From the NCBI GenBank assembly GCA_004298345.1, contig SCTV01000075.1, positions 1-27,005 on the forward strand: DNA of 27,005 nucleotides. Reading direction: 5' to 3'. Positions 1-27,005 of this stretch are shown here, one piece after another (positions within the stretch are counted from its first letter, which is position 1; every line of letters starts with the position of its first letter). Source of the stretch: Patescibacteria group bacterium. GTDB taxonomy: Bacteria > Patescibacteriota > Minisyncoccia > Phycocordibacterales > PALSA-1337. The notes beneath the pieces are model-generated. The model saw nothing but the letters and a program-made list of their open reading frames with translations, was not told the DNA's origin and made no database searches. Position numbers and translations under genes: made by a program.

Positions 1-2
1 GG

Positions 3-500
3 GTAGATGTTTTTACCAAGATTACTAGTTTATTCGGTCCAGTTAATCTAATTGTGGCGGGCCTCGCCATCGCCTGTTTTTTGATGTGGAAAAAGAGGAT
101 TCATCAGGCACTCGTATTTTCTTTTGCATTACTTGGAGGAGCATTATTTCAAAGCGCACTCAAAGAGCTGGTTGAACGTGTCCGACCAGAGAACGCTACC
201 ATACTTGAAAAAGGATTCAGCTTTCCGAGTGGTCATGCGACGATGGCGGTGATATTTTTCTGTTCCCTCATCTATGTATTTGGAGGAATGATACGAAATA
301 AGATTTCTCGAGAGATTTTTGGTGTGGTGTGCCTGTTACTTTTTGTGGTGGTCGGATTTAGTCGAGTTTACCTCAATGTACACTGGGTTTCCGATGTGAT
401 TGCTGGTTTTGCGCTCGGAGCTTTTTGGTTGACCTTACTCATTTTGTTCTTCAAGTTTGCTTCGACCGCTTTGCAAGGTCAGGATGACCAGTCTGTATAA
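3..500 (+). CDS. PAP2-family phosphatase (undecaprenyl-pyrophosphate/lipid phosphatase-like), 5'-truncated by window edge
   Basis: The frame is open from base 3 (VDVFTKITSLFGPVNLIV...) to TAA at 500. It has PAP2 motifs KELVERVRP, SFPSGHA and SRVYLNVHWVSDV, plus several TM segments. Confidence 0.9.
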   Translation, partial: VDVFTKITSLFGPVNLIVAGLAIACFLMWKKRIHQALVFSFALLGGALFQSALKELVERVRPENATILEKGFSFPSGHATMAVIFFCSLIYVFGGMIRNKISREIFGVVCLLLFVVVGFSRVYLNVHWVSDVIAGFALGAFWLTLLILFFKFASTALQGQDDQSV

Positions 501-514
501 GGGGGGGGTAGAAT

Positions 515-536
515 CATCTACGCTATAGCGTAGATG
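515..536. repeat. Perfect 22-bp palindrome (TACG-N6-CGTA core)
   Basis: CATCTACGCTATAGCGTAGATG is its own reverse complement. Confidence 0.9.
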
Positions 537-564
537 GGGGCCTGAAGTGAATTTTGAGTAGGGA

Positions 565-596
565 TTCCCCCGAAAATCTACTGATTTTCGGGGGAA
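565..596. repeat. 14-bp inverted repeat with TACT loop (REP-like or terminator hairpin)
   Basis: TTCCCCCGAAAATC-TACT-GATTTTCGGGGGAA lies between convergent genes. Confidence 0.85.
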
Positions 597-664
597 CTAA
601 AATTGAAATATCTCCGAAAATCCACTTTTCCATGTTTTTACAATATGCCTCTATTGAGCCATAT

Positions 665-742
665 TAAACGGCTCGAGGAGTGGAGACGACGAAGATAACA
701 GGTCTAGCAAGACGTGTTACAAACGAGATGCTGAGCCATTTA
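665..742. repeat. Long variant of the GGCTC/GAGCC palindromic repeat family
   Basis: Arms TAAACGGCTC (665-674) and GAGCCATTTA (733-742) enclose 58 nt with an internal hairpin (TAACAGGTCT-AGCA-AGACGTGTTA, imperfect). Confidence 0.6.
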
Positions 743-754
743 AACCTAGTACCT

Positions 755-1765
755 TTATTGATTCAAAGGTACACCCCATCTTGTAAAGATCGCCTGTGCT
801 GATAGTATTCTGCCGAGAGTTTCTATTTCTCCTTTACGCACAAAAGTTGGAATACCTAAAATACAATTTTTCTCTATCGATAATGCAATGCCACCAGAGT
901 TTCCATGTTCGATTTTGGCTGAAGTAATATAGTAGTCACTATCATATCCAGAAATAATACCCTCAGTCGCCGTGATGTCTCCCACGGTGCCGATGACCGG
1001 ATAGCCGAGGATGGCCACTTTTTCACCGAGGGATGGTGTGTAAGAGCAGAATGATTCCGTAAAGACTTTTTTGATTGCGGTGATAGATTTTACATACGCA
1101 TCGGGATTGACTATCTCTATTAGTCCCACATCGAGCGGGTCGATAGTGCGATAGCTTCCCGAGCTAAAGAAAACTTCGAAGATCGTCTCGTCTCCAGGTA
1201 GTTTGATGCTACAACTATACGGGGTGTACCTGCCGTCATCAAGAAAGACGTGTTTGTTGGTCAATACCCATATGTGTTCAACTTTATCGATGTTTTCTCT
1301 GAAAATAAAACCAGAACCTCCACCGGTGGCGTAAATTCTGCCGGATGTATTTTTCCAAATGCAGTTGATTTTGGCTACCCGAGGTTTCCATTCTTGGATA
1401 ACTGAGATGAGACTTTTGGGAACATTAGCAAGCGAAGTTTCGATGGCCAGTATTTTTTGATTGGCATCTATTCCACTCAATTTACTTTCTTCCTCAGCTT
1501 TTTTAAGTTTCTCGGTTAGAAGCTGGTTATTTTTTGAAAAAGTGTTTTCGACTTCGGTTACCTTTTTGTTTTGAGCGATTACTCCAGATTTGAGTGCAGT
1601 GATATCCTGTGCATACTGATTGAGTATTTTCTGTTGTGCGATGAGAGTGTTCTGTATTTCTTGCTCTCCTGCAATACGTTTTTGTTCAACATGAATACCG
1701 ATACCAACAATAATGGCAAAAAGAGCAATCGGAAGCATTTTTTGTTGAAAATCTTTTTTATGCAT
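755..1765 (-). CDS. Membrane-anchored trypsin-like (S1) serine protease with coiled-coil stalk
   Basis: N-terminal TM (MLPIALFAIIVGIGI), then a Q/K/E-rich coiled coil. Catalytic triad contexts: VLTNKHV (His), DVGLIEI (Asp), HGNSGG (Ser). Confidence 0.85.
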   Translation of the reverse strand: MHKKDFQQKMLPIALFAIIVGIGIHVEQKRIAGEQEIQNTLIAQQKILNQYAQDITALKSGVIAQNKKVTEVENTFSKNNQLLTEKLKKAEEESKLSGIDANQKILAIETSLANVPKSLISVIQEWKPRVAKINCIWKNTSGRIYATGGGSGFIFRENIDKVEHIWVLTNKHVFLDDGRYTPYSCSIKLPGDETIFEVFFSSGSYRTIDPLDVGLIEIVNPDAYVKSITAIKKVFTESFCSYTPSLGEKVAILGYPVIGTVGDITATEGIISGYDSDYYITSAKIEHGNSGGIALSIEKNCILGIPTFVRKGEIETLGRILSAQAIFTRWGVPLNQ

Positions 1766-1771
1766 ACATAG

Positions 1772-3292
1772 TTAGCTTGTGAGTAAGCTTTTTCCGGTCA
1801 TAGATAATGGCTTGGGGATAGACATCAGTCTCAAAATGGTCGGCGCAATGTCGGCAAGTGTTCCCCGTGAGAGTGAGTGTACAGAATCGGTCAAAATTGC
1901 AGGAACAGGATTGATGGTATGAGAAGTGTGTTTGTCTCCAGTCACCGGATCTACATTTACTTCGGCATTTCCATGATCGGCGGTGACAAAAGCGATACCA
2001 TTTTTTTCTGATAGAGCTTTTAGTACTCGGCCGAGCTGGGCATCTACTTCTTCGATGGCCTCAATGATAGCCGGCACATTGGCAGTATGTCCCACCATGT
2101 CAGGATTGGCAAAATTGATAAACATAAAGTCAACTCCTTTTTCTATTTGCTCGATAGCTTTGTCGGCTATTGCTTCGGCGCGCATTTTTGGTGCGAGGTC
2201 GTGCGTCTTTATGTCTTTTCGGCTTGCGAGCATAATGTGCTCCTCACCTGGATATGGTTCTTGCTTTCCGCCATTTAGAAAATAGGTGGCGTGCGGGAAT
2301 TTTTCTGTCTCGGCGATGTGGGCTTGGGTCTTACCTATATTTGAAATTTCTTTTGCGAGAGTGGTTTCGATTTCGATGACAGGGAAGGCGACTTCGGCGG
2401 ATAGAGATTTTTCATATTCGGTCATGGTGACAAAGCAGAGATTTTCCGCCTCTCTTTTTTCGGCAATTTTCTTTGAAAGCATTCTTGCACGGTCAGCTCG
2501 GAAATTGAAAAAGAAAATGCCGTCGTTTTTTTCTACTTTGTATGATTTGCCGGTTTCATCGAGAAACATGATTGGCTCGAGGTGTTCGTCTAGTATACCC
2601 TTGCTGTGGAGATCAGCTACAATTTCTGAAGGTTTTTTGGTTTGGTGTGAGTTGCCACGGCCCTGGAAAAAGACACTCTCGGCCTTTTCGAGTCGATCCC
2701 AATTGTTGTCTCGGTCCATGGCATAAAATCTACCTGAAGCGGTAGCGATAAAGCCGATACCGAGATCCTCAATACACTTTTCTAGTTTCTCTAAATACCC
2801 CTTCGCGCTTTGTGGGGGAGTATCTCTACCATCGGTAAAGACGTGAATAGCAATTTTTTCTACTCCAGCTTCCTTGGCTGTTTTTAAAAAGGTGTGGAGG
2901 TGATCGTGGTGGCTGTGCACTCCACCATCGGAGAGCAAACCTTTGATATGTAGTGTGGAATTATATTTTTTAACATGCGCAAATAGTTTTTTGAATGCAG
3001 GATTGTTTTTAAGCTCATCATTTTCAATAGCTTTGGCAATACGCACAAGATCGGTATCGATGACTTTGCCTGCGCCGATAGTCGTATGTCCAATTTCGCT
3101 GTTTCCCATTTGGCCATCGGGGAGGCCGACGTGTAGCCCTGAGGCTTCGAGGAGTGTGTGCGGATATTTTCGCCACAAAGCATCAAACACAGGTGTCTTG
3201 GCCTGTGCGATAGCGTTGTGTGTCGGGTCTTCACGATAACCCCAGCCGTCGAGTACGATGAGTACGGTAGTTTTTTTCTCTGCGGTTTTCAT
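1772..3292 (-). CDS. gpmI: 2,3-bisphosphoglycerate-independent phosphoglycerate mutase
   Basis: Motifs LIVLDGWG, LPDGQMGNSEIGH, GGVHSH, DGRDTPP, GRFYAMDRD, NFRADRAR, NFANPDMVGH and TADHGNAE; 506 aa. Confidence 0.97.
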   Translation of the reverse strand: MKTAEKKTTVLIVLDGWGYREDPTHNAIAQAKTPVFDALWRKYPHTLLEASGLHVGLPDGQMGNSEIGHTTIGAGKVIDTDLVRIAKAIENDELKNNPAFKKLFAHVKKYNSTLHIKGLLSDGGVHSHHDHLHTFLKTAKEAGVEKIAIHVFTDGRDTPPQSAKGYLEKLEKCIEDLGIGFIATASGRFYAMDRDNNWDRLEKAESVFFQGRGNSHQTKKPSEIVADLHSKGILDEHLEPIMFLDETGKSYKVEKNDGIFFFNFRADRARMLSKKIAEKREAENLCFVTMTEYEKSLSAEVAFPVIEIETTLAKEISNIGKTQAHIAETEKFPHATYFLNGGKQEPYPGEEHIMLASRKDIKTHDLAPKMRAEAIADKAIEQIEKGVDFMFINFANPDMVGHTANVPAIIEAIEEVDAQLGRVLKALSEKNGIAFVTADHGNAEVNVDPVTGDKHTSHTINPVPAILTDSVHSLSRGTLADIAPTILRLMSIPKPLSMTGKSLLTS

Positions 3293-3298
3293 GGGAGA

Positions 3299-4294
3299 TT
3301 AGATAACTTTTGGTTTGTAATCGGCTGGTGCTTCCGCGAGGTATTTCTCGAGCGTTGGTCGATCAAGAAGCCCTTTTTGAGCACCGACATATTGGACGAC
3401 TGACATTGGATTGATCGGTGCCCACATCAGAGCTTCGAGAGGACTTTTGCCGAGTGATAGGGCAGTGACAAAAGTAGACGCAAAGGCATCTCCGCAACCA
3501 GTACGCTCAAAAGGTGGTTTTGGATCGGGATAGATAGGCATAAAGTATTGGTTTGTCCCGTCATCCATGTAGGCACCCTTTGGGCCGTCAGTGAGAAGTA
3601 CCAATTTTGGCCCGAGAGCACGCATTTTTGAAAGCAAGTTTTTAATATTTGGTTCTGTTTCGCCGAGTATGCGTTCTGCCTCTTCGAGATTACATACAAA
3701 GACTTCTGAAAGGGTATAGAGGTCAGCGAGCTTTTCTTTGCCGAGTTTCATTTGGAAAGTGCCTGGCTGGAAGGCGAGTCTGGTTTCGGGGTGAGCTTTG
3801 AGGAAGGCAATAATTTCGAGATGGTAGTCAAAAGAGTTGGAGGCGAGGGAGCTCAGGTAGAGCCATTTCGGTGCTTTTAGATTTGGCAAACGATAGGGAT
3901 ACTCTTTGTGATTGACGAGAATAGTGCGCTCATTGTCGTACCAGAGGACATAGTGATAGTTGGTTTCCATATTTCGATGCGTCGAAACGTATTTGGAAGA
4001 AACTTTATTGCGAGCGAGCTCGGAGAGGCAGTCTCGGCCGTTTTGGTCGTTGCCGATGTCGCTTATGAGAGCTCCACGGAGACCCAAACGAGAAGCTGAG
4101 ACGGAGGCATTGGCGCTGTTGCCCACAGCACGTACTTCCGTCGCGGACTCAAACGGCACTTTATCGGCAAATTTCATGCAAATTTCGCATTTGGTGTTGT
4201 CGATAGAGCAAGTCACATGCGCGTCTTTTATTTTTATAAACACATCGGTCGTAATATCTCCTATCGCCACAAAATCAAAAGGTTTGTTGAACAT
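3299..4294 (-). CDS. PfkB-family carbohydrate kinase
   Basis: Motifs AIGDITTD, GNSANASVSASRLG, LTDGPKG and ERTGCGDAFAS. Start moved to ATG 4294 (MFNKPFDF) because the track's longer start overlaps the promoter. Confidence 0.9.
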   Translation of the reverse strand: MFNKPFDFVAIGDITTDVFIKIKDAHVTCSIDNTKCEICMKFADKVPFESATEVRAVGNSANASVSASRLGLRGALISDIGNDQNGRDCLSELARNKVSSKYVSTHRNMETNYHYVLWYDNERTILVNHKEYPYRLPNLKAPKWLYLSSLASNSFDYHLEIIAFLKAHPETRLAFQPGTFQMKLGKEKLADLYTLSEVFVCNLEEAERILGETEPNIKNLLSKMRALGPKLVLLTDGPKGAYMDDGTNQYFMPIYPDPKPPFERTGCGDAFASTFVTALSLGKSPLEALMWAPINPMSVVQYVGAQKGLLDRPTLEKYLAEAPADYKPKVI

Positions 4295-4317
4295 ATAATG
4301 TGTTAAATATGTGGGTA

Positions 4318-4326
4318 AGTATAGCA
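4318..4326 (-). promoter_or_regulatory. Extended -10 (TGcTATACT) for the PfkB kinase
   Basis: The + strand AGTATAGCA reads TGCTATACT on the minus strand, about 24 nt upstream of ATG 4294. Confidence 0.55.
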
Positions 4327-4426
4327 TAGTGGTAGATTTCAATAAAACAAAGACAAGCTTCTCGATTACCCTCGGATACAGTATACTTATTTACATATCA
4401 ACTGTAACAGCGCGTAAGCTATATTT

Positions 4427-6310
4427 ATGGAATACATACTATTTCTTGTGGTAATCGGTATTGTGGGGTATCTCGTGTTTAGAAGTCCAAAGCATGGTGG
4501 CACTGGAGATGCGAGTCTTGTGGTAAATCGCCTCGCTTCACTTCTCATTCAAAAAGGTATCATCACGAAAGACGAGCTCTACGGAACAGGTAGTGCGCCG
4601 ACACCAAGTGCATCTTCAACAACCCCCGCACCGGCACCGACCGCAAGCGACATGTCCCAGCCGGCCGCAGCACCTACTTCTCCAGTCACCGCATCCGCAG
4701 CACCCGCACCTTCAGGAAAAGGTGCCGCCACTGCCACTGAATTTGCCTTCAATACCAAGTGGCTCATGGTCGCCGGTATCATCGCCATCCTTTTTGGTGT
4801 CGGCTTCTTTATTAAATTTTCTTTTGACAACAATCTCATCGGTGAGACGGGTCGTGTCATCCTCGGGCTCATTATAGGCCTTGGCTTCATTGGTACGGGG
4901 GAGTGGTTTTATAGAAAATATCCGAAGTATGCTTTCTTTCTCACTGGAGGCGGTATCGCGATCCTTTATCTCTCGCTCTATAGTGCCTTTGGCCTCTATC
5001 ATATGGTAGAACAGCTCACGGCTTTTCTCGGCATGATCCTCGTAACGCTTTTCTCGGTCGTGCTTTCAGTACGATACAACTCTGTCGCTATCGCCGGCAT
5101 CGCGCTTCTTGGTGGATTCCTCACCCCGATTCTCGTTTCGAGCAGTACGGTCAATGACATCGGTTTGCTTACTTACATCACACTTCTCGACCTCGGACTT
5201 TTTGCTCTAGCCTATTTCAGAAACTGGAAATCGCTCGTGTGGGGCTGTGCACTCGGTACGCTCCTTCTCGTGGGTTCATGGTTCTTTGGCCACTACGATT
5301 CGAGCAAGCTGTTCATGACTGAGTTTTATTTTACACTCTACTGGGCAATCTTTACTGGTTCGACACTTGTCTTTTATTATTTCAACGACCGCAAGCCGTC
5401 AAACAAGGATTTTGCACTGATGCTCGTAACCGGCCTTCTCTATATGTCAGTGAGCTACGGTATTTTGAATGCTGACTATTCCGCCTACATGGGTCTTTTG
5501 CCACTTTTCCTCACCGCGGTCTACACCGTCATTGCTCTTTTTGGTTCGTATGTAAAAGAAGGCACAAAAGCGTTGGTGTATTTACCGGCAGGTATGGCGG
5601 TACTCTTTTTGACGCTGGTGTTTCCGATACAGTTTCAGGGCTACTGGATCACTATTTCATGGTTTGTCGAAGCAGGCATCATCGCCTGGGTAGGGCATTT
5701 GCTCCGCTCGAGAATGGTGTCGTATTCGATTCCTATTTTTGCTCTCGGCCTATTTCGACTCTTTGCGTTTGATACGTATTTGTCGCAGGAAAATTTCTTC
5801 CTCATCTTCAACGAGCGTTTTGTGGTGTTTGCTGTGGCGGTGGTGCTTGCACTATTTGTCGCGTATATCTTTCACACCTTTTATCGTGATACTAAAATCC
5901 GTGAAGACTTGCACAAAGCGGCGGCGTTTATGGCGATTGCCAATATCCTCATCCTCTGTGCGGGTGTGTTTGAAATCGTCGACTGGTTCCGCTTTGTCTC
6001 ATCGACCGATAGTGTTGCTCAGTCGACCAGTCTCGCAATATCGGTCTTCTTTATTATTTACGCACTCATTGCGATAGTGCTCGGCATTGTTTCTAAAACA
6101 TCTGTGTTGCGTATCTGTGCGACGGTCGTGTTTGGCATCACTGTGCTCAAAACATTTCTCTACGATATCTGGCTTCTCGAGGCGGTCTACCGAATCATTG
6201 CATTTATGGCTCTCGGTATTGCGTTGGTTGTTGTCGGGTATCTATACTTCCGCTTCTCGGCACGTATCAAAGGGTTTCTCACTGCGTCAGATAGTACGCC
6301 GGTCGTGTAA
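4427..6310 (+). CDS. DUF2339-like polytopic membrane protein
   Basis: N-terminal TM, then a Pro/Ala/Ser/Thr-rich linker, then WLMVAGIIAILFGVGFFIKFSFDNNLIGETGRV and YLSLYSAF. It ends with VYRIIAFMALGIALVVVGYLY, and has about 18 TM segments. Confidence 0.85.
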   Translation: MEYILFLVVIGIVGYLVFRSPKHGGTGDASLVVNRLASLLIQKGIITKDELYGTGSAPTPSASSTTPAPAPTASDMSQPAAAPTSPVTASAAPAPSGKGAATATEFAFNTKWLMVAGIIAILFGVGFFIKFSFDNNLIGETGRVILGLIIGLGFIGTGEWFYRKYPKYAFFLTGGGIAILYLSLYSAFGLYHMVEQLTAFLGMILVTLFSVVLSVRYNSVAIAGIALLGGFLTPILVSSSTVNDIGLLTYITLLDLGLFALAYFRNWKSLVWGCALGTLLLVGSWFFGHYDSSKLFMTEFYFTLYWAIFTGSTLVFYYFNDRKPSNKDFALMLVTGLLYMSVSYGILNADYSAYMGLLPLFLTAVYTVIALFGSYVKEGTKALVYLPAGMAVLFLTLVFPIQFQGYWITISWFVEAGIIAWVGHLLRSRMVSYSIPIFALGLFRLFAFDTYLSQENFFLIFNERFVVFAVAVVLALFVAYIFHTFYRDTKIREDLHKAAAFMAIANILILCAGVFEIVDWFRFVSSTDSVAQSTSLAISVFFIIYALIAIVLGIVSKTSVLRICATVVFGITVLKTFLYDIWLLEAVYRIIAFMALGIALVVVGYLYFRFSARIKGFLTASDSTPVV

Positions 6311-6335
6311 TAGCCTGTCTAACATATTCTACTTT

Positions 6336-7625
6336 ATGAACACATATTTTTCAGTTTCTAATATAGTTAAAATAGCTGGTGTTGTTGTCTTCACCCTACT
6401 TGGTATCGTCTCGACTGCGTCTGCCGATTTTTCTCAAAAAGAATGGCGAGTTTACAAAGAGATCCGCTTGCCGAGCGACATAGATTCGACCACGCTCCTT
6501 CGAGTACCTCTCGATCAAGAAGTCTTTGCCACTTCGACTTCCAACCTCCGTGATCTTCGTGTGGTCGGTGTTGATAACAAAGAAGTGCCATATCTTTTGA
6601 TCACCAATCGAGATGACATTCAGTCCTCAGTGCTCTCTCCAAAGATTTTAAATAAAGGCAGTGTGGCAGGGCAGTCGACGAGCTTTGTCGCAGATTTTGG
6701 CGGAGCGACGTTCCACAATCAGATTACTTTGAATATCGATAATGAGCTGAAAAATTATCGTAAGAAAGTCCAGATCTACGGCAGTACTGATATGAGTACG
6801 TGGCAACTCCTCGCTGACAACCAGATCATTTACGACTATAGCCGTGATTTTCCTATTCGCAACACCACGGTCTCGTATCCAGAATCCACCTACCGTTATG
6901 TGTTGGTAAAGATTACTGATACTGAAAGTGCACCCGTTTCAGTGGTAGGCGTCTCGGCTAGCCGAGATGTGTATGCAAAGGGAAACCGCCTTGCGTATAA
7001 GCCAGTTTTTGAGTGGGCAGAGGTTGGAAAAGACACTGAAATAGTGACCGATCTCGGCCAGACGGGTACCCTGACCGACCGAGTAACTATCGCCACTGAC
7101 TCCAAAAATTTTGAACGTTCGGTGACTGTCTATTCGAGTAATGATAAAAGCACTTGGAGCTATCTCGGGGGCGATGTGATCTATCAATATAAGACGAGAG
7201 AATTGTCCGGAGAAAAAACGACTGTGACCTACAGTGAGTCGGTCGCAAGGTATATAAAACTGGTGGTGCACAATCAGGACAGCCAGCCGATACACGTGAC
7301 AGGTGTGAGTGCTTCGGGATACTCTCGGGCGATCGCTTTTCTCGGTGAACCGCAAGCGGCTTACCGACTTTTCTATGGTAATGAAAAAGCCATGATGTCT
7401 TCATATGATCTCGCATCGGTGTATCGCAATTTTAGGGCGGATGAATTTATGATCGGTGCTCTTGGACCAGAACACCGAAATAGCGAGTACGTCCCGCCGG
7501 TGATTCCACTCAGTGAGCGCAAGCCGTGGGTACTCGGTGTGATGCTCGGTATCGTGGCTGTACTTCTCGGACTGGTTATTTTCCGAGTAGTAAAGAAGAC
7601 GGCGGGTCTACCTAATGCACAATAA
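6336..7625 (+). CDS. DUF3999-like exported protein with C-terminal membrane anchor
   Basis: Signal peptide (SASA|DF), then LRDLRVV...EVPY, YIKLVVHNQDSQP, YRLFYGN...SYDL and a C-terminal TM (WVLGVMLGIVAVLLGLVIF). It sits next to the DUF2339 gene. Start taken at ATG 6336, since the track's start overlaps the upstream gene. Confidence 0.7.
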   Translation: MNTYFSVSNIVKIAGVVVFTLLGIVSTASADFSQKEWRVYKEIRLPSDIDSTTLLRVPLDQEVFATSTSNLRDLRVVGVDNKEVPYLLITNRDDIQSSVLSPKILNKGSVAGQSTSFVADFGGATFHNQITLNIDNELKNYRKKVQIYGSTDMSTWQLLADNQIIYDYSRDFPIRNTTVSYPESTYRYVLVKITDTESAPVSVVGVSASRDVYAKGNRLAYKPVFEWAEVGKDTEIVTDLGQTGTLTDRVTIATDSKNFERSVTVYSSNDKSTWSYLGGDVIYQYKTRELSGEKTTVTYSESVARYIKLVVHNQDSQPIHVTGVSASGYSRAIAFLGEPQAAYRLFYGNEKAMMSSYDLASVYRNFRADEFMIGALGPEHRNSEYVPPVIPLSERKPWVLGVMLGIVAVLLGLVIFRVVKKTAGLPNAQ

Positions 7626-7645
7626 AAAATAAACTCAGACATAAA

Positions 7646-8527
7646 ATGAAAACACTCAGACAATATATTCGTGAGGCGCAAGAAAAAAAGACAGCCATCG
7701 GTCATTTTAATATTTCTGACTCAGTCGGGCTGTGGGCGGTGTTCAACGCAGCTCGCAAAATGAATCTCCCAGTAATTATCGGCGTGTCTGAGGGAGAGCG
7801 CGATTTCATTGGTGTGAGACAAGCGGCAGCACTCGTAAAGAGCTTGCGCGAGCAATATGATTTTCCTATTTTTATCAATGCCGATCACACTTACTCATTT
7901 GAGCGAGTCAAAGAAGCGATTGATGCCGGATTTGATATGGTGATTTTTGATGGTACTGAGCTTGCTTTTGATGCTAATGTCCGGGTGACCAAACAGTGTG
8001 TCGACTATGCAAAAAGTAGTAAGCCATTTTGGGGAGAGCGGGTGCTCGTCGAAGCGGAGCTCGGGTATATAGGCAAGTCTTCAAAGGTGCTCGACTCGGT
8101 GCCGGAGGGGATCAATCTGTCTGATGAATATTTGACGACAGCAGAACAGGCAAAGCGTTTTGTGCAAGAGACTAGAGTGGATATGTTGGCTCCCGCGGTG
8201 GGCAATATTCACGGTATGCTCGCCAAGGGCAAGGATCCGGCACTCAATATTTCCCGAGTGGCAGATATTGCGCAGGCGACTGGTGTACCCCTCGTGCTTC
8301 ATGGTGCCTCGGGCAATACAGATGCGGATATTCAGAATGCCATTAAAGCTGGGGTGGCTATTGTGCATGTAAATACCGAGCTTCGAGTGGCATACCGCAC
8401 GACACTCGACTCGACTCTTTTGGCTGATCCAAAACAAGTCGCTCCATACAAGTATCTCGCCCCATCTCGGGACGCTGTGGCCCAAGTGGTGGAAGAAAAG
8501 ATGAAGGCATTTAGTTTTCTGGGTTAA
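7646..8527 (+). CDS. fba: Class II fructose-bisphosphate aldolase
   Basis: Motifs AIGHFNI, NADH (D-H metal site), VEAELG, AVGNIHG, LVLHGASG and VHVNTELR. Confidence 0.93.
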   Translation: MKTLRQYIREAQEKKTAIGHFNISDSVGLWAVFNAARKMNLPVIIGVSEGERDFIGVRQAAALVKSLREQYDFPIFINADHTYSFERVKEAIDAGFDMVIFDGTELAFDANVRVTKQCVDYAKSSKPFWGERVLVEAELGYIGKSSKVLDSVPEGINLSDEYLTTAEQAKRFVQETRVDMLAPAVGNIHGMLAKGKDPALNISRVADIAQATGVPLVLHGASGNTDADIQNAIKAGVAIVHVNTELRVAYRTTLDSTLLADPKQVAPYKYLAPSRDAVAQVVEEKMKAFSFLG

Positions 8528-8600
8528 GGGTGATCCCGCTCAATTTCAGGAAAAAATATCAATTTACCAATTTTTATAAAATGGCTCTACAGAAGCACAC

Positions 8601-8633
8601 TAAACGGGGCTCATTAAGCTAATGAGCCGTTTA
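8601..8633. repeat. GGCTCATTA-N3-TAATGAGCC palindromic repeat, copy 1
   Basis: TAAACGG-GGCTCATTA-AGC-TAATGAGCC-GTTTA; the same core recurs at 12645 and 19645. Confidence 0.85.
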
Positions 8634-8654
8634 ATCTTTGTCTGTTTTGAAATA

Positions 8655-8677
8655 AAAAACCCGCTGTGTGAGCGGGT
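8655..8677 (-). terminator. Intrinsic terminator for the 8718-9032 gene
   Basis: ACCCGCT-GTGTG-AGCGGGT stem, followed on the minus strand by a T-tract (the + strand A-run at 8654-8659). Confidence 0.75.
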
Positions 8678-8717
8678 GAGGTTCGAAACAGGATATGTTC
8701 CTTGCCTATCGGCGAAC

Positions 8718-9032
8718 TCAATGAAAAAGAAACCTCGCGGGTTCTAATTCTTGCCAATGTCTGCTGAGTTCATGAGCACTTCCCGGTGTTTCTGGCGTGA
8801 CGAGGATTGTGGGGAAAAACCCGAGAGTGAGGTGACCCGGTTTTCCGGTATCATCCACATCTCGCATGACTCGCTCAATCCTGACACAGTAGGATGAGGA
8901 TAACCCGGTATTTACGATTCTGAGCGTATTACCCTCTTGAAGTGGAAATCCCTCGGAGTCAGCTTCCAGAAGCATCTGGTAGTATTTTCCAGTTTTTTTG
9001 TCGTGACACTGGAGCACTATTTGTAGTTTCAT
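8718..9032 (-). CDS. Hypothetical protein (104 aa)
   Basis: It fills the intergenic space, has a downstream terminator, and an upstream AGGAG-like spacing (GGGAGAACTACTCACCATG). No family recognised. Confidence 0.6.
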   Translation of the reverse strand: MKLQIVLQCHDKKTGKYYQMLLEADSEGFPLQEGNTLRIVNTGLSSSYCVRIERVMRDVDDTGKPGHLTLGFFPTILVTPETPGSAHELSRHWQELEPARFLFH

Positions 9033-9149
9033 GGTGAGTAGTTCTCCCGAGTTTTTGAAAACAAAATTTGATGAGCGGTTCAGACTCTATTCTCCGCATA
9101 TGAGCGTTTTTGTCAAGCATCCTCGATGGTTTAAATAAAAATCCGACAA

Positions 9150-9440
9150 CTATGTCTTAGTTGCCGGAGCGGTTTCTTTTTTCTTGAATTTGTTTTCGAT
9201 TTCGCCGAGCGCGAGGGCGATTTGCACCAGATCGGCAATGGTTGGGCGAAACCCGAGGAGCTTCTTAAACTTTCGAAGCAGGTTCCATCGGTGTGTGTAG
9301 GCGGTGCTCCAGCTCACCCCGAGCCTTTTTGCGATTTTCTTATCGGTATTGCCACAGGCAAGCAGGAGCCAGACTTCTTTTTGTCGCGGGGTCAGTTTGA
9401 GTTTTTCTGCGTCGACTTCTACAATTTTAAGCTTTTGCAT
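9150..9440 (-). CDS. Stand-alone LuxR/GerE-type helix-turn-helix protein
   Basis: LTPRQKEVWLLLACGNTDKKIAKRLGVSWSTAYTHRWNLLRKF matches the LuxR C-terminal HTH pattern. There is no receiver or ligand-binding domain. Confidence 0.8.
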   Translation of the reverse strand: MQKLKIVEVDAEKLKLTPRQKEVWLLLACGNTDKKIAKRLGVSWSTAYTHRWNLLRKFKKLLGFRPTIADLVQIALALGEIENKFKKKETAPATKT

Positions 9441-9498
9441 TCTTTGCTAACACTACCTTTTAGTTGGTATAAAAGTCAATTTTCATCTTTTGCTAATA

Positions 9499-9507
9499 TG
9501 CTATAAT
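9499..9507 (+). promoter_or_regulatory. Extended -10 (TGcTATAAT), 7 nt before ATG 9515
   Basis: Sequence TGCTATAATCTTGGTTATG. Confidence 0.65.
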
Positions 9508-9514
9508 CTTGGTT

Positions 9515-10483
9515 ATGAAAAAAATTTATATCACCAGAAAGATTTTGGATGCAGGCATAAAAATGTTGACCGACAAAGGTTACGAAGTAGATATTAATCC
9601 CAAAGACCGACCACTGACACACAAAGAGCTCGTTAAAGCACTTTCCAAAAAGCCATATGATGCGGTGCTCACTCTTTTGACTGACCAGGTGGATGCGCAA
9701 GTATTTGATGCGTGTCCGACAGCCAAGATTTTTGCCAACTATGCTATTGGTACAAATAATATAGATGTAAATGAAGCTAAAAAGCGAGGTGTGTATGTGA
9801 CGAACACTCCCGGAGGCGGAGCTGACCGAGTGGCCGAGCACGCGTGGGCGCTCATCCTCGCCCTGACTTGTCGAGTGGTAGAGAGTGATGAATATATGCG
9901 AAGGGGAAAATTTAATGGCTGGAATCCAATGATTTTTCATGGGATGAAGCTTGCTGGCAAGATGCTCGGGATTATTGGAACTGGGCGTATTGGTGCGGAC
10001 GTGGCTCATCGAGCGGTCAATGGTTTTGGTATGAAGCTCGTGTACTATGATGTAAAGAGAAATGAGGAGCTGGAGAAAAGTTTCGGGGCCGTTTTTTGTC
10101 CTGCCGTTGATGAGGTTTTGAAAAACGCTGATGTGGTTTCGATACATGTACCGCTCTTGCCGACGACGCAACATTTGATAAATGCAGAGCGACTGGCGAT
10201 GATGAAAAAGTCGGCATATCTGATAAATACTTCTCGCGGGCAGGTGGTAGATGAAAATGCATTGGTGTCGGCTCTCAAGAATGGTGTAATTGCCGGAGCT
10301 GGTCTCGATGTGTTTGAATTTGAGCCAAAGCTTGCAAAAGGCCTCGCAAAACTTTCGAATGTAGTAATGACTCCACATATCGCTTCGGGTACTCTCGAAG
10401 CCAGACTTGAAATGGCAACACTTTCGACCACAAATATCATTCAAGTGATGGAAGGGGGAGTGCCACAGAATAATGTAGTATAG
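9515..10483 (+). CDS. D-isomer-specific 2-hydroxyacid dehydrogenase (D-glycerate/glyoxylate reductase-like)
   Basis: Motifs NYAIGTNNID, VTNTPG, GIIGTGRIG, VSIHVPL, INTSRGQVVDE, LDVFEFEP and TPHIAS. Confidence 0.93.
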   Translation: MKKIYITRKILDAGIKMLTDKGYEVDINPKDRPLTHKELVKALSKKPYDAVLTLLTDQVDAQVFDACPTAKIFANYAIGTNNIDVNEAKKRGVYVTNTPGGGADRVAEHAWALILALTCRVVESDEYMRRGKFNGWNPMIFHGMKLAGKMLGIIGTGRIGADVAHRAVNGFGMKLVYYDVKRNEELEKSFGAVFCPAVDEVLKNADVVSIHVPLLPTTQHLINAERLAMMKKSAYLINTSRGQVVDENALVSALKNGVIAGAGLDVFEFEPKLAKGLAKLSNVVMTPHIASGTLEARLEMATLSTTNIIQVMEGGVPQNNVV

Positions 10484-10522
10484 ATTTGATTTTTTTTCGA
10501 AGGCAGTATATACTACATCCTC

Positions 10523-11212
10523 ATGATTACATTGAATATACACAAGCGAGATTTGAAGGAAGACCTTGATGCACTACGCACCAAAGGGATGGTTCCTGCG
10601 GTCTATTATGGTAAGAAAGAAAAGTCTACTCCGATCAAGGTGTCTTTTTCTGATTTTATTAAAGTCTGGCGAAAGGCGGGTGAGTCATCTGTGGTCACTC
10701 TTCAGGGCGAAGGCGTAGAGCTCGACTCTCTTATTCATGAAGTAGACGTTGATCCAGTCAAAGGTACTGCACGACACGCTGACTTTTATGTATTCGAAAA
10801 GGGTCAAAAGATTCAGGTAAACGTGCCACTCGACTTTGTCGGTGTTGCTCCAGCGGTCAAGGATCTCGGCGGAAACCTCGTAAAGGTGCTTCGAGAAGTA
10901 CGTATCGAAGCTTCTCCAAAAGATTTGCCACATACTATTTCTGTAGATATTTCTTCTCTCGTCACTTTTTCAAATACTATTCTCGCCAAAGATATCAAAA
11001 TGCCTGCTGGTGTTACGCTCGTAACTCACGCTGATGAAGTAGTGGCTTCGGTTTATGAACCAAAAGAAGAAGTGGTAGAAGAAGTACCAACAGCAGTAGA
11101 TATGTCTGCTATTGAAGTTGCAAAGAAAGGTAAGGAAGCTAAGGAAGGGGCTGAAGGTGCAGAGGCAAAAGCAGACGCTCCAGCCGCGGACGCAAAGGCT
11201 CCGAAGAAGTAA
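10523..11212 (+). CDS. rplY: 50S ribosomal protein L25, long (Ctc/TL5) form
   Basis: Motifs LRTKGMVPAVYYG, HADFY, VPLDFVGVAPAVKDLGG and LPHTISVDIS, plus an acidic/Ala-Lys tail. Confidence 0.95.
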   Translation: MITLNIHKRDLKEDLDALRTKGMVPAVYYGKKEKSTPIKVSFSDFIKVWRKAGESSVVTLQGEGVELDSLIHEVDVDPVKGTARHADFYVFEKGQKIQVNVPLDFVGVAPAVKDLGGNLVKVLREVRIEASPKDLPHTISVDISSLVTFSNTILAKDIKMPAGVTLVTHADEVVASVYEPKEEVVEEVPTAVDMSAIEVAKKGKEAKEGAEGAEAKADAPAADAKAPKK

Positions 11213-11249
11213 AGGGGTAGATTTAAAACGTCAGACATTAGATTTTAGA

Positions 11250-11289
11250 AAAGAAAAGCCCCGCCGAGAATACGGCGGGGCTTTTCTTT
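11250..11289. terminator. Intrinsic terminator after rplY (bidirectional form)
   Basis: AAAGAAAAGCCCCGCCG-AGAATA-CGGCGGGGCTTTTCTTT. Confidence 0.9.
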
Positions 11290-11321
11290 TGTCTCACCTC
11301 AAAAACTGCTATACTACCCAC

Positions 11322-12629
11322 ATGTACCTCATGTATAGTATTCGGGTTTTCCTGTTGCTATTTTGTCTAGTTTTCTCGCTGTCTGCGCAGGGCTTTGCTC
11401 AGACAGTGACTGGGGCAGATGTAGCCAATCGTCGTGCCGAGCTTCAAAAACAACTCGATAGTATTGAATCAGCTATCGCACTCCAAGAAACTATTCTCAG
11501 AGATCAGCAGAACAAGAGTGTGAGCCTTGAGCGAGATATAGCTATTTTGAATGCAAAAATTGCAAAGGCCAAGCTCAATATCCAAGCTCGAGACATTGCT
11601 ATCCAAAAGCTGACGAGCGACATTGGTACCAAAAAAGTAGTTATTTCAAAATTATCAGAAAAGATAGAGAGAGAAAAGGAGGCGGTCGCGGAGCTCATAC
11701 GCAAGACCGCACAGATAGATGACGCGTCTTTGTCGGAAGTGCTTTTGTCAAATCAGCCGATCTCAAAGTTTTTCGAAGACGCTGATGCGTTTGCTTCCAT
11801 AAATACTGCGCTCAAGCAGTCATTTGACGACCTCGAGATTACTAAGGCCGAGACCAGTGCTCAAAAGAGTGCACTTGAAGATAAACGAACCGAAGAAAAT
11901 CAGCTTCGCATGATTCAGATTCTCGAAAAGAAAAAAATAGAACAGGATGAAGCAGAGAAAAAGAAGATTTTGAGCACTTCTCGTGGTATTGAGAAAAATT
12001 ATCAAGCACTCCTCAAAGAAACTCAAAAGTCAGCAGCTACTATCCGAAGTGCTCTGTTTTCTCTACAAGGTTCGAGCGCAATTTCGTTTGAAAAAGCACT
12101 CGACTACGCCAACATTGCTTCGGCCAAGACTGGTGTGCGCCCGGCGCTTATTCTTGGAATTATTGCCGAAGAGAGTAATCTTGGACAGAATGTGGGAACA
12201 GGAAGCTGGAGAGTGGATATGAAGAATCCTCGCGACACGGTACCTTTTGTAGACATCACTAGTCGTCTTGGTCTCGATCCTGACAAAATGCCGGTATCAA
12301 AAAAACCGTGGTATGGGTGGGGAGGAGCGATGGGTCCAGCACAGTTTATTCCGTCAACCTGGATACTCTACGAAAAGAAAATCGCAACCGCGACAGGTCA
12401 TGCAATACCAAACCCTTGGGACCCGTACGACGCATTTATGGCCTCAGCGATTTTGATGAAAGAAAATGGGGCGGCGGTGGGTACTCGAGCGGCCGAACGT
12501 CTCGCTGCTCTCCGCTACCTTGCTGGGTGGACCAACGCCAATAAGCGCGAGTATGCTTTTTACGGTGATGATGTGATAGATTTGGCGGATAAATATCAAA
12601 AGCAGATTGATATTTTGAAGGGAAATTAA
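11322..12629 (+). CDS. Secreted coiled-coil protein with C-terminal lytic murein transglycosylase (SLT/MltB-like) domain
   Basis: Signal peptide, then a ~250-aa heptad coiled coil, then IIAEESNLG (catalytic Glu context), GAMGPAQFIPSTW and NPWDPYDAFMASA. Start at ATG 11322, 6 nt after TGCTATACT; the track's start at 11112 overlaps rplY and its terminator. Confidence 0.85.
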   Translation: MYLMYSIRVFLLLFCLVFSLSAQGFAQTVTGADVANRRAELQKQLDSIESAIALQETILRDQQNKSVSLERDIAILNAKIAKAKLNIQARDIAIQKLTSDIGTKKVVISKLSEKIEREKEAVAELIRKTAQIDDASLSEVLLSNQPISKFFEDADAFASINTALKQSFDDLEITKAETSAQKSALEDKRTEENQLRMIQILEKKKIEQDEAEKKKILSTSRGIEKNYQALLKETQKSAATIRSALFSLQGSSAISFEKALDYANIASAKTGVRPALILGIIAEESNLGQNVGTGSWRVDMKNPRDTVPFVDITSRLGLDPDKMPVSKKPWYGWGGAMGPAQFIPSTWILYEKKIATATGHAIPNPWDPYDAFMASAILMKENGAAVGTRAAERLAALRYLAGWTNANKREYAFYGDDVIDLADKYQKQIDILKGN

Positions 12630-12644
12630 GCCATGTTATAAGCC

Positions 12645-12681
12645 ATTCCAACGGCTCATTACGTTAATGAGCCGTTGGAAT
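12645..12681. repeat. GGCTCATTA-N3-TAATGAGCC palindromic repeat, copy 2
   Basis: Perfect 17-bp stem ATTCCAACGGCTCATTA-CGT-TAATGAGCCGTTGGAAT. Confidence 0.9.
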
Positions 12682-12717
12682 CTTGTGTTTTTTGTAGTAT
12701 CTGCTATACTTGCCCTT

Positions 12718-12948
12718 ATGAAAAAAGAGATACATCCAGCATATTTCCCAAAGGCAACCACTACTTGTGCATGTGGTCACGTGTTTACCTTTGGCTCAAC
12801 TCGAGAAAGTATTAACGTTGAAATCTGCAGTGTATGTCACCCATTCTATACTGGTAACGAAAAGTCTCTCGACACGGCTGGACGAGTAGAACGATTCAAG
12901 ACCCGAGCTGCTTCAAAGGCTCCAAAAAAGGCGACCAAGTCTAAATAG
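12718..12948 (+). CDS. rpmE: 50S ribosomal protein L31 (zinc-binding C+ type)
   Basis: MKKEIHPAY...CACG...[12 protein letters not shown]...DTAGRVERF. Start at ATG 12718, 7 nt after TGCTATACT. Confidence 0.95.
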
Positions 12949-12956
12949 CGACAGGA

Positions 12957-12990
12957 CAGAAACCCGAACCGTTTACGGTTCGGGTTTCTG
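12957..12990 (+). terminator. Hairpin after rpmE (terminator-like)
   Basis: CAGAAACCCGAACCGT-TT-ACGGTTCGGGTTTCTG; the T-tract is short. Confidence 0.65.
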
Positions 12991-13022
12991 TGCATCTTGT
13001 ACTGTTCTTAAATCTATTTTCC

Positions 13023-13979
13023 ATGAAGGACCTCACTCAATATAAAGAAAATCATAAAACCAGCTATCTGGTGGAAATGTATGAAAAACTCGAAAAGGAG
13101 CAGGCAGAGCTACGAGCTATGATGGCCCACGACCCGAGCCTTTTAAGTATGGCTGAAACAGATATCAAATCTCTCGAAGAACAAAAGCAAGGACTTTTAA
13201 AACAAATGGAGGAGATTGTGGCATCTGAAGAAGCGATCGTGAGTGAACTGCCAAACGAAATCATTCTTGAAGTGCGTGCCGGTGCCGGAGGCGATGAAGC
13301 GGCACTTTTTGCCGAAGAACTCGCGACCATGTACCGTCGATATGCTGAAAATCGTGGCTGGTCTTTCAAGGTTGTGGAAGAGTCTATGGGCTCGGCTGGG
13401 GGGTACAAGGAGGCCTCTTTTGAAATCAGAGGACAGGACGTATACAAGCTTCTTCGCTATGAGACCGGTGTGCATCGGGTACAAAGAATTCCTGCAACAG
13501 AAAAGATGGGGCGAGTGCATACTTCCACCGCGTCTGTGGCTATTTTGCCTATCAGGAAAAAGTCGGTGATAGAAATAAAGCCCGCGGATATTGAAGTAGA
13601 ATTTTCTCGTTCGGGTGGAGCAGGAGGACAAAATGTAAACAAAGTGGAAACAGCAGTACGTATCGTACACAAAGCTACGGGGATTGATGTTCGCTCGACT
13701 TCTCAGCGCAGTCAGCTTAAAAACCGCGAAATGGCGATGAGCATTCTCATTGCCAAGCTCGAGCTTTTGAAGGAAGAAGAAGAAGCAAAGAAATTTAGTG
13801 CCGACAGAAAAGACCAAATAGGCACGGCTGACCGTTCAGAAAAGATCCGTACTTACAACATTCTGCAAGACCGAATCACTGATCATCGGATAAAGGAATC
13901 GTGGCATAATATCGAGAAAATCTTTGCGGGAGGCCTTGATCCTATCATCCTAGCCATGGATTTGCATTCTAAGCAGTAA
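13023..13979 (+). CDS. prfA: Peptide chain release factor 1, N-terminally shortened (318 aa)
   Basis: Motifs [28 protein letters not shown] (RF1 PxT), [23 protein letters not shown] and [10 protein letters not shown]. It follows rpmE. Confidence 0.92.
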
Positions 13980-13998
13980 TCTGGTAGACTTCTCACGT

Positions 13999-14724
13999 AT
14001 GATAGAACAAACCAAAGACATCGTGCGGACCCCACTTATCGACAGCATGTTCAAGGCTGGCGCTCATTTTGCGTATTCAAAGAGCCGACGACATCCTTCT
14101 ACCAAAGCATTTATTTTTGGTGCTAAAAATAAAGTAGAAATCTTTGACCTAGAAAAAACACAGACTCTGCTCGCAAAAGCACTTGAAGCGGTGGCATCAC
14201 TTTCTCAATTTAACAAACAAATTCTTTTTGTGGGAGGTAAAAGTGAGGCAAAAGATGCAATCAAGGCTGCCGGCATCACTCTCGGCATGCCATATGTTGC
14301 CGGACGATGGATCGGTGGTACCCTTACCAACTTCGACGAGATCAAAAAGCGAGTTGCAAAGCTCGAACAGCTCACTGGTGAGCGAGAACGAGGCGAGCTT
14401 ATTAAATATACAAAGAAAGAGCGACTTCTTATTGACCGAGAAATTGAAAATCTTGAGATTATGTTTTCAGGTATTGTACCAATGCGAGAAATGCCAAAAG
14501 CAATGTTTGTGATTGATCCAAAACGAGAGAAAATTGCAGTGCAAGAAGCAGTAGACAAAGGTATTCCAGTGATCGCCCTTCTCGGATCAGACTGTGATTT
14601 GAAAGAAGTTACTTTCCCTATTGTCGGTAATGATTCATCTCTTTCAAGTATCAAGTTTTTTGTTGATGAGGTGGTCAAGGCATACAAGACAGCAAAAAAG
14701 GCTCCAGTTGCTACTGCAAAATAA
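13999..14724 (+). CDS. rpsB: 30S ribosomal protein S2
   Basis: Motifs MFKAGAHF, IFDLEKT, ILFVGGK, RWIGGTLTNF, IAVQEA...GIPVIALLGSDCD. Confidence 0.96.
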   Translation: MIEQTKDIVRTPLIDSMFKAGAHFAYSKSRRHPSTKAFIFGAKNKVEIFDLEKTQTLLAKALEAVASLSQFNKQILFVGGKSEAKDAIKAAGITLGMPYVAGRWIGGTLTNFDEIKKRVAKLEQLTGERERGELIKYTKKERLLIDREIENLEIMFSGIVPMREMPKAMFVIDPKREKIAVQEAVDKGIPVIALLGSDCDLKEVTFPIVGNDSSLSSIKFFVDEVVKAYKTAKKAPVATAK

Positions 14725-14769
14725 GTTTTTTCGGTCCGTTTTATTAACGTTAAACAAGCTCTCTCCATC

Positions 14770-15228
14770 ATGATTACCACAGAACAAATCAAGGAATTAC
14801 GAGATAAGACCGGAATCTCAGTGATGCAGTGCAAAAAGGCTCTTGAAGAGTCTGGAGGTGATATGGCAAAGGCTCTCGAAGTACTCAAGAAAAAGAGTCA
14901 GGAAATGGCGGCAAAAAAGGCGGACCGTGCTTTTGGTGCGGGTACCATTGCTTCATACGTACACTCAAGTGCGACCATGGGTACGATGGTAGAGCTTGTA
15001 GCTGAGACTGATTTTGTGTCAGGTAATGATGAGTTCAAGGCACTCGCTCGAGAGATTGCAATGCATATCACCGCTTCAAACCCGGAATCTCCGGAAGCAC
15101 TCCTTGACCAGCCATTTATAAAAAACCCTGAGATGACTATTCGCGCGATGATCGATGGCGCGATGCAGAAATTTGGTGAGAAAATCGAGGTCGCGCGCTT
15201 TGTTCGATTTGCGGTGCTTGAAAAATAG
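14770..15228 (+). CDS. tsf: Elongation factor Ts, short form (152 aa)
   Basis: Motifs IKELRDKTGISVMQCKKALEESGGDM, ELVAETDFVS, EIAMHITA, LLDQPFIKNP and GEKIEVARFVRF. It follows rpsB. Confidence 0.95.
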   Translation: MITTEQIKELRDKTGISVMQCKKALEESGGDMAKALEVLKKKSQEMAAKKADRAFGAGTIASYVHSSATMGTMVELVAETDFVSGNDEFKALAREIAMHITASNPESPEALLDQPFIKNPEMTIRAMIDGAMQKFGEKIEVARFVRFAVLEK

Positions 15229-15231
15229 CCT

Positions 15232-15615
15232 ATGAATTTTGAAATGATTGTTTTTTGGGTTGCACTCGTGGCTATTGCACTGATCGTGTGGTCTAAGCGA
15301 GTGGAGCTTCGTACGGGGAAGGCATCATTTTTGAGTAAATATGGCACAAAAACAAACGATACGCTTCGATATTGGTATCGAGGCACGAGAAACTTTTTCT
15401 CAGCAAAGACATGGGCGTTGATCACCGCTTGGTGCCGGACACATTTGGCTCGAACGGTGTCAAAGACGGAGAAAACTATTGCCGGCTCATATTCAGCAAT
15501 AAAAAAGCATCCACGTGTGGCAAAAATACTTCGTGGCCACACTGAGGTAAAGAGCGGAGAAGGTGAAGCGTCTCCTTTCTTGAAAAATATCAGCGAAGAT
15601 GATAGTGTGAAGTAA
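15232..15615 (+). CDS. Hypothetical membrane-anchored basic protein (127 aa)
   Basis: It starts 3 nt after tsf, has an N-terminal TM and a basic cytoplasmic portion. Confidence 0.7.
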   Translation: MNFEMIVFWVALVAIALIVWSKRVELRTGKASFLSKYGTKTNDTLRYWYRGTRNFFSAKTWALITAWCRTHLARTVSKTEKTIAGSYSAIKKHPRVAKILRGHTEVKSGEGEASPFLKNISEDDSVK

Positions 15616-15683
15616 TCGAGGAAAGTACTATCCTCTTTTTGTTTGGTTGTTAATTTTGTACTTTAAATTTCGGATTTAATATT

Positions 15684-15756
15684 GCCACCTTAGCTCAGTT
15701 GGTAGAGCACCCGTTTTGTAAACGGGATCGCGTCAGTTCGACTCTGACAGGTGGCT
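15684..15756 (+). tRNA. tRNA-Thr (anticodon TGT), CCA not encoded
   Basis: Acceptor GCCACCT/AGGTGGC; D arm GCTC-AGTTGGTA-GAGC; anticodon arm CCCGT-TTTGTAA-ACGGG; T arm GTCAG-TTCGACT-CTGAC; discriminator T. Confidence 0.96.
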
Positions 15757-15876
15757 CTGAAATGAAATGGAAGAGACGCCTGTTGGAAGGGGGTCGGGGA
15801 AAATGGCGTTTCCCCGTGGAGGAAGGCAGTGAGTACTCGAGCGTGGGAAAACCGTGGGTTTCCCAGGTGACAGGAC

Positions 15877-15931
15877 GGCTCAGGAATTAAAAAAATCGCC
15901 CAGCAACGGGCGTTTTTTTAATTCCTGAGCC
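15877..15931. terminator. Long hairpin containing a bidirectional terminator downstream of the tRNA
   Basis: GGCTCAGGAATTAAAAAAA-T-CGCCC-AGCAAC-GGGCG-TTTTTTTAATTCCTGAGCC: 19 bp plus 5 bp with one bulge. Confidence 0.8.
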
Positions 15932-16069
15932 ACCTGAACAAGCCAAGCAGTTGGCTTGTTCAGAGTCGAACAGCGGAGTCATGTTTTTCTACCAAGAAAA
16001 ACGGGCGAGCTAGTGCCCAGACCAAGGTGAGCGACGGCGAACCGAGAGTCGCGGGAGACTCTGACAGGT
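15927..16069. repeat. Structured element bounded by inverted and direct copies of the tRNA-Thr 3' end
   Basis: 15927-15936 plus 15960-15971 is the reverse complement of tRNA 15736-15757, split by a hairpin. 16057-16069 is a direct copy of 15740-15752. Confidence 0.8.
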
Positions 16070-16135
16070 TGTTTGCTATGAATATTGTGACTTTTCTTGT
16101 ATAATTTGGCCATATAAGCCATACACACCATAAAC

Positions 16136-16447
16136 ATGAACCCAATTTTAAAAACAGCTTTTATCCACGCCATAGCCACGGCACTCTATGTGGCGCTTCT
16201 TGTCTCAGGTATTTTTTATGCGCCAAAGACGCCGGATCAATCGTTTACGATATTGATGCCGATTATTATGCTCCTATTGTTTGTTTTTTCTGCGGCCGTC
16301 ACGAGCTATTTGGTGTTTGGCCGTCCATTACTTTGGTATTTAGACGGTAGAAAGGCAGAAGCATTGCAATTGCTTGCTTATACGCTTCTCGTGCTGTTTG
16401 TCATTATTGTCCTCGCCGTCCTTAGTCTTTCTATTATGGTATTGTAG
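16136..16447 (+). CDS. Hypothetical membrane protein (3 TM, 103 aa)
   Basis: Three hydrophobic segments, with TATAAT at 16100-16105 upstream. Confidence 0.8.
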   Translation: MNPILKTAFIHAIATALYVALLVSGIFYAPKTPDQSFTILMPIIMLLLFVFSAAVTSYLVFGRPLLWYLDGRKAEALQLLAYTLLVLFVIIVLAVLSLSIMVL

Positions 16448-16458
16448 TAGTATCTTCT

Positions 16459-16785
16459 ATGCACTGGATTCTCGCTATATCACTCCTCATACTGTTTGAA
16501 ATTTTTGCTGATATTTTTGCAAAGGAATACTCACTGAAACAGACTGCTCTCTTTTGGGTCCTTGCACTCGGTTCATATATGGTCGCCAATGCTTTCTGGC
16601 TTGTGGCTATCAAAAACGGCTCACAACTTGCTCGTGGAGCAGTAATTTTCTCTGTCGGTTCAGCGATTGCTGTAACTATTATTGGTCTCGTAATGTATGG
16701 TGAGGAGGTAAATAAAATCGAAATAATAGGTATGGTCATTGGTATCATTGCCATTGGCCTCATCTCGTGGGGCTCGGAGATGTAG
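16459..16785 (+). CDS. SMR/DMT-family small multidrug-type transporter
   Basis: 108 aa with 4 TM segments and a membrane-embedded Glu exactly at position 14 (LFEIFAD). It also has the GLVMYGE and GMVIGIIAIGLI patterns. Confidence 0.8.
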   Translation: MHWILAISLLILFEIFADIFAKEYSLKQTALFWVLALGSYMVANAFWLVAIKNGSQLARGAVIFSVGSAIAVTIIGLVMYGEEVNKIEIIGMVIGIIAIGLISWGSEM

Positions 16786-16808
16786 TGAAATTATAAATTA
16801 TAAAAAAC

Positions 16809-17039
16809 ATGTCTCAATCTATACAACCAGGTATTTATCAACACGCAAAGAGCGGTAATCAGTACCGAGTACATTTTGTGGCCAAGCATTCAGAAACACT
16901 AGAAGATATGGTGTTCTACGAAGCGCTGTATGAAAACGACAAGTCAAAATTCTGGGTCCGTCCGGCTAAAATGTTTACCGAAGAAGTGGTGATTGACGGG
17001 GTCAAAAAGCCGAGATTCGAGTTTGTGAAAAAACTTTAG
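16809..17039 (+). CDS. DUF1653-family protein
   Basis: GIYQHAKSGNQYRV...HSETLEDMVFYEALYEN...WVRPAKMF. Confidence 0.88.
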   Translation: MSQSIQPGIYQHAKSGNQYRVHFVAKHSETLEDMVFYEALYENDKSKFWVRPAKMFTEEVVIDGVKKPRFEFVKKL

Positions 17040-17072
17040 TGCACAAGACTATTTTTTGGTATACTTTACGCT

Positions 17073-17480
17073 ATGACTGATTTACCGGTGCCTCCCAAAG
17101 AATCTATTATCTATGAAGATGAGAGGTTATATGTTTGTCTTGCTTTGTACCCCATGACTAACGGTCACACCATTGTTGTGTGGAAAGATGTTGTAAAAGA
17201 TATTAAGAGTCTTTCGTGCGAGGAGTATGACTACTTAATGAATATTGTTGACGTGACCAGGGATACACTACTAGAGGTTTTGGGGGTTCAAAAAGTTTAC
17301 ATGGTTTATATAGATGAGGTGAAGCATGTCCACTGGCATTTGGTGCCTAGATATGATGAAAAAGGTTTTAATATTTTTTCTCACAATCCTCACAAGACTG
17401 ACGATTTTTCTTTGCAGAATAAAATGAAAGATATGTTTAAAATGGTGATTAAAAAACATTCTGAATTTAATGAAAATTAA
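17073..17480 (+). CDS. HIT-family nucleotide hydrolase
   Basis: IIYEDE...YPMTNGHTIVV, and the histidine triad VKHVHWHLVPRY. Confidence 0.88.
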   Translation: MTDLPVPPKESIIYEDERLYVCLALYPMTNGHTIVVWKDVVKDIKSLSCEEYDYLMNIVDVTRDTLLEVLGVQKVYMVYIDEVKHVHWHLVPRYDEKGFNIFSHNPHKTDDFSLQNKMKDMFKMVIKKHSEFNEN

Positions 17481-17796
17481 ACTCTACAAACTAGTAACTT
17501 TTGTACCGACTACTCACGCCGACATGGTTAGGGAGGCAATGGGGAAAGCTGGTGCAGGCGTAATTGGTGAGTATACGTTCTGTACTTTTTCTACACGTGG
17601 AGTAGGTCGCTTTAAAGGATCAGAAAAGAGTAATCCCTCTGTAGGAAAAGCTGGACAGCTCGAGTCTGTAGAAGAGGAACGAATTGAGACAAATTGTCCG
17701 GAAGACAAAATTGATCAAGTAATTTCAGCAATTAAATCTGTGCACCCATATGAAGAAATTCCGATTGACTTGTATCCGATAGAAAATAGATATTAG
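17470..17796 (+). CDS. Stand-alone PII-like domain of the YqfO/Nif3 family
   Basis: YKLVTFVP...VREAMGKAGAGVIGEYTFCTF...GRFKG...NPSVG...EEERIE...HPYEE. Confidence 0.85.
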   Translation: MKIKLYKLVTFVPTTHADMVREAMGKAGAGVIGEYTFCTFSTRGVGRFKGSEKSNPSVGKAGQLESVEEERIETNCPEDKIDQVISAIKSVHPYEEIPIDLYPIENRY

Positions 17797-17815
17797 AAGA
17801 TAGCAATAATAATTT

Positions 17816-18265
17816 ATGTCGCCAAACAAGCAGAAAATAGGACTCGATCTCACCAAGCATGCACCACGAAGCCCGCGGGTAAAAATTGGCCACTTTGTAA
17901 TTTTGGCACGCATTATTGATAAGTGCCGTGCTTTACTATGGGGTAATATTGGAGAGTATGATTTTAACTGTGAACTAGATCAGTCACTTTTGGAATGGAA
18001 AGGTCTCATAGGTGAACAGCTCAAGACATATATTGCCGAAGGTCACTCAGATGAGGAAATCGCTGATTGGATAAAAAGTAATGGTATTCCCAAAACTGAT
18101 GCAGAAATAGTAGAATGGGCAAAAGAAGCGACAGCCAACACCTATGCGGATGATCCGGAAGGTCGGGAATGGCTGGATAAACAGATTGAACGACTTGGTC
18201 TGGTCAAAGATGCCACTGTCTTTGATTATCTCGACGCTGACGATATGGCGAGTTTCAATGAATAG
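17816..18265 (+). CDS. DUF5069-like protein
   Basis: DLTKHAPRSPR...LARIIDKCRA...GEYDFNCELD, with a C-terminal FDYLDADD. Confidence 0.75.
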   Translation: MSPNKQKIGLDLTKHAPRSPRVKIGHFVILARIIDKCRALLWGNIGEYDFNCELDQSLLEWKGLIGEQLKTYIAEGHSDEEIADWIKSNGIPKTDAEIVEWAKEATANTYADDPEGREWLDKQIERLGLVKDATVFDYLDADDMASFNE

Positions 18266-18267
18266 AT

Positions 18268-19431
18268 TTACCTCACCGTCGCTCCGTACGTCTTTTTAGT
18301 CACCTCCTCAAGATTTTTGTGAATGGTATCAATTTCAGATGAAGTGAGGGTGCGGTCGAGGGAGCGGTAGGTGATGCGGAAGGCGTAGCTTACGTTGCCT
18401 TCGCCAAATTTCTTGGCGTTTTCGTATTTGTCCAAAAGCTCGACTTCCTCGATCAGTCCCGGGGCAATTTCGCGGACGGTATCGAAATAGTCGTTGGGAA
18501 TAAAATCATTTTTCACCACAAAAGAGATGTCGCGCACGATTGGTGGATACTTGCTCACTTCTACAAATTTCTGACCAAGCTTGAGTTGCTTCTTTACTCG
18601 CTCATCTTCTGACCAGAGGAGACGGATGTCTGGTAGCTGCATACTGATGATCGCGAGGCGCTCGAGTCCAAATCCGAAAGCCCAGCCGTTGTAGCCTTCG
18701 ACACCAAAATCTTTGAGCACACTTTTGCGAGGCATACCGCCGCCCAAAATTTCAATCCACTGGCTGTTGATTTCTACTTCTACTTCAAGAGATGGATCGG
18801 TGTAGGGGAAGGTGTCTGGGTTGAAGCGGTATTTGATGTTTTTGCCGAAAACACTCTGCACCACTTCCGAGAGGACATTTTTCAAATCTTCAATAGTGAG
18901 CATTTTTTGGCTATCTGGCACAAGGTAGAGTCCGCCCATCTGATGAAAGATGTTCATATGATGTCGGTCGATTTCATCTTTGCGGTAGACTTTGCCGTAG
19001 CACATCACGCCGAGCTCTTTGCCTTCTGCGATTTTCTTTTTGATTTCCTCAAGTTGAAAATAGTAATACCACATCACGGTGTCGTGGGTGCGGAGGACGT
19101 TTTTAGGATCGACATAGTAGGTGTCGGAGGTACTGCGGGCAGGGTGGTCGGGAGCGAAGTTGAACAGGTCGAAAAGGATATTGGTCGGGATGACTTCGGG
19201 AATATCGATATGGTCAAAATCTTTGAGGACTGGGAGGTTCACGACACGTTCTTTGATTTCAGAAAGTGGACTGCCTTTGGTGCGAGAAAGGTCGGCCATG
19301 GCCATATATCGCTTGATACGGAGAGCTTCGGCATCGGTGCGAGATTCGAGGTTTTTAATAAGCTTGTCTTGATCGGCAGTGGAGACTTTATAGAGGTGGC
19401 GGGAGAGGCCGTTTGGGTCTGTTTTTGACAT
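18268..19431 (-). CDS. pheS: Phenylalanyl-tRNA synthetase, chimeric catalytic alpha domain plus FDX-ACB anticodon-binding domain (mitochondrial-type architecture)
   Basis: Catalytic motifs FDLFNFAPDHPARSTSDTYY, VLRTHDT, GKVYRKDEIDRHH..IFHQ, FPYTDPSLEVEV, EILGGG and WAFGFGLERLA. These are followed by SKYPPIVRDISF...YRITYRSLDRTLTSSEI (ACB). Start at ATG 19431. Confidence 0.93.
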   Translation of the reverse strand: MSKTDPNGLSRHLYKVSTADQDKLIKNLESRTDAEALRIKRYMAMADLSRTKGSPLSEIKERVVNLPVLKDFDHIDIPEVIPTNILFDLFNFAPDHPARSTSDTYYVDPKNVLRTHDTVMWYYYFQLEEIKKKIAEGKELGVMCYGKVYRKDEIDRHHMNIFHQMGGLYLVPDSQKMLTIEDLKNVLSEVVQSVFGKNIKYRFNPDTFPYTDPSLEVEVEINSQWIEILGGGMPRKSVLKDFGVEGYNGWAFGFGLERLAIISMQLPDIRLLWSEDERVKKQLKLGQKFVEVSKYPPIVRDISFVVKNDFIPNDYFDTVREIAPGLIEEVELLDKYENAKKFGEGNVSYAFRITYRSLDRTLTSSEIDTIHKNLEEVTKKTYGATVR

Positions 19432-19518
19432 AGGGGTAAGTTTAGGGGAAAAACATAAGAAAGTAAAGGTCACCTTCTGGTTGGGATGTTGAACTTATAT
19501 TTAAAATAACTTAAATAT

Positions 19519-19566
19519 AGATGTGTATACAATAAATACGCGACCGCGTATTTATTGTATACATCT
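19519..19566. repeat. Long AT-rich palindrome (TACG-N6-CGTA core)
   Basis: TGTATACAATAAATACGCG-AC-CGCGTATTTATTGTATACA (19524-19563), with an imperfect outward extension. Confidence 0.9.
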
Positions 19567-19644
19567 CACCCATCCGCTATAAAATTATGGGGTTGTATGG
19601 AAAAGTAAGCTGGAGCAAGGCCATATAGTGTTCAAGGACTAAAT

Positions 19645-19685
19645 AAAATTCAATGGCTCATTAAGCTAATGAGCCGTTGAATTTT
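19645..19685. repeat. GGCTCATTA-N3-TAATGAGCC palindromic repeat, copy 3
   Basis: AAAATTCAATGGCTCATTA-AGC-TAATGAGCCGTTGAATTTT: 19 bp with one T.G pair. Confidence 0.9.
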
Positions 19686-19725
19686 AACTATCGGTGATAA
19701 AACTAGTCTGACTAGTTCCTTTAGG

Positions 19726-19769
19726 CACATACATCGATTATACGTACGTGCGTATAATCGATGTATGTG
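19726..19769. repeat. Long palindrome (TACG-N6-CGTA core)
   Basis: CACATACATCGATTATACG-TACGTG-CGTATAATCGATGTATGTG, a perfect 19-bp stem. Confidence 0.9.
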
Positions 19770-19837
19770 AGGTAAGTAGTGTCTTGTAAAAGATGAACTA
19801 TCCTAGGTTTATGCCATAGGGTATTGTTGGTAGAAAT

Positions 19838-19866
19838 AAAAAGTCGCACTACCGTGGTGTGCGACT
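19838..19866 (-). terminator. Intrinsic terminator overlapping the stop codon of 19849-20130
   Basis: The minus strand reads AGTCGCAC-ACCACGGTA-GTGCGACT-TTTT. Confidence 0.7.
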
Positions 19867-20130
19867 GACTTTATCATCTTCGTGTTCGGTGGCCATCACG
19901 AGGAGGAAGATAAATCCACCGATACAGCCCACGATAATCGTTGCGATCATTTGTGCAAGATCAAATGGGTTGGTAAAAATATCCCAGACCCGAGAGACGA
20001 TGCAAGCGAGGACTCCACTGATAGCCCAGAAAGCAGGCGCCCACCAGAGGGAGCTGGTGAAGGTGAGCTTGAGTCCAAAGAACACGATGACGACAACCAG
20101 TATTCGTGCGACCAACACTCGAATATTCAT
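19849..20130 (-). CDS. Hypothetical small membrane protein (93 aa, 3 TM)
   Basis: Hydrophobic ORF with its own terminator; resembles the neighbouring 20238-20513. Confidence 0.7.
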   Translation of the reverse strand: MNIRVLVARILVVVIVFFGLKLTFTSSLWWAPAFWAISGVLACIVSRVWDIFTNPFDLAQMIATIIVGCIGGFIFLLVMATEHEDDKVSRTPR

Positions 20131-20237
20131 GTTGAGGCAGTTACAATTTGTTGACCAAACGTTTCAAGTAAAGTATGGCACTTTTGGCACAGAAAGCAAA
20201 TGAAGGATTGTAAAATAAAAAATCGCGCCGCAGTTGC

Positions 20238-20513
20238 CTACGAGCGATTGGGGACTTCTTTTTCCTGCGCGATGATGATGAAGACTGCGAGTGAAAGATA
20301 GCCAAGGACTAGGCCGAAGGCGACAATGGGGATTTTCACAGAATCCCAAGGGCCCTTGAAGAAATTTCTGCCCTCGTAAAGAAGCATGGCCATCATTCCA
20401 GCAACCAGGTCGAGTGGAATAATGGCAAAGGGCCAACCCCGTTTCCACAGGTCCACCCCGAGGACACAGAGACAGAGGAGCAGAGCTAGAGCAAGAAGTT
20501 TTTTGAGTAGCAT
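20238..20513 (-). CDS. Hypothetical small membrane protein (91 aa, 3 TM)
   Basis: Hydrophobic ORF with an upstream TTGACA-N18-TATAAA promoter and a downstream AATCGC/GCGATT hairpin plus T-tract. Confidence 0.7.
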   Translation of the reverse strand: MLLKKLLALALLLCLCVLGVDLWKRGWPFAIIPLDLVAGMMAMLLYEGRNFFKGPWDSVKIPIVAFGLVLGYLSLAVFIIIAQEKEVPNRS

Positions 20514-20544
20514 AGTAAGCCTTTCAGAAGAACGTTCAGTTGTG

Positions 20545-20574
20545 TTTATATCATCTTTAATACCACCATGTCAA
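20545..20574 (-). promoter_or_regulatory. Sigma70-type promoter TTGACA-N18-TATAAA
   Basis: The + strand has TGTCAA at 20569-20574 and TTTATA at 20545-20550. Confidence 0.6.
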
Positions 20575-20693
20575 CTGTCTTTTTGGGTAGTTTTAATCCC
20601 CAGATTACGTAGAAAACTCTTTCTTTCTTGGTTTAAAAATGCTATAATGGATAGTGCAAAAGTAAACATTATATATACCTTCTGTATCAAAAT

Positions 20694-22760
20694 ATGGCTA
20701 AAAACGAAGACGAAAAAAAGGTAAAGAAAGGCTCGTACGGCGCGGATGAGATTACGGTACTTGAGGGACTTGATCCGGTGCGAAAGCGCCCGGGTATGTA
20801 TATTGGTACGACTGGTCCTGAGGGTCTCCATCACCTCATCACTGAAATTTTTGACAACTCTCGCGACGAAGCGATGGGTGGTTTTTGTGATGATATTGAA
20901 ATCACTCTTTTGCCAGAAAATCGTATTCGTGTAGTAGACAATGGCCGAGGTATTCCTGTCGACACACATTCAAAGACAAAAGTTTCTGCGCTCGAGACGG
21001 TCATGACCGTGCTTCATGCCGGAGGTAAATTTGGAGGTGAGGGCTACAAAGTTTCTGGAGGTCTCCACGGTGTGGGTGCCTCGGTAGTAAATGCACTTTC
21101 TATTTTCTGTCAGGTTATCGTACATCGAGATGGTGGTGTGTATATGCAGGAGTATAGTCAAGGTAAAAAGAAGTCAGCTGTCAAAAAGATAGATTCAAGC
21201 AAACTCCACGGTACGATAGTCTACTTTGAGCCAGACAAGGAAATTTTTAAAGAAGGAGTAATTTTTGATTTTAATAGAGTGGTGACTCATATGCGACAGC
21301 AAGCGTACTTGGTACGAGGTCTTCGGATCTCTGTCATCGACGCTCGAGAATGTCCGGACAAGATCGACCTTGCTGATGTCTTTTATTTCCGGGAGCTCAG
21401 TATCGATGCGCCATCACAGAGTTTCTATTTTGAAGGGGGTCTCATATCTCTTGTTAGATTTAATAATCAATTTCAGAAGCCGATCCACAAAAACATTTTC
21501 TACATTGAAAAGAAAGTTGAAGGTGTAGAATCTGTGGAGATCGCTCTACAATATGTGGACGATATCTCACCTCGTCTTCTTGCGTTTGCAAACAACATTT
21601 ACAATAGTGAGGGTGGTACGCACATGACCGGTTTCAAGACTGCTCTGACCAGGACGATCAACAACTATGCTCGTAAAAATACATTAGTAAAAGATAGCGA
21701 GGATAATTTTACTGGAGATGATGTGTTAGAAGGCCTCACGGCGGTAGTGTCGGTCAAGCTTCGAGAAATACAGTTTGAGGGCCAGACTAAGGCTAAGCTC
21801 GGTAGTGTGGAAGCACAGGGAGCAGTGGCAACTGTTTTCGGTGAAGCCTTTTCCGCCTTTCTTGAAGAAAATCCAGACGATGCTCGCGCGATCGTGCAGA
21901 AATCTATCCTCGCACTCAAGGCACGAAAGGCTGCTAAGGCCGCAAAGGATTCAGTGCTTCGCAAGGGTGCGCTCGAAGGCATGACACTTCCCGGAAAGCT
22001 TGCTGACTGTCAAAGTGGTACAGAAGCAAAAGACGCTGAAATATTTATTGTGGAGGGAGATTCTGCAGGTGGTACAGCAAAAGCTGGACGAGATAGACGA
22101 ACTCAGGCAGTGCTTCCGCTTCGAGGCAAGATTCTAAACATCGAGCGAGCTCGACTCGACCGCATGCTCGGTTCTGAGCAGATCAAAAATCTTGTCGTGG
22201 CAATGGGTACTGCTATCGGGGACACTTTTGATATTACGAAACTTCGTTATCACAAAATAATTATTGCGACTGATGCCGACGTGGACGGTGCGCACATTCG
22301 TACATTGATTTTGACCTTGCTTTATCGATATTTCAAACCACTGATCGAGGGAGGATTTGTGTACATTGCTCAGCCACCACTTTACAAGGTAAAGCGAGGT
22401 AAGGAGACATTATATTTTTATTCAGATGAAGAGAAAATAAAAGCACTTGGCAAAGATGTAGATGTCGCTCAAGAAGGTGAAGAAGAAAGTGGGGAAGAGC
22501 AGCCAGCCGAAGATCTCTTTGATCCAAAGAATAAAAAGGCAGCCAAGGTACACATTCAAAGATACAAGGGTCTCGGAGAAATGAATGCCGAAGAGCTCAA
22601 GGAAACCACTATGGATCCGGAGAAAAGAATTCTCAAGCAGGTTTCTATTACTGATGCGTTTGAAGCGGATAAGGTGTTTGATATGCTCATGGGTACGGAT
22701 GTACCAGCGAGGAAGTCGTTTATACAGTCGAACGCTATGAAGGCCACTATCGACATCTAA
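20694..22760 (+). CDS. gyrB: DNA gyrase subunit B (type IIA topoisomerase B)
   Basis: Motifs EGLDPVRKRPGMYIG, DNGRGIP, GGLHGVGASVVNALS, EGDSAGG, PLRGKILN, TDADVDGAHI and RYKGLGEMN. There is an acidic insert near 22455-22540, and no gyrA adjacent. Confidence 0.93.
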   Translation: MAKNEDEKKVKKGSYGADEITVLEGLDPVRKRPGMYIGTTGPEGLHHLITEIFDNSRDEAMGGFCDDIEITLLPENRIRVVDNGRGIPVDTHSKTKVSALETVMTVLHAGGKFGGEGYKVSGGLHGVGASVVNALSIFCQVIVHRDGGVYMQEYSQGKKKSAVKKIDSSKLHGTIVYFEPDKEIFKEGVIFDFNRVVTHMRQQAYLVRGLRISVIDARECPDKIDLADVFYFRELSIDAPSQSFYFEGGLISLVRFNNQFQKPIHKNIFYIEKKVEGVESVEIALQYVDDISPRLLAFANNIYNSEGGTHMTGFKTALTRTINNYARKNTLVKDSEDNFTGDDVLEGLTAVVSVKLREIQFEGQTKAKLGSVEAQGAVATVFGEAFSAFLEENPDDARAIVQKSILALKARKAAKAAKDSVLRKGALEGMTLPGKLADCQSGTEAKDAEIFIVEGDSAGGTAKAGRDRRTQAVLPLRGKILNIERARLDRMLGSEQIKNLVVAMGTAIGDTFDITKLRYHKIIIATDADVDGAHIRTLILTLLYRYFKPLIEGGFVYIAQPPLYKVKRGKETLYFYSDEEKIKALGKDVDVAQEGEEESGEEQPAEDLFDPKNKKAAKVHIQRYKGLGEMNAEELKETTMDPEKRILKQVSITDAFEADKVFDMLMGTDVPARKSFIQSNAMKATIDI

Positions 22761-22924
22761 GTAAAACCTTCAGAATTAGCGCTGGCCTTTGTTGCAGACT
22801 CCGCTTACTTCCGCAACGTCGGTTTCGCGAAAACGCGTCGCGCACCGTCCATTGAGTCGCGACGTACATTTTGGTCGTAATGCTCATCTGCGCCTCGGCC
22901 AGCATCTAATTCTAAAAATTTTAC
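22761..22924. repeat. Inverted-repeat-bounded ~165-bp intergenic element (MITE/REP-like)
   Basis: AGAATTAGCGCTGGCC (22772-22787) pairs with GGCCAGCATCTAATTCT (22897-22913). Outer GTAAAA/TTTTAC; GC-rich interior. Confidence 0.65.
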
Positions 22925-22955
22925 GAAATTCTAAAGTTTAAAATGCAAAGTTGAA

Positions 22956-22991
22956 CCCCCCCGGAATTTTCTACTGAAAATTCCGGGGGGG
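22956..22991. repeat. 16-bp inverted repeat with TACT loop
   Basis: CCCCCCCGGAATTTTC-TACT-GAAAATTCCGGGGGGG, similar to 565-596. Confidence 0.88.
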
Positions 22992-23135
22992 GGGGTTGTT
23001 TTACCCTTAATCCATCATAGAAAAACCGAACCCATAACAATTACCCTAAAAACTCGACCTCTGTAAGCCATAAACCCTCCCCCCGTCTCCACAGATGAGG
23101 CTTTTATCTATAAGTACCCGGTGTAAGGTGGGTAC

Positions 23136-23164
23136 TTGACAAAAAATACGAAAGGGTGTATAAT
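23136..23164 (+). promoter_or_regulatory. Perfect consensus sigma70 promoter TTGACA-N17-TATAAT
   Basis: TTGACA at 23136-23141 and TATAAT at 23159-23164; ATG follows at 23174. Confidence 0.85.
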
Positions 23165-23173
23165 AGAAGGGTA

Positions 23174-25024
23174 ATGAAAAATACATCAATTTTCCACAAC
23201 TTTATAGTAAACCTTATATCTGGTAAAAAGTCCGTATTTGCTAGCTATTTTATGCTTTTTGGCCTTATTTTGACCGCATCTCCCATCTCTGCTCACGCTG
23301 AGTTTCTTGACTATGTCGACCCATTTGGCATCTTTCATAGTACTAGTAAAGGCCCTCTAGATTATGGTCTTGATATCATCGACCCATTCTCAGTATTGCA
23401 TGGCCAGGATCCTCGATATGAGACCCGGATTCAACAGACAACCCCAACTCTCGATGCGACATGTTATGCCAATCCAACCTCTGCCTCTACTGGTCAGACG
23501 GTGTATTGGAACGCGTCAGCTTTTGGTGGAAATGGTAACTATAGTTACTCATGGAGTGGTACCGACGGTCTTTCTGGAAACTCAAATACCATTTCTCGAT
23601 CATACTCATCTCCTGGTGCAAAGACCGCTTCAGTGACCGTTACTTCGGGTGGTCAGACGGTAACTCGTGCTTGTGGTAATGGTGTTGCTATTTCTGATCA
23701 GGGTTATCAGTCTCCTACGGGAACTACTACTATTATCTATCAACCATACCCATATCCGTATCCTCAATACCCGACATATCCAACCTACAACTACGGCCCA
23801 ACCGGTAGTGCTCTCGATGCATCTTGTTATGTAAACCCAACCTCTGCTGGCGTTGGTGATACTGTGTATTGGAATGCTTCGGCTTCTGGCGGTACGGGTA
23901 ACTATAGTTATTACTGGACAGGTACCGACGGTCTCGGTGGTCAGAGCAACAATATTACCAAATCATACTACGCTCCTGGAGATAAATTTGCTTCAGTGAC
24001 CGTTACTTCAGGTAGCCAGACTATTACTCGACAGTGTGCAAACAGCACCACTATCTATGGTGGTACCGGATATTCAAATAACTATCCATATAACTATTAT
24101 GGAAATAATTATTACAACAACTACCCGACTAATAATTACGGCCAGAATTATTATACAACTGATACTTCTCTAGAAGTCTCATGTGCTCCCAACACAGCAG
24201 TCGCAGGTATCAACCAACTAATCACCTGGACATCTCATGTATATGGCGGAAATGGAAACTATCAGTATTTCTGGACAGGTACCGACAATCTTACCAGTGT
24301 GCAGAGTACCGCTTCTAAATCCTATTCAACTTCAGGTACCAAATCAGGTCTCTTGACTGTGACTTCTGGTGGTCAAACTATCACTCGACAGTGTACTTCT
24401 GTTGTGCAAGTAGGTGATCAAACAGGAGGAGCTGTTGTCTCGGGCGGTCTCCGAGCATCGTGTTATGCCGATGCTGATTCTATCGCTCCAGGCCAGACGG
24501 TTACTTGGTCAGCACTTGCGGCGGGTGGTAACGGCAACTACAGTTATTCATGGACAGGTAGTGACGCACTCTATGGTTCAGGCCCTTCGGTATCAAAGGC
24601 GTATAGCGGTACTGGTTCTAAATATGCTACTGTTACTGTCACTTCTGATGGTCAAACTATCTCGGCTCCGTGTGTGAATACTATTGCAGTCGCACGAACT
24701 TCGACTGTGGCAACAAACACTGGTACTAAGACAGTGGCAAAAAATAATACCGGTCTTCTCAGTGCGGCATTCTTTGGAATCGGAAATTTCCCACTTATCC
24801 TGTTCCTTATCCTTCTTATCCTTATCTTGATCGGTCTCATTATCTACCTTCTTTATTACAGAGATCGTGAGGATGAAAGGAATGATCGCGAGTCGGTCGT
24901 TATTACCAAAAAAGATGAAAGTGTAGAAAAGCATACTGTGCTTGTTGATAATAGAAGCGATGTGGGGAATGGAAATCAGTATAACGGCAACGGCTATCAT
25001 AACGGAAACGGACAGAATCACTAA
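23174..25024 (+). CDS. Surface protein with four PKD/Ig-like repeats, Tyr/Asn/Pro-rich linkers and a C-terminal TM anchor
   Basis: Signal peptide, then four ~80-aa repeats L.ASC..P....GQTV.W.A...GGNGNYSY.W.GTD.L......SKSY...G.K.A.VTVTSGGQT.TR.C at about 23450, 23813, 24170 and 24449. TM is LILFLILLILILIGLIIYLLYY. Confidence 0.88.
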   Translation: MKNTSIFHNFIVNLISGKKSVFASYFMLFGLILTASPISAHAEFLDYVDPFGIFHSTSKGPLDYGLDIIDPFSVLHGQDPRYETRIQQTTPTLDATCYANPTSASTGQTVYWNASAFGGNGNYSYSWSGTDGLSGNSNTISRSYSSPGAKTASVTVTSGGQTVTRACGNGVAISDQGYQSPTGTTTIIYQPYPYPYPQYPTYPTYNYGPTGSALDASCYVNPTSAGVGDTVYWNASASGGTGNYSYYWTGTDGLGGQSNNITKSYYAPGDKFASVTVTSGSQTITRQCANSTTIYGGTGYSNNYPYNYYGNNYYNNYPTNNYGQNYYTTDTSLEVSCAPNTAVAGINQLITWTSHVYGGNGNYQYFWTGTDNLTSVQSTASKSYSTSGTKSGLLTVTSGGQTITRQCTSVVQVGDQTGGAVVSGGLRASCYADADSIAPGQTVTWSALAAGGNGNYSYSWTGSDALYGSGPSVSKAYSGTGSKYATVTVTSDGQTISAPCVNTIAVARTSTVATNTGTKTVAKNNTGLLSAAFFGIGNFPLILFLILLILILIGLIIYLLYYRDREDERNDRESVVITKKDESVEKHTVLVDNRSDVGNGNQYNGNGYHNGNGQNH

Positions 25025-25031
25025 TTAATTA

Positions 25032-25077
25032 AAAACAAAATCCCCCGCGGCGTACTCGCCGCGGGGGATTTTGTTTT
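25032..25077. terminator. Bidirectional intrinsic terminator between the surface protein and thrS (TACT loop)
   Basis: AAAACAAAATCCCCCGCGGCG-TACT-CGCCGCGGGGGATTTTGTTTT. Confidence 0.92.
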
Positions 25078-25085
25078 CTTGCTAG

Positions 25086-26333
25086 CTATTTTTTCTCCCT
25101 GATCTCTTTATTCAATTTTTCCAACACTTCTTCGGCACTCATCTGGCCAAGGTTGCCACTGTCTCGACTTTCGAGAGTAACTTTTTGAGCAGCAATGTCT
25201 TTGTCACCAATGATGATGAAGTAAGGAATCTTTTCTACTTTTGCAGCACGGACTTTTTTGCCAAAACCTTCATTTCCAAGTGAGAGCTCGCAGCGAATCT
25301 GCGCTTCACGGAGCATTGTGTATACCTTTTTTGCCTCTGCCTGGTGTTGCTCATCTATTGGAATAATTTTTACCTGTACCGGAGAAAGCCAGAGAGGGAA
25401 GGCGCCCATATATTTTTCAATAAGAAAAGCAATGATACGTTCGATCGCACCGACCGATGAGCGGTGTACCACTCGAGCGAGCTCTTCTTTGCCGGCTTCA
25501 TTTATGTAAGTCAGATTAAATCGGCCAGGCATACAGAAGTCGTACTGGACGGTAAAGGCGGTGTCCTCTTTGCCATTAGCATTTTTCATCTGAATATCTA
25601 TCTTTGGGCCATAAAATGCCGCTTCATCTTTTGCTTCAGTAAACTTACTTCCTCGCTTTTTCAACAATGCACGCAAGAGCCCCTCGCTTTTTTCCCATGC
25701 AGCATCATCTTTGTGGTATTTTTCAGTGTTGGTGATATCACCGAGGGAAAGTCTGTACCAGTAGTCAGTATCTTTTTTGAGACCCATAGTTTCGGTCACA
25801 AATTCGATGAGGTCGAGTGCCTTACCGATTTCTTCTGTAGCTTGCTCATCATCTTTACAGATAATATGTGCATCTGAAAGACAAAATGTACGAACACGCT
25901 GAAGACCCATGAGCTCTCCAGATTGCTCATATCGATAGAGCCGTGCAAGCTCGGCAATACGTACCGGTAGTTCTTTGTACGTATGTGGTTTGCGGAGATA
26001 GAGCTCGAAATGATGGGGACAGGTCATCGGACGGAGCATAAATTCCTCATCATCGATTTTGATCGGCGCATACATTGAATCCTGATAATGTGGATAGTGA
26101 CCAGACTTACGGTAGAGATCAAGCTTGGCGATCTCTGGTGTGTAGACGTGTTTGTAGTCGCGCCTAGTTTCCTCGTCCACGATAAAGCGTTCGAGCTCAC
26201 GGCGAATCACCGAGCCTTTTTCGGTCCAGAGGGGAAGACCTTTGCCGACTGATGTTGAAAAAGCAAAGAGGTCGAGCTCTTTTCCGAGTTTTTTGTGATC
26301 GCGCTCTTCGGGAGCGGGTGTTGGTGTTGTCAT
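25086..26333 (-). CDS. thrS: Threonyl-tRNA synthetase, short form lacking N-terminal TGS/editing domains (415 aa)
   Basis: It begins directly at RDHKKLGKELDLF. Motifs LYRKSGHY, LRPMTCPHH, ELARLYRYEQSGELMGLQRVRTF, DAHI, AFYGPKIDI, TVQYDF, VHRSSVGAIER and FPLWLSPVQV, then the anticodon-binding domain. Confidence 0.95.
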   Translation of the reverse strand: MTTPTPAPEERDHKKLGKELDLFAFSTSVGKGLPLWTEKGSVIRRELERFIVDEETRRDYKHVYTPEIAKLDLYRKSGHYPHYQDSMYAPIKIDDEEFMLRPMTCPHHFELYLRKPHTYKELPVRIAELARLYRYEQSGELMGLQRVRTFCLSDAHIICKDDEQATEEIGKALDLIEFVTETMGLKKDTDYWYRLSLGDITNTEKYHKDDAAWEKSEGLLRALLKKRGSKFTEAKDEAAFYGPKIDIQMKNANGKEDTAFTVQYDFCMPGRFNLTYINEAGKEELARVVHRSSVGAIERIIAFLIEKYMGAFPLWLSPVQVKIIPIDEQHQAEAKKVYTMLREAQIRCELSLGNEGFGKKVRAAKVEKIPYFIIIGDKDIAAQKVTLESRDSGNLGQMSAEEVLEKLNKEIREKK

Positions 26334-26363
26334 GTTAATAAAATTATAAATAATAACGAAACT

Positions 26364-26521
26364 GCCCGAGCGATTCAGACAAAATATGTCTGAGTCGCTC
26401 GGGCGGGGAGATTCCTCGTGGTTCCACCGAGCTTTCCGTTTGAGACGGACACTTCATTACTTCAGATTAGGGTTGTTACCTCGCTTGCGCGTTTGCGGGT
26501 GGTAGCCGCAACAACTTCTGT
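26364..26521 (-). promoter_or_regulatory. T-box riboswitch-like leader of thrS
   Basis: On the minus strand: Stem III TCCGT-CTCAA-ACGGA, then AA-GCTCGG-TGGAACC-ACG (T-box). GCTCGG can pair with the downstream CCGAGC, which also forms part of an 18-bp terminator-like hairpin (26364-26404). Confidence 0.85.
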
Positions 26522-26527
26522 ATTTAT

Positions 26528-26556
26528 AGTATATGCCCGATTTGGGCGTAGGTCAA
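26528..26556 (-). promoter_or_regulatory. Promoter for the thrS leader, TTGACC-N17-TATACT
   Basis: The + strand has GGTCAA at 26551-26556 and AGTATA at 26528-26533. Confidence 0.75.
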
Positions 26557-26648
26557 ATGATTGACTTTTTTGGTTCACAGATGTATCGTTTTCTTGGACT
26601 TTGAAATCCCTGCTATTGTGGCGGGGTATCTTTGTGAAAGGGAACGTT

Positions 26649-27005
26649 ATGCACTTTGGCTTAGTAATCGTCCTTTGGGGCACATCTGGTCTTGCCGGAA
26701 CCCTGAATGTCGTGACAGGTGGCTCAAGAATGGTTTCTGACATATTTGCCTTCTATAATCTGGCGGGCATGATAGGGACTGTGGGGATTTTTCTCTGGAG
26801 GAAGAAGCATGGTCCAATCAGTGTGCGATCAAATCTCGTTACCGTGAAGATTATCATGGCAGGTTTGATCGGCCAAAACTTTGGACTAGGTGTCATCATG
26901 CTCTATTGTTTCTTCACCTCTCCTTTGGGGAATCTTCCGGTTTTCCCACTGATAGTAACTTTCCTGATGGCGGCGGTTTCTATCCTCGGAAGGTGTCTGG
27001 CTGTG
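26649..27005 (+). CDS. EamA/DMT-like membrane transporter, 3'-truncated by window edge (absent from the ORF track)
   Basis: The frame is open from 26565 to the window end. It translates MHFGLVIVLWGTSGLAG...DIFAFYNLAGMIGTVGIFLWRKK...IIMAGLIGQNFGLGVIML...LPVFPLIVTFLMAAVSILG. The start could also be TTG 26601 or GTG 26634. Confidence 0.7.
   Translation, partial: MHFGLVIVLWGTSGLAGTLNVVTGGSRMVSDIFAFYNLAGMIGTVGIFLWRKKHGPISVRSNLVTVKIIMAGLIGQNFGLGVIMLYCFFTSPLGNLPVFPLIVTFLMAAVSILGRCLAV

Follow-up and report, generated by a model that had tools for sequence, protein, structure and literature searches.

Behind the only tRNA gene of a 27,005-nucleotide stretch of Patescibacteria DNA (the window, contig C71 of the 708-kb, 91-contig assembly G000, which carries 43 tRNA genes and one tmRNA gene), a segment at positions 15927-16069 begins and ends with copies of the 3' end of this tRNA, the first inverted and split, the last direct. 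The locus raises the question of what this segment is and how a tRNA end came to be copied in both orientations around a small structured interior. The initial annotation had offered two answers, a non-autonomous tRNA-targeting element that templates its ends from the target, or an RNA able to pair with the tRNA. On balance, the segment is probably a complete unit of a group of gene-less, non-autonomous Patescibacteria insertion modules of about 100-300 nt, in which the target end is triplicated in the order direct, inverted, direct. The family is multi-copy, forms tandems and turns over, and its arms follow the local target, which may be a tRNA or the tmRNA or else a protein-gene end.

Anatomy of the spacer behind tRNA-Thr(TGT)

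Both ARAGORN and Rfam identified tRNA-Thr(TGT) as the sole tRNA of the window. The copied segment comprises its last 22 nt or so, namely the T loop, the 3' strand of the T stem, the 3' acceptor strand and the discriminator. The spacer behind this gene consists of two tandem units with a terminator palindrome between them (Table 1); unit 2, the segment in question, begins 170 nt past the tRNA on the same strand. Sequence reading and a repeat search found the inverted, split and direct copies exactly where the initial annotation had placed them, and their occurrence exceeds chance. The 12- and 13-nt words each occur twice in the 27-kb window as compared to 0.13 and 0.05 expected occurrences, and none of 100 shuffles reached two matches. 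Furthermore, the 147-nt stretch folds unusually well, with z = -4.9 for the plus and z = -3.9 for the minus strand as compared to shuffled sequences.

Table 1. Features of the spacer behind tRNA-Thr(TGT), with positions counted from the first letter of the window.
Feature	Position	Strand	Sequence and evidence
tRNA-Thr(TGT)	15684-15757	+	ARAGORN; Rfam RF00005, 67 bits
Unit 1, inverted tRNA-end copy, degenerate	15773-15783	+	GAGACGCCTGT vs expected GAGCCACCTGT; sequence reading
Unit 1, class A core	15782-15867	+	best match to model R1, 107.7 bits; covariation
Unit 1, direct tRNA-end copy, degenerate	15868-15881	+	TGACAGGACGGCTC; sequence reading
Bidirectional terminator-like palindrome	15877-15931	none	repeat search; orthologous terminators in G001 and G002
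Unit 2, inverted arm, acceptor part	15927-15936	+	GAGCCACCTG; exact reverse complement of 15748-15757
Unit 2, S hairpin	15934-15963	+	perfect 13 bp, 15934-15946 / 15951-15963; repeat search
Unit 2, inverted arm, T-stem/T-loop part	15960-15971	+	TCAGAGTCGAAC; reverse complement of 15736-15747
Unit 2, class C core	15971-16055	+	model R2, 89.9 bits; alignment A3
Unit 2, direct copy	16057-16069	+	GACTCTGACAGGT; identical to tRNA 15740-15752, without the last 5 nt of the tRNA end

The terminator palindrome has perfect 19-nt arms and an inner CGCCC/GGGCG hairpin between an A-tract and a T-tract; its outer arms extend into the neighboring direct and inverted tRNA-end copies. Unit 1 is a second unit of another class and of older appearance, and 15927-16069 is best read jointly with it. 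The degenerate inverted copy of unit 1 is placed as the inverted arm of other class A units, and its direct copy doubles as the "gene end" ahead of the older terminator. The same-genus genome G002, which is devoid of unit 1, has the tRNA end itself at that position relative to the terminator.

The class A core of unit 1 is composed of two covarying hairpins and the invariant single-stranded joiners GGGGTCGG, CCGTGGAGGAA and AACCGTGGGTT. The class C core of unit 2 adopts a two-branch fold, which turns into a three-way junction once the arms pair, and contains the invariant motifs GGAG, GTGCCCAGAC and AGTCGCGGG. The interior hairpin noted previously, GTTTTTCT/AGAAAAAC, exists and forms part of a conserved helix of this core. 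The 13-bp hairpin within the inverted arm does not interrupt the terminus by accident; it is a conserved part of the units. Of 33 well-defined units, 24 have their arm split by a hairpin of 21-28 nt, which invariably sits where the acceptor part adjoins the T part. This S hairpin belongs to units of classes B, C and D; its stem varies with compensating changes and its loop AACTGCTT is conserved. At tRNA-Thr the loop is inverted and reads AAGCAGTT instead of the AACTGCTT of the family, and the remnant at the orthologous locus of the second same-genus genome, G001, is unflipped.

Distribution, structure and turnover of the units

Many contigs of G000 contain portions of the tRNA-Thr spacer, each time just 3' of a tRNA. 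Inspection of the 330 nt downstream of every tRNA of this genome revealed a common order behind most of them: a hairpin built of A-tract, stem and T-tract, then the tRNA's own 3' end as reverse complement, next a conserved module, and last this 3' end in direct orientation. A search by script detected an inverted copy of the gene's own T loop and T stem (at least 9 nt long and at most 150 nt downstream) for 27 of the 44 tRNA and tmRNA genes, the tmRNA among them, and two further genes are followed by a core with a decayed arm. The modules fall into at least four classes (A-D), with about ten class A copies in G000. Tandem pile-ups were also found behind other tRNAs, where the newest unit adjoins the tRNA.

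A covariance model of class A (R1) was built from an alignment of 17 sequences, which contains two hairpins with compensatory changes. This model detected class A in 64 of 151 genomes sampled across the order. The 64 genomes belong to more than 50 families and carry 1-16 copies each. Among 52 distinct cores, 99.1% of the cells were standard pairs and 11 of the 17 pairs were changed on both sides; none of 500 shuffles reached the observed values, and slid controls came nowhere near them. Alignment A3 of the 85-nt class C core revealed compensatory changes for 18 of 26 predicted pairs, and model R2 found this class in 55 of the same 151 genomes. At least one of the two classes was present in 96 of the 151, and their distributions are independent of each other. 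When read on the tRNA strand, the non-Watson-Crick cells of class A comprised nine G.T or T.G cells as compared to a single A.C cell. This 9:1 wobble bias implies that the folding of the strand running with the tRNA is what selection keeps; the polarity signal fits RNA or single-stranded DNA of the tRNA strand. Run at gathering thresholds as well as permissive ones, Rfam searches of the window plus five further loci returned tRNA and tmRNA only and no small-RNA family. A small open reading frame following the conserved GGAGG of class A was considered and rejected, because frame-shifting indels occur between copies and start codons are not conserved.

The initial annotation had advised searching for the interior in this and related genomes and behind other tRNAs, and comparing the orthologous loci. 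The interior is multi-copy in G000, recurs as class C throughout the order at the frequency given above, and is found behind other tRNAs with ends that match those tRNAs; it is neither single-copy, nor free of a tRNA link elsewhere, nor fixed in relatives. For the comparison of orthologous loci, the same-genus genomes G001 and G002 were sampled at 60 tRNA loci. Behind tRNA-Thr(TGT), G002 carries a class C unit alone, which has lost an internal piece between two GAAC words as well as its direct copy, and all that G001 retains is a stump made up of terminator, acceptor arm and one half of the S hairpin. Relatives farther removed within the family have the tRNA and, behind it, a plain long palindromic terminator. 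As the orthologs in both sister genomes are decayed, the class C unit was already present in the ancestor of the genus and is now decaying, and the class A unit (15773-15881) was inserted later, and in this lineage only, into the gap from the tRNA to the old terminator.

At other tRNAs the class of the core itself differs between the three genomes. Behind Lys-TTT, G000 and one sister genome have class A and the other has class C; Leu-CAA is followed by class C in G000 and by class A in both G001 and G002. Gly-GCC carries class A in G000 and G001 and class C in G002, and Val-TAC carries class C in G000 and class B in both G001 and G002. The arms fit the host tRNA in every case of a class switch, even when the T arm differs between the species. 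Different core classes behind the same tRNA in sister species therefore point to a quick turnover of units. Several contigs of these assemblies terminate inside units.

The units are not confined to tRNAs. About 17 of 28 class A loci from other genomes lie behind tRNAs and the remainder elsewhere; nearly all inspected class C copies lie behind tRNAs. At three loci (L103, L114, L106), the last codons of a protein gene with its stop codon are followed by the terminator of that gene, an inverted copy, the core and a direct copy. At four others (L110, L113, L115, L116), the arms are antisense to the first 15-25 codons of a divergent gene, and direct duplications of 50-75 nt occur. The general layout can be written as x - y - x' - core - x(-y), where x denotes about 12-20 nt, usually G+C-rich, inside the gene end, and y a hairpin or spacer. 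Since the arms copy the local gene end also at sites other than tRNAs, the ends are templated from the target, and explanations requiring tRNA features are ruled out by sites of another kind with the same layout. The first proposal of the initial annotation was thus largely right and too narrow: a non-autonomous element with target-templated ends agrees with an interior that is multi-copy and lies behind other tRNAs with arms matching them, but the element does not target tRNAs strictly.

Origin of the arms and competing explanations

The arms were compared with the two strands of the host tRNA at positions where tRNA stems contain G.U pairs. Of 18 informative arms, among which several are orthologs of one another, 16 correspond at these positions to the reverse complement of the 3' strand and not to the 5' strand of the tRNA; hence, the arms are true inverted repeats. 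The same result excluded a minihelix or degenerate tRNA gene, in which the left arm would be composed of the 5' acceptor and T strands. Following the arm, the sequence continues as the complement of the genomic trailer and not of CCA, and the palindrome passes through the terminator. Both features imply that the arms were copied from DNA or a primary transcript and not from mature tRNA. Additionally, the trailer is duplicated as well in young units. An origin of the palindrome by ligation at TTCGAA restriction sites was discarded, because the center of symmetry does not lie at the T-loop palindrome.

The inverted arm is faithful: among 33 units, the acceptor part matches at 8 of 8 positions in 20 and the T part at 10 or more of 11 positions in 28. 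The direct copy is often decayed, with 13 matches at 13 positions in only 6 of 33 units. It stops at most 2 nt from the tRNA's 3' end in 41 of 69 units, and the direct repeat reaches at least 20 nt into the trailer in 9 of 69, mostly tandem units. The match of the direct copy is 13 nt long at tRNA-Thr, where it ends 5 nt short, and up to 22 nt long in other units. At tRNA-Arg(TCG) of G000, the direct copy keeps an older T stem which survives in G002, and the inverted arm fits the present tRNA.

A search for a mover in G000, as recommended by the initial annotation, did not deliver such a trans-acting gene. The genome encodes one Xer-type tyrosine recombinase (on contig C25) as its only tyrosine recombinase, and two paralogous reverse transcriptases of 340-360 amino acids, both with a GxxxSQ motif, which marks reverse transcriptases of diversity-generating retroelements (DGRs). 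Neither a Y1 HUH gene (PF01797) nor TnpB (PF07282) nor a serine recombinase was found in G000, and the sole IS110 match (PF01548) lies on a 1.5-kb contig with 68% GC, which is foreign to this genome of 45% GC. The idea of an IS110 bridge RNA was dropped because the only IS110 gene is located on this contaminant contig. Spread driven by reverse transcriptase was likewise rejected: among 151 genomes, reverse transcriptase and class A occur independently, with 22 genomes having both as compared to 24.2 expected. The association of reverse transcriptase with class C was marginal (p = 0.04, uncorrected).

Small GIY-YIG genes are present in 108 of the 151 genomes and weakly enriched in carriers of class A (p = 0.01 at an odds ratio of 2.8, without correction for the six tests or for phylogeny); 11 class A-positive genomes contain no GIY-YIG gene. 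In genome G137, an open reading frame of 84 codons for a GIY-YIG protein follows tRNA-Gly, and is accompanied by a 22-nt inverted repeat of tRNA end and trailer and then by a 12-nt direct copy, so that the GIY-YIG gene occupies the first gap of a direct-inverted-direct layout. The small GIY-YIG gene of G000 (contig C5) does not lie beside a tRNA, and no convincing target-derived repeats were found around it. The link to GIY-YIG genes is a lead and not a finding. Full-length integrase islands bounded by these cores were not encountered at about 120 inspected loci.

A unit consists of a left arm, i.e. the reverse complement of about the last 20 nt of the preceding gene (split here by the S hairpin), the core, and a direct right arm. 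The gene end is thus present three times, as the direct real tRNA end, inverted, and direct again, with the terminator lying between the first two and the core between the last two. In the insertion model that we favor, the arms would arise while the unit inserts, through DNA synthesis that folds back or switches template at the base of the terminator palindrome: a fold-back at the palindrome would copy the gene end backwards, and a second template switch would lead back to the gene end. The conserved T-loop sequence may provide the microhomology to enter and exit the donor core. Such a use of the T loop would make tRNAs the commonest hosts, would let the tRNA-specific part of both arms start in the T loop, and would cause the T-loop-proximal bases of some direct copies to look donor-derived. 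Proteins encoded by the element would not be needed; a structure-specific nuclease of the host or of selfish origin could act as starter, with the small GIY-YIG proteins as candidates, and the core may additionally be expressed as a read-through RNA. Several observations speak against the insertion model. The terminators flanking a unit usually differ, which a single fold-back would not predict, and the conservation of cores across more than 50 families suits a functional RNA more than a neutral selfish repeat. A direct copy ending near the tRNA's 3' end is also expected from selection for tRNA-like processing, and candidate movers in G000 are restricted to the Xer-type recombinase and the two DGR-type reverse transcriptases. 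Tentatively, the modules may even be re-addressable, i.e. mobile without fixed ends, with arms rewritten from each new target by fold-back copying and the core alone heritable; the core might then act as an RNA of a new kind, catalytic or involved in processing, or it might be what a structure-specific nuclease such as a small GIY-YIG protein takes hold of.

It is possible, though doubtful, that the units are instead read-through small-RNA genes of the tRNA-linked-repeat kind, in which a functional core RNA is co-transcribed past the terminator and mobility is secondary or absent. The paired arms might then mimic the acceptor/T helix with the S hairpin replacing the tRNA body, so that RNase P, RNase Z and the CCA enzyme could excise the RNA. 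Such genes would accord with the polarity signal of nine wobble cells versus one, which indicates the tRNA strand, with unpaired motifs that are invariant in more than 50 families, with the S hairpin situated without exception at the acceptor/T boundary, with the 41 of 69 direct copies that stop within 2 nt of the tRNA end, and with a second terminator after the direct copy at several loci. Furthermore, the tRNA-linked repeats of E. coli share the direct 3'-end copy and the setting between two terminators, and the RNAs RrA, RrB and RrF arise there from read-through (PMC8144298). However, protein-gene ends give the same layout and are unable to mimic a tRNA, and Watson-Crick pairs are found in the arm where the tRNA has G.U. 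The helix is frequently incomplete, as seen from the 6 of 33 units with all 13 matches in the direct copy and from the 5 nt missing here, and one class replaces another at the same tRNA among sister species, with stumps persisting. Expression by read-through would be compatible with the insertion model. A search for sequencing runs containing the window returned DNA contigs of its source metagenome only, which carry neither strand nor end information.

An anti-tRNA regulator appears improbable. In this case the inverted arm would pair with the 3'-terminal 20 nt of the adjacent tRNA, in the read-through precursor or in trans, the downstream direct copy would act as a decoy, and the core would set whether the arm is free or held, which amounts to a core-controlled decoy switch on maturation or stability of the tRNA. 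The inverted arm is indeed much closer to the tRNA sequence than the direct copy and can pair with either copy, and the core resembles a junction that binds a ligand or protein. Yet a terminator-like hairpin with a T-tract separates tRNA and arm in most units, the palindrome runs on through trailer sequence outside the tRNA, which suggests copying at the DNA level, protein-gene ends, as well as sites antisense to the starts of genes, have the same architecture, and the good fit of the arm could stem from correction within the quasi-palindrome. Even less probable, by a clear distance from being credible, is a scar of integrase-mediated integration at the T-loop site of the tRNA, with attL and attR left behind after deletion of an island or phage. 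The direct repeat from T loop to 3' end (15740-15752 = 16057-16069) is the signature of a class II att site, tmRNA is targeted as well, and the tandem accretion beside the tRNA resembles island arrays; but the genome has no integrase beyond the one Xer-type gene, the 85-nt conserved cores do not represent arm sites of an integrase, and the tRNA-specific inverted copy is left unexplained. Moreover, about 30 loci in a 0.7-Mb genome are implausibly many, and neither the duplications of 50-75 nt at non-tRNA sites nor the duplicated trailer of young units agree with such a scar. A one-off local fold-back duplication without a family could yield local inverted and direct copies, but is refuted for practical purposes by a core which is multi-copy here, present in 55 of 151 genomes, and located at many different tRNAs.

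Relation to known systems and significance

The tRNA-linked repeats (TLRs) of E. coli were reportedly described by Egan and Landy in 1978 and by Rudd in 1999. They are located behind tRNA and rRNA genes, carry an 18-19-bp copy of the 3' end of the upstream RNA between two terminators, and include read-through small RNAs; 22 TLRs are known at ten loci, they are restricted to enterobacteria, and RrA, RrB and RrF are the small RNAs concerned (PMC8144298). TLRs resemble the units by their position directly behind stable-RNA genes, a direct 3'-end copy (13 nt long at tRNA-Thr and up to 22 nt in other units), the dual terminators and the formation of tandem runs. In contrast to the units, neither an inverted copy of the gene end nor a stem between arms is described for them in PMC8144298, they possess no multi-class cores common to bacterial families, and none has been reported at protein-gene ends. 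No Rfam match indicating homology to the TLR/rtT/RrB family was obtained for the window and five other loci. The E. coli TLR is the nearest published relative of the units.

Integrative elements share the preference for the 3' part of tRNA and tmRNA genes. The T-loop class of att sites used by tyrosine integrases in these genes was reportedly described by Williams in 2002. The duplicated 3' end keeps the gene intact, and newcomers adjoin the tRNA while older elements are shifted downstream; the units likewise leave the gene intact, with the newest next to the tRNA. They differ by the absence of an integrase, by a size of 0.1-0.3 kb as compared to several kb or more, by tRNA-specific arms including the inverted copy, and by their occurrence at protein-gene ends with long duplications. 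MITEs and REP/REPIN sequences, the latter (REPINs) mobilized by RAYT, have fixed terminal sequences and produce short duplications of fixed length. Like the units, they are gene-less, multi-copy, hairpin-forming and intergenic, often beside terminators; unlike them, the units have target-derived, locus-specific termini, and the interior is the conserved part. A cognate transposase of the RAYT/Y1 or DDE type was not found in G000 (PF01797 and PF07282 absent, PF01548 on the contaminant contig).

Template switching at inverted repeats generates duplication-inverted triplication-duplication rearrangements in humans and quasi-palindrome mutations in bacteria. Such rearrangements have in common with the units the direct-inverted-direct topology, a first junction at a palindrome, and target-matched arms arising independently of proteins. 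They are sporadic and without conserved cargo, whereas each genome has dozens of loci at which the units carry one of a few conserved cores. Class C group II introns of bacteria insert right behind the hairpins of intrinsic terminators, oriented like the gene upstream. The units, however, have a core of 85 nt without ribozyme domains or domain V, without association to an intron-type reverse transcriptase and without an Rfam match. A primer-binding site of the retroviral type was rejected, because the arm is followed by the complement of the trailer and not by TGG, and reverse transcriptase does not co-occur; TIGR-Tas dual guides were rejected because their published description reveals no structural resemblance to the units. 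The searchable literature, with subscription journals outside its coverage, contained no description of such units in Patescibacteria, and the logic of two arms copying the target matched no mobile-element or RNA family found there.

Units behind about two-thirds of the tRNA genes of a 0.7-Mb genome represent a large investment under extreme genome reduction; hence, they are either very successful parasites or useful. They matter in practice for the annotation of metagenome-assembled genomes of Patescibacteria, where they give rise to tRNA-like fragments, pseudo gene ends and breaks in the assembly. If the units are expressed, two or more new and widespread classes of structured RNA would be tied to tRNA transcription units, and a possible explanation would be at hand for the tRNA-linked repeats of E. 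coli, which have long been unexplained. If they move as proposed here, they would insert beside essential genes, which stay unbroken, without fixed ends and without an enzyme of their own. Should the modules indeed be re-addressable, a logic of transposition not described before would operate in the smallest bacterial genomes.

Gene copies and unit arms

In the source genome, the arms of the class A unit at the tmRNA gene (see table) are copies of the tRNA-like 3' end of that RNA. The T stem of tRNA-Arg(TCG) differs between the source genome (G000, contig C38:7780-8060) and its sister genome G002 (locus L038). At the class B unit of C38 the G002-type T stem is retained in the direct copy behind the unit, and the inverted arm agrees with the present tRNA-Arg(TCG) of G000.

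The class A units lying at gene starts in other sampled genomes each duplicate the initial 50-75 nt of the gene concerned. In two genomes this gene encodes a GT4 glycosyltransferase and the site is at identical NWGGAQ codons; the remaining units are at the genes of an HMA copper-binding protein and of a MurD-like ligase. The GIY-YIG frame found behind a tRNA-Gly(GCC) lies between the two halves of a 22-nt inverted repeat, which is composed of the tRNA end and the trailer; a 12-nt direct copy comes next.

Coordinates of reverse transcriptase genes, selected units and the GIY-YIG frame
Feature	Location	Strand
Reverse transcriptase, 340-360 aa, paralogue 1	G000 C53:145-1227	+
Reverse transcriptase, 340-360 aa, paralogue 2	G000 C12:15459-16475	-
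tmRNA gene with complete class A unit 3' of it	G000 C10:13211-13800	
Class A units upstream of and antisense to gene starts	L110 (G074), L116 (G152), L113 (G098), L115 (G053)	
GIY-YIG ORF, 84 aa, directly 3' of tRNA-Gly(GCC), with its flanking repeats	L099 (G137:C28), about 950-1300	

Reverse transcriptases and foreign-looking contigs

The two reverse transcriptases of the source genome, encoded on C53 and C12, are 52% identical to each other; both contain a GxxxSQ motif and an N-terminal region that are typical of reverse transcriptases of diversity-generating retroelements. Three further contigs of this assembly appear foreign to a genome of 45% G+C and probably represent bin contamination: C19 (1-1515), at 68% G+C, contains a gene for an IS110-family transposase, and C48 and C50 carry open frames of 1300-1460 aa with weak RVT_1 matches, together with numerous long ORFs that overlap.

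Palindromes, a possible inversion and a loop flip

Two relatives without units (L022 in G030 and L023 in G012) carry perfect palindromes with arms of 20-32 bp that begin directly at the 3' end of tRNA-Thr(TGT) and far exceed usual intrinsic terminators in length. The word GCGAAGC and the related ACGAAGT, GCGTAGC and ACGCAGT recur at many loci (e.g., C74, C86, C63, C38 and C83 of G000), both at the junction of class A core and direct copy and in short hairpins separating the tRNA from the inverted arm. As DNA, GCGAAGC folds into a mini-hairpin of exceptional stability, closed by a GNA triloop.

At C83:1570-1730 of G000 one class A core is reversed between its arms and both junctions carry the word ATAGCGAAGCG, which suggests that an inversion took place between inverted arms. 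The S hairpin, which splits the inverted arm at the acceptor/T boundary (15934-15963 in the window), has the loop AAGCAGTT, inverted as compared to the family consensus AACTGCTT; the loop in the orthologous stump of the sister genome G001 (L020/L072) is also opposite to that of the window. The loop has thus been flipped within its hairpin, a type of change that template switching within a palindrome produces.

What the first reader, a model, noticed from the sequence alone, without database searches (positions are those of the whole stretch)
18268..19431. Mitochondrial-type single-chain PheRS in a bacterium
Seen: the PheS catalytic domain lacks the N-terminal coiled-coil arm and is fused to a C-terminal FDX-ACB domain (about 18268-18555, SKYPPIVRDISF...), 387 aa in all, with no pheT adjacent. 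Established: most bacterial PheRS are (alpha-beta)2 with ACB and the B3/B4 editing domain on PheT, whereas organellar PheRS (FARS2/MSF1) is a monomeric alpha-ACB chimera without editing. Inference: a stand-alone monomeric PheRS relevant to the origin of the organellar enzyme.
Basis: partly seen in the sequence, partly recalled or inferred. Interest (0 to 1): 0.6.

Follow-up and report, generated by a model that had tools for sequence, protein, structure and literature searches.

The report
Single-chain PheRS replacing pheST in Parcubacteria
This ultra-small (CPR/Parcubacteria) bacterium has only one phenylalanyl-tRNA synthetase gene, a one-piece enzyme built like the mitochondrial one and lacking the proofreading beta subunit that reviews describe as universal in bacteria.

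Summary
Window 18268-19431 (-) encodes a 387-aa protein with a PheS class II core (residues 49-282) fused to an FDX-ACB anticodon-binding domain (293-387). It has only about 45 residues in place of the N-terminal coiled-coil arm.

- **Sole PheRS.** It is the only PheS-type gene in the 708-kb, 93%-complete genome. That genome has tRNA-Phe(GAA) but no pheT and no B3/B4 editing domain.
- **Either/or distribution.** Among 151 genomes of the same class, 34 carry this form and 112 carry PheT. One has both and six have neither.
- **Closest structure.** The AlphaFold model (pLDDT 93.7) superposes along its full length on closed human mitochondrial PheRS (TM 0.76-0.79).
- **One origin of the fusion.** Trees of the core and of the ACB domain both separate all single-chain forms from canonical PheS/PheT. 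The bacterial clade is sister to the organellar/viral family TIGR00469, not inside it, and scores below that family's cut-off.
- **Active site.** Catalytic residues are kept, with a strictly coupled swap (D117+G166 versus X117+D166).

Most likely this is the housekeeping PheRS, working without editing. Its oligomeric state and the direction of transfer relative to eukaryotes are unresolved. I found no paper describing this. This scan has reported the same family on at least six other genomes.

The parts
18268..19431 (-). Gene for the single-chain PheRS (387 aa plus stop codon); protein P0001
   Evidence: ORF list and translation. It is the only PF01409 hit in the genome. There are thousands of homologues, and all 120 listed share the same two domains.
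19288..19431 (-). Short N-terminal region (residues 1-48), in place of the roughly 100-residue coiled-coil arm of canonical PheS
   Evidence: The Pfam core starts at residue 49. The AF2 model shows one short strand and two 11-residue helices. The core starts at residue 107-144 in the E. coli and most CPR canonical PheS ORFs examined.
18586..19287 (-). Class II catalytic core of the PheS type (residues 49-282), with motif 2 (VYRKDEIDRHHMNIFHQMGG), the Phe pocket (FPYTDPS, GWAFGFG) and motif 3 (GLERL)
   Evidence: Pfam PF01409, E 1.4e-53. The genome search places the match at 18586-19287. Residue table: R150, H158, F162, Q164, F208, A251 and R258 are invariant in all groups.
18271..18555 (-). 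FDX-ACB (PheT B8-type) anticodon-binding domain, residues 293-387
   Evidence: Pfam PF03147, E 1.9e-22. It matches positions 691-798 of the PheT model. In the ACB tree it lies with the other single-chain forms, apart from PheT B8.

Best explanation
The gene encodes the cell's only, housekeeping phenylalanyl-tRNA synthetase. It is a single chain in which the PheS catalytic core activates Phe and transfers it to tRNA-Phe(GAA), while the C-terminal FDX-ACB domain reads the GAA anticodon. These are the jobs that canonical bacteria split between PheS and the B8 domain of PheT. By analogy with human mitochondrial PheRS, it probably rests in a closed form and swings the ACB domain open on a hinge to bind tRNA. 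It probably acts without a beta subunit. It has no B3/B4 site to hydrolyse Tyr-tRNA-Phe, so fidelity rests on the synthetic site alone. In a patchy set of Parcubacteria lineages this form has displaced the pheS-pheT pair. It descends from the same fusion event as the organellar enzyme, not from these bacteria's own pheST. What is shown: the domain content, its uniqueness in the genome, the either/or distribution, the fold, the conserved active site and the phylogeny. What is inferred: aminoacylation activity, monomer state, hinge motion and lack of editing in vivo.
For: - Domains: PF01409 plus PF03147.
- Own genome: one PF01409 hit, no PheT, no B3_4 domain, and tRNA-Phe(GAA) with A73 present.
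- Phylum sample of 301 genomes: 19 carry the whole single-chain ACB type and one more (G270) a fragment of it, and none of the 20 has a full pheT.
- Class sample of 151 genomes: 34 single-chain, 112 with B3_4, 1 with both, 6 with neither. The one-contig genomes G376 and G430 carry the single chain and no B3_4.
- PDB by sequence: human mitochondrial PheRS at E 3e-55, bacterial alpha subunits at E 3e-34 or weaker.
- AF2 model: pLDDT 93.7, pTM 0.88.
- Foldseek: 3cmq and relatives at TM 0.76-0.79 over 384-403 columns.
- Core tree (careful): canonical versus single-chain split 100/100, bacterial single-chain clade 100/97, organellar family 100/96.
- ACB tree: PheT B8 100/96, organellar family 97/96, CPR clade 99/83.
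- AU test rejects grouping the CPR single chains with CPR canonical PheS (p 0.0024).
- Shared signature: W250 (GWAFG) in all single-chain groups, F in canonical PheS.
- Selection on the active site: 190 of 203 family members have D117+G166 and 13 have X117+D166; none has both or neither.
Against: - No biochemical data exist for any member of this clade.
- The genome is 93% complete in 91 contigs, so absence of pheT in this one assembly is not proof. The argument rests on the relatives.
- The protein scores below the curated cut-offs of all three NCBIfam PheRS-type models.
- The nearest non-CPR relative (P0126, an Oligoflexia MAG) coexists with a full pheS-pheT pair, so in that genome the form is an extra paralogue of unknown role.
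- One class member (G436) has both forms.
- The acidic residue that is E or D at position 166 in every other group is Gly here. I read D117 as its replacement, but this was not checked in three dimensions.
- The closed pose of the model may echo solved structures.
Confidence: 0.85

Rival explanations
1. It is a paralogous PheS-like ligase with another role (as NCBI supposes for the 'mystery ligase' SrmL). On this reading the true PheRS lies in the unassembled 7% of the genome.
For: The best NCBIfam hit by score is NF051887 SrmL, at 229 bits. The Oligoflexia relative P0126 coexists with canonical pheS and pheT.
Against: The score is below the SrmL cut-off of 300. In the class sample, 33 of 34 carriers lack the PheT editing domain, including one-contig genomes, and in the phylum sample none of the carriers has a full pheT. 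tRNA-Phe is present and no other PF01409 gene exists. The Phe-pocket residues, including A251, are invariant.
Confidence: 0.04
2. It is the housekeeping PheRS but does not work as a lone monomer. It would act as a homodimer, or together with a small PheT-B2-like tRNA-binding protein.
For: Class II synthetases are normally dimers (established knowledge). In some relatives a PheT-B2-like OB domain is encoded directly upstream of the single-chain gene (L053, L060, G015), and in L072 and L075 it lies in one open frame with it (514 aa).
Against: This genome has no PheT-B2-like gene. Its only tRNA_bind ORF (contig C34) is of the MetRS C-terminal/Trbp111 type. The human homologue of the same architecture is an active monomer (PMC3275996).
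Confidence: 0.2
3. The chimera arose independently in CPR bacteria, by an in-frame deletion that joined their own pheS to the 3' end of pheT. On this reading it only converges on the mitochondrial design.
For: pheS and pheT are adjacent in most CPR relatives examined, so a single deletion could produce such a fusion.
Against: The core and ACB trees both place CPR single chains with the organellar family across a long branch, away from CPR and E. coli PheS/PheT (100/100 and 100/96). The AU test rejects the CPR-only grouping (p 0.0024). The W250 signature is shared by all single-chain groups. Canonical sequences came only from Patescibacteria and E. coli, so the sampling is narrow.
Confidence: 0.04
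4. The bacterial clade descends from an ancient transfer of the already fused organellar gene from a (stem) eukaryote or a giant virus into bacteria. It then spread horizontally among CPR lineages.
For: The distribution is patchy. About 6% of the phylum sample and 22% of the class sample carry it, several families are mixed, and even one genus is mixed (G284 versus G256). The organellar family also includes copies on virus-like contigs, which shows that it is mobile.
Against: The bacterial clade is not nested inside the eukaryotic sequences; the two clades are reciprocally monophyletic. Some bacterial members keep a PheT-B2-like piece next to or fused with the gene, which points to a bacterial pheT ancestry.
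Confidence: 0.3

Closest known systems
Mitochondrial/organellar PheRS (human FARS2, PDB 3CMQ closed and 3TUP open; yeast-type Msf1; NCBIfam TIGR00469; 'PheRS-M' of AARS Online)
   Same: It has the same two-module chain: a PheS core plus a B8-type FDX-ACB domain, with no coiled-coil arm and no editing domain. It is the best sequence match (E 3e-55) and the best full-length fold match (TM 0.76-0.79, 31-32% identity). The two share the W250 signature and one stem in both domain trees.
   Different: The host is a bacterium, and the enzyme serves cytoplasmic translation as the sole PheRS. It scores 219.9 against a cut-off of 258.35 and forms a sister clade. It lacks the insertion that splits the core match in most eukaryotic members. 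It has D117+G166 where the organellar family has E or D at 166.
Canonical bacterial (alpha-beta)2 PheRS (PheS TIGR00468 plus PheT TIGR00472; for example E. coli b1714/b1713)
   Same: It has the same catalytic core residues, and its anticodon-binding domain is homologous to PheT B8.
   Different: It has no beta subunit at all: the B1, B2, B3/B4 editing, B5 and B6/7 domains are absent. It has no alpha coiled-coil arm, and it scores 170 against a cut-off of 237.45. It is separated from canonical PheS by a 100/100 branch.
NCBIfam NF051887, 'PheS-related mystery ligase SrmL'
   Same: The model spans a core plus an ACB-like region and gives the highest raw score for this protein (229 bits over model positions 33-344).
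   Different: The score is below the cut-off of 300. I found no paper on SrmL. Here the protein is the only PheRS rather than an accessory paralogue.
Single-chain PheS-ACB paralogues in non-CPR bacteria (P0126 in an Oligoflexia MAG, GCA_019694465.1; P0129)
   Same: They belong to the same clade as the CPR proteins (100/97), at about 40-43% identity.
   Different: The Oligoflexia genome also has full pheS and pheT. Only 2 of 61 sampled genomes of that phylum carry the paralogue.

Membership tests
Organellar PheRS, NCBIfam TIGR00469 (pheS_mito) | Whole-protein score at or above the curated cut-off (258.35 bits) | tested here: not met
   The score is 219.9 bits. Eukaryotic and virus-like members tested in parallel score 260-308.
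Organellar PheRS, NCBIfam TIGR00469 (pheS_mito) | Single chain made of a PheS core plus a C-terminal FDX-ACB domain, without a coiled-coil arm or B3/B4 | tested here: met
   Pfam domains and a full-length fold match to 3cmq.
Organellar PheRS, NCBIfam TIGR00469 (pheS_mito) | Placement inside the organellar clade in a tree | tested here: not met
   It lies in a sister clade. The organellar family has 100/96 support and the bacterial single-chain clade 100/97.
Organellar PheRS, NCBIfam TIGR00469 (pheS_mito) | Active as a monomer | not testable with these tools
   This needs purified protein. The one homodimer prediction job gave no verdict (see Tried and rejected).
PheRS catalytic subunit (class IIc, Pfam PF01409) | Class II motifs 2 and 3 and the Phe-pocket residues (motif 2 Arg, FHQ, FP[FY]T, GxAFG with Ala) | tested here: met
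   R150, H158, F162, H163, Q164, F208, Y210, T211, A251 and R258 are conserved. PF01409 E 1.4e-53.
PheRS catalytic subunit (class IIc, Pfam PF01409) | Charges tRNA-Phe with phenylalanine | not testable with these tools
   This is inferred from its being the only PheS-type gene beside a tRNA-Phe(GAA) gene.
Canonical bacterial PheRS (TIGR00468 PheS with TIGR00472 PheT) | A beta subunit encoded in the genome | tested here: not met
   There is no PheT match other than this gene's ACB domain and an unrelated OB ORF, and no B3_4 domain. The genome is 93% complete.
Canonical bacterial PheRS (TIGR00468 PheS with TIGR00472 PheT) | [quoted passage not shown] | tested here: not met
   The score is 170 bits, and the core starts at residue 49.
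NCBIfam NF051887 SrmL | Score at or above the cut-off (300 bits) | tested here: not met
   The score is 229 bits and 228.4 bits in the genome search.

The most novel reading that the evidence does not exclude
The alpha-plus-B8 fusion that defines 'mitochondrial' PheRS was made in bacteria, and eukaryotes (and giant viruses) acquired it ready-made. On this reading the Parcubacteria/other-bacteria clade is the surviving bacterial branch of that lineage, and its PheT-B2 stubs and B2-core-B8 fusions are relics of the stepwise break-up of pheT.
Probability: 0.3. Interest if true: 0.8.

Novelty: new variant of a known kind. Interest (0 to 1): 0.55.

Why it matters
- **It contradicts the reviews.** They state that the heterotetramer is conserved in all known prokaryotes and that the mitochondrial enzyme is the only monomeric class II synthetase (PMC3275996). 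A large bacterial group living on a one-chain, editing-free PheRS contradicts the first statement and makes the second testable.
- **It gives the organellar enzyme a bacterial sister clade.** Questions about how and where the fusion arose can now be put to a tree.
- **It fits a wider pattern.** Together with the editing-less ThrRS 6 kb away, it suggests that these reduced cells tolerate lower aminoacylation fidelity, as is known for mitochondria and Mycoplasma.
- **It has practical consequences.** Among the source names listed for the family, NCBI labels most copies 'hypothetical protein', because no equivalog cut-off is reached. To my knowledge pheT is also one of the standard single-copy bacterial marker genes, so its true absence can distort completeness estimates and marker-based trees for these lineages.

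Tried and rejected
- **Homodimer prediction** (two copies, alignment A1): no verdict. The score was 0.00 and the controls were not run. It is neither evidence for nor against a monomer.
- **Literature:** seven full-text searches on monomeric or mitochondrial-like PheRS, CPR, Patescibacteria, Parcubacteria, pheT and SrmL found no paper describing a bacterial single-chain PheRS. Papers opened do not mention it.
- **Regulatory leader:** an Rfam search of the 900 bases upstream found no T-box or other family, only chance-level hairpin hits. The promoter and terminator scan was at background level.
- **The genome's tRNA_bind ORF** (contig C34, 1375-1821): I considered it as a PheT remnant and rejected that. 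It is of the MetRS C-terminal/Trbp111 type.
- **First core tree**: its 'no-ACB' rows turned out to be truncated members of the organellar family, not canonical PheS. I rebuilt the tree with verified pheS-pheT pairs.
- **Wrong strand:** a first Pfam call for the neighbouring ThrRS used the wrong strand and was repeated correctly.
- **Unpublished genome:** G154 is one of the 301 genomes counted.

Full report
**Observation**

The minus-strand ORF runs from the ATG at 19431 to the stop at 18268-18270 and gives a 387-aa protein, P0001.
- Pfam finds the PheS-type class II core at residues 49-282 (E 1.4e-53) and the FDX-ACB domain at 293-387 (E 1.9e-22). In window coordinates these are 18586-19287 and 18271-18555.
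- Only about 45 residues precede the core. In the model they form a short strand and two 11-residue helices. In the E. coli and most CPR canonical PheS ORFs examined the core begins at residue 107-144. The coiled-coil arm is therefore missing.
- The neighbours are unrelated small genes and gyrB.
- No T-box or other Rfam leader precedes the gene.

**Is it the cell's PheRS?**

The window is contig C71 of a 708,096-bp assembly in 91 contigs, 93% complete.
- The PF01409 search finds this gene and nothing else.
- The PheT model finds only this gene's ACB domain and an OB-fold ORF on C34. That ORF is of the MetRS C-terminal/Trbp111 type, not PheT.
- The PheT editing domain B3_4 is not found.
- A normal cloverleaf tRNA-Phe(GAA) with A73 is present.

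One incomplete assembly cannot prove absence, so I looked at relatives.
- In an even sample of 301 genomes of the phylum, 239 have a PheT above the curated cut-off. The 19 genomes that carry this ACB type whole (E 1e-27 or better, in ORFs of 377-411 aa in all but one) all lack a full pheT. So does G270, which holds only a fragment of it.
- In 151 genomes of the same class, 34 have the single chain and 112 have B3_4. One (G436) has both and six have neither.
- The one-contig genomes G376 and G430 have the single chain and no B3_4.
- Record titles of carriers name Candidatus Taylor-, Nomura-, Zambryski-, Kaiser-, Vogel-, Colwell- and Doudnabacteria, that is, Parcubacteria.
- The trait is patchy. 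Several families are mixed, and in one genus G284 has the single chain while G256 has a short pheS plus pheT.

**Structure and active site**

An AlphaFold2 model built from a 56-row alignment has mean pLDDT 93.7 and pTM 0.88.
- Foldseek ranks human mitochondrial PheRS first: 3cmq and its mutants at TM 0.76-0.79 over 384-403 columns, rmsd about 3.5 Å.
- The open, tRNA-bound form 3tup scores TM 0.57. Bacterial alpha subunits match the core only, at query-normalised TM about 0.52. The model thus adopts the closed pose.
- By sequence, the human enzyme scores E 3e-55 and the best bacterial alpha subunit E 3e-34.
- All residues I could align with the known catalytic and Phe-pocket positions are kept: R150, H158, F162, H163, Q164, F208, Y210, T211, A251 and R258.
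- One position differs. The acid at position 166 is E or D in every other group but Gly here, while position 117 is Asp where the other groups mostly have Thr.
- Over 203 family members the two states are strictly coupled: 190 have D117+G166, 13 have X117+D166, and none has both or neither.
- In solved PheRS structures the homologous loop and strand both contact the substrate's amino group. That statement rests on my recollection of the literature and was not tested here. I therefore read the swap as a relocated carboxylate under selection.

**Evolution**

A search of 1.84 billion cluster representatives found only 200 proteins at E 1e-30 or better. They fall into three groups.
- The CPR clade.
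- A few other bacterial single chains. P0126 comes from an Oligoflexia MAG whose genome also has pheS and pheT. P0127 and P0133 come from bacteria in which the gene translates to the protein only with TGA read as sense. P0129 comes from an uncultured bacterium on a metagenome contig carrying glycoside-hydrolase and transporter genes.
- The organellar family. It contains eukaryotes (a Schizosaccharomyces Msf1, a fern, a choanoflagellate) and proteins of 340-360 aa on virus-like contigs. All those tested pass the TIGR00469 cut-off.

P0001 passes no NCBIfam cut-off: SrmL 229 of 300, pheS_mito 219.9 of 258, pheS 170 of 237.

I took 22 canonical PheS sequences. Eighteen came from loci with pheT beside them (17 Patescibacteria and E. 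coli). Four more Patescibacteria PheS have a pheT match on the same contig or 68 (L084-L086), or a locus that did not take in its B8 end (L110).
- The careful core tree (79 rows, 231 columns) separates canonical from single-chain forms at 100/100. It gives the bacterial single-chain clade 100/97 and the organellar family 100/96.
- The tree of the ACB domain alone agrees: PheT B8 100/96, organellar family 97/96, CPR clade 99/83.
- An AU test rejects a tree that joins the CPR single chains to CPR canonical PheS (p 0.0024).
- W250 (GWAFG) is shared by all single-chain groups, against F in canonical PheS.

So the fusion most likely arose once, and these bacteria did not make it from their own pheST. 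Two limits apply. Canonical sampling covers only two phyla. The two single-chain clades are reciprocally monophyletic, so the direction of transfer (bacteria to eukaryotes or the reverse) cannot be read.

**Mechanism proposed**

The core makes Phe-AMP and transfers Phe to tRNA-Phe. The ACB domain reads G34-A35-A36. As in the human enzyme, a closed resting form would open by rotation of the ACB domain when tRNA binds (PMC3275996 for the monomer and domain mobility). There is no hydrolytic editing of Tyr-tRNA-Phe. These steps are inferred from homology.

**Comparison and novelty**

The protein works like organellar PheRS but fails two membership tests for that family: the score cut-off and clade placement. 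It is best described as a bacterial sister family of the same architecture that serves as the sole cytoplasmic PheRS.
- The review PMC3275996 calls the heterotetramer conserved in all known prokaryotic species.
- Seven literature searches found no description of a bacterial exception.
- This scan has already reported the same family on at least six other genomes, and once with an upstream PheT stub. My results agree with those notes and add four things: the quantified either/or distribution, the two-domain phylogeny with an AU test, the D117/G166 swap, and the B2-core-B8 fusion.

**Verdict**

- Housekeeping single-chain PheRS: confidence 0.85.
- Monomer state, absence of editing in vivo and evolutionary direction remain open.
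- Novelty: new variant of a known kind.
- Interest: 0.55.

Noticed in passing
L053:3551-3976, L060:3235-3651, L072:3608-5149, L075:3608-5149; G015:C1:517943-518296; G006:C1:41657-42007: In some relatives a 137-144-aa OB protein most like the B2 domain of PheT (98-153 bits to pheT_bact) sits directly upstream of the single-chain PheRS gene. In L072 and L075 it lies in one 514-aa open frame with that gene, giving B2-core-B8. This genome has no such piece.
   Followed up: partly
window 25086-26333 (-): The ThrRS-like gene (415 aa) has only the class II core and the HGTP anticodon domain. It has no TGS or editing (tRNA_SAD) domain, so a second synthetase in this window lacks its proofreading part.
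   Followed up: partly
L084 (G178), L085 (G211), L086 (G256): same order as the window's genome: Relatives that keep pheS-pheT have a very short PheS (244-270 aa, core starting at residue 11-50) and a short PheT (open frames of 602-645 aa). The alpha coiled-coil arm is therefore also lost in some canonical enzymes.
   Followed up: no
G436 (same class): C57:1592-1879 and C2:2716-3234: This is the only sampled genome with both a single-chain PheRS (387-aa ORF) and a PheT with B3_4. It is either a transitional state or a binning error.
   Followed up: no
L114 (340,874-bp contig) and L116 (31.8-kb contig): Proteins of 348-357 aa that pass the pheS_mito cut-off lie on virus-like contigs. One contig carries a phage metallopeptidase, PcfJ and an SNF2 helicase. 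The other carries PTH2, an NAD-dependent ligase, Kelch repeats and UvrD.
   Followed up: partly
L117/L120 (G301, Oligoflexia MAG GCA_019694465.1): A 414-aa single-chain PheS-ACB protein coexists with canonical pheS and pheT in a 3.4-Mb genome. Only 2 of 61 sampled genomes of that phylum have it, and its role there is unknown.
   Followed up: partly
window 19432-19770: The 5' region of the gene holds three long perfect or near-perfect palindromes (about 19524-19563, 19655-19675 and 19727-19768), and TAAACT lies 7 nt before the ATG with no Shine-Dalgarno sequence. No Rfam family matches.
   Followed up: partly

Follow-up and report, generated by a model that had tools for sequence, protein, structure and literature searches.

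We propose that the leader upstream of thrS in this genome is a T-box that senses tRNA-Thr and controls thrS by transcription attenuation. We regard this reading as very likely, although tRNA binding, the geometry of the loop–loop contact, the transcription start site and termination in vivo are inferred. The sequence features, their conservation and covariation, the exclusive association with thrS, the identity of the codon, the match to the discriminator base and the universal presence of a terminator are shown. The 3' half of the leader is a textbook T-box discriminator, with Stem III, GGUGGAACC, a bulged antiterminator, a competing 17-bp terminator and a U-rich tail. A bolder reading, towards which we lean by a modest margin, is that the element belongs to a distinct and undescribed structural class, one that is transcriptional and decodes through an anticodon-arm-like hairpin on a four-way junction, without a platform, K-turn, S-turn or IIA/B element.

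The window referred to throughout is the whole 27,005-nt stretch of DNA that was analysed. Its host is a member of the CPR/Patescibacteria, with a genome of 708 kb (91 contigs, 93% complete, 45% GC) that contains a single copy of thrS. The nearest relatives of the ThrS protein (89–91% identity) belong to MAGs that carry the labels Ca. Taylorbacteria, Parcubacteria and Paceibacteria. The DNA is contained in a groundwater metagenome, for which only DNA sequencing runs were listed and no RNA run. As thrS sits on the minus strand, the whole element is read on that strand (Table 1).

Layout of the thrS leader

Table 1. Coordinates of thrS and of the features of its leader in the window
Feature	Position	Strand	Description
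thrS, gene regulated by the leader in our reading	25086-26333	minus	415-aa ThrRS; class II core and anticodon-binding domain only
Sigma-70-like promoter	26528-26556	minus	TTGACC 26556-26551, 17-nt spacer, TATACT 26533-26528; 10/12 matches by consensus scanner
Decoding module, four-way junction, 58 nt	26463-26520	minus	Closing helix P0 and conserved joining strands
Helix P0	CAGA 26520-26517 with UCUG 26466-26463	minus	Compensatory changes at all 4 pairs, 34 leaders
Joining strands of decoding module	(A/G)(A/G)UUG; CUAA 26470-26467	minus	Conserved
Ultrashort Stem I	26493-26511	minus	6-bp hairpin UUGCGG/CCGCAA with 7-nt loop CUACCAC; all 6 pairs covary, 96.5% of cells paired
Specifier ACC, then A	26503-26501	minus	Within the 7-nt terminal loop of Stem I
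P2, variable-length hairpin	26482-26491	minus	Here CGC-GCAA-GCG; all 3 modelled pairs covary
P3, mini-hairpin	26471-26480	minus	Here GGU-AACA-ACC; both modelled pairs covary; fold by RNAfold
Linker ending AAGUG	26450-26462	minus	Conserved purine-A-G motif of T-box discriminators; aligned to AGuG of the Rfam T-box consensus; kept in relatives
Stem III hairpin	26435-26449	minus	UCCGU-CUCAA-ACGGA; all 4 modelled pairs covary
T-box sequence and antiterminator	26397-26432	minus	Aligns with Rfam T-box positions 190-219; about -11 kcal/mol
Antiterminator helix A1	26432-26427 with 26402-26397	minus	GCUCGG/CCGAGC; 4 of 6 pairs covary, other 2 invariant; 97.5% of cells paired
7-nt bulge UGGAACC	26426-26420	minus	Holds UGGA, found in 33/34 leaders
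Inner helix A2	26419-26403	minus	Covaries; first pair here A/C instead of G-C
String GGUGGAACCACG	26428-26417	minus	Sequence check
Terminator hairpin	26364-26404	minus	17 bp and one C/A mismatch; RNAfold -32 kcal/mol; 5' strand reuses the A2 and A1 3' strands
U-rich tail AGUUUCGUUAUUAUUU	26348-26363	minus	Imperfect, interrupted U-tract; accepted by scanner, 5 T in 8

Transcription is predicted to start at about 26521, a position that is inferred and not mapped, which would give a leader of about 188 nt to the ATG at 26333. In the thrS upstream regions of all relatives compared, a -10-like hexamer lies 7–12 nt before the first helix, where the conserved module begins, and in the window it lies 7 nt upstream of P0. 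With the -10 box directly before P0, a Stem I could not be fitted in upstream, which makes the ACC hairpin the sole candidate for the specifier, as far as can be inferred from sequence alone. A TATAAT located 9 nt before the ATG is not kept in the sister genome and is most likely a chance occurrence in AT-rich sequence. No Thr-rich small ORF was found in the leader, and attenuation by a leader peptide was rejected for this reason.

The decoding module has the same order in the thrS upstream regions of relatives: P0, (R)RUUG, a hairpin of 5–6 bp with the 7-nt loop YYACCAM, AU, P2, A, P3, CUAA and the 3' strand of P0. P2 ranges from 3 bp to more than 15 bp and has no conserved internal loop among the relatives compared, so that there is no S-turn in it, and P3 is a helix of 2–4 bp with variable tetraloops (for example GC-GAAA-GC, CC-UUCG-GG and GUC-AAAA-GAC). 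When the leader was truncated before the 3' strand of the terminator and folded with RNAfold without guidance, P0, Stem I, P2, P3, Stem III and the bulged antiterminator were all obtained. Two other arrangements of the module were considered and set aside. A helix GUUGUU/AACAAC around two hairpins is incompatible with Stem I and has no support in other lineages, the covarying helices being P0 (CAGA/UCUG) and P3, and an alternative register of P0 (AGAUU/AAUCU) is broken by two leaders, L061 and L010, which show compensatory changes in the register chosen here.

Thirty leaders have ACC as the loop triplet and two have ACG, both of which are Thr codons, and the next base is A in 32/32 alignable thrS leaders. 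The loop has the format C-U-NNN-A-A and resembles an anticodon loop (Y32-U33-NNN-R37-A38). It is possible that it pairs with the anticodon loop of the tRNA in a loop–loop contact; this is inferred, as there are no binding data. Complexes between tRNAs with complementary anticodons are known to be stable, and the loop–loop idea is consistent with them.

The tRNA-Thr genes of the genome have the anticodons GGU, CGU and UGU, and all carry U73. We infer, again without binding data, that the cognate of the ACC specifier is tRNA-Thr(GGU), the gene for which (contig C67:840-915) has U73 and an encoded CCA. UGGA in the bulge is complementary to UCCA, and U73 is present in all tRNA-Thr genes of this genome and of three to four further genomes (including G477–G479); a single leader with UGGG (L069) would meet U73 as a G.U wobble. 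Within the thrS family the covariation of UGGN with N73 is weak and uninformative, as UGGN hardly varies and U73 is found everywhere.

In 34/34 leaders the antiterminator is overlapped by a terminator-type hairpin with a U-rich tail after it; the hairpin has energies of -22 to -40 kcal/mol and a sequence that is wholly different between lineages. The tail in relatives is typically GAUUUUAUUUU. Since every member of the family has a strong overlapping hairpin and a U-rich tail, the interrupted U-tract of the window copy is likely a local deviation of a terminator-type platform. The string UCGGUGGAACCACG matches the T-box consensus AGGGUGGNACCGCG at 11/14 positions, and the first two mismatched positions fall in the covarying helix A1.

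Several of these features had been described in a first-pass annotation made from the letters of the window without database searches. The promoter, Stem III, the T-box string, the antiterminator, the hairpin, its tail and the TATAAT that it listed were all confirmed, and the positions that it gave were correct. Its 18-bp hairpin was confirmed only in part, as RNAfold returns the 17 bp and one mismatch listed in Table 1. It had matched UGGA to the U discriminator of the tRNA-Thr gene at 15684-15756; this gene does have U73, but it encodes tRNA-Thr(UGU), whereas the cognate isoacceptor is the GGU one. The uncertainty that it had expressed about the output mechanism, on account of the imperfect U-tract and the TATAAT, is largely resolved in favour of termination, given a terminator in every leader and a TATAAT that is not conserved. 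The range that it covered included the 5' decoding module (26520-26463), which it left undescribed, and it is the specifier and its decoding domain that constitute the main novelty.

Searches, spread and covariation

With Rfam at gathering thresholds, only the tRNA-Thr(UGU) gene was found in the window. With permissive filters the T-box model RF00230 matched the leader with 22.4 bits (E 0.005), against a gathering cut-off of 93 bits, which was not reached. The alignment covers Stem III, the T-box sequence and the antiterminator, and 85 positions of the Stem I model are deleted. The same model aligned the ACC hairpin to Stem II and P2 to Stem IIA, an assignment that we rejected, since a Stem I would not fit upstream of the ACC hairpin and its loop acts as specifier.

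A BLAST-level DNA search recognised the leader in only 4–5 related genomes, and a covariance model was needed. One model (R1) was built from 17 leaders with an explicit structure, and another (R2) was built without the genus of the window. R2 gave the window leader 101 bits (E 3.3e-21), and the next best match in the 27-kb window was 10.5 bits. The match of the leader is thus far beyond chance, as shown by this score from a model that had left out its genus and by the folding energy of the whole leader relative to shuffled sequence (z = -5.65).

Among the 80 closest thrS loci, taken one per species, R1 found the element in the 14 in which it had already been recognised and not in the other 66, and its distribution is therefore patchy. 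A search of whole genomes with R1 gave matches at E <=0.01 in 31 of the 151 genomes of the order, including 18 new matches of >=37 bits. Outside the order, three more thrS leaders were found in 150 genomes sampled across the class and four in one other family of the phylum. All 25 of these new matches (18 in the order and 7 outside it, from about 450 Patescibacteria genomes) lie directly upstream of thrS and on the same strand. The element is retained in the sister genome (92% identity), where Stem I shows compensatory changes. Weak model matches of 73–75 nt were considered as tRNA genes and this was rejected; they are T-boxes of the aspS type and one reduced thrS leader.

Variation in architecture was seen within the family. 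Stem III is missing in a sub-lineage of thrS T-boxes (L038, L039, L047, L067, L074 and L115), in which the element measures about 110–119 nt to the end of the antiterminator. The leaders L130 and L129 have a single hairpin in place of the junction; P0 is long in them, and below the ACC hairpin there is an internal loop. Another leader, L132 (G113:C1:207380-207454), seems to begin at Stem III, with a TTGACA-N17-TATAGT promoter directly upstream, and would therefore have no decoding module. The thrS leaders of a distant Patescibacteria family (L149–L152, family f209) share Stem III and the T-box sequence with its antiterminator (GAGUGGAACCGCG), and their 5' part differs.

Covariation was assessed in a 34-sequence model alignment, in which compensatory changes were found at 25/30 base pairs, with pairs changed on both sides in each of the seven helices (P0, Stem I, P2, P3, Stem III, A1 and A2). 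Standard pairs were formed in 92.1% of cells, compared with 72.0% when the 3' partners were shuffled and 33–44% when they were slid. The covariation score was 0.582, compared with 0.228 for shuffled partners (0/500 shuffles reached the observed value) and 0.05–0.12 for slid partners. The alignment was fitted to the structure of the model, which favours that structure, and the sequences are related. A plain MAFFT alignment gives the same compensatory patterns, such as GCUCGG/CCGAGC, GUUGGG/CCCGAC and ACUAGG/CCUAGU in A1.

These results bear on the central claim of the first-pass annotation, that a T-box-type sensor of tRNA-Thr precedes thrS in a CPR genome. The claim stands as a reading, supported by the searches, the covariation and the relatives of ThrS, with tRNA sensing itself inferred. 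Two of the checks that it had listed have been run. Infernal with the Rfam T-box model gave the sub-threshold score reported above, and the collection of thrS leaders across Patescibacteria gave the compensatory pairs just described. It had also stated that a lack of conservation or covariation of the antiterminator in related genomes would refute its claim; the antiterminator is conserved and covaries.

Proposed mechanism and its alternatives

The mechanism that we propose is as follows. Transcription would begin at about 26521, and the first 58 nt would fold into the four-way junction, the first arm of which, shaped like an anticodon arm, would display ACC and then A in its 7-nt loop. The anticodon loop of tRNA-Thr(GGU) would pair with this specifier loop. 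An uncharged tRNA would use its free 3' end, UCCA, to pair with UGGA in the bulge; the weak antiterminator would be locked and RNA polymerase would read into thrS. If the tRNA is charged or absent, the stronger terminator would form by reusing the 3' strands of the antiterminator, and transcription would stop in the U-rich tail. The predicted energies (about -32 kcal/mol for the terminator, about -11 kcal/mol for the antiterminator) imply that termination is the default and that readthrough needs the antiterminator to be stabilised. The points that count against this reading are the interrupted U-tract, the A/C first pair of A2, the Rfam score of 22.4 against 93 bits and the absence of the known tRNA-holding parts.

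One alternative is a T-box with a translational output, or one acting on RNA stability, in which the large hairpin would be a sequestrator or a processing site. The interrupted U-tract of the window copy (AGUUUCGUUAUUAUUU) is in keeping with this, and all previously described T-boxes with a terminal-loop specifier (ultrashort Stem I) are translational (bioRxiv 10.1101/2023.02.28.530422). However, about 30 nt separate the end of the hairpin from the ATG, and the hairpin contains neither a Shine-Dalgarno-like sequence nor the start codon. The GC-rich hairpin followed by a U-rich tail in 34/34 relatives is the signature of an intrinsic terminator, for which the scanner accepts the tail of the window. 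We consider a translational or stability output very unlikely. Another possibility is that the leader is an operator bound by ThrRS, with autoregulation by a protein that recognises a mimic of its tRNA. Autoregulation of this kind has a precedent in E. coli thrS. The hairpin does have the format of an anticodon arm, with a 6-bp stem and a 7-nt loop Y-U-NNN-A-A, and the gene is thrS. Against this, the loop displays a codon (ACC/ACG) and not a Thr anticodon (GGU, CGU or UGU), and mimicry leaves unexplained the UGGA bulge, the antiterminator/terminator pair and the parallel aspS element with GAC and UGGC that is described below; there is very little to recommend an operator as the explanation.

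It could also be argued that the element is decaying or constitutive, such that the terminator merely damps thrS expression and the T-box-like parts are relics that no longer sense tRNA in this organism. The weakened A2 (A/C) and imperfect U-tract of the window copy would fit such decay, as would the absence of the element from 66 of the 80 closest thrS loci and the loss of the decoding module from the relative L132. Yet the window copy is among the best-scoring members of the family (101 bits with the leave-out model) and every helix in it is intact. Four distant lineages (L013, L122, L125 and L126) have the CCACG variant as well, which is therefore tolerated, and the element persists in the sister genome, where the changes in Stem I are compensatory. 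Decay thus appears highly improbable, and regulation of thrS by tRNA-dependent attenuation remains our preferred reading.

Relation to known T-boxes, the aspS leaders and the surrounding locus

The thrS element resembles the class I transcriptional T-boxes (RF00230; B. subtilis thrS, tyrS and glyQS) in its UGGN bulge pairing with NCCA, its competition between antiterminator and terminator, its Stem III, ahead of which stands a purine-A-G motif, a specifier that corresponds to the synthetase under control and has a purine after it, and output by attenuation. Like glyQS, it lacks Stem II and IIA/B. Unlike class I T-boxes, it has no long Stem I, K-turn, internal specifier loop with S-turn, AG bulge or distal-loop elbow platform, and its codon is displayed by the 7-nt terminal loop of a hairpin on a four-way junction. 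It also resembles the ultrashort-Stem-I ileS T-boxes of Actinobacteria (Sherwood et al. 2015; Mycobacterium ileS structures), which have a terminal-loop specifier on a short helix and no elbow platform. However, these sense tRNA-Ile, sequester the Shine-Dalgarno sequence and depend on a Stem II S-turn and a IIA/B pseudoknot, whereas the thrS element has an intrinsic terminator and precedes thrS. No S-turn, IIA/B pseudoknot, F-box or K-turn could be recognised in the thrS element, and among the relatives compared there was no conserved GAA/AGUA internal loop and no complementarity between a loop and a linker. The element fits neither the Rfam class I architecture nor the Actinobacterial ultrashort class, and we regard it as a functional analogue of the class I thrS T-boxes.

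The platform has been considered essential for transcriptional T-boxes: these generally need a long Stem I whose double-T-loop platform binds the tRNA elbow, and Stem I's of intermediate or ultrashort length are ascribed to translational T-boxes (PMC7583486). The ultrashort terminal-loop class is described as consisting entirely of ileS leaders that are translational and sense tRNA-Ile, and most T-boxes have a Stem II S-turn and a IIA/B pseudoknot in addition (bioRxiv 10.1101/2023.02.28.530422; PMC11297988). TBDB ran its short-Stem-I model only on Actinobacteria (PMC7778990). No report linking T-boxes to CPR/Patescibacteria or describing the present architecture was found in the literature searched, many subscription journals being outside its scope.

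In the current view, transcriptional T-boxes need the long Stem I platform for quick capture of the tRNA, and short variants suit slower translational control, with the help of Stem II and IIA/B. A conserved T-box of the terminator type without these parts challenges this view and would define a natural minimal tRNA sensor. If the bolder reading is true, contact between the codon and anticodon loops together with capture of the NCCA end would be enough for co-transcriptional sensing of tRNA charging, and the element would be among the smallest natural T-boxes, at 110–130 nt up to the antiterminator. In our main reading, genome-reduced CPR bacteria, which depend on amino acids from outside, have retained RNA sensors of tRNA charging in front of at least two synthetase genes, thrS and aspS. 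Standard annotation with Rfam or TBDB misses such elements, and riboregulation in Patescibacteria is therefore under-counted. A T-box of this size is an attractive scaffold for engineered tRNA-responsive switches.

The aspS element is a second compact T-box in the same genome (C29:55-253, minus strand, locus L001), with a counterpart in the sister genome (L144:1490-1692). The gene downstream of it is truncated by the end of the contig and was identified through the sister genome (G002), in which it encodes a 463-aa AspRS. A closing helix, AAGCC/GGCUU, encloses a hairpin with GAC-A in its terminal loop. The element has a strong terminator, and its UGGC bulge matches G73 of the tRNA-Asp of the same genome. 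The UGGN/N73 rule thus holds for two different elements, those of thrS and aspS, in one genome. The aspS element scores 39 bits with Rfam against the cut-off of 93, and aspS leaders overall score 29–54 bits. Other genomes of the order carry an aspS/asnS-type T-box family (L135–L143) with a terminator and a 4-bp Stem I whose loop is CUGACA; in most of these genomes it also has a K-turn base, a Stem II with an S-turn (GAAGAAA...AGUAGA), and IIA/B with its F-box. In one of its members, L140, AAC (an Asn codon) is combined with UGGU. We infer that this family comprises ultrashort-Stem-I T-boxes with a transcriptional output, outside the described class that is restricted to ileS and to translation.

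The thrS element is like these aspS leaders (C29:55-253 and L135–L143) in that they occur in the same organisms, carry a terminal-loop codon on a very short Stem I and a terminator-type platform, and fall below the Rfam cut-off. The two differ in that the aspS leaders mostly keep the K-turn base, the S-turn Stem II, the IIA/B element with its F-box and a UGGC bulge, whereas the thrS family has the P0/P2/P3 junction instead. The Rfam model does detect the K-turn, S-turn, IIA/B and F-box motifs in aspS leaders, and their absence from the thrS element is therefore not a blind spot of the method.

The locus offers some further observations. The ThrRS of this genus is without the tRNA_SAD editing domain, which related genomes (G039, G015 and G007 among them) retain. 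Neither a second thrS paralogue nor a free-standing editing domain was found in the 93%-complete genome, in which the sole tRNA_SAD domain is that of AlaRS. As this is the only such domain and thrS is present in a single copy, the editing of Ser-tRNA-Thr may be missing in this genus, an inference made from sequence alone. A divergent promoter-like site (TTGACT-N17-TATCGT, window 26561-26589, plus strand) stands back to back with the thrS promoter, and downstream of it is a small hydrophobic ORF (26601-27005, plus strand) that runs off the end of the window. On the other side of thrS, a 622-aa ORF (window 23156-25024, plus strand) has a signal-like N-terminus, a C-terminal membrane anchor, Tyr/Asn-rich linkers and four copies of a repeat that is about 90 aa long (motif NGNYSYSWTGTDGL...VTVTSGGQT), and we infer that it likely encodes a surface protein.

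Follow-up and report, generated by a model that had tools for sequence, protein, structure and literature searches.

A probable threonine-responsive T-box leader with a compact four-way-junction decoding domain upstream of thrS in Patescibacteria

The window, meaning the whole stretch of 27,005 nucleotides that was analysed, derives from a 708-kb genome in 91 contigs, a size typical for the Patescibacteria, and carries on its minus strand a gene for threonine--tRNA ligase (thrS) with its AUG at 26333. The thrS product in the window is without N-terminal domains, and the corresponding frames are ~590 aa long in most relatives. The minus-strand segment 26521-26341 is the leader of thrS and comprises a 59-nt 5' domain, Stem III, an antiterminator, and a terminator. 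Transcription is predicted to start at ~26521, 72 nt ahead of Stem III, in agreement with the ~70 nt of the original prediction, which had considered this distance too short for a canonical Stem I. The features are:

26528..26556, minus strand: predicted promoter TTGACC-17-TATACT (-35 box 26556-26551, -10 box 26533-26528)
26517..26520, minus strand: 5' strand of P1, CAGA, the closing helix at the extreme 5' end of the transcript, pairing with 26466-26463
26512..26516, minus strand: joint J1/2, AGUUG, conserved in relatives
26493..26511, minus strand: putative specifier hairpin P2, UUGCGG-CUACCAC-CCGCAA, 6 bp with a 7-nt loop (26505-26499)
26501..26503, minus strand: Thr codon ACC at positions 3-5 of the P2 loop, with the conserved 3' purine A at 26500
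26482..26491, minus strand: hairpin P3, CGC-GCAA-GCG (minimum free energy fold, hairpin-versus-shuffle count)
26471..26480, minus strand: hairpin P4, GGU-AACA-ACC (minimum free energy fold, hairpin-versus-shuffle count)
26467..26470, minus strand: conserved joint J4/1, CUAA (CYAA in relatives)
26463..26466, minus strand: 3' strand of P1, UCUG (pair counts)
26450..26462, minus strand: purine-rich linker AAGUAAUGAAGUG, its 3' end AAGUG fitting the RRRxG string before Stem III
26435..26449, minus strand: Stem III, UCCGU-CUCAA-ACGGA, with AA 3' of the stem at 26434-26433
26397..26432, minus strand: antiterminator (Rfam T-box alignment)
26432-26427 with 26402-26397, minus strand: helix A1 of the antiterminator, GCUCGG/CCGAGC
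26420..26426, minus strand: 7-nt T-box bulge, UGGAACC (RF00230 alignment)
26404..26418, minus strand: helix A2 of the antiterminator, CGAGG-AAUCU-CCCCG
26364..26404, minus strand: predicted intrinsic terminator hairpin GCCCGAGCGACUCAGACA-UAUUU-UGUCUGAAUCGCUCGGGC, -33.7 kcal/mol
26341..26361, minus strand: U-rich tail of the terminator, interrupted: UUUCGUUAUUAUUU
25086..26333, minus strand: thrS, threonine--tRNA ligase, 415 aa (TIGR00418, 470 bits, profile positions 170-564)

The position of the promoter is shared by the relatives, with a TAnnnT box found 2-12 nt (mostly 7-9 nt) upstream of P1 in 45 of the 46 homologous loci, often accompanied by a -35 box. Because the -10 box adjoins P1, the RNA is predicted to start at P1, leaving no room upstream for a long Stem I. 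A divergent gene lies <~130 nt upstream of the leader in the window.

In the minimum free energy fold, the 59-nt 5' domain forms a four-way junction of the helices P1-P4 (-14.4 kcal/mol), with the last two bases of P1 and J1/2 together making up the conserved motif GARRUYG. Folding of this domain as a single sequence was no better than that of its shuffles (z = -0.54), so single-sequence thermodynamics are not the evidence for the junction and its support is supplied by comparison. The hairpin with ACC in its terminal loop and the GNRA hairpin that had been proposed for the 5' domain are both present (26511-26493 and 26491-26482, respectively), but they are not free, belonging instead to the closed P1-P4 junction. 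An alternative fold, GUUGUUGC/GUAACAAC (GUUGUU/AACAAC), is possible in the window and in its closest relative (genome G002), as had been suggested, but is not conserved. Two further readings of the domain were rejected, a K-turn formed by the GARRUYG and CYAA strands, which have no tandem G.A pairs, and a specifier on the 3' side of the junction, where the possible triplets (CCU, CUA, or the ACC of P4) are non-Thr codons or unconserved.

A DNA search of relatives recovered four clear homologous leaders. For wider searches, a covariance model (R1) was limited to the 5' domain (P1 and P2, 64 positions), excluding the T-box core, as MAFFT failed to align the variable Stem III and P3 correctly across whole leaders. 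R1 had matches in 33 of 150 genomes of the same family, one per genome, and in 150 genomes of the same order produced 17 matches besides that of the window itself, 14 of which were verified. There was a single true match amongst ~145 genomes from other orders of the class and none amongst ~144 genomes from other classes of the phylum. Three R1 matches (L079, L080, and L082) possessed neither a T-box core nor thrS and were considered false. Though absent from R1, the core GGUGGAACC occurs 18-212 nt downstream of the 5' domain in all 46 verified matches, the UGGA bulge is present in all homologous loci, and thrS lies downstream in 45 of the 46, with the remaining locus ending at the contig end.

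The pairing of P1 and P2 is conserved through sequence change. In the 46-sequence alignment fitted to the model, the two helices are 98.2% paired and nine of ten pairs have changed on both sides, compared to 30-38% paired in a control with the partners slid by 1-3 columns; P1 alone is 97.8% paired, with double changes at three of its four pairs, and all six pairs of P2 covary. As this alignment was fitted to the model, the pair count was repeated for 16 diverse members aligned with MAFFT alone, among which P1 and P2 are 96% paired (P1, 95%; slid partners, 28-39%). RNAalifold applied to the MAFFT alignment predicted P2 unaided, each of its six pairs showing compensatory changes, and did not recover P1, P3, or P4; consequently, explicit pair counts were used for P1 and comparisons of hairpins to shuffles for P3 and P4. 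The loop of P2 has the consensus N-Y-ACC-A-N, with ACCA invariant in all 46 model matches and one thrS-anchored match, so that ACC is fixed in all the homologous leaders found; an alignment testing this had been put forward as a check. High-scoring matches could tolerate a substitution in the loop, so the invariance of ACCA is not merely search bias. The anchored match came from the kilobase upstream of thrS in 20 genomes of the family that had no genome-level R1 match; 19 of these were without any T-box core and the other (G030) carries the same motif with ACC.

Support for P3 and P4 is statistically weaker than for P1 and P2. In 71% of loci (32% of shuffles), P2 is followed within 0-1 nt by a hairpin of at least 4 bp, and directly before CYAA there ends a hairpin of at least 2 bp in 96% of loci (61% of shuffles) and of at least 3 bp in 63% (29% of shuffles). 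P3 ranges from 3 to ~20 bp in relatives, while P4 occurs as many stem types (GC/GC, GGC/GCC, GUC/GAC, GGA/UCC, GCA/UGC, and others), often with a GNRA (frequently GAAA) or UUCG loop. In most members, the segment separating P2 from the 3' strand of P1 folds into two adjacent hairpins, neighbouring helices being 0-1 nt apart, and two relatives (L077 and L078) lack both P3 and P4. In the relatives, the conserved joints read GARRUYG (5' side) and CYAA (3' side).

Downstream of the junction, the leader has the layout of a T-box discriminator. The AA ahead of helix A1 is found in 110 of 111 loci, and the terminal pair of helix A2, mostly G-C across loci, is A.C in the window, where the canonical element is a G.U steric sensor. 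The 5' arm of the terminator (26404-26387) includes the 3' strands of both A2 and A1, such that antiterminator and terminator are mutually exclusive. The whole leader folds better than its shuffles (z = -4.8). Of the 46 loci, 38 have a script-scored terminator (-21 to -45 kcal/mol, followed by a U tail); the other eight consist of two with a terminator recognised by eye (L050 and L054), one cut by the contig end, and five that are weak or mis-delimited. Based on these hairpins and U tails in relatives, the output is predicted to be transcription termination. The terminator hairpin ends 28 nt upstream of the AUG, and no Shine-Dalgarno sequence is visible, nor does the hairpin contain one.

The original prediction had noted that tRNA-Thr(GGU), the tRNA that codon ACC would sense, is not encoded in the window, and its gene is located elsewhere in the genome (G000:C67:840-915), with CCA encoded. 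The tRNA-Thr genes of this genome have the anticodons GGU, CGU, and UGU, the first of which is complementary to ACC, and in all three the discriminator base is U, giving a 3' end UCCA that is complementary to the UGGA bulge.

Additional T-boxes in the same family were collected with RF00230 at a relaxed threshold, the downstream genes being named with NCBIfam. Leaders of aspS (L205 and about ten others) have the hexaloop CUGACA, a UGGC bulge, a K-turn, a Stem II with an AGUAGAA S-turn, a CCGAUA F-box, and a terminator; a leader of ileS (L204) has the apical loop ACUAAUCA, a UGGU bulge, a CCCGUCA F-box, and a terminator; and a leader of serS (L202) has a long Stem I and a UGGC bulge. A second compact leader occurs in the genome of the window, on contig C29; G001 and G002 share this leader, and in them it precedes an aspS of the non-discriminating type. 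In this leader, a -10 box is followed by a closing helix AAGCC/GGCUU that encloses a GAC-bearing hairpin plus a second hairpin, and UGGC forms the bulge. The apical specifiers are thus GAC-A with UGGC before aspS and AUC-A with UGGU before ileS, compared to ACC with UGGA in the thrS leader, and the loop triplet and bulge base change together with the synthetase gene, as predicted if the triplet is a specifier. The aspS and ileS T-boxes share with the thrS leader their hosts, the apical specifier followed by A, and the terminator output, but L205 and L204 are class III-like (35-51 bits) and retain a K-turn, a Stem II with S-turn, and the F-box of IIA/B. The C29 type, like the thrS leader, starts at its closing helix right after the -10 box, but differs in having a three-way junction and other joints.

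At the gathering threshold, Rfam reported no T-box in the window, only a single tRNA. With a relaxed threshold, RF00230 aligned to the leader with a score of 22.4 bits (local E 0.006; cut-off, 93 bits), matching the discriminator well, deleting 85 Stem I positions of the model, and placing P2 on Stem II. Reviews recognise four T-box classes, of which class I combines a long, elbow platform-bearing Stem I with a Stem II, class II (glyQS) has no Stem II, and class IV has an intermediate Stem I (PMC10482949, PMC7583486). In class III, Stem I is short and carries the specifier in an apical loop of 5-6 nt, and both a K-turn and the Stem II S-turn are required (PMC10482949). Most T-boxes of classes III and IV act on translation and come from Actinobacteria, while transcriptional T-boxes are generally said to require the elbow-binding platform for fast tRNA capture, and the S-turn is said to impose C as the third codon base (PMC10482949, PMC7583486). 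Both the RRRxG string before Stem III and a specifier codon followed by a purine are known T-box rules (PMC7583486). The T-box database TBDB sought T-boxes with a short Stem I in Actinobacteria only and used RF00230 elsewhere (PMC7778990). A literature search of incomplete coverage returned no paper linking T-boxes to the CPR, Patescibacteria, or Parcubacteria and none describing the build of the thrS leader.

The features that the leader shares with T-boxes are the UGGN bulge, Stem III with RRRxG and AA, the competing antiterminator and terminator, and a cognate codon followed by a purine. The 59-nt 5' domain has no GA-motif, AGUA/GAA, AG bulge, or distal loop as in classes I and II; there is no K-turn under P2, the flanking GARRUYG and CYAA strands lacking tandem sheared G.A pairs, and no P3, including the long ones, has an AGUA/GAA S-turn or a conserved internal loop. 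P4 with CUAA resembles Stem IIA and F-box by eye, P4 loops are mostly closed tetraloops, and the partner of UCUG is the 5' end of the transcript rather than the P4 loop. The ileS T-boxes of class III (Nocardia farcinica and Mycobacterium tuberculosis; PDB 6UFM and 6UFG) have in common with the thrS leader a short Stem I without the double T-loop platform, an apical specifier with a conserved A, C as the third base, and the Stem III, purine string, and UGGN discriminator. They differ in their K-turn, S-turn Stem II, and apparently IIA/B pseudoknot with F-box, as well as in their 5-6-nt loop, Ile specificity, mostly actinobacterial hosts, and translational control, whereas the thrS leader has a P1-closed four-way junction, a 7-nt loop, a Thr codon, patescibacterial hosts, and a predicted intrinsic terminator. 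The glyQS type of class II (RF00230) resembles the thrS leader in transcription attenuation, the absence of a Stem II domain, and a single-stranded linker before Stem III, but its Stem I spans ~85-100 nt and includes a K-turn, an S-turn-bearing internal specifier loop, and a distal platform for stacking against the tRNA elbow, whereas the entire decoding domain of the thrS leader takes up 59 nt and lacks these elements. Compared with Rfam 15 and the T-box literature, the latter incompletely covered, the decoding domain cannot be assigned to any of the four classes. From the sequence comparisons, the discriminator and predicted sensing logic are those of T-boxes, and the decoding domain appears to be new.

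With regard to function and specifier, it is very probable that the leader is a Thr-specific T-box riboswitch acting by transcription attenuation, with a four-way junction as its minimal decoding domain, and the comparative evidence, including the swap of triplet and bulge with the synthetase in the sister leaders, agrees with the compact T-box with an apical Thr codon that had been proposed from the window. Transcription would begin at ~26521 and the first 59 nt would fold into the P1-P4 junction, with ACC and its 3' A, displayed in the 7-nt apical loop of P2, available to the GGU anticodon of tRNA-Thr. The UCCA end of uncharged tRNA-Thr would pair with the UGGA bulge and stabilise the antiterminator (26432-26397), as a result of which RNA polymerase would continue into thrS. 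Charged tRNA would be unable to stabilise the antiterminator, such that the terminator (26404-26364) and its U tail would form and transcription would halt. The junction may pre-organise the specifier loop and orient the linker and discriminator, and P4 with CYAA may derive from Stem IIA and the F-box, P1 having replaced helix IIB, on a resemblance judged by eye; tRNA binding, a response to charging, and the way in which the junction stands in for the helper motifs are inferred. Counting against this reading, the K-turn and Stem II S-turn on which described T-boxes with apical specifiers depend for tRNA binding, and the elbow platform said to be needed by transcriptional ones (PMC7583486, PMC10482949), are unrecognisable in the leader. 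On the same side stand the shuffle-like folding of the 5' domain, the weaker statistics of P3 and P4, the A.C pair at A2, and the interrupted U tail.

Several other explanations can be weighed against this evidence. It is extremely unlikely that the leader is an ordinary T-box with a long Stem I whose upstream half was missed and whose true start lies further upstream. The transcription start is predicted only, leaving some room for this, but the -10 box stands close to P1 in nearly all loci, the sequence upstream of the box is unconserved, the divergent gene restricts the available space in the window, P1 closes the domain, neither an AG bulge nor a distal-loop motif was found, and the RF00230 alignment deletes Stem I positions. 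A translational switch or a decayed relic in place of transcriptional control is highly improbable as well; while the interrupted U tail of the window and the lack of a visible Shine-Dalgarno sequence would suit it, the hairpin, ending 28 nt ahead of the AUG, covers no ribosome site, GC-rich hairpins with U runs recur in most relatives, and strong conservation and covariation speak against decay. In E. coli, the thrS leader contains a translational operator, a mimic of the tRNA-Thr anticodon arm to which ThrRS binds in autoregulation, and P2 is likewise shaped as an anticodon arm, with a 6-bp stem and a 7-nt loop C-U-NNN-A-A. The P2 loop might by analogy be no specifier at all, with the 5' domain binding, e.g., ThrRS or acting as a scaffold while the tRNA is read at its NCCA end alone. 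The E. coli operator, however, copies the anticodon and binds the enzyme, whereas the loop here holds the codon ACC without a copy of an NGU anticodon, cannot mimic tRNA-Thr, and is followed by a full T-box discriminator and terminator. As the triplet is GAC before aspS and AUC before ileS, changing along with the bulge base, and ACC followed by a purine obeys the specifier rules (PMC7583486), this explanation is very unlikely.

A derived class III T-box is a more serious contender, although we consider it doubtful. P2 would be Stem I, P3 would be Stem II without its S-turn, and P4 with CYAA would be Stem IIA and the F-box, with helix IIB re-targeted to the 5' end as P1 in replacement of the K-turn, and a substitute for the S-turn would be required. 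In its favour, class III likewise has an A after the apical specifier (PMC10482949), the elements occur in the same order, the same family has class III-like aspS and ileS T-boxes with a K-turn, an AGUAGAA S-turn, and CCGAUA or CCCGUCA F-boxes, and CC-CUAA behind a short hairpin resembles CC-GAUA or CC-GUCA. This likeness to the F-box is by eye only, however, and the K-turn is absent, there being no tandem G.A beside a 3-nt bulge. No P3 contains an AGUA/GAA S-turn, even where it is long, and the mostly closed tetraloops of P4 speak against a pseudoknot with the IIA loop. The topology is that of a closed junction, with covariation between P1 and the 5' end. The Rfam alignment that puts P2 on Stem II has only 22 bits.

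Returning to the Thr-specific riboswitch with a junction-based decoding domain, there is a tentative case, just short of an even chance, that it represents a fifth T-box class and the smallest natural T-box (125 nt from start to antiterminator end), capturing tRNA co-transcriptionally by two contacts only. The first would be a loop-loop contact between anticodon and specifier, presented by the four-way junction, and the second the pairing of NCCA with the bulge, with no elbow contact, K-turn, or S-turn. Were this true, the helpers deemed essential for affinity, capture speed, and the rule of C at the third codon base would be dispensable or else replaced, whether by the GARRUYG/CYAA strands, tRNA modification, or a protein factor of reduced bacteria. 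If the leader works as proposed, it would define the minimal requirements of the T-box mechanism, supply structural and synthetic studies with a tRNA sensor of very small size, and indicate that annotation of the Rfam and TBDB type overlooks T-boxes as regulators in the candidate phyla radiation. Many ultra-small bacteria conserve the leader with covariation, a strict ACC, and a predicted terminator without the parts demanded in reviews.

On the genomes covered by the model searches, the leader type is confined to one class of the Patescibacteria, mostly to one order. A pattern scan with one genome per species, using a pattern that required ACCA, returned at least 119 stretches, a set that is uninformative on codon conservation because the pattern demanded ACCA. 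Pattern matches in Desulfurivibrio, Desulfuromonadaceae, Pseudomonadales, and Promethearchaeum lay within other sequence, had no hairpin and no thrS, and are attributed to chance. Among the 80 matches listed, 76 were true, from records named Patescibacteria, Parcubacteria, Paceibacterota, 'Saccharibacteria', or simply bacterium, and the candidate names amongst them included Kaiser-, Adler-, Nomura-, Campbell-, Taylor-, and Lloydbacteria.

In the four-way junction that forms the 5' domain of the thrS leader, the pyrimidines of the joints J1/2 (UYG) and J4/1 (CYAA) co-vary in alignment A5, with U at both positions in 34 loci, C at both in seven and a discordant combination in three.

Window 26513 and 26469, minus strand: co-changing pyrimidines of J1/2 and J4/1 (alignment A5).

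This pattern is not Watson-Crick covariation and the co-change may reflect a tertiary contact or merely shared ancestry. In a different species of the same genus, the distance from the 5' junction to the T-box core is 212 nt (L051; G001:C1:218935-219300), as opposed to 32 nt in the window, an insertion having separated Stem III from the decoding domain. Two reduced leaders (L077 in genome G041 and L078 in G272) keep P1 and P2, while 7-14 unpaired nt replace P3 and P4, and still precede a T-box core, a terminator, and thrS.

In published descriptions of the T-box antiterminator, the pair that closes helix A2 is a G.U wobble acting as a sensor of the aminoacyl group. Among 111 homologous loci, G-C is the most common pair (63 loci), followed by G.U (26) and A.C (18), and the window itself has A.C (26419 with 26403, minus strand).

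The genome from which the window derives encodes a second compact T-box, with homologues in two related genomes (L225 in G001 and L231 in G002).

G000:C29:55-185, minus strand: compact T-box L001, on another contig of the window's own genome.

The -10 box is followed by the helix AAGCC/GGCUU, which closes around two hairpins: CACGC-UCUGACAAU-GCGUG, with GAC-A in its loop, and one other. The decoding domain is thereby a three-way junction. Stem III, the bulge UGGC, and a terminator follow 3' of the junction, and the gene downstream of this leader type in G001 is an aspS of the non-discriminating type. The upstream part of the Rfam match (GAUGAGAUGAUCUAUUAG) is no K-turn but the terminal portion of the adjacent ORF.

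Class III-like T-boxes are also present in the same bacterial family as the window.

L205, L208, L216 and others: class III-like T-boxes before aspS.
L204: class III-like T-box before ileS.

These leaders possess a K-turn, a Stem II with an S-turn, and an F-box; their apical specifier lies in a hexaloop (CUGACA) or in the loop ACUAAUCA, and an intrinsic terminator forms the 3' part. Their predicted specificity covers both Asp and Ile. In reviews, class III T-boxes precede ileS and are mostly translational (PMC10482949, PMC7583486).

One tRNA-Thr gene lies in the window.

Window 15684-15757, plus strand: tRNA-Thr(UGU), discriminator U.

This is not the isoacceptor matching the ACC specifier; the tRNA-Thr genes with GGU and CGU anticodons occur together on contig C67 of the same genome. 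The TGS and editing region at the N-terminus is missing from the ThrRS encoded in the window (25086-26333, minus strand; 415 aa). A few relatives have the same short form, with reading frames of 406-436 aa; in most, the frame is ~590 aa long. The ThrRS at locus L075, in a genome assigned to another family, is 90.6% identical to that of the window, which could be the result of transfer or mis-binning. Lastly, a TATAAT box in the U-rich tail of the window terminator (26343-26348, minus strand), 9 nt upstream of the thrS AUG, could constitute a second promoter with T-box-independent basal expression of thrS, or could just be AT-rich sequence.
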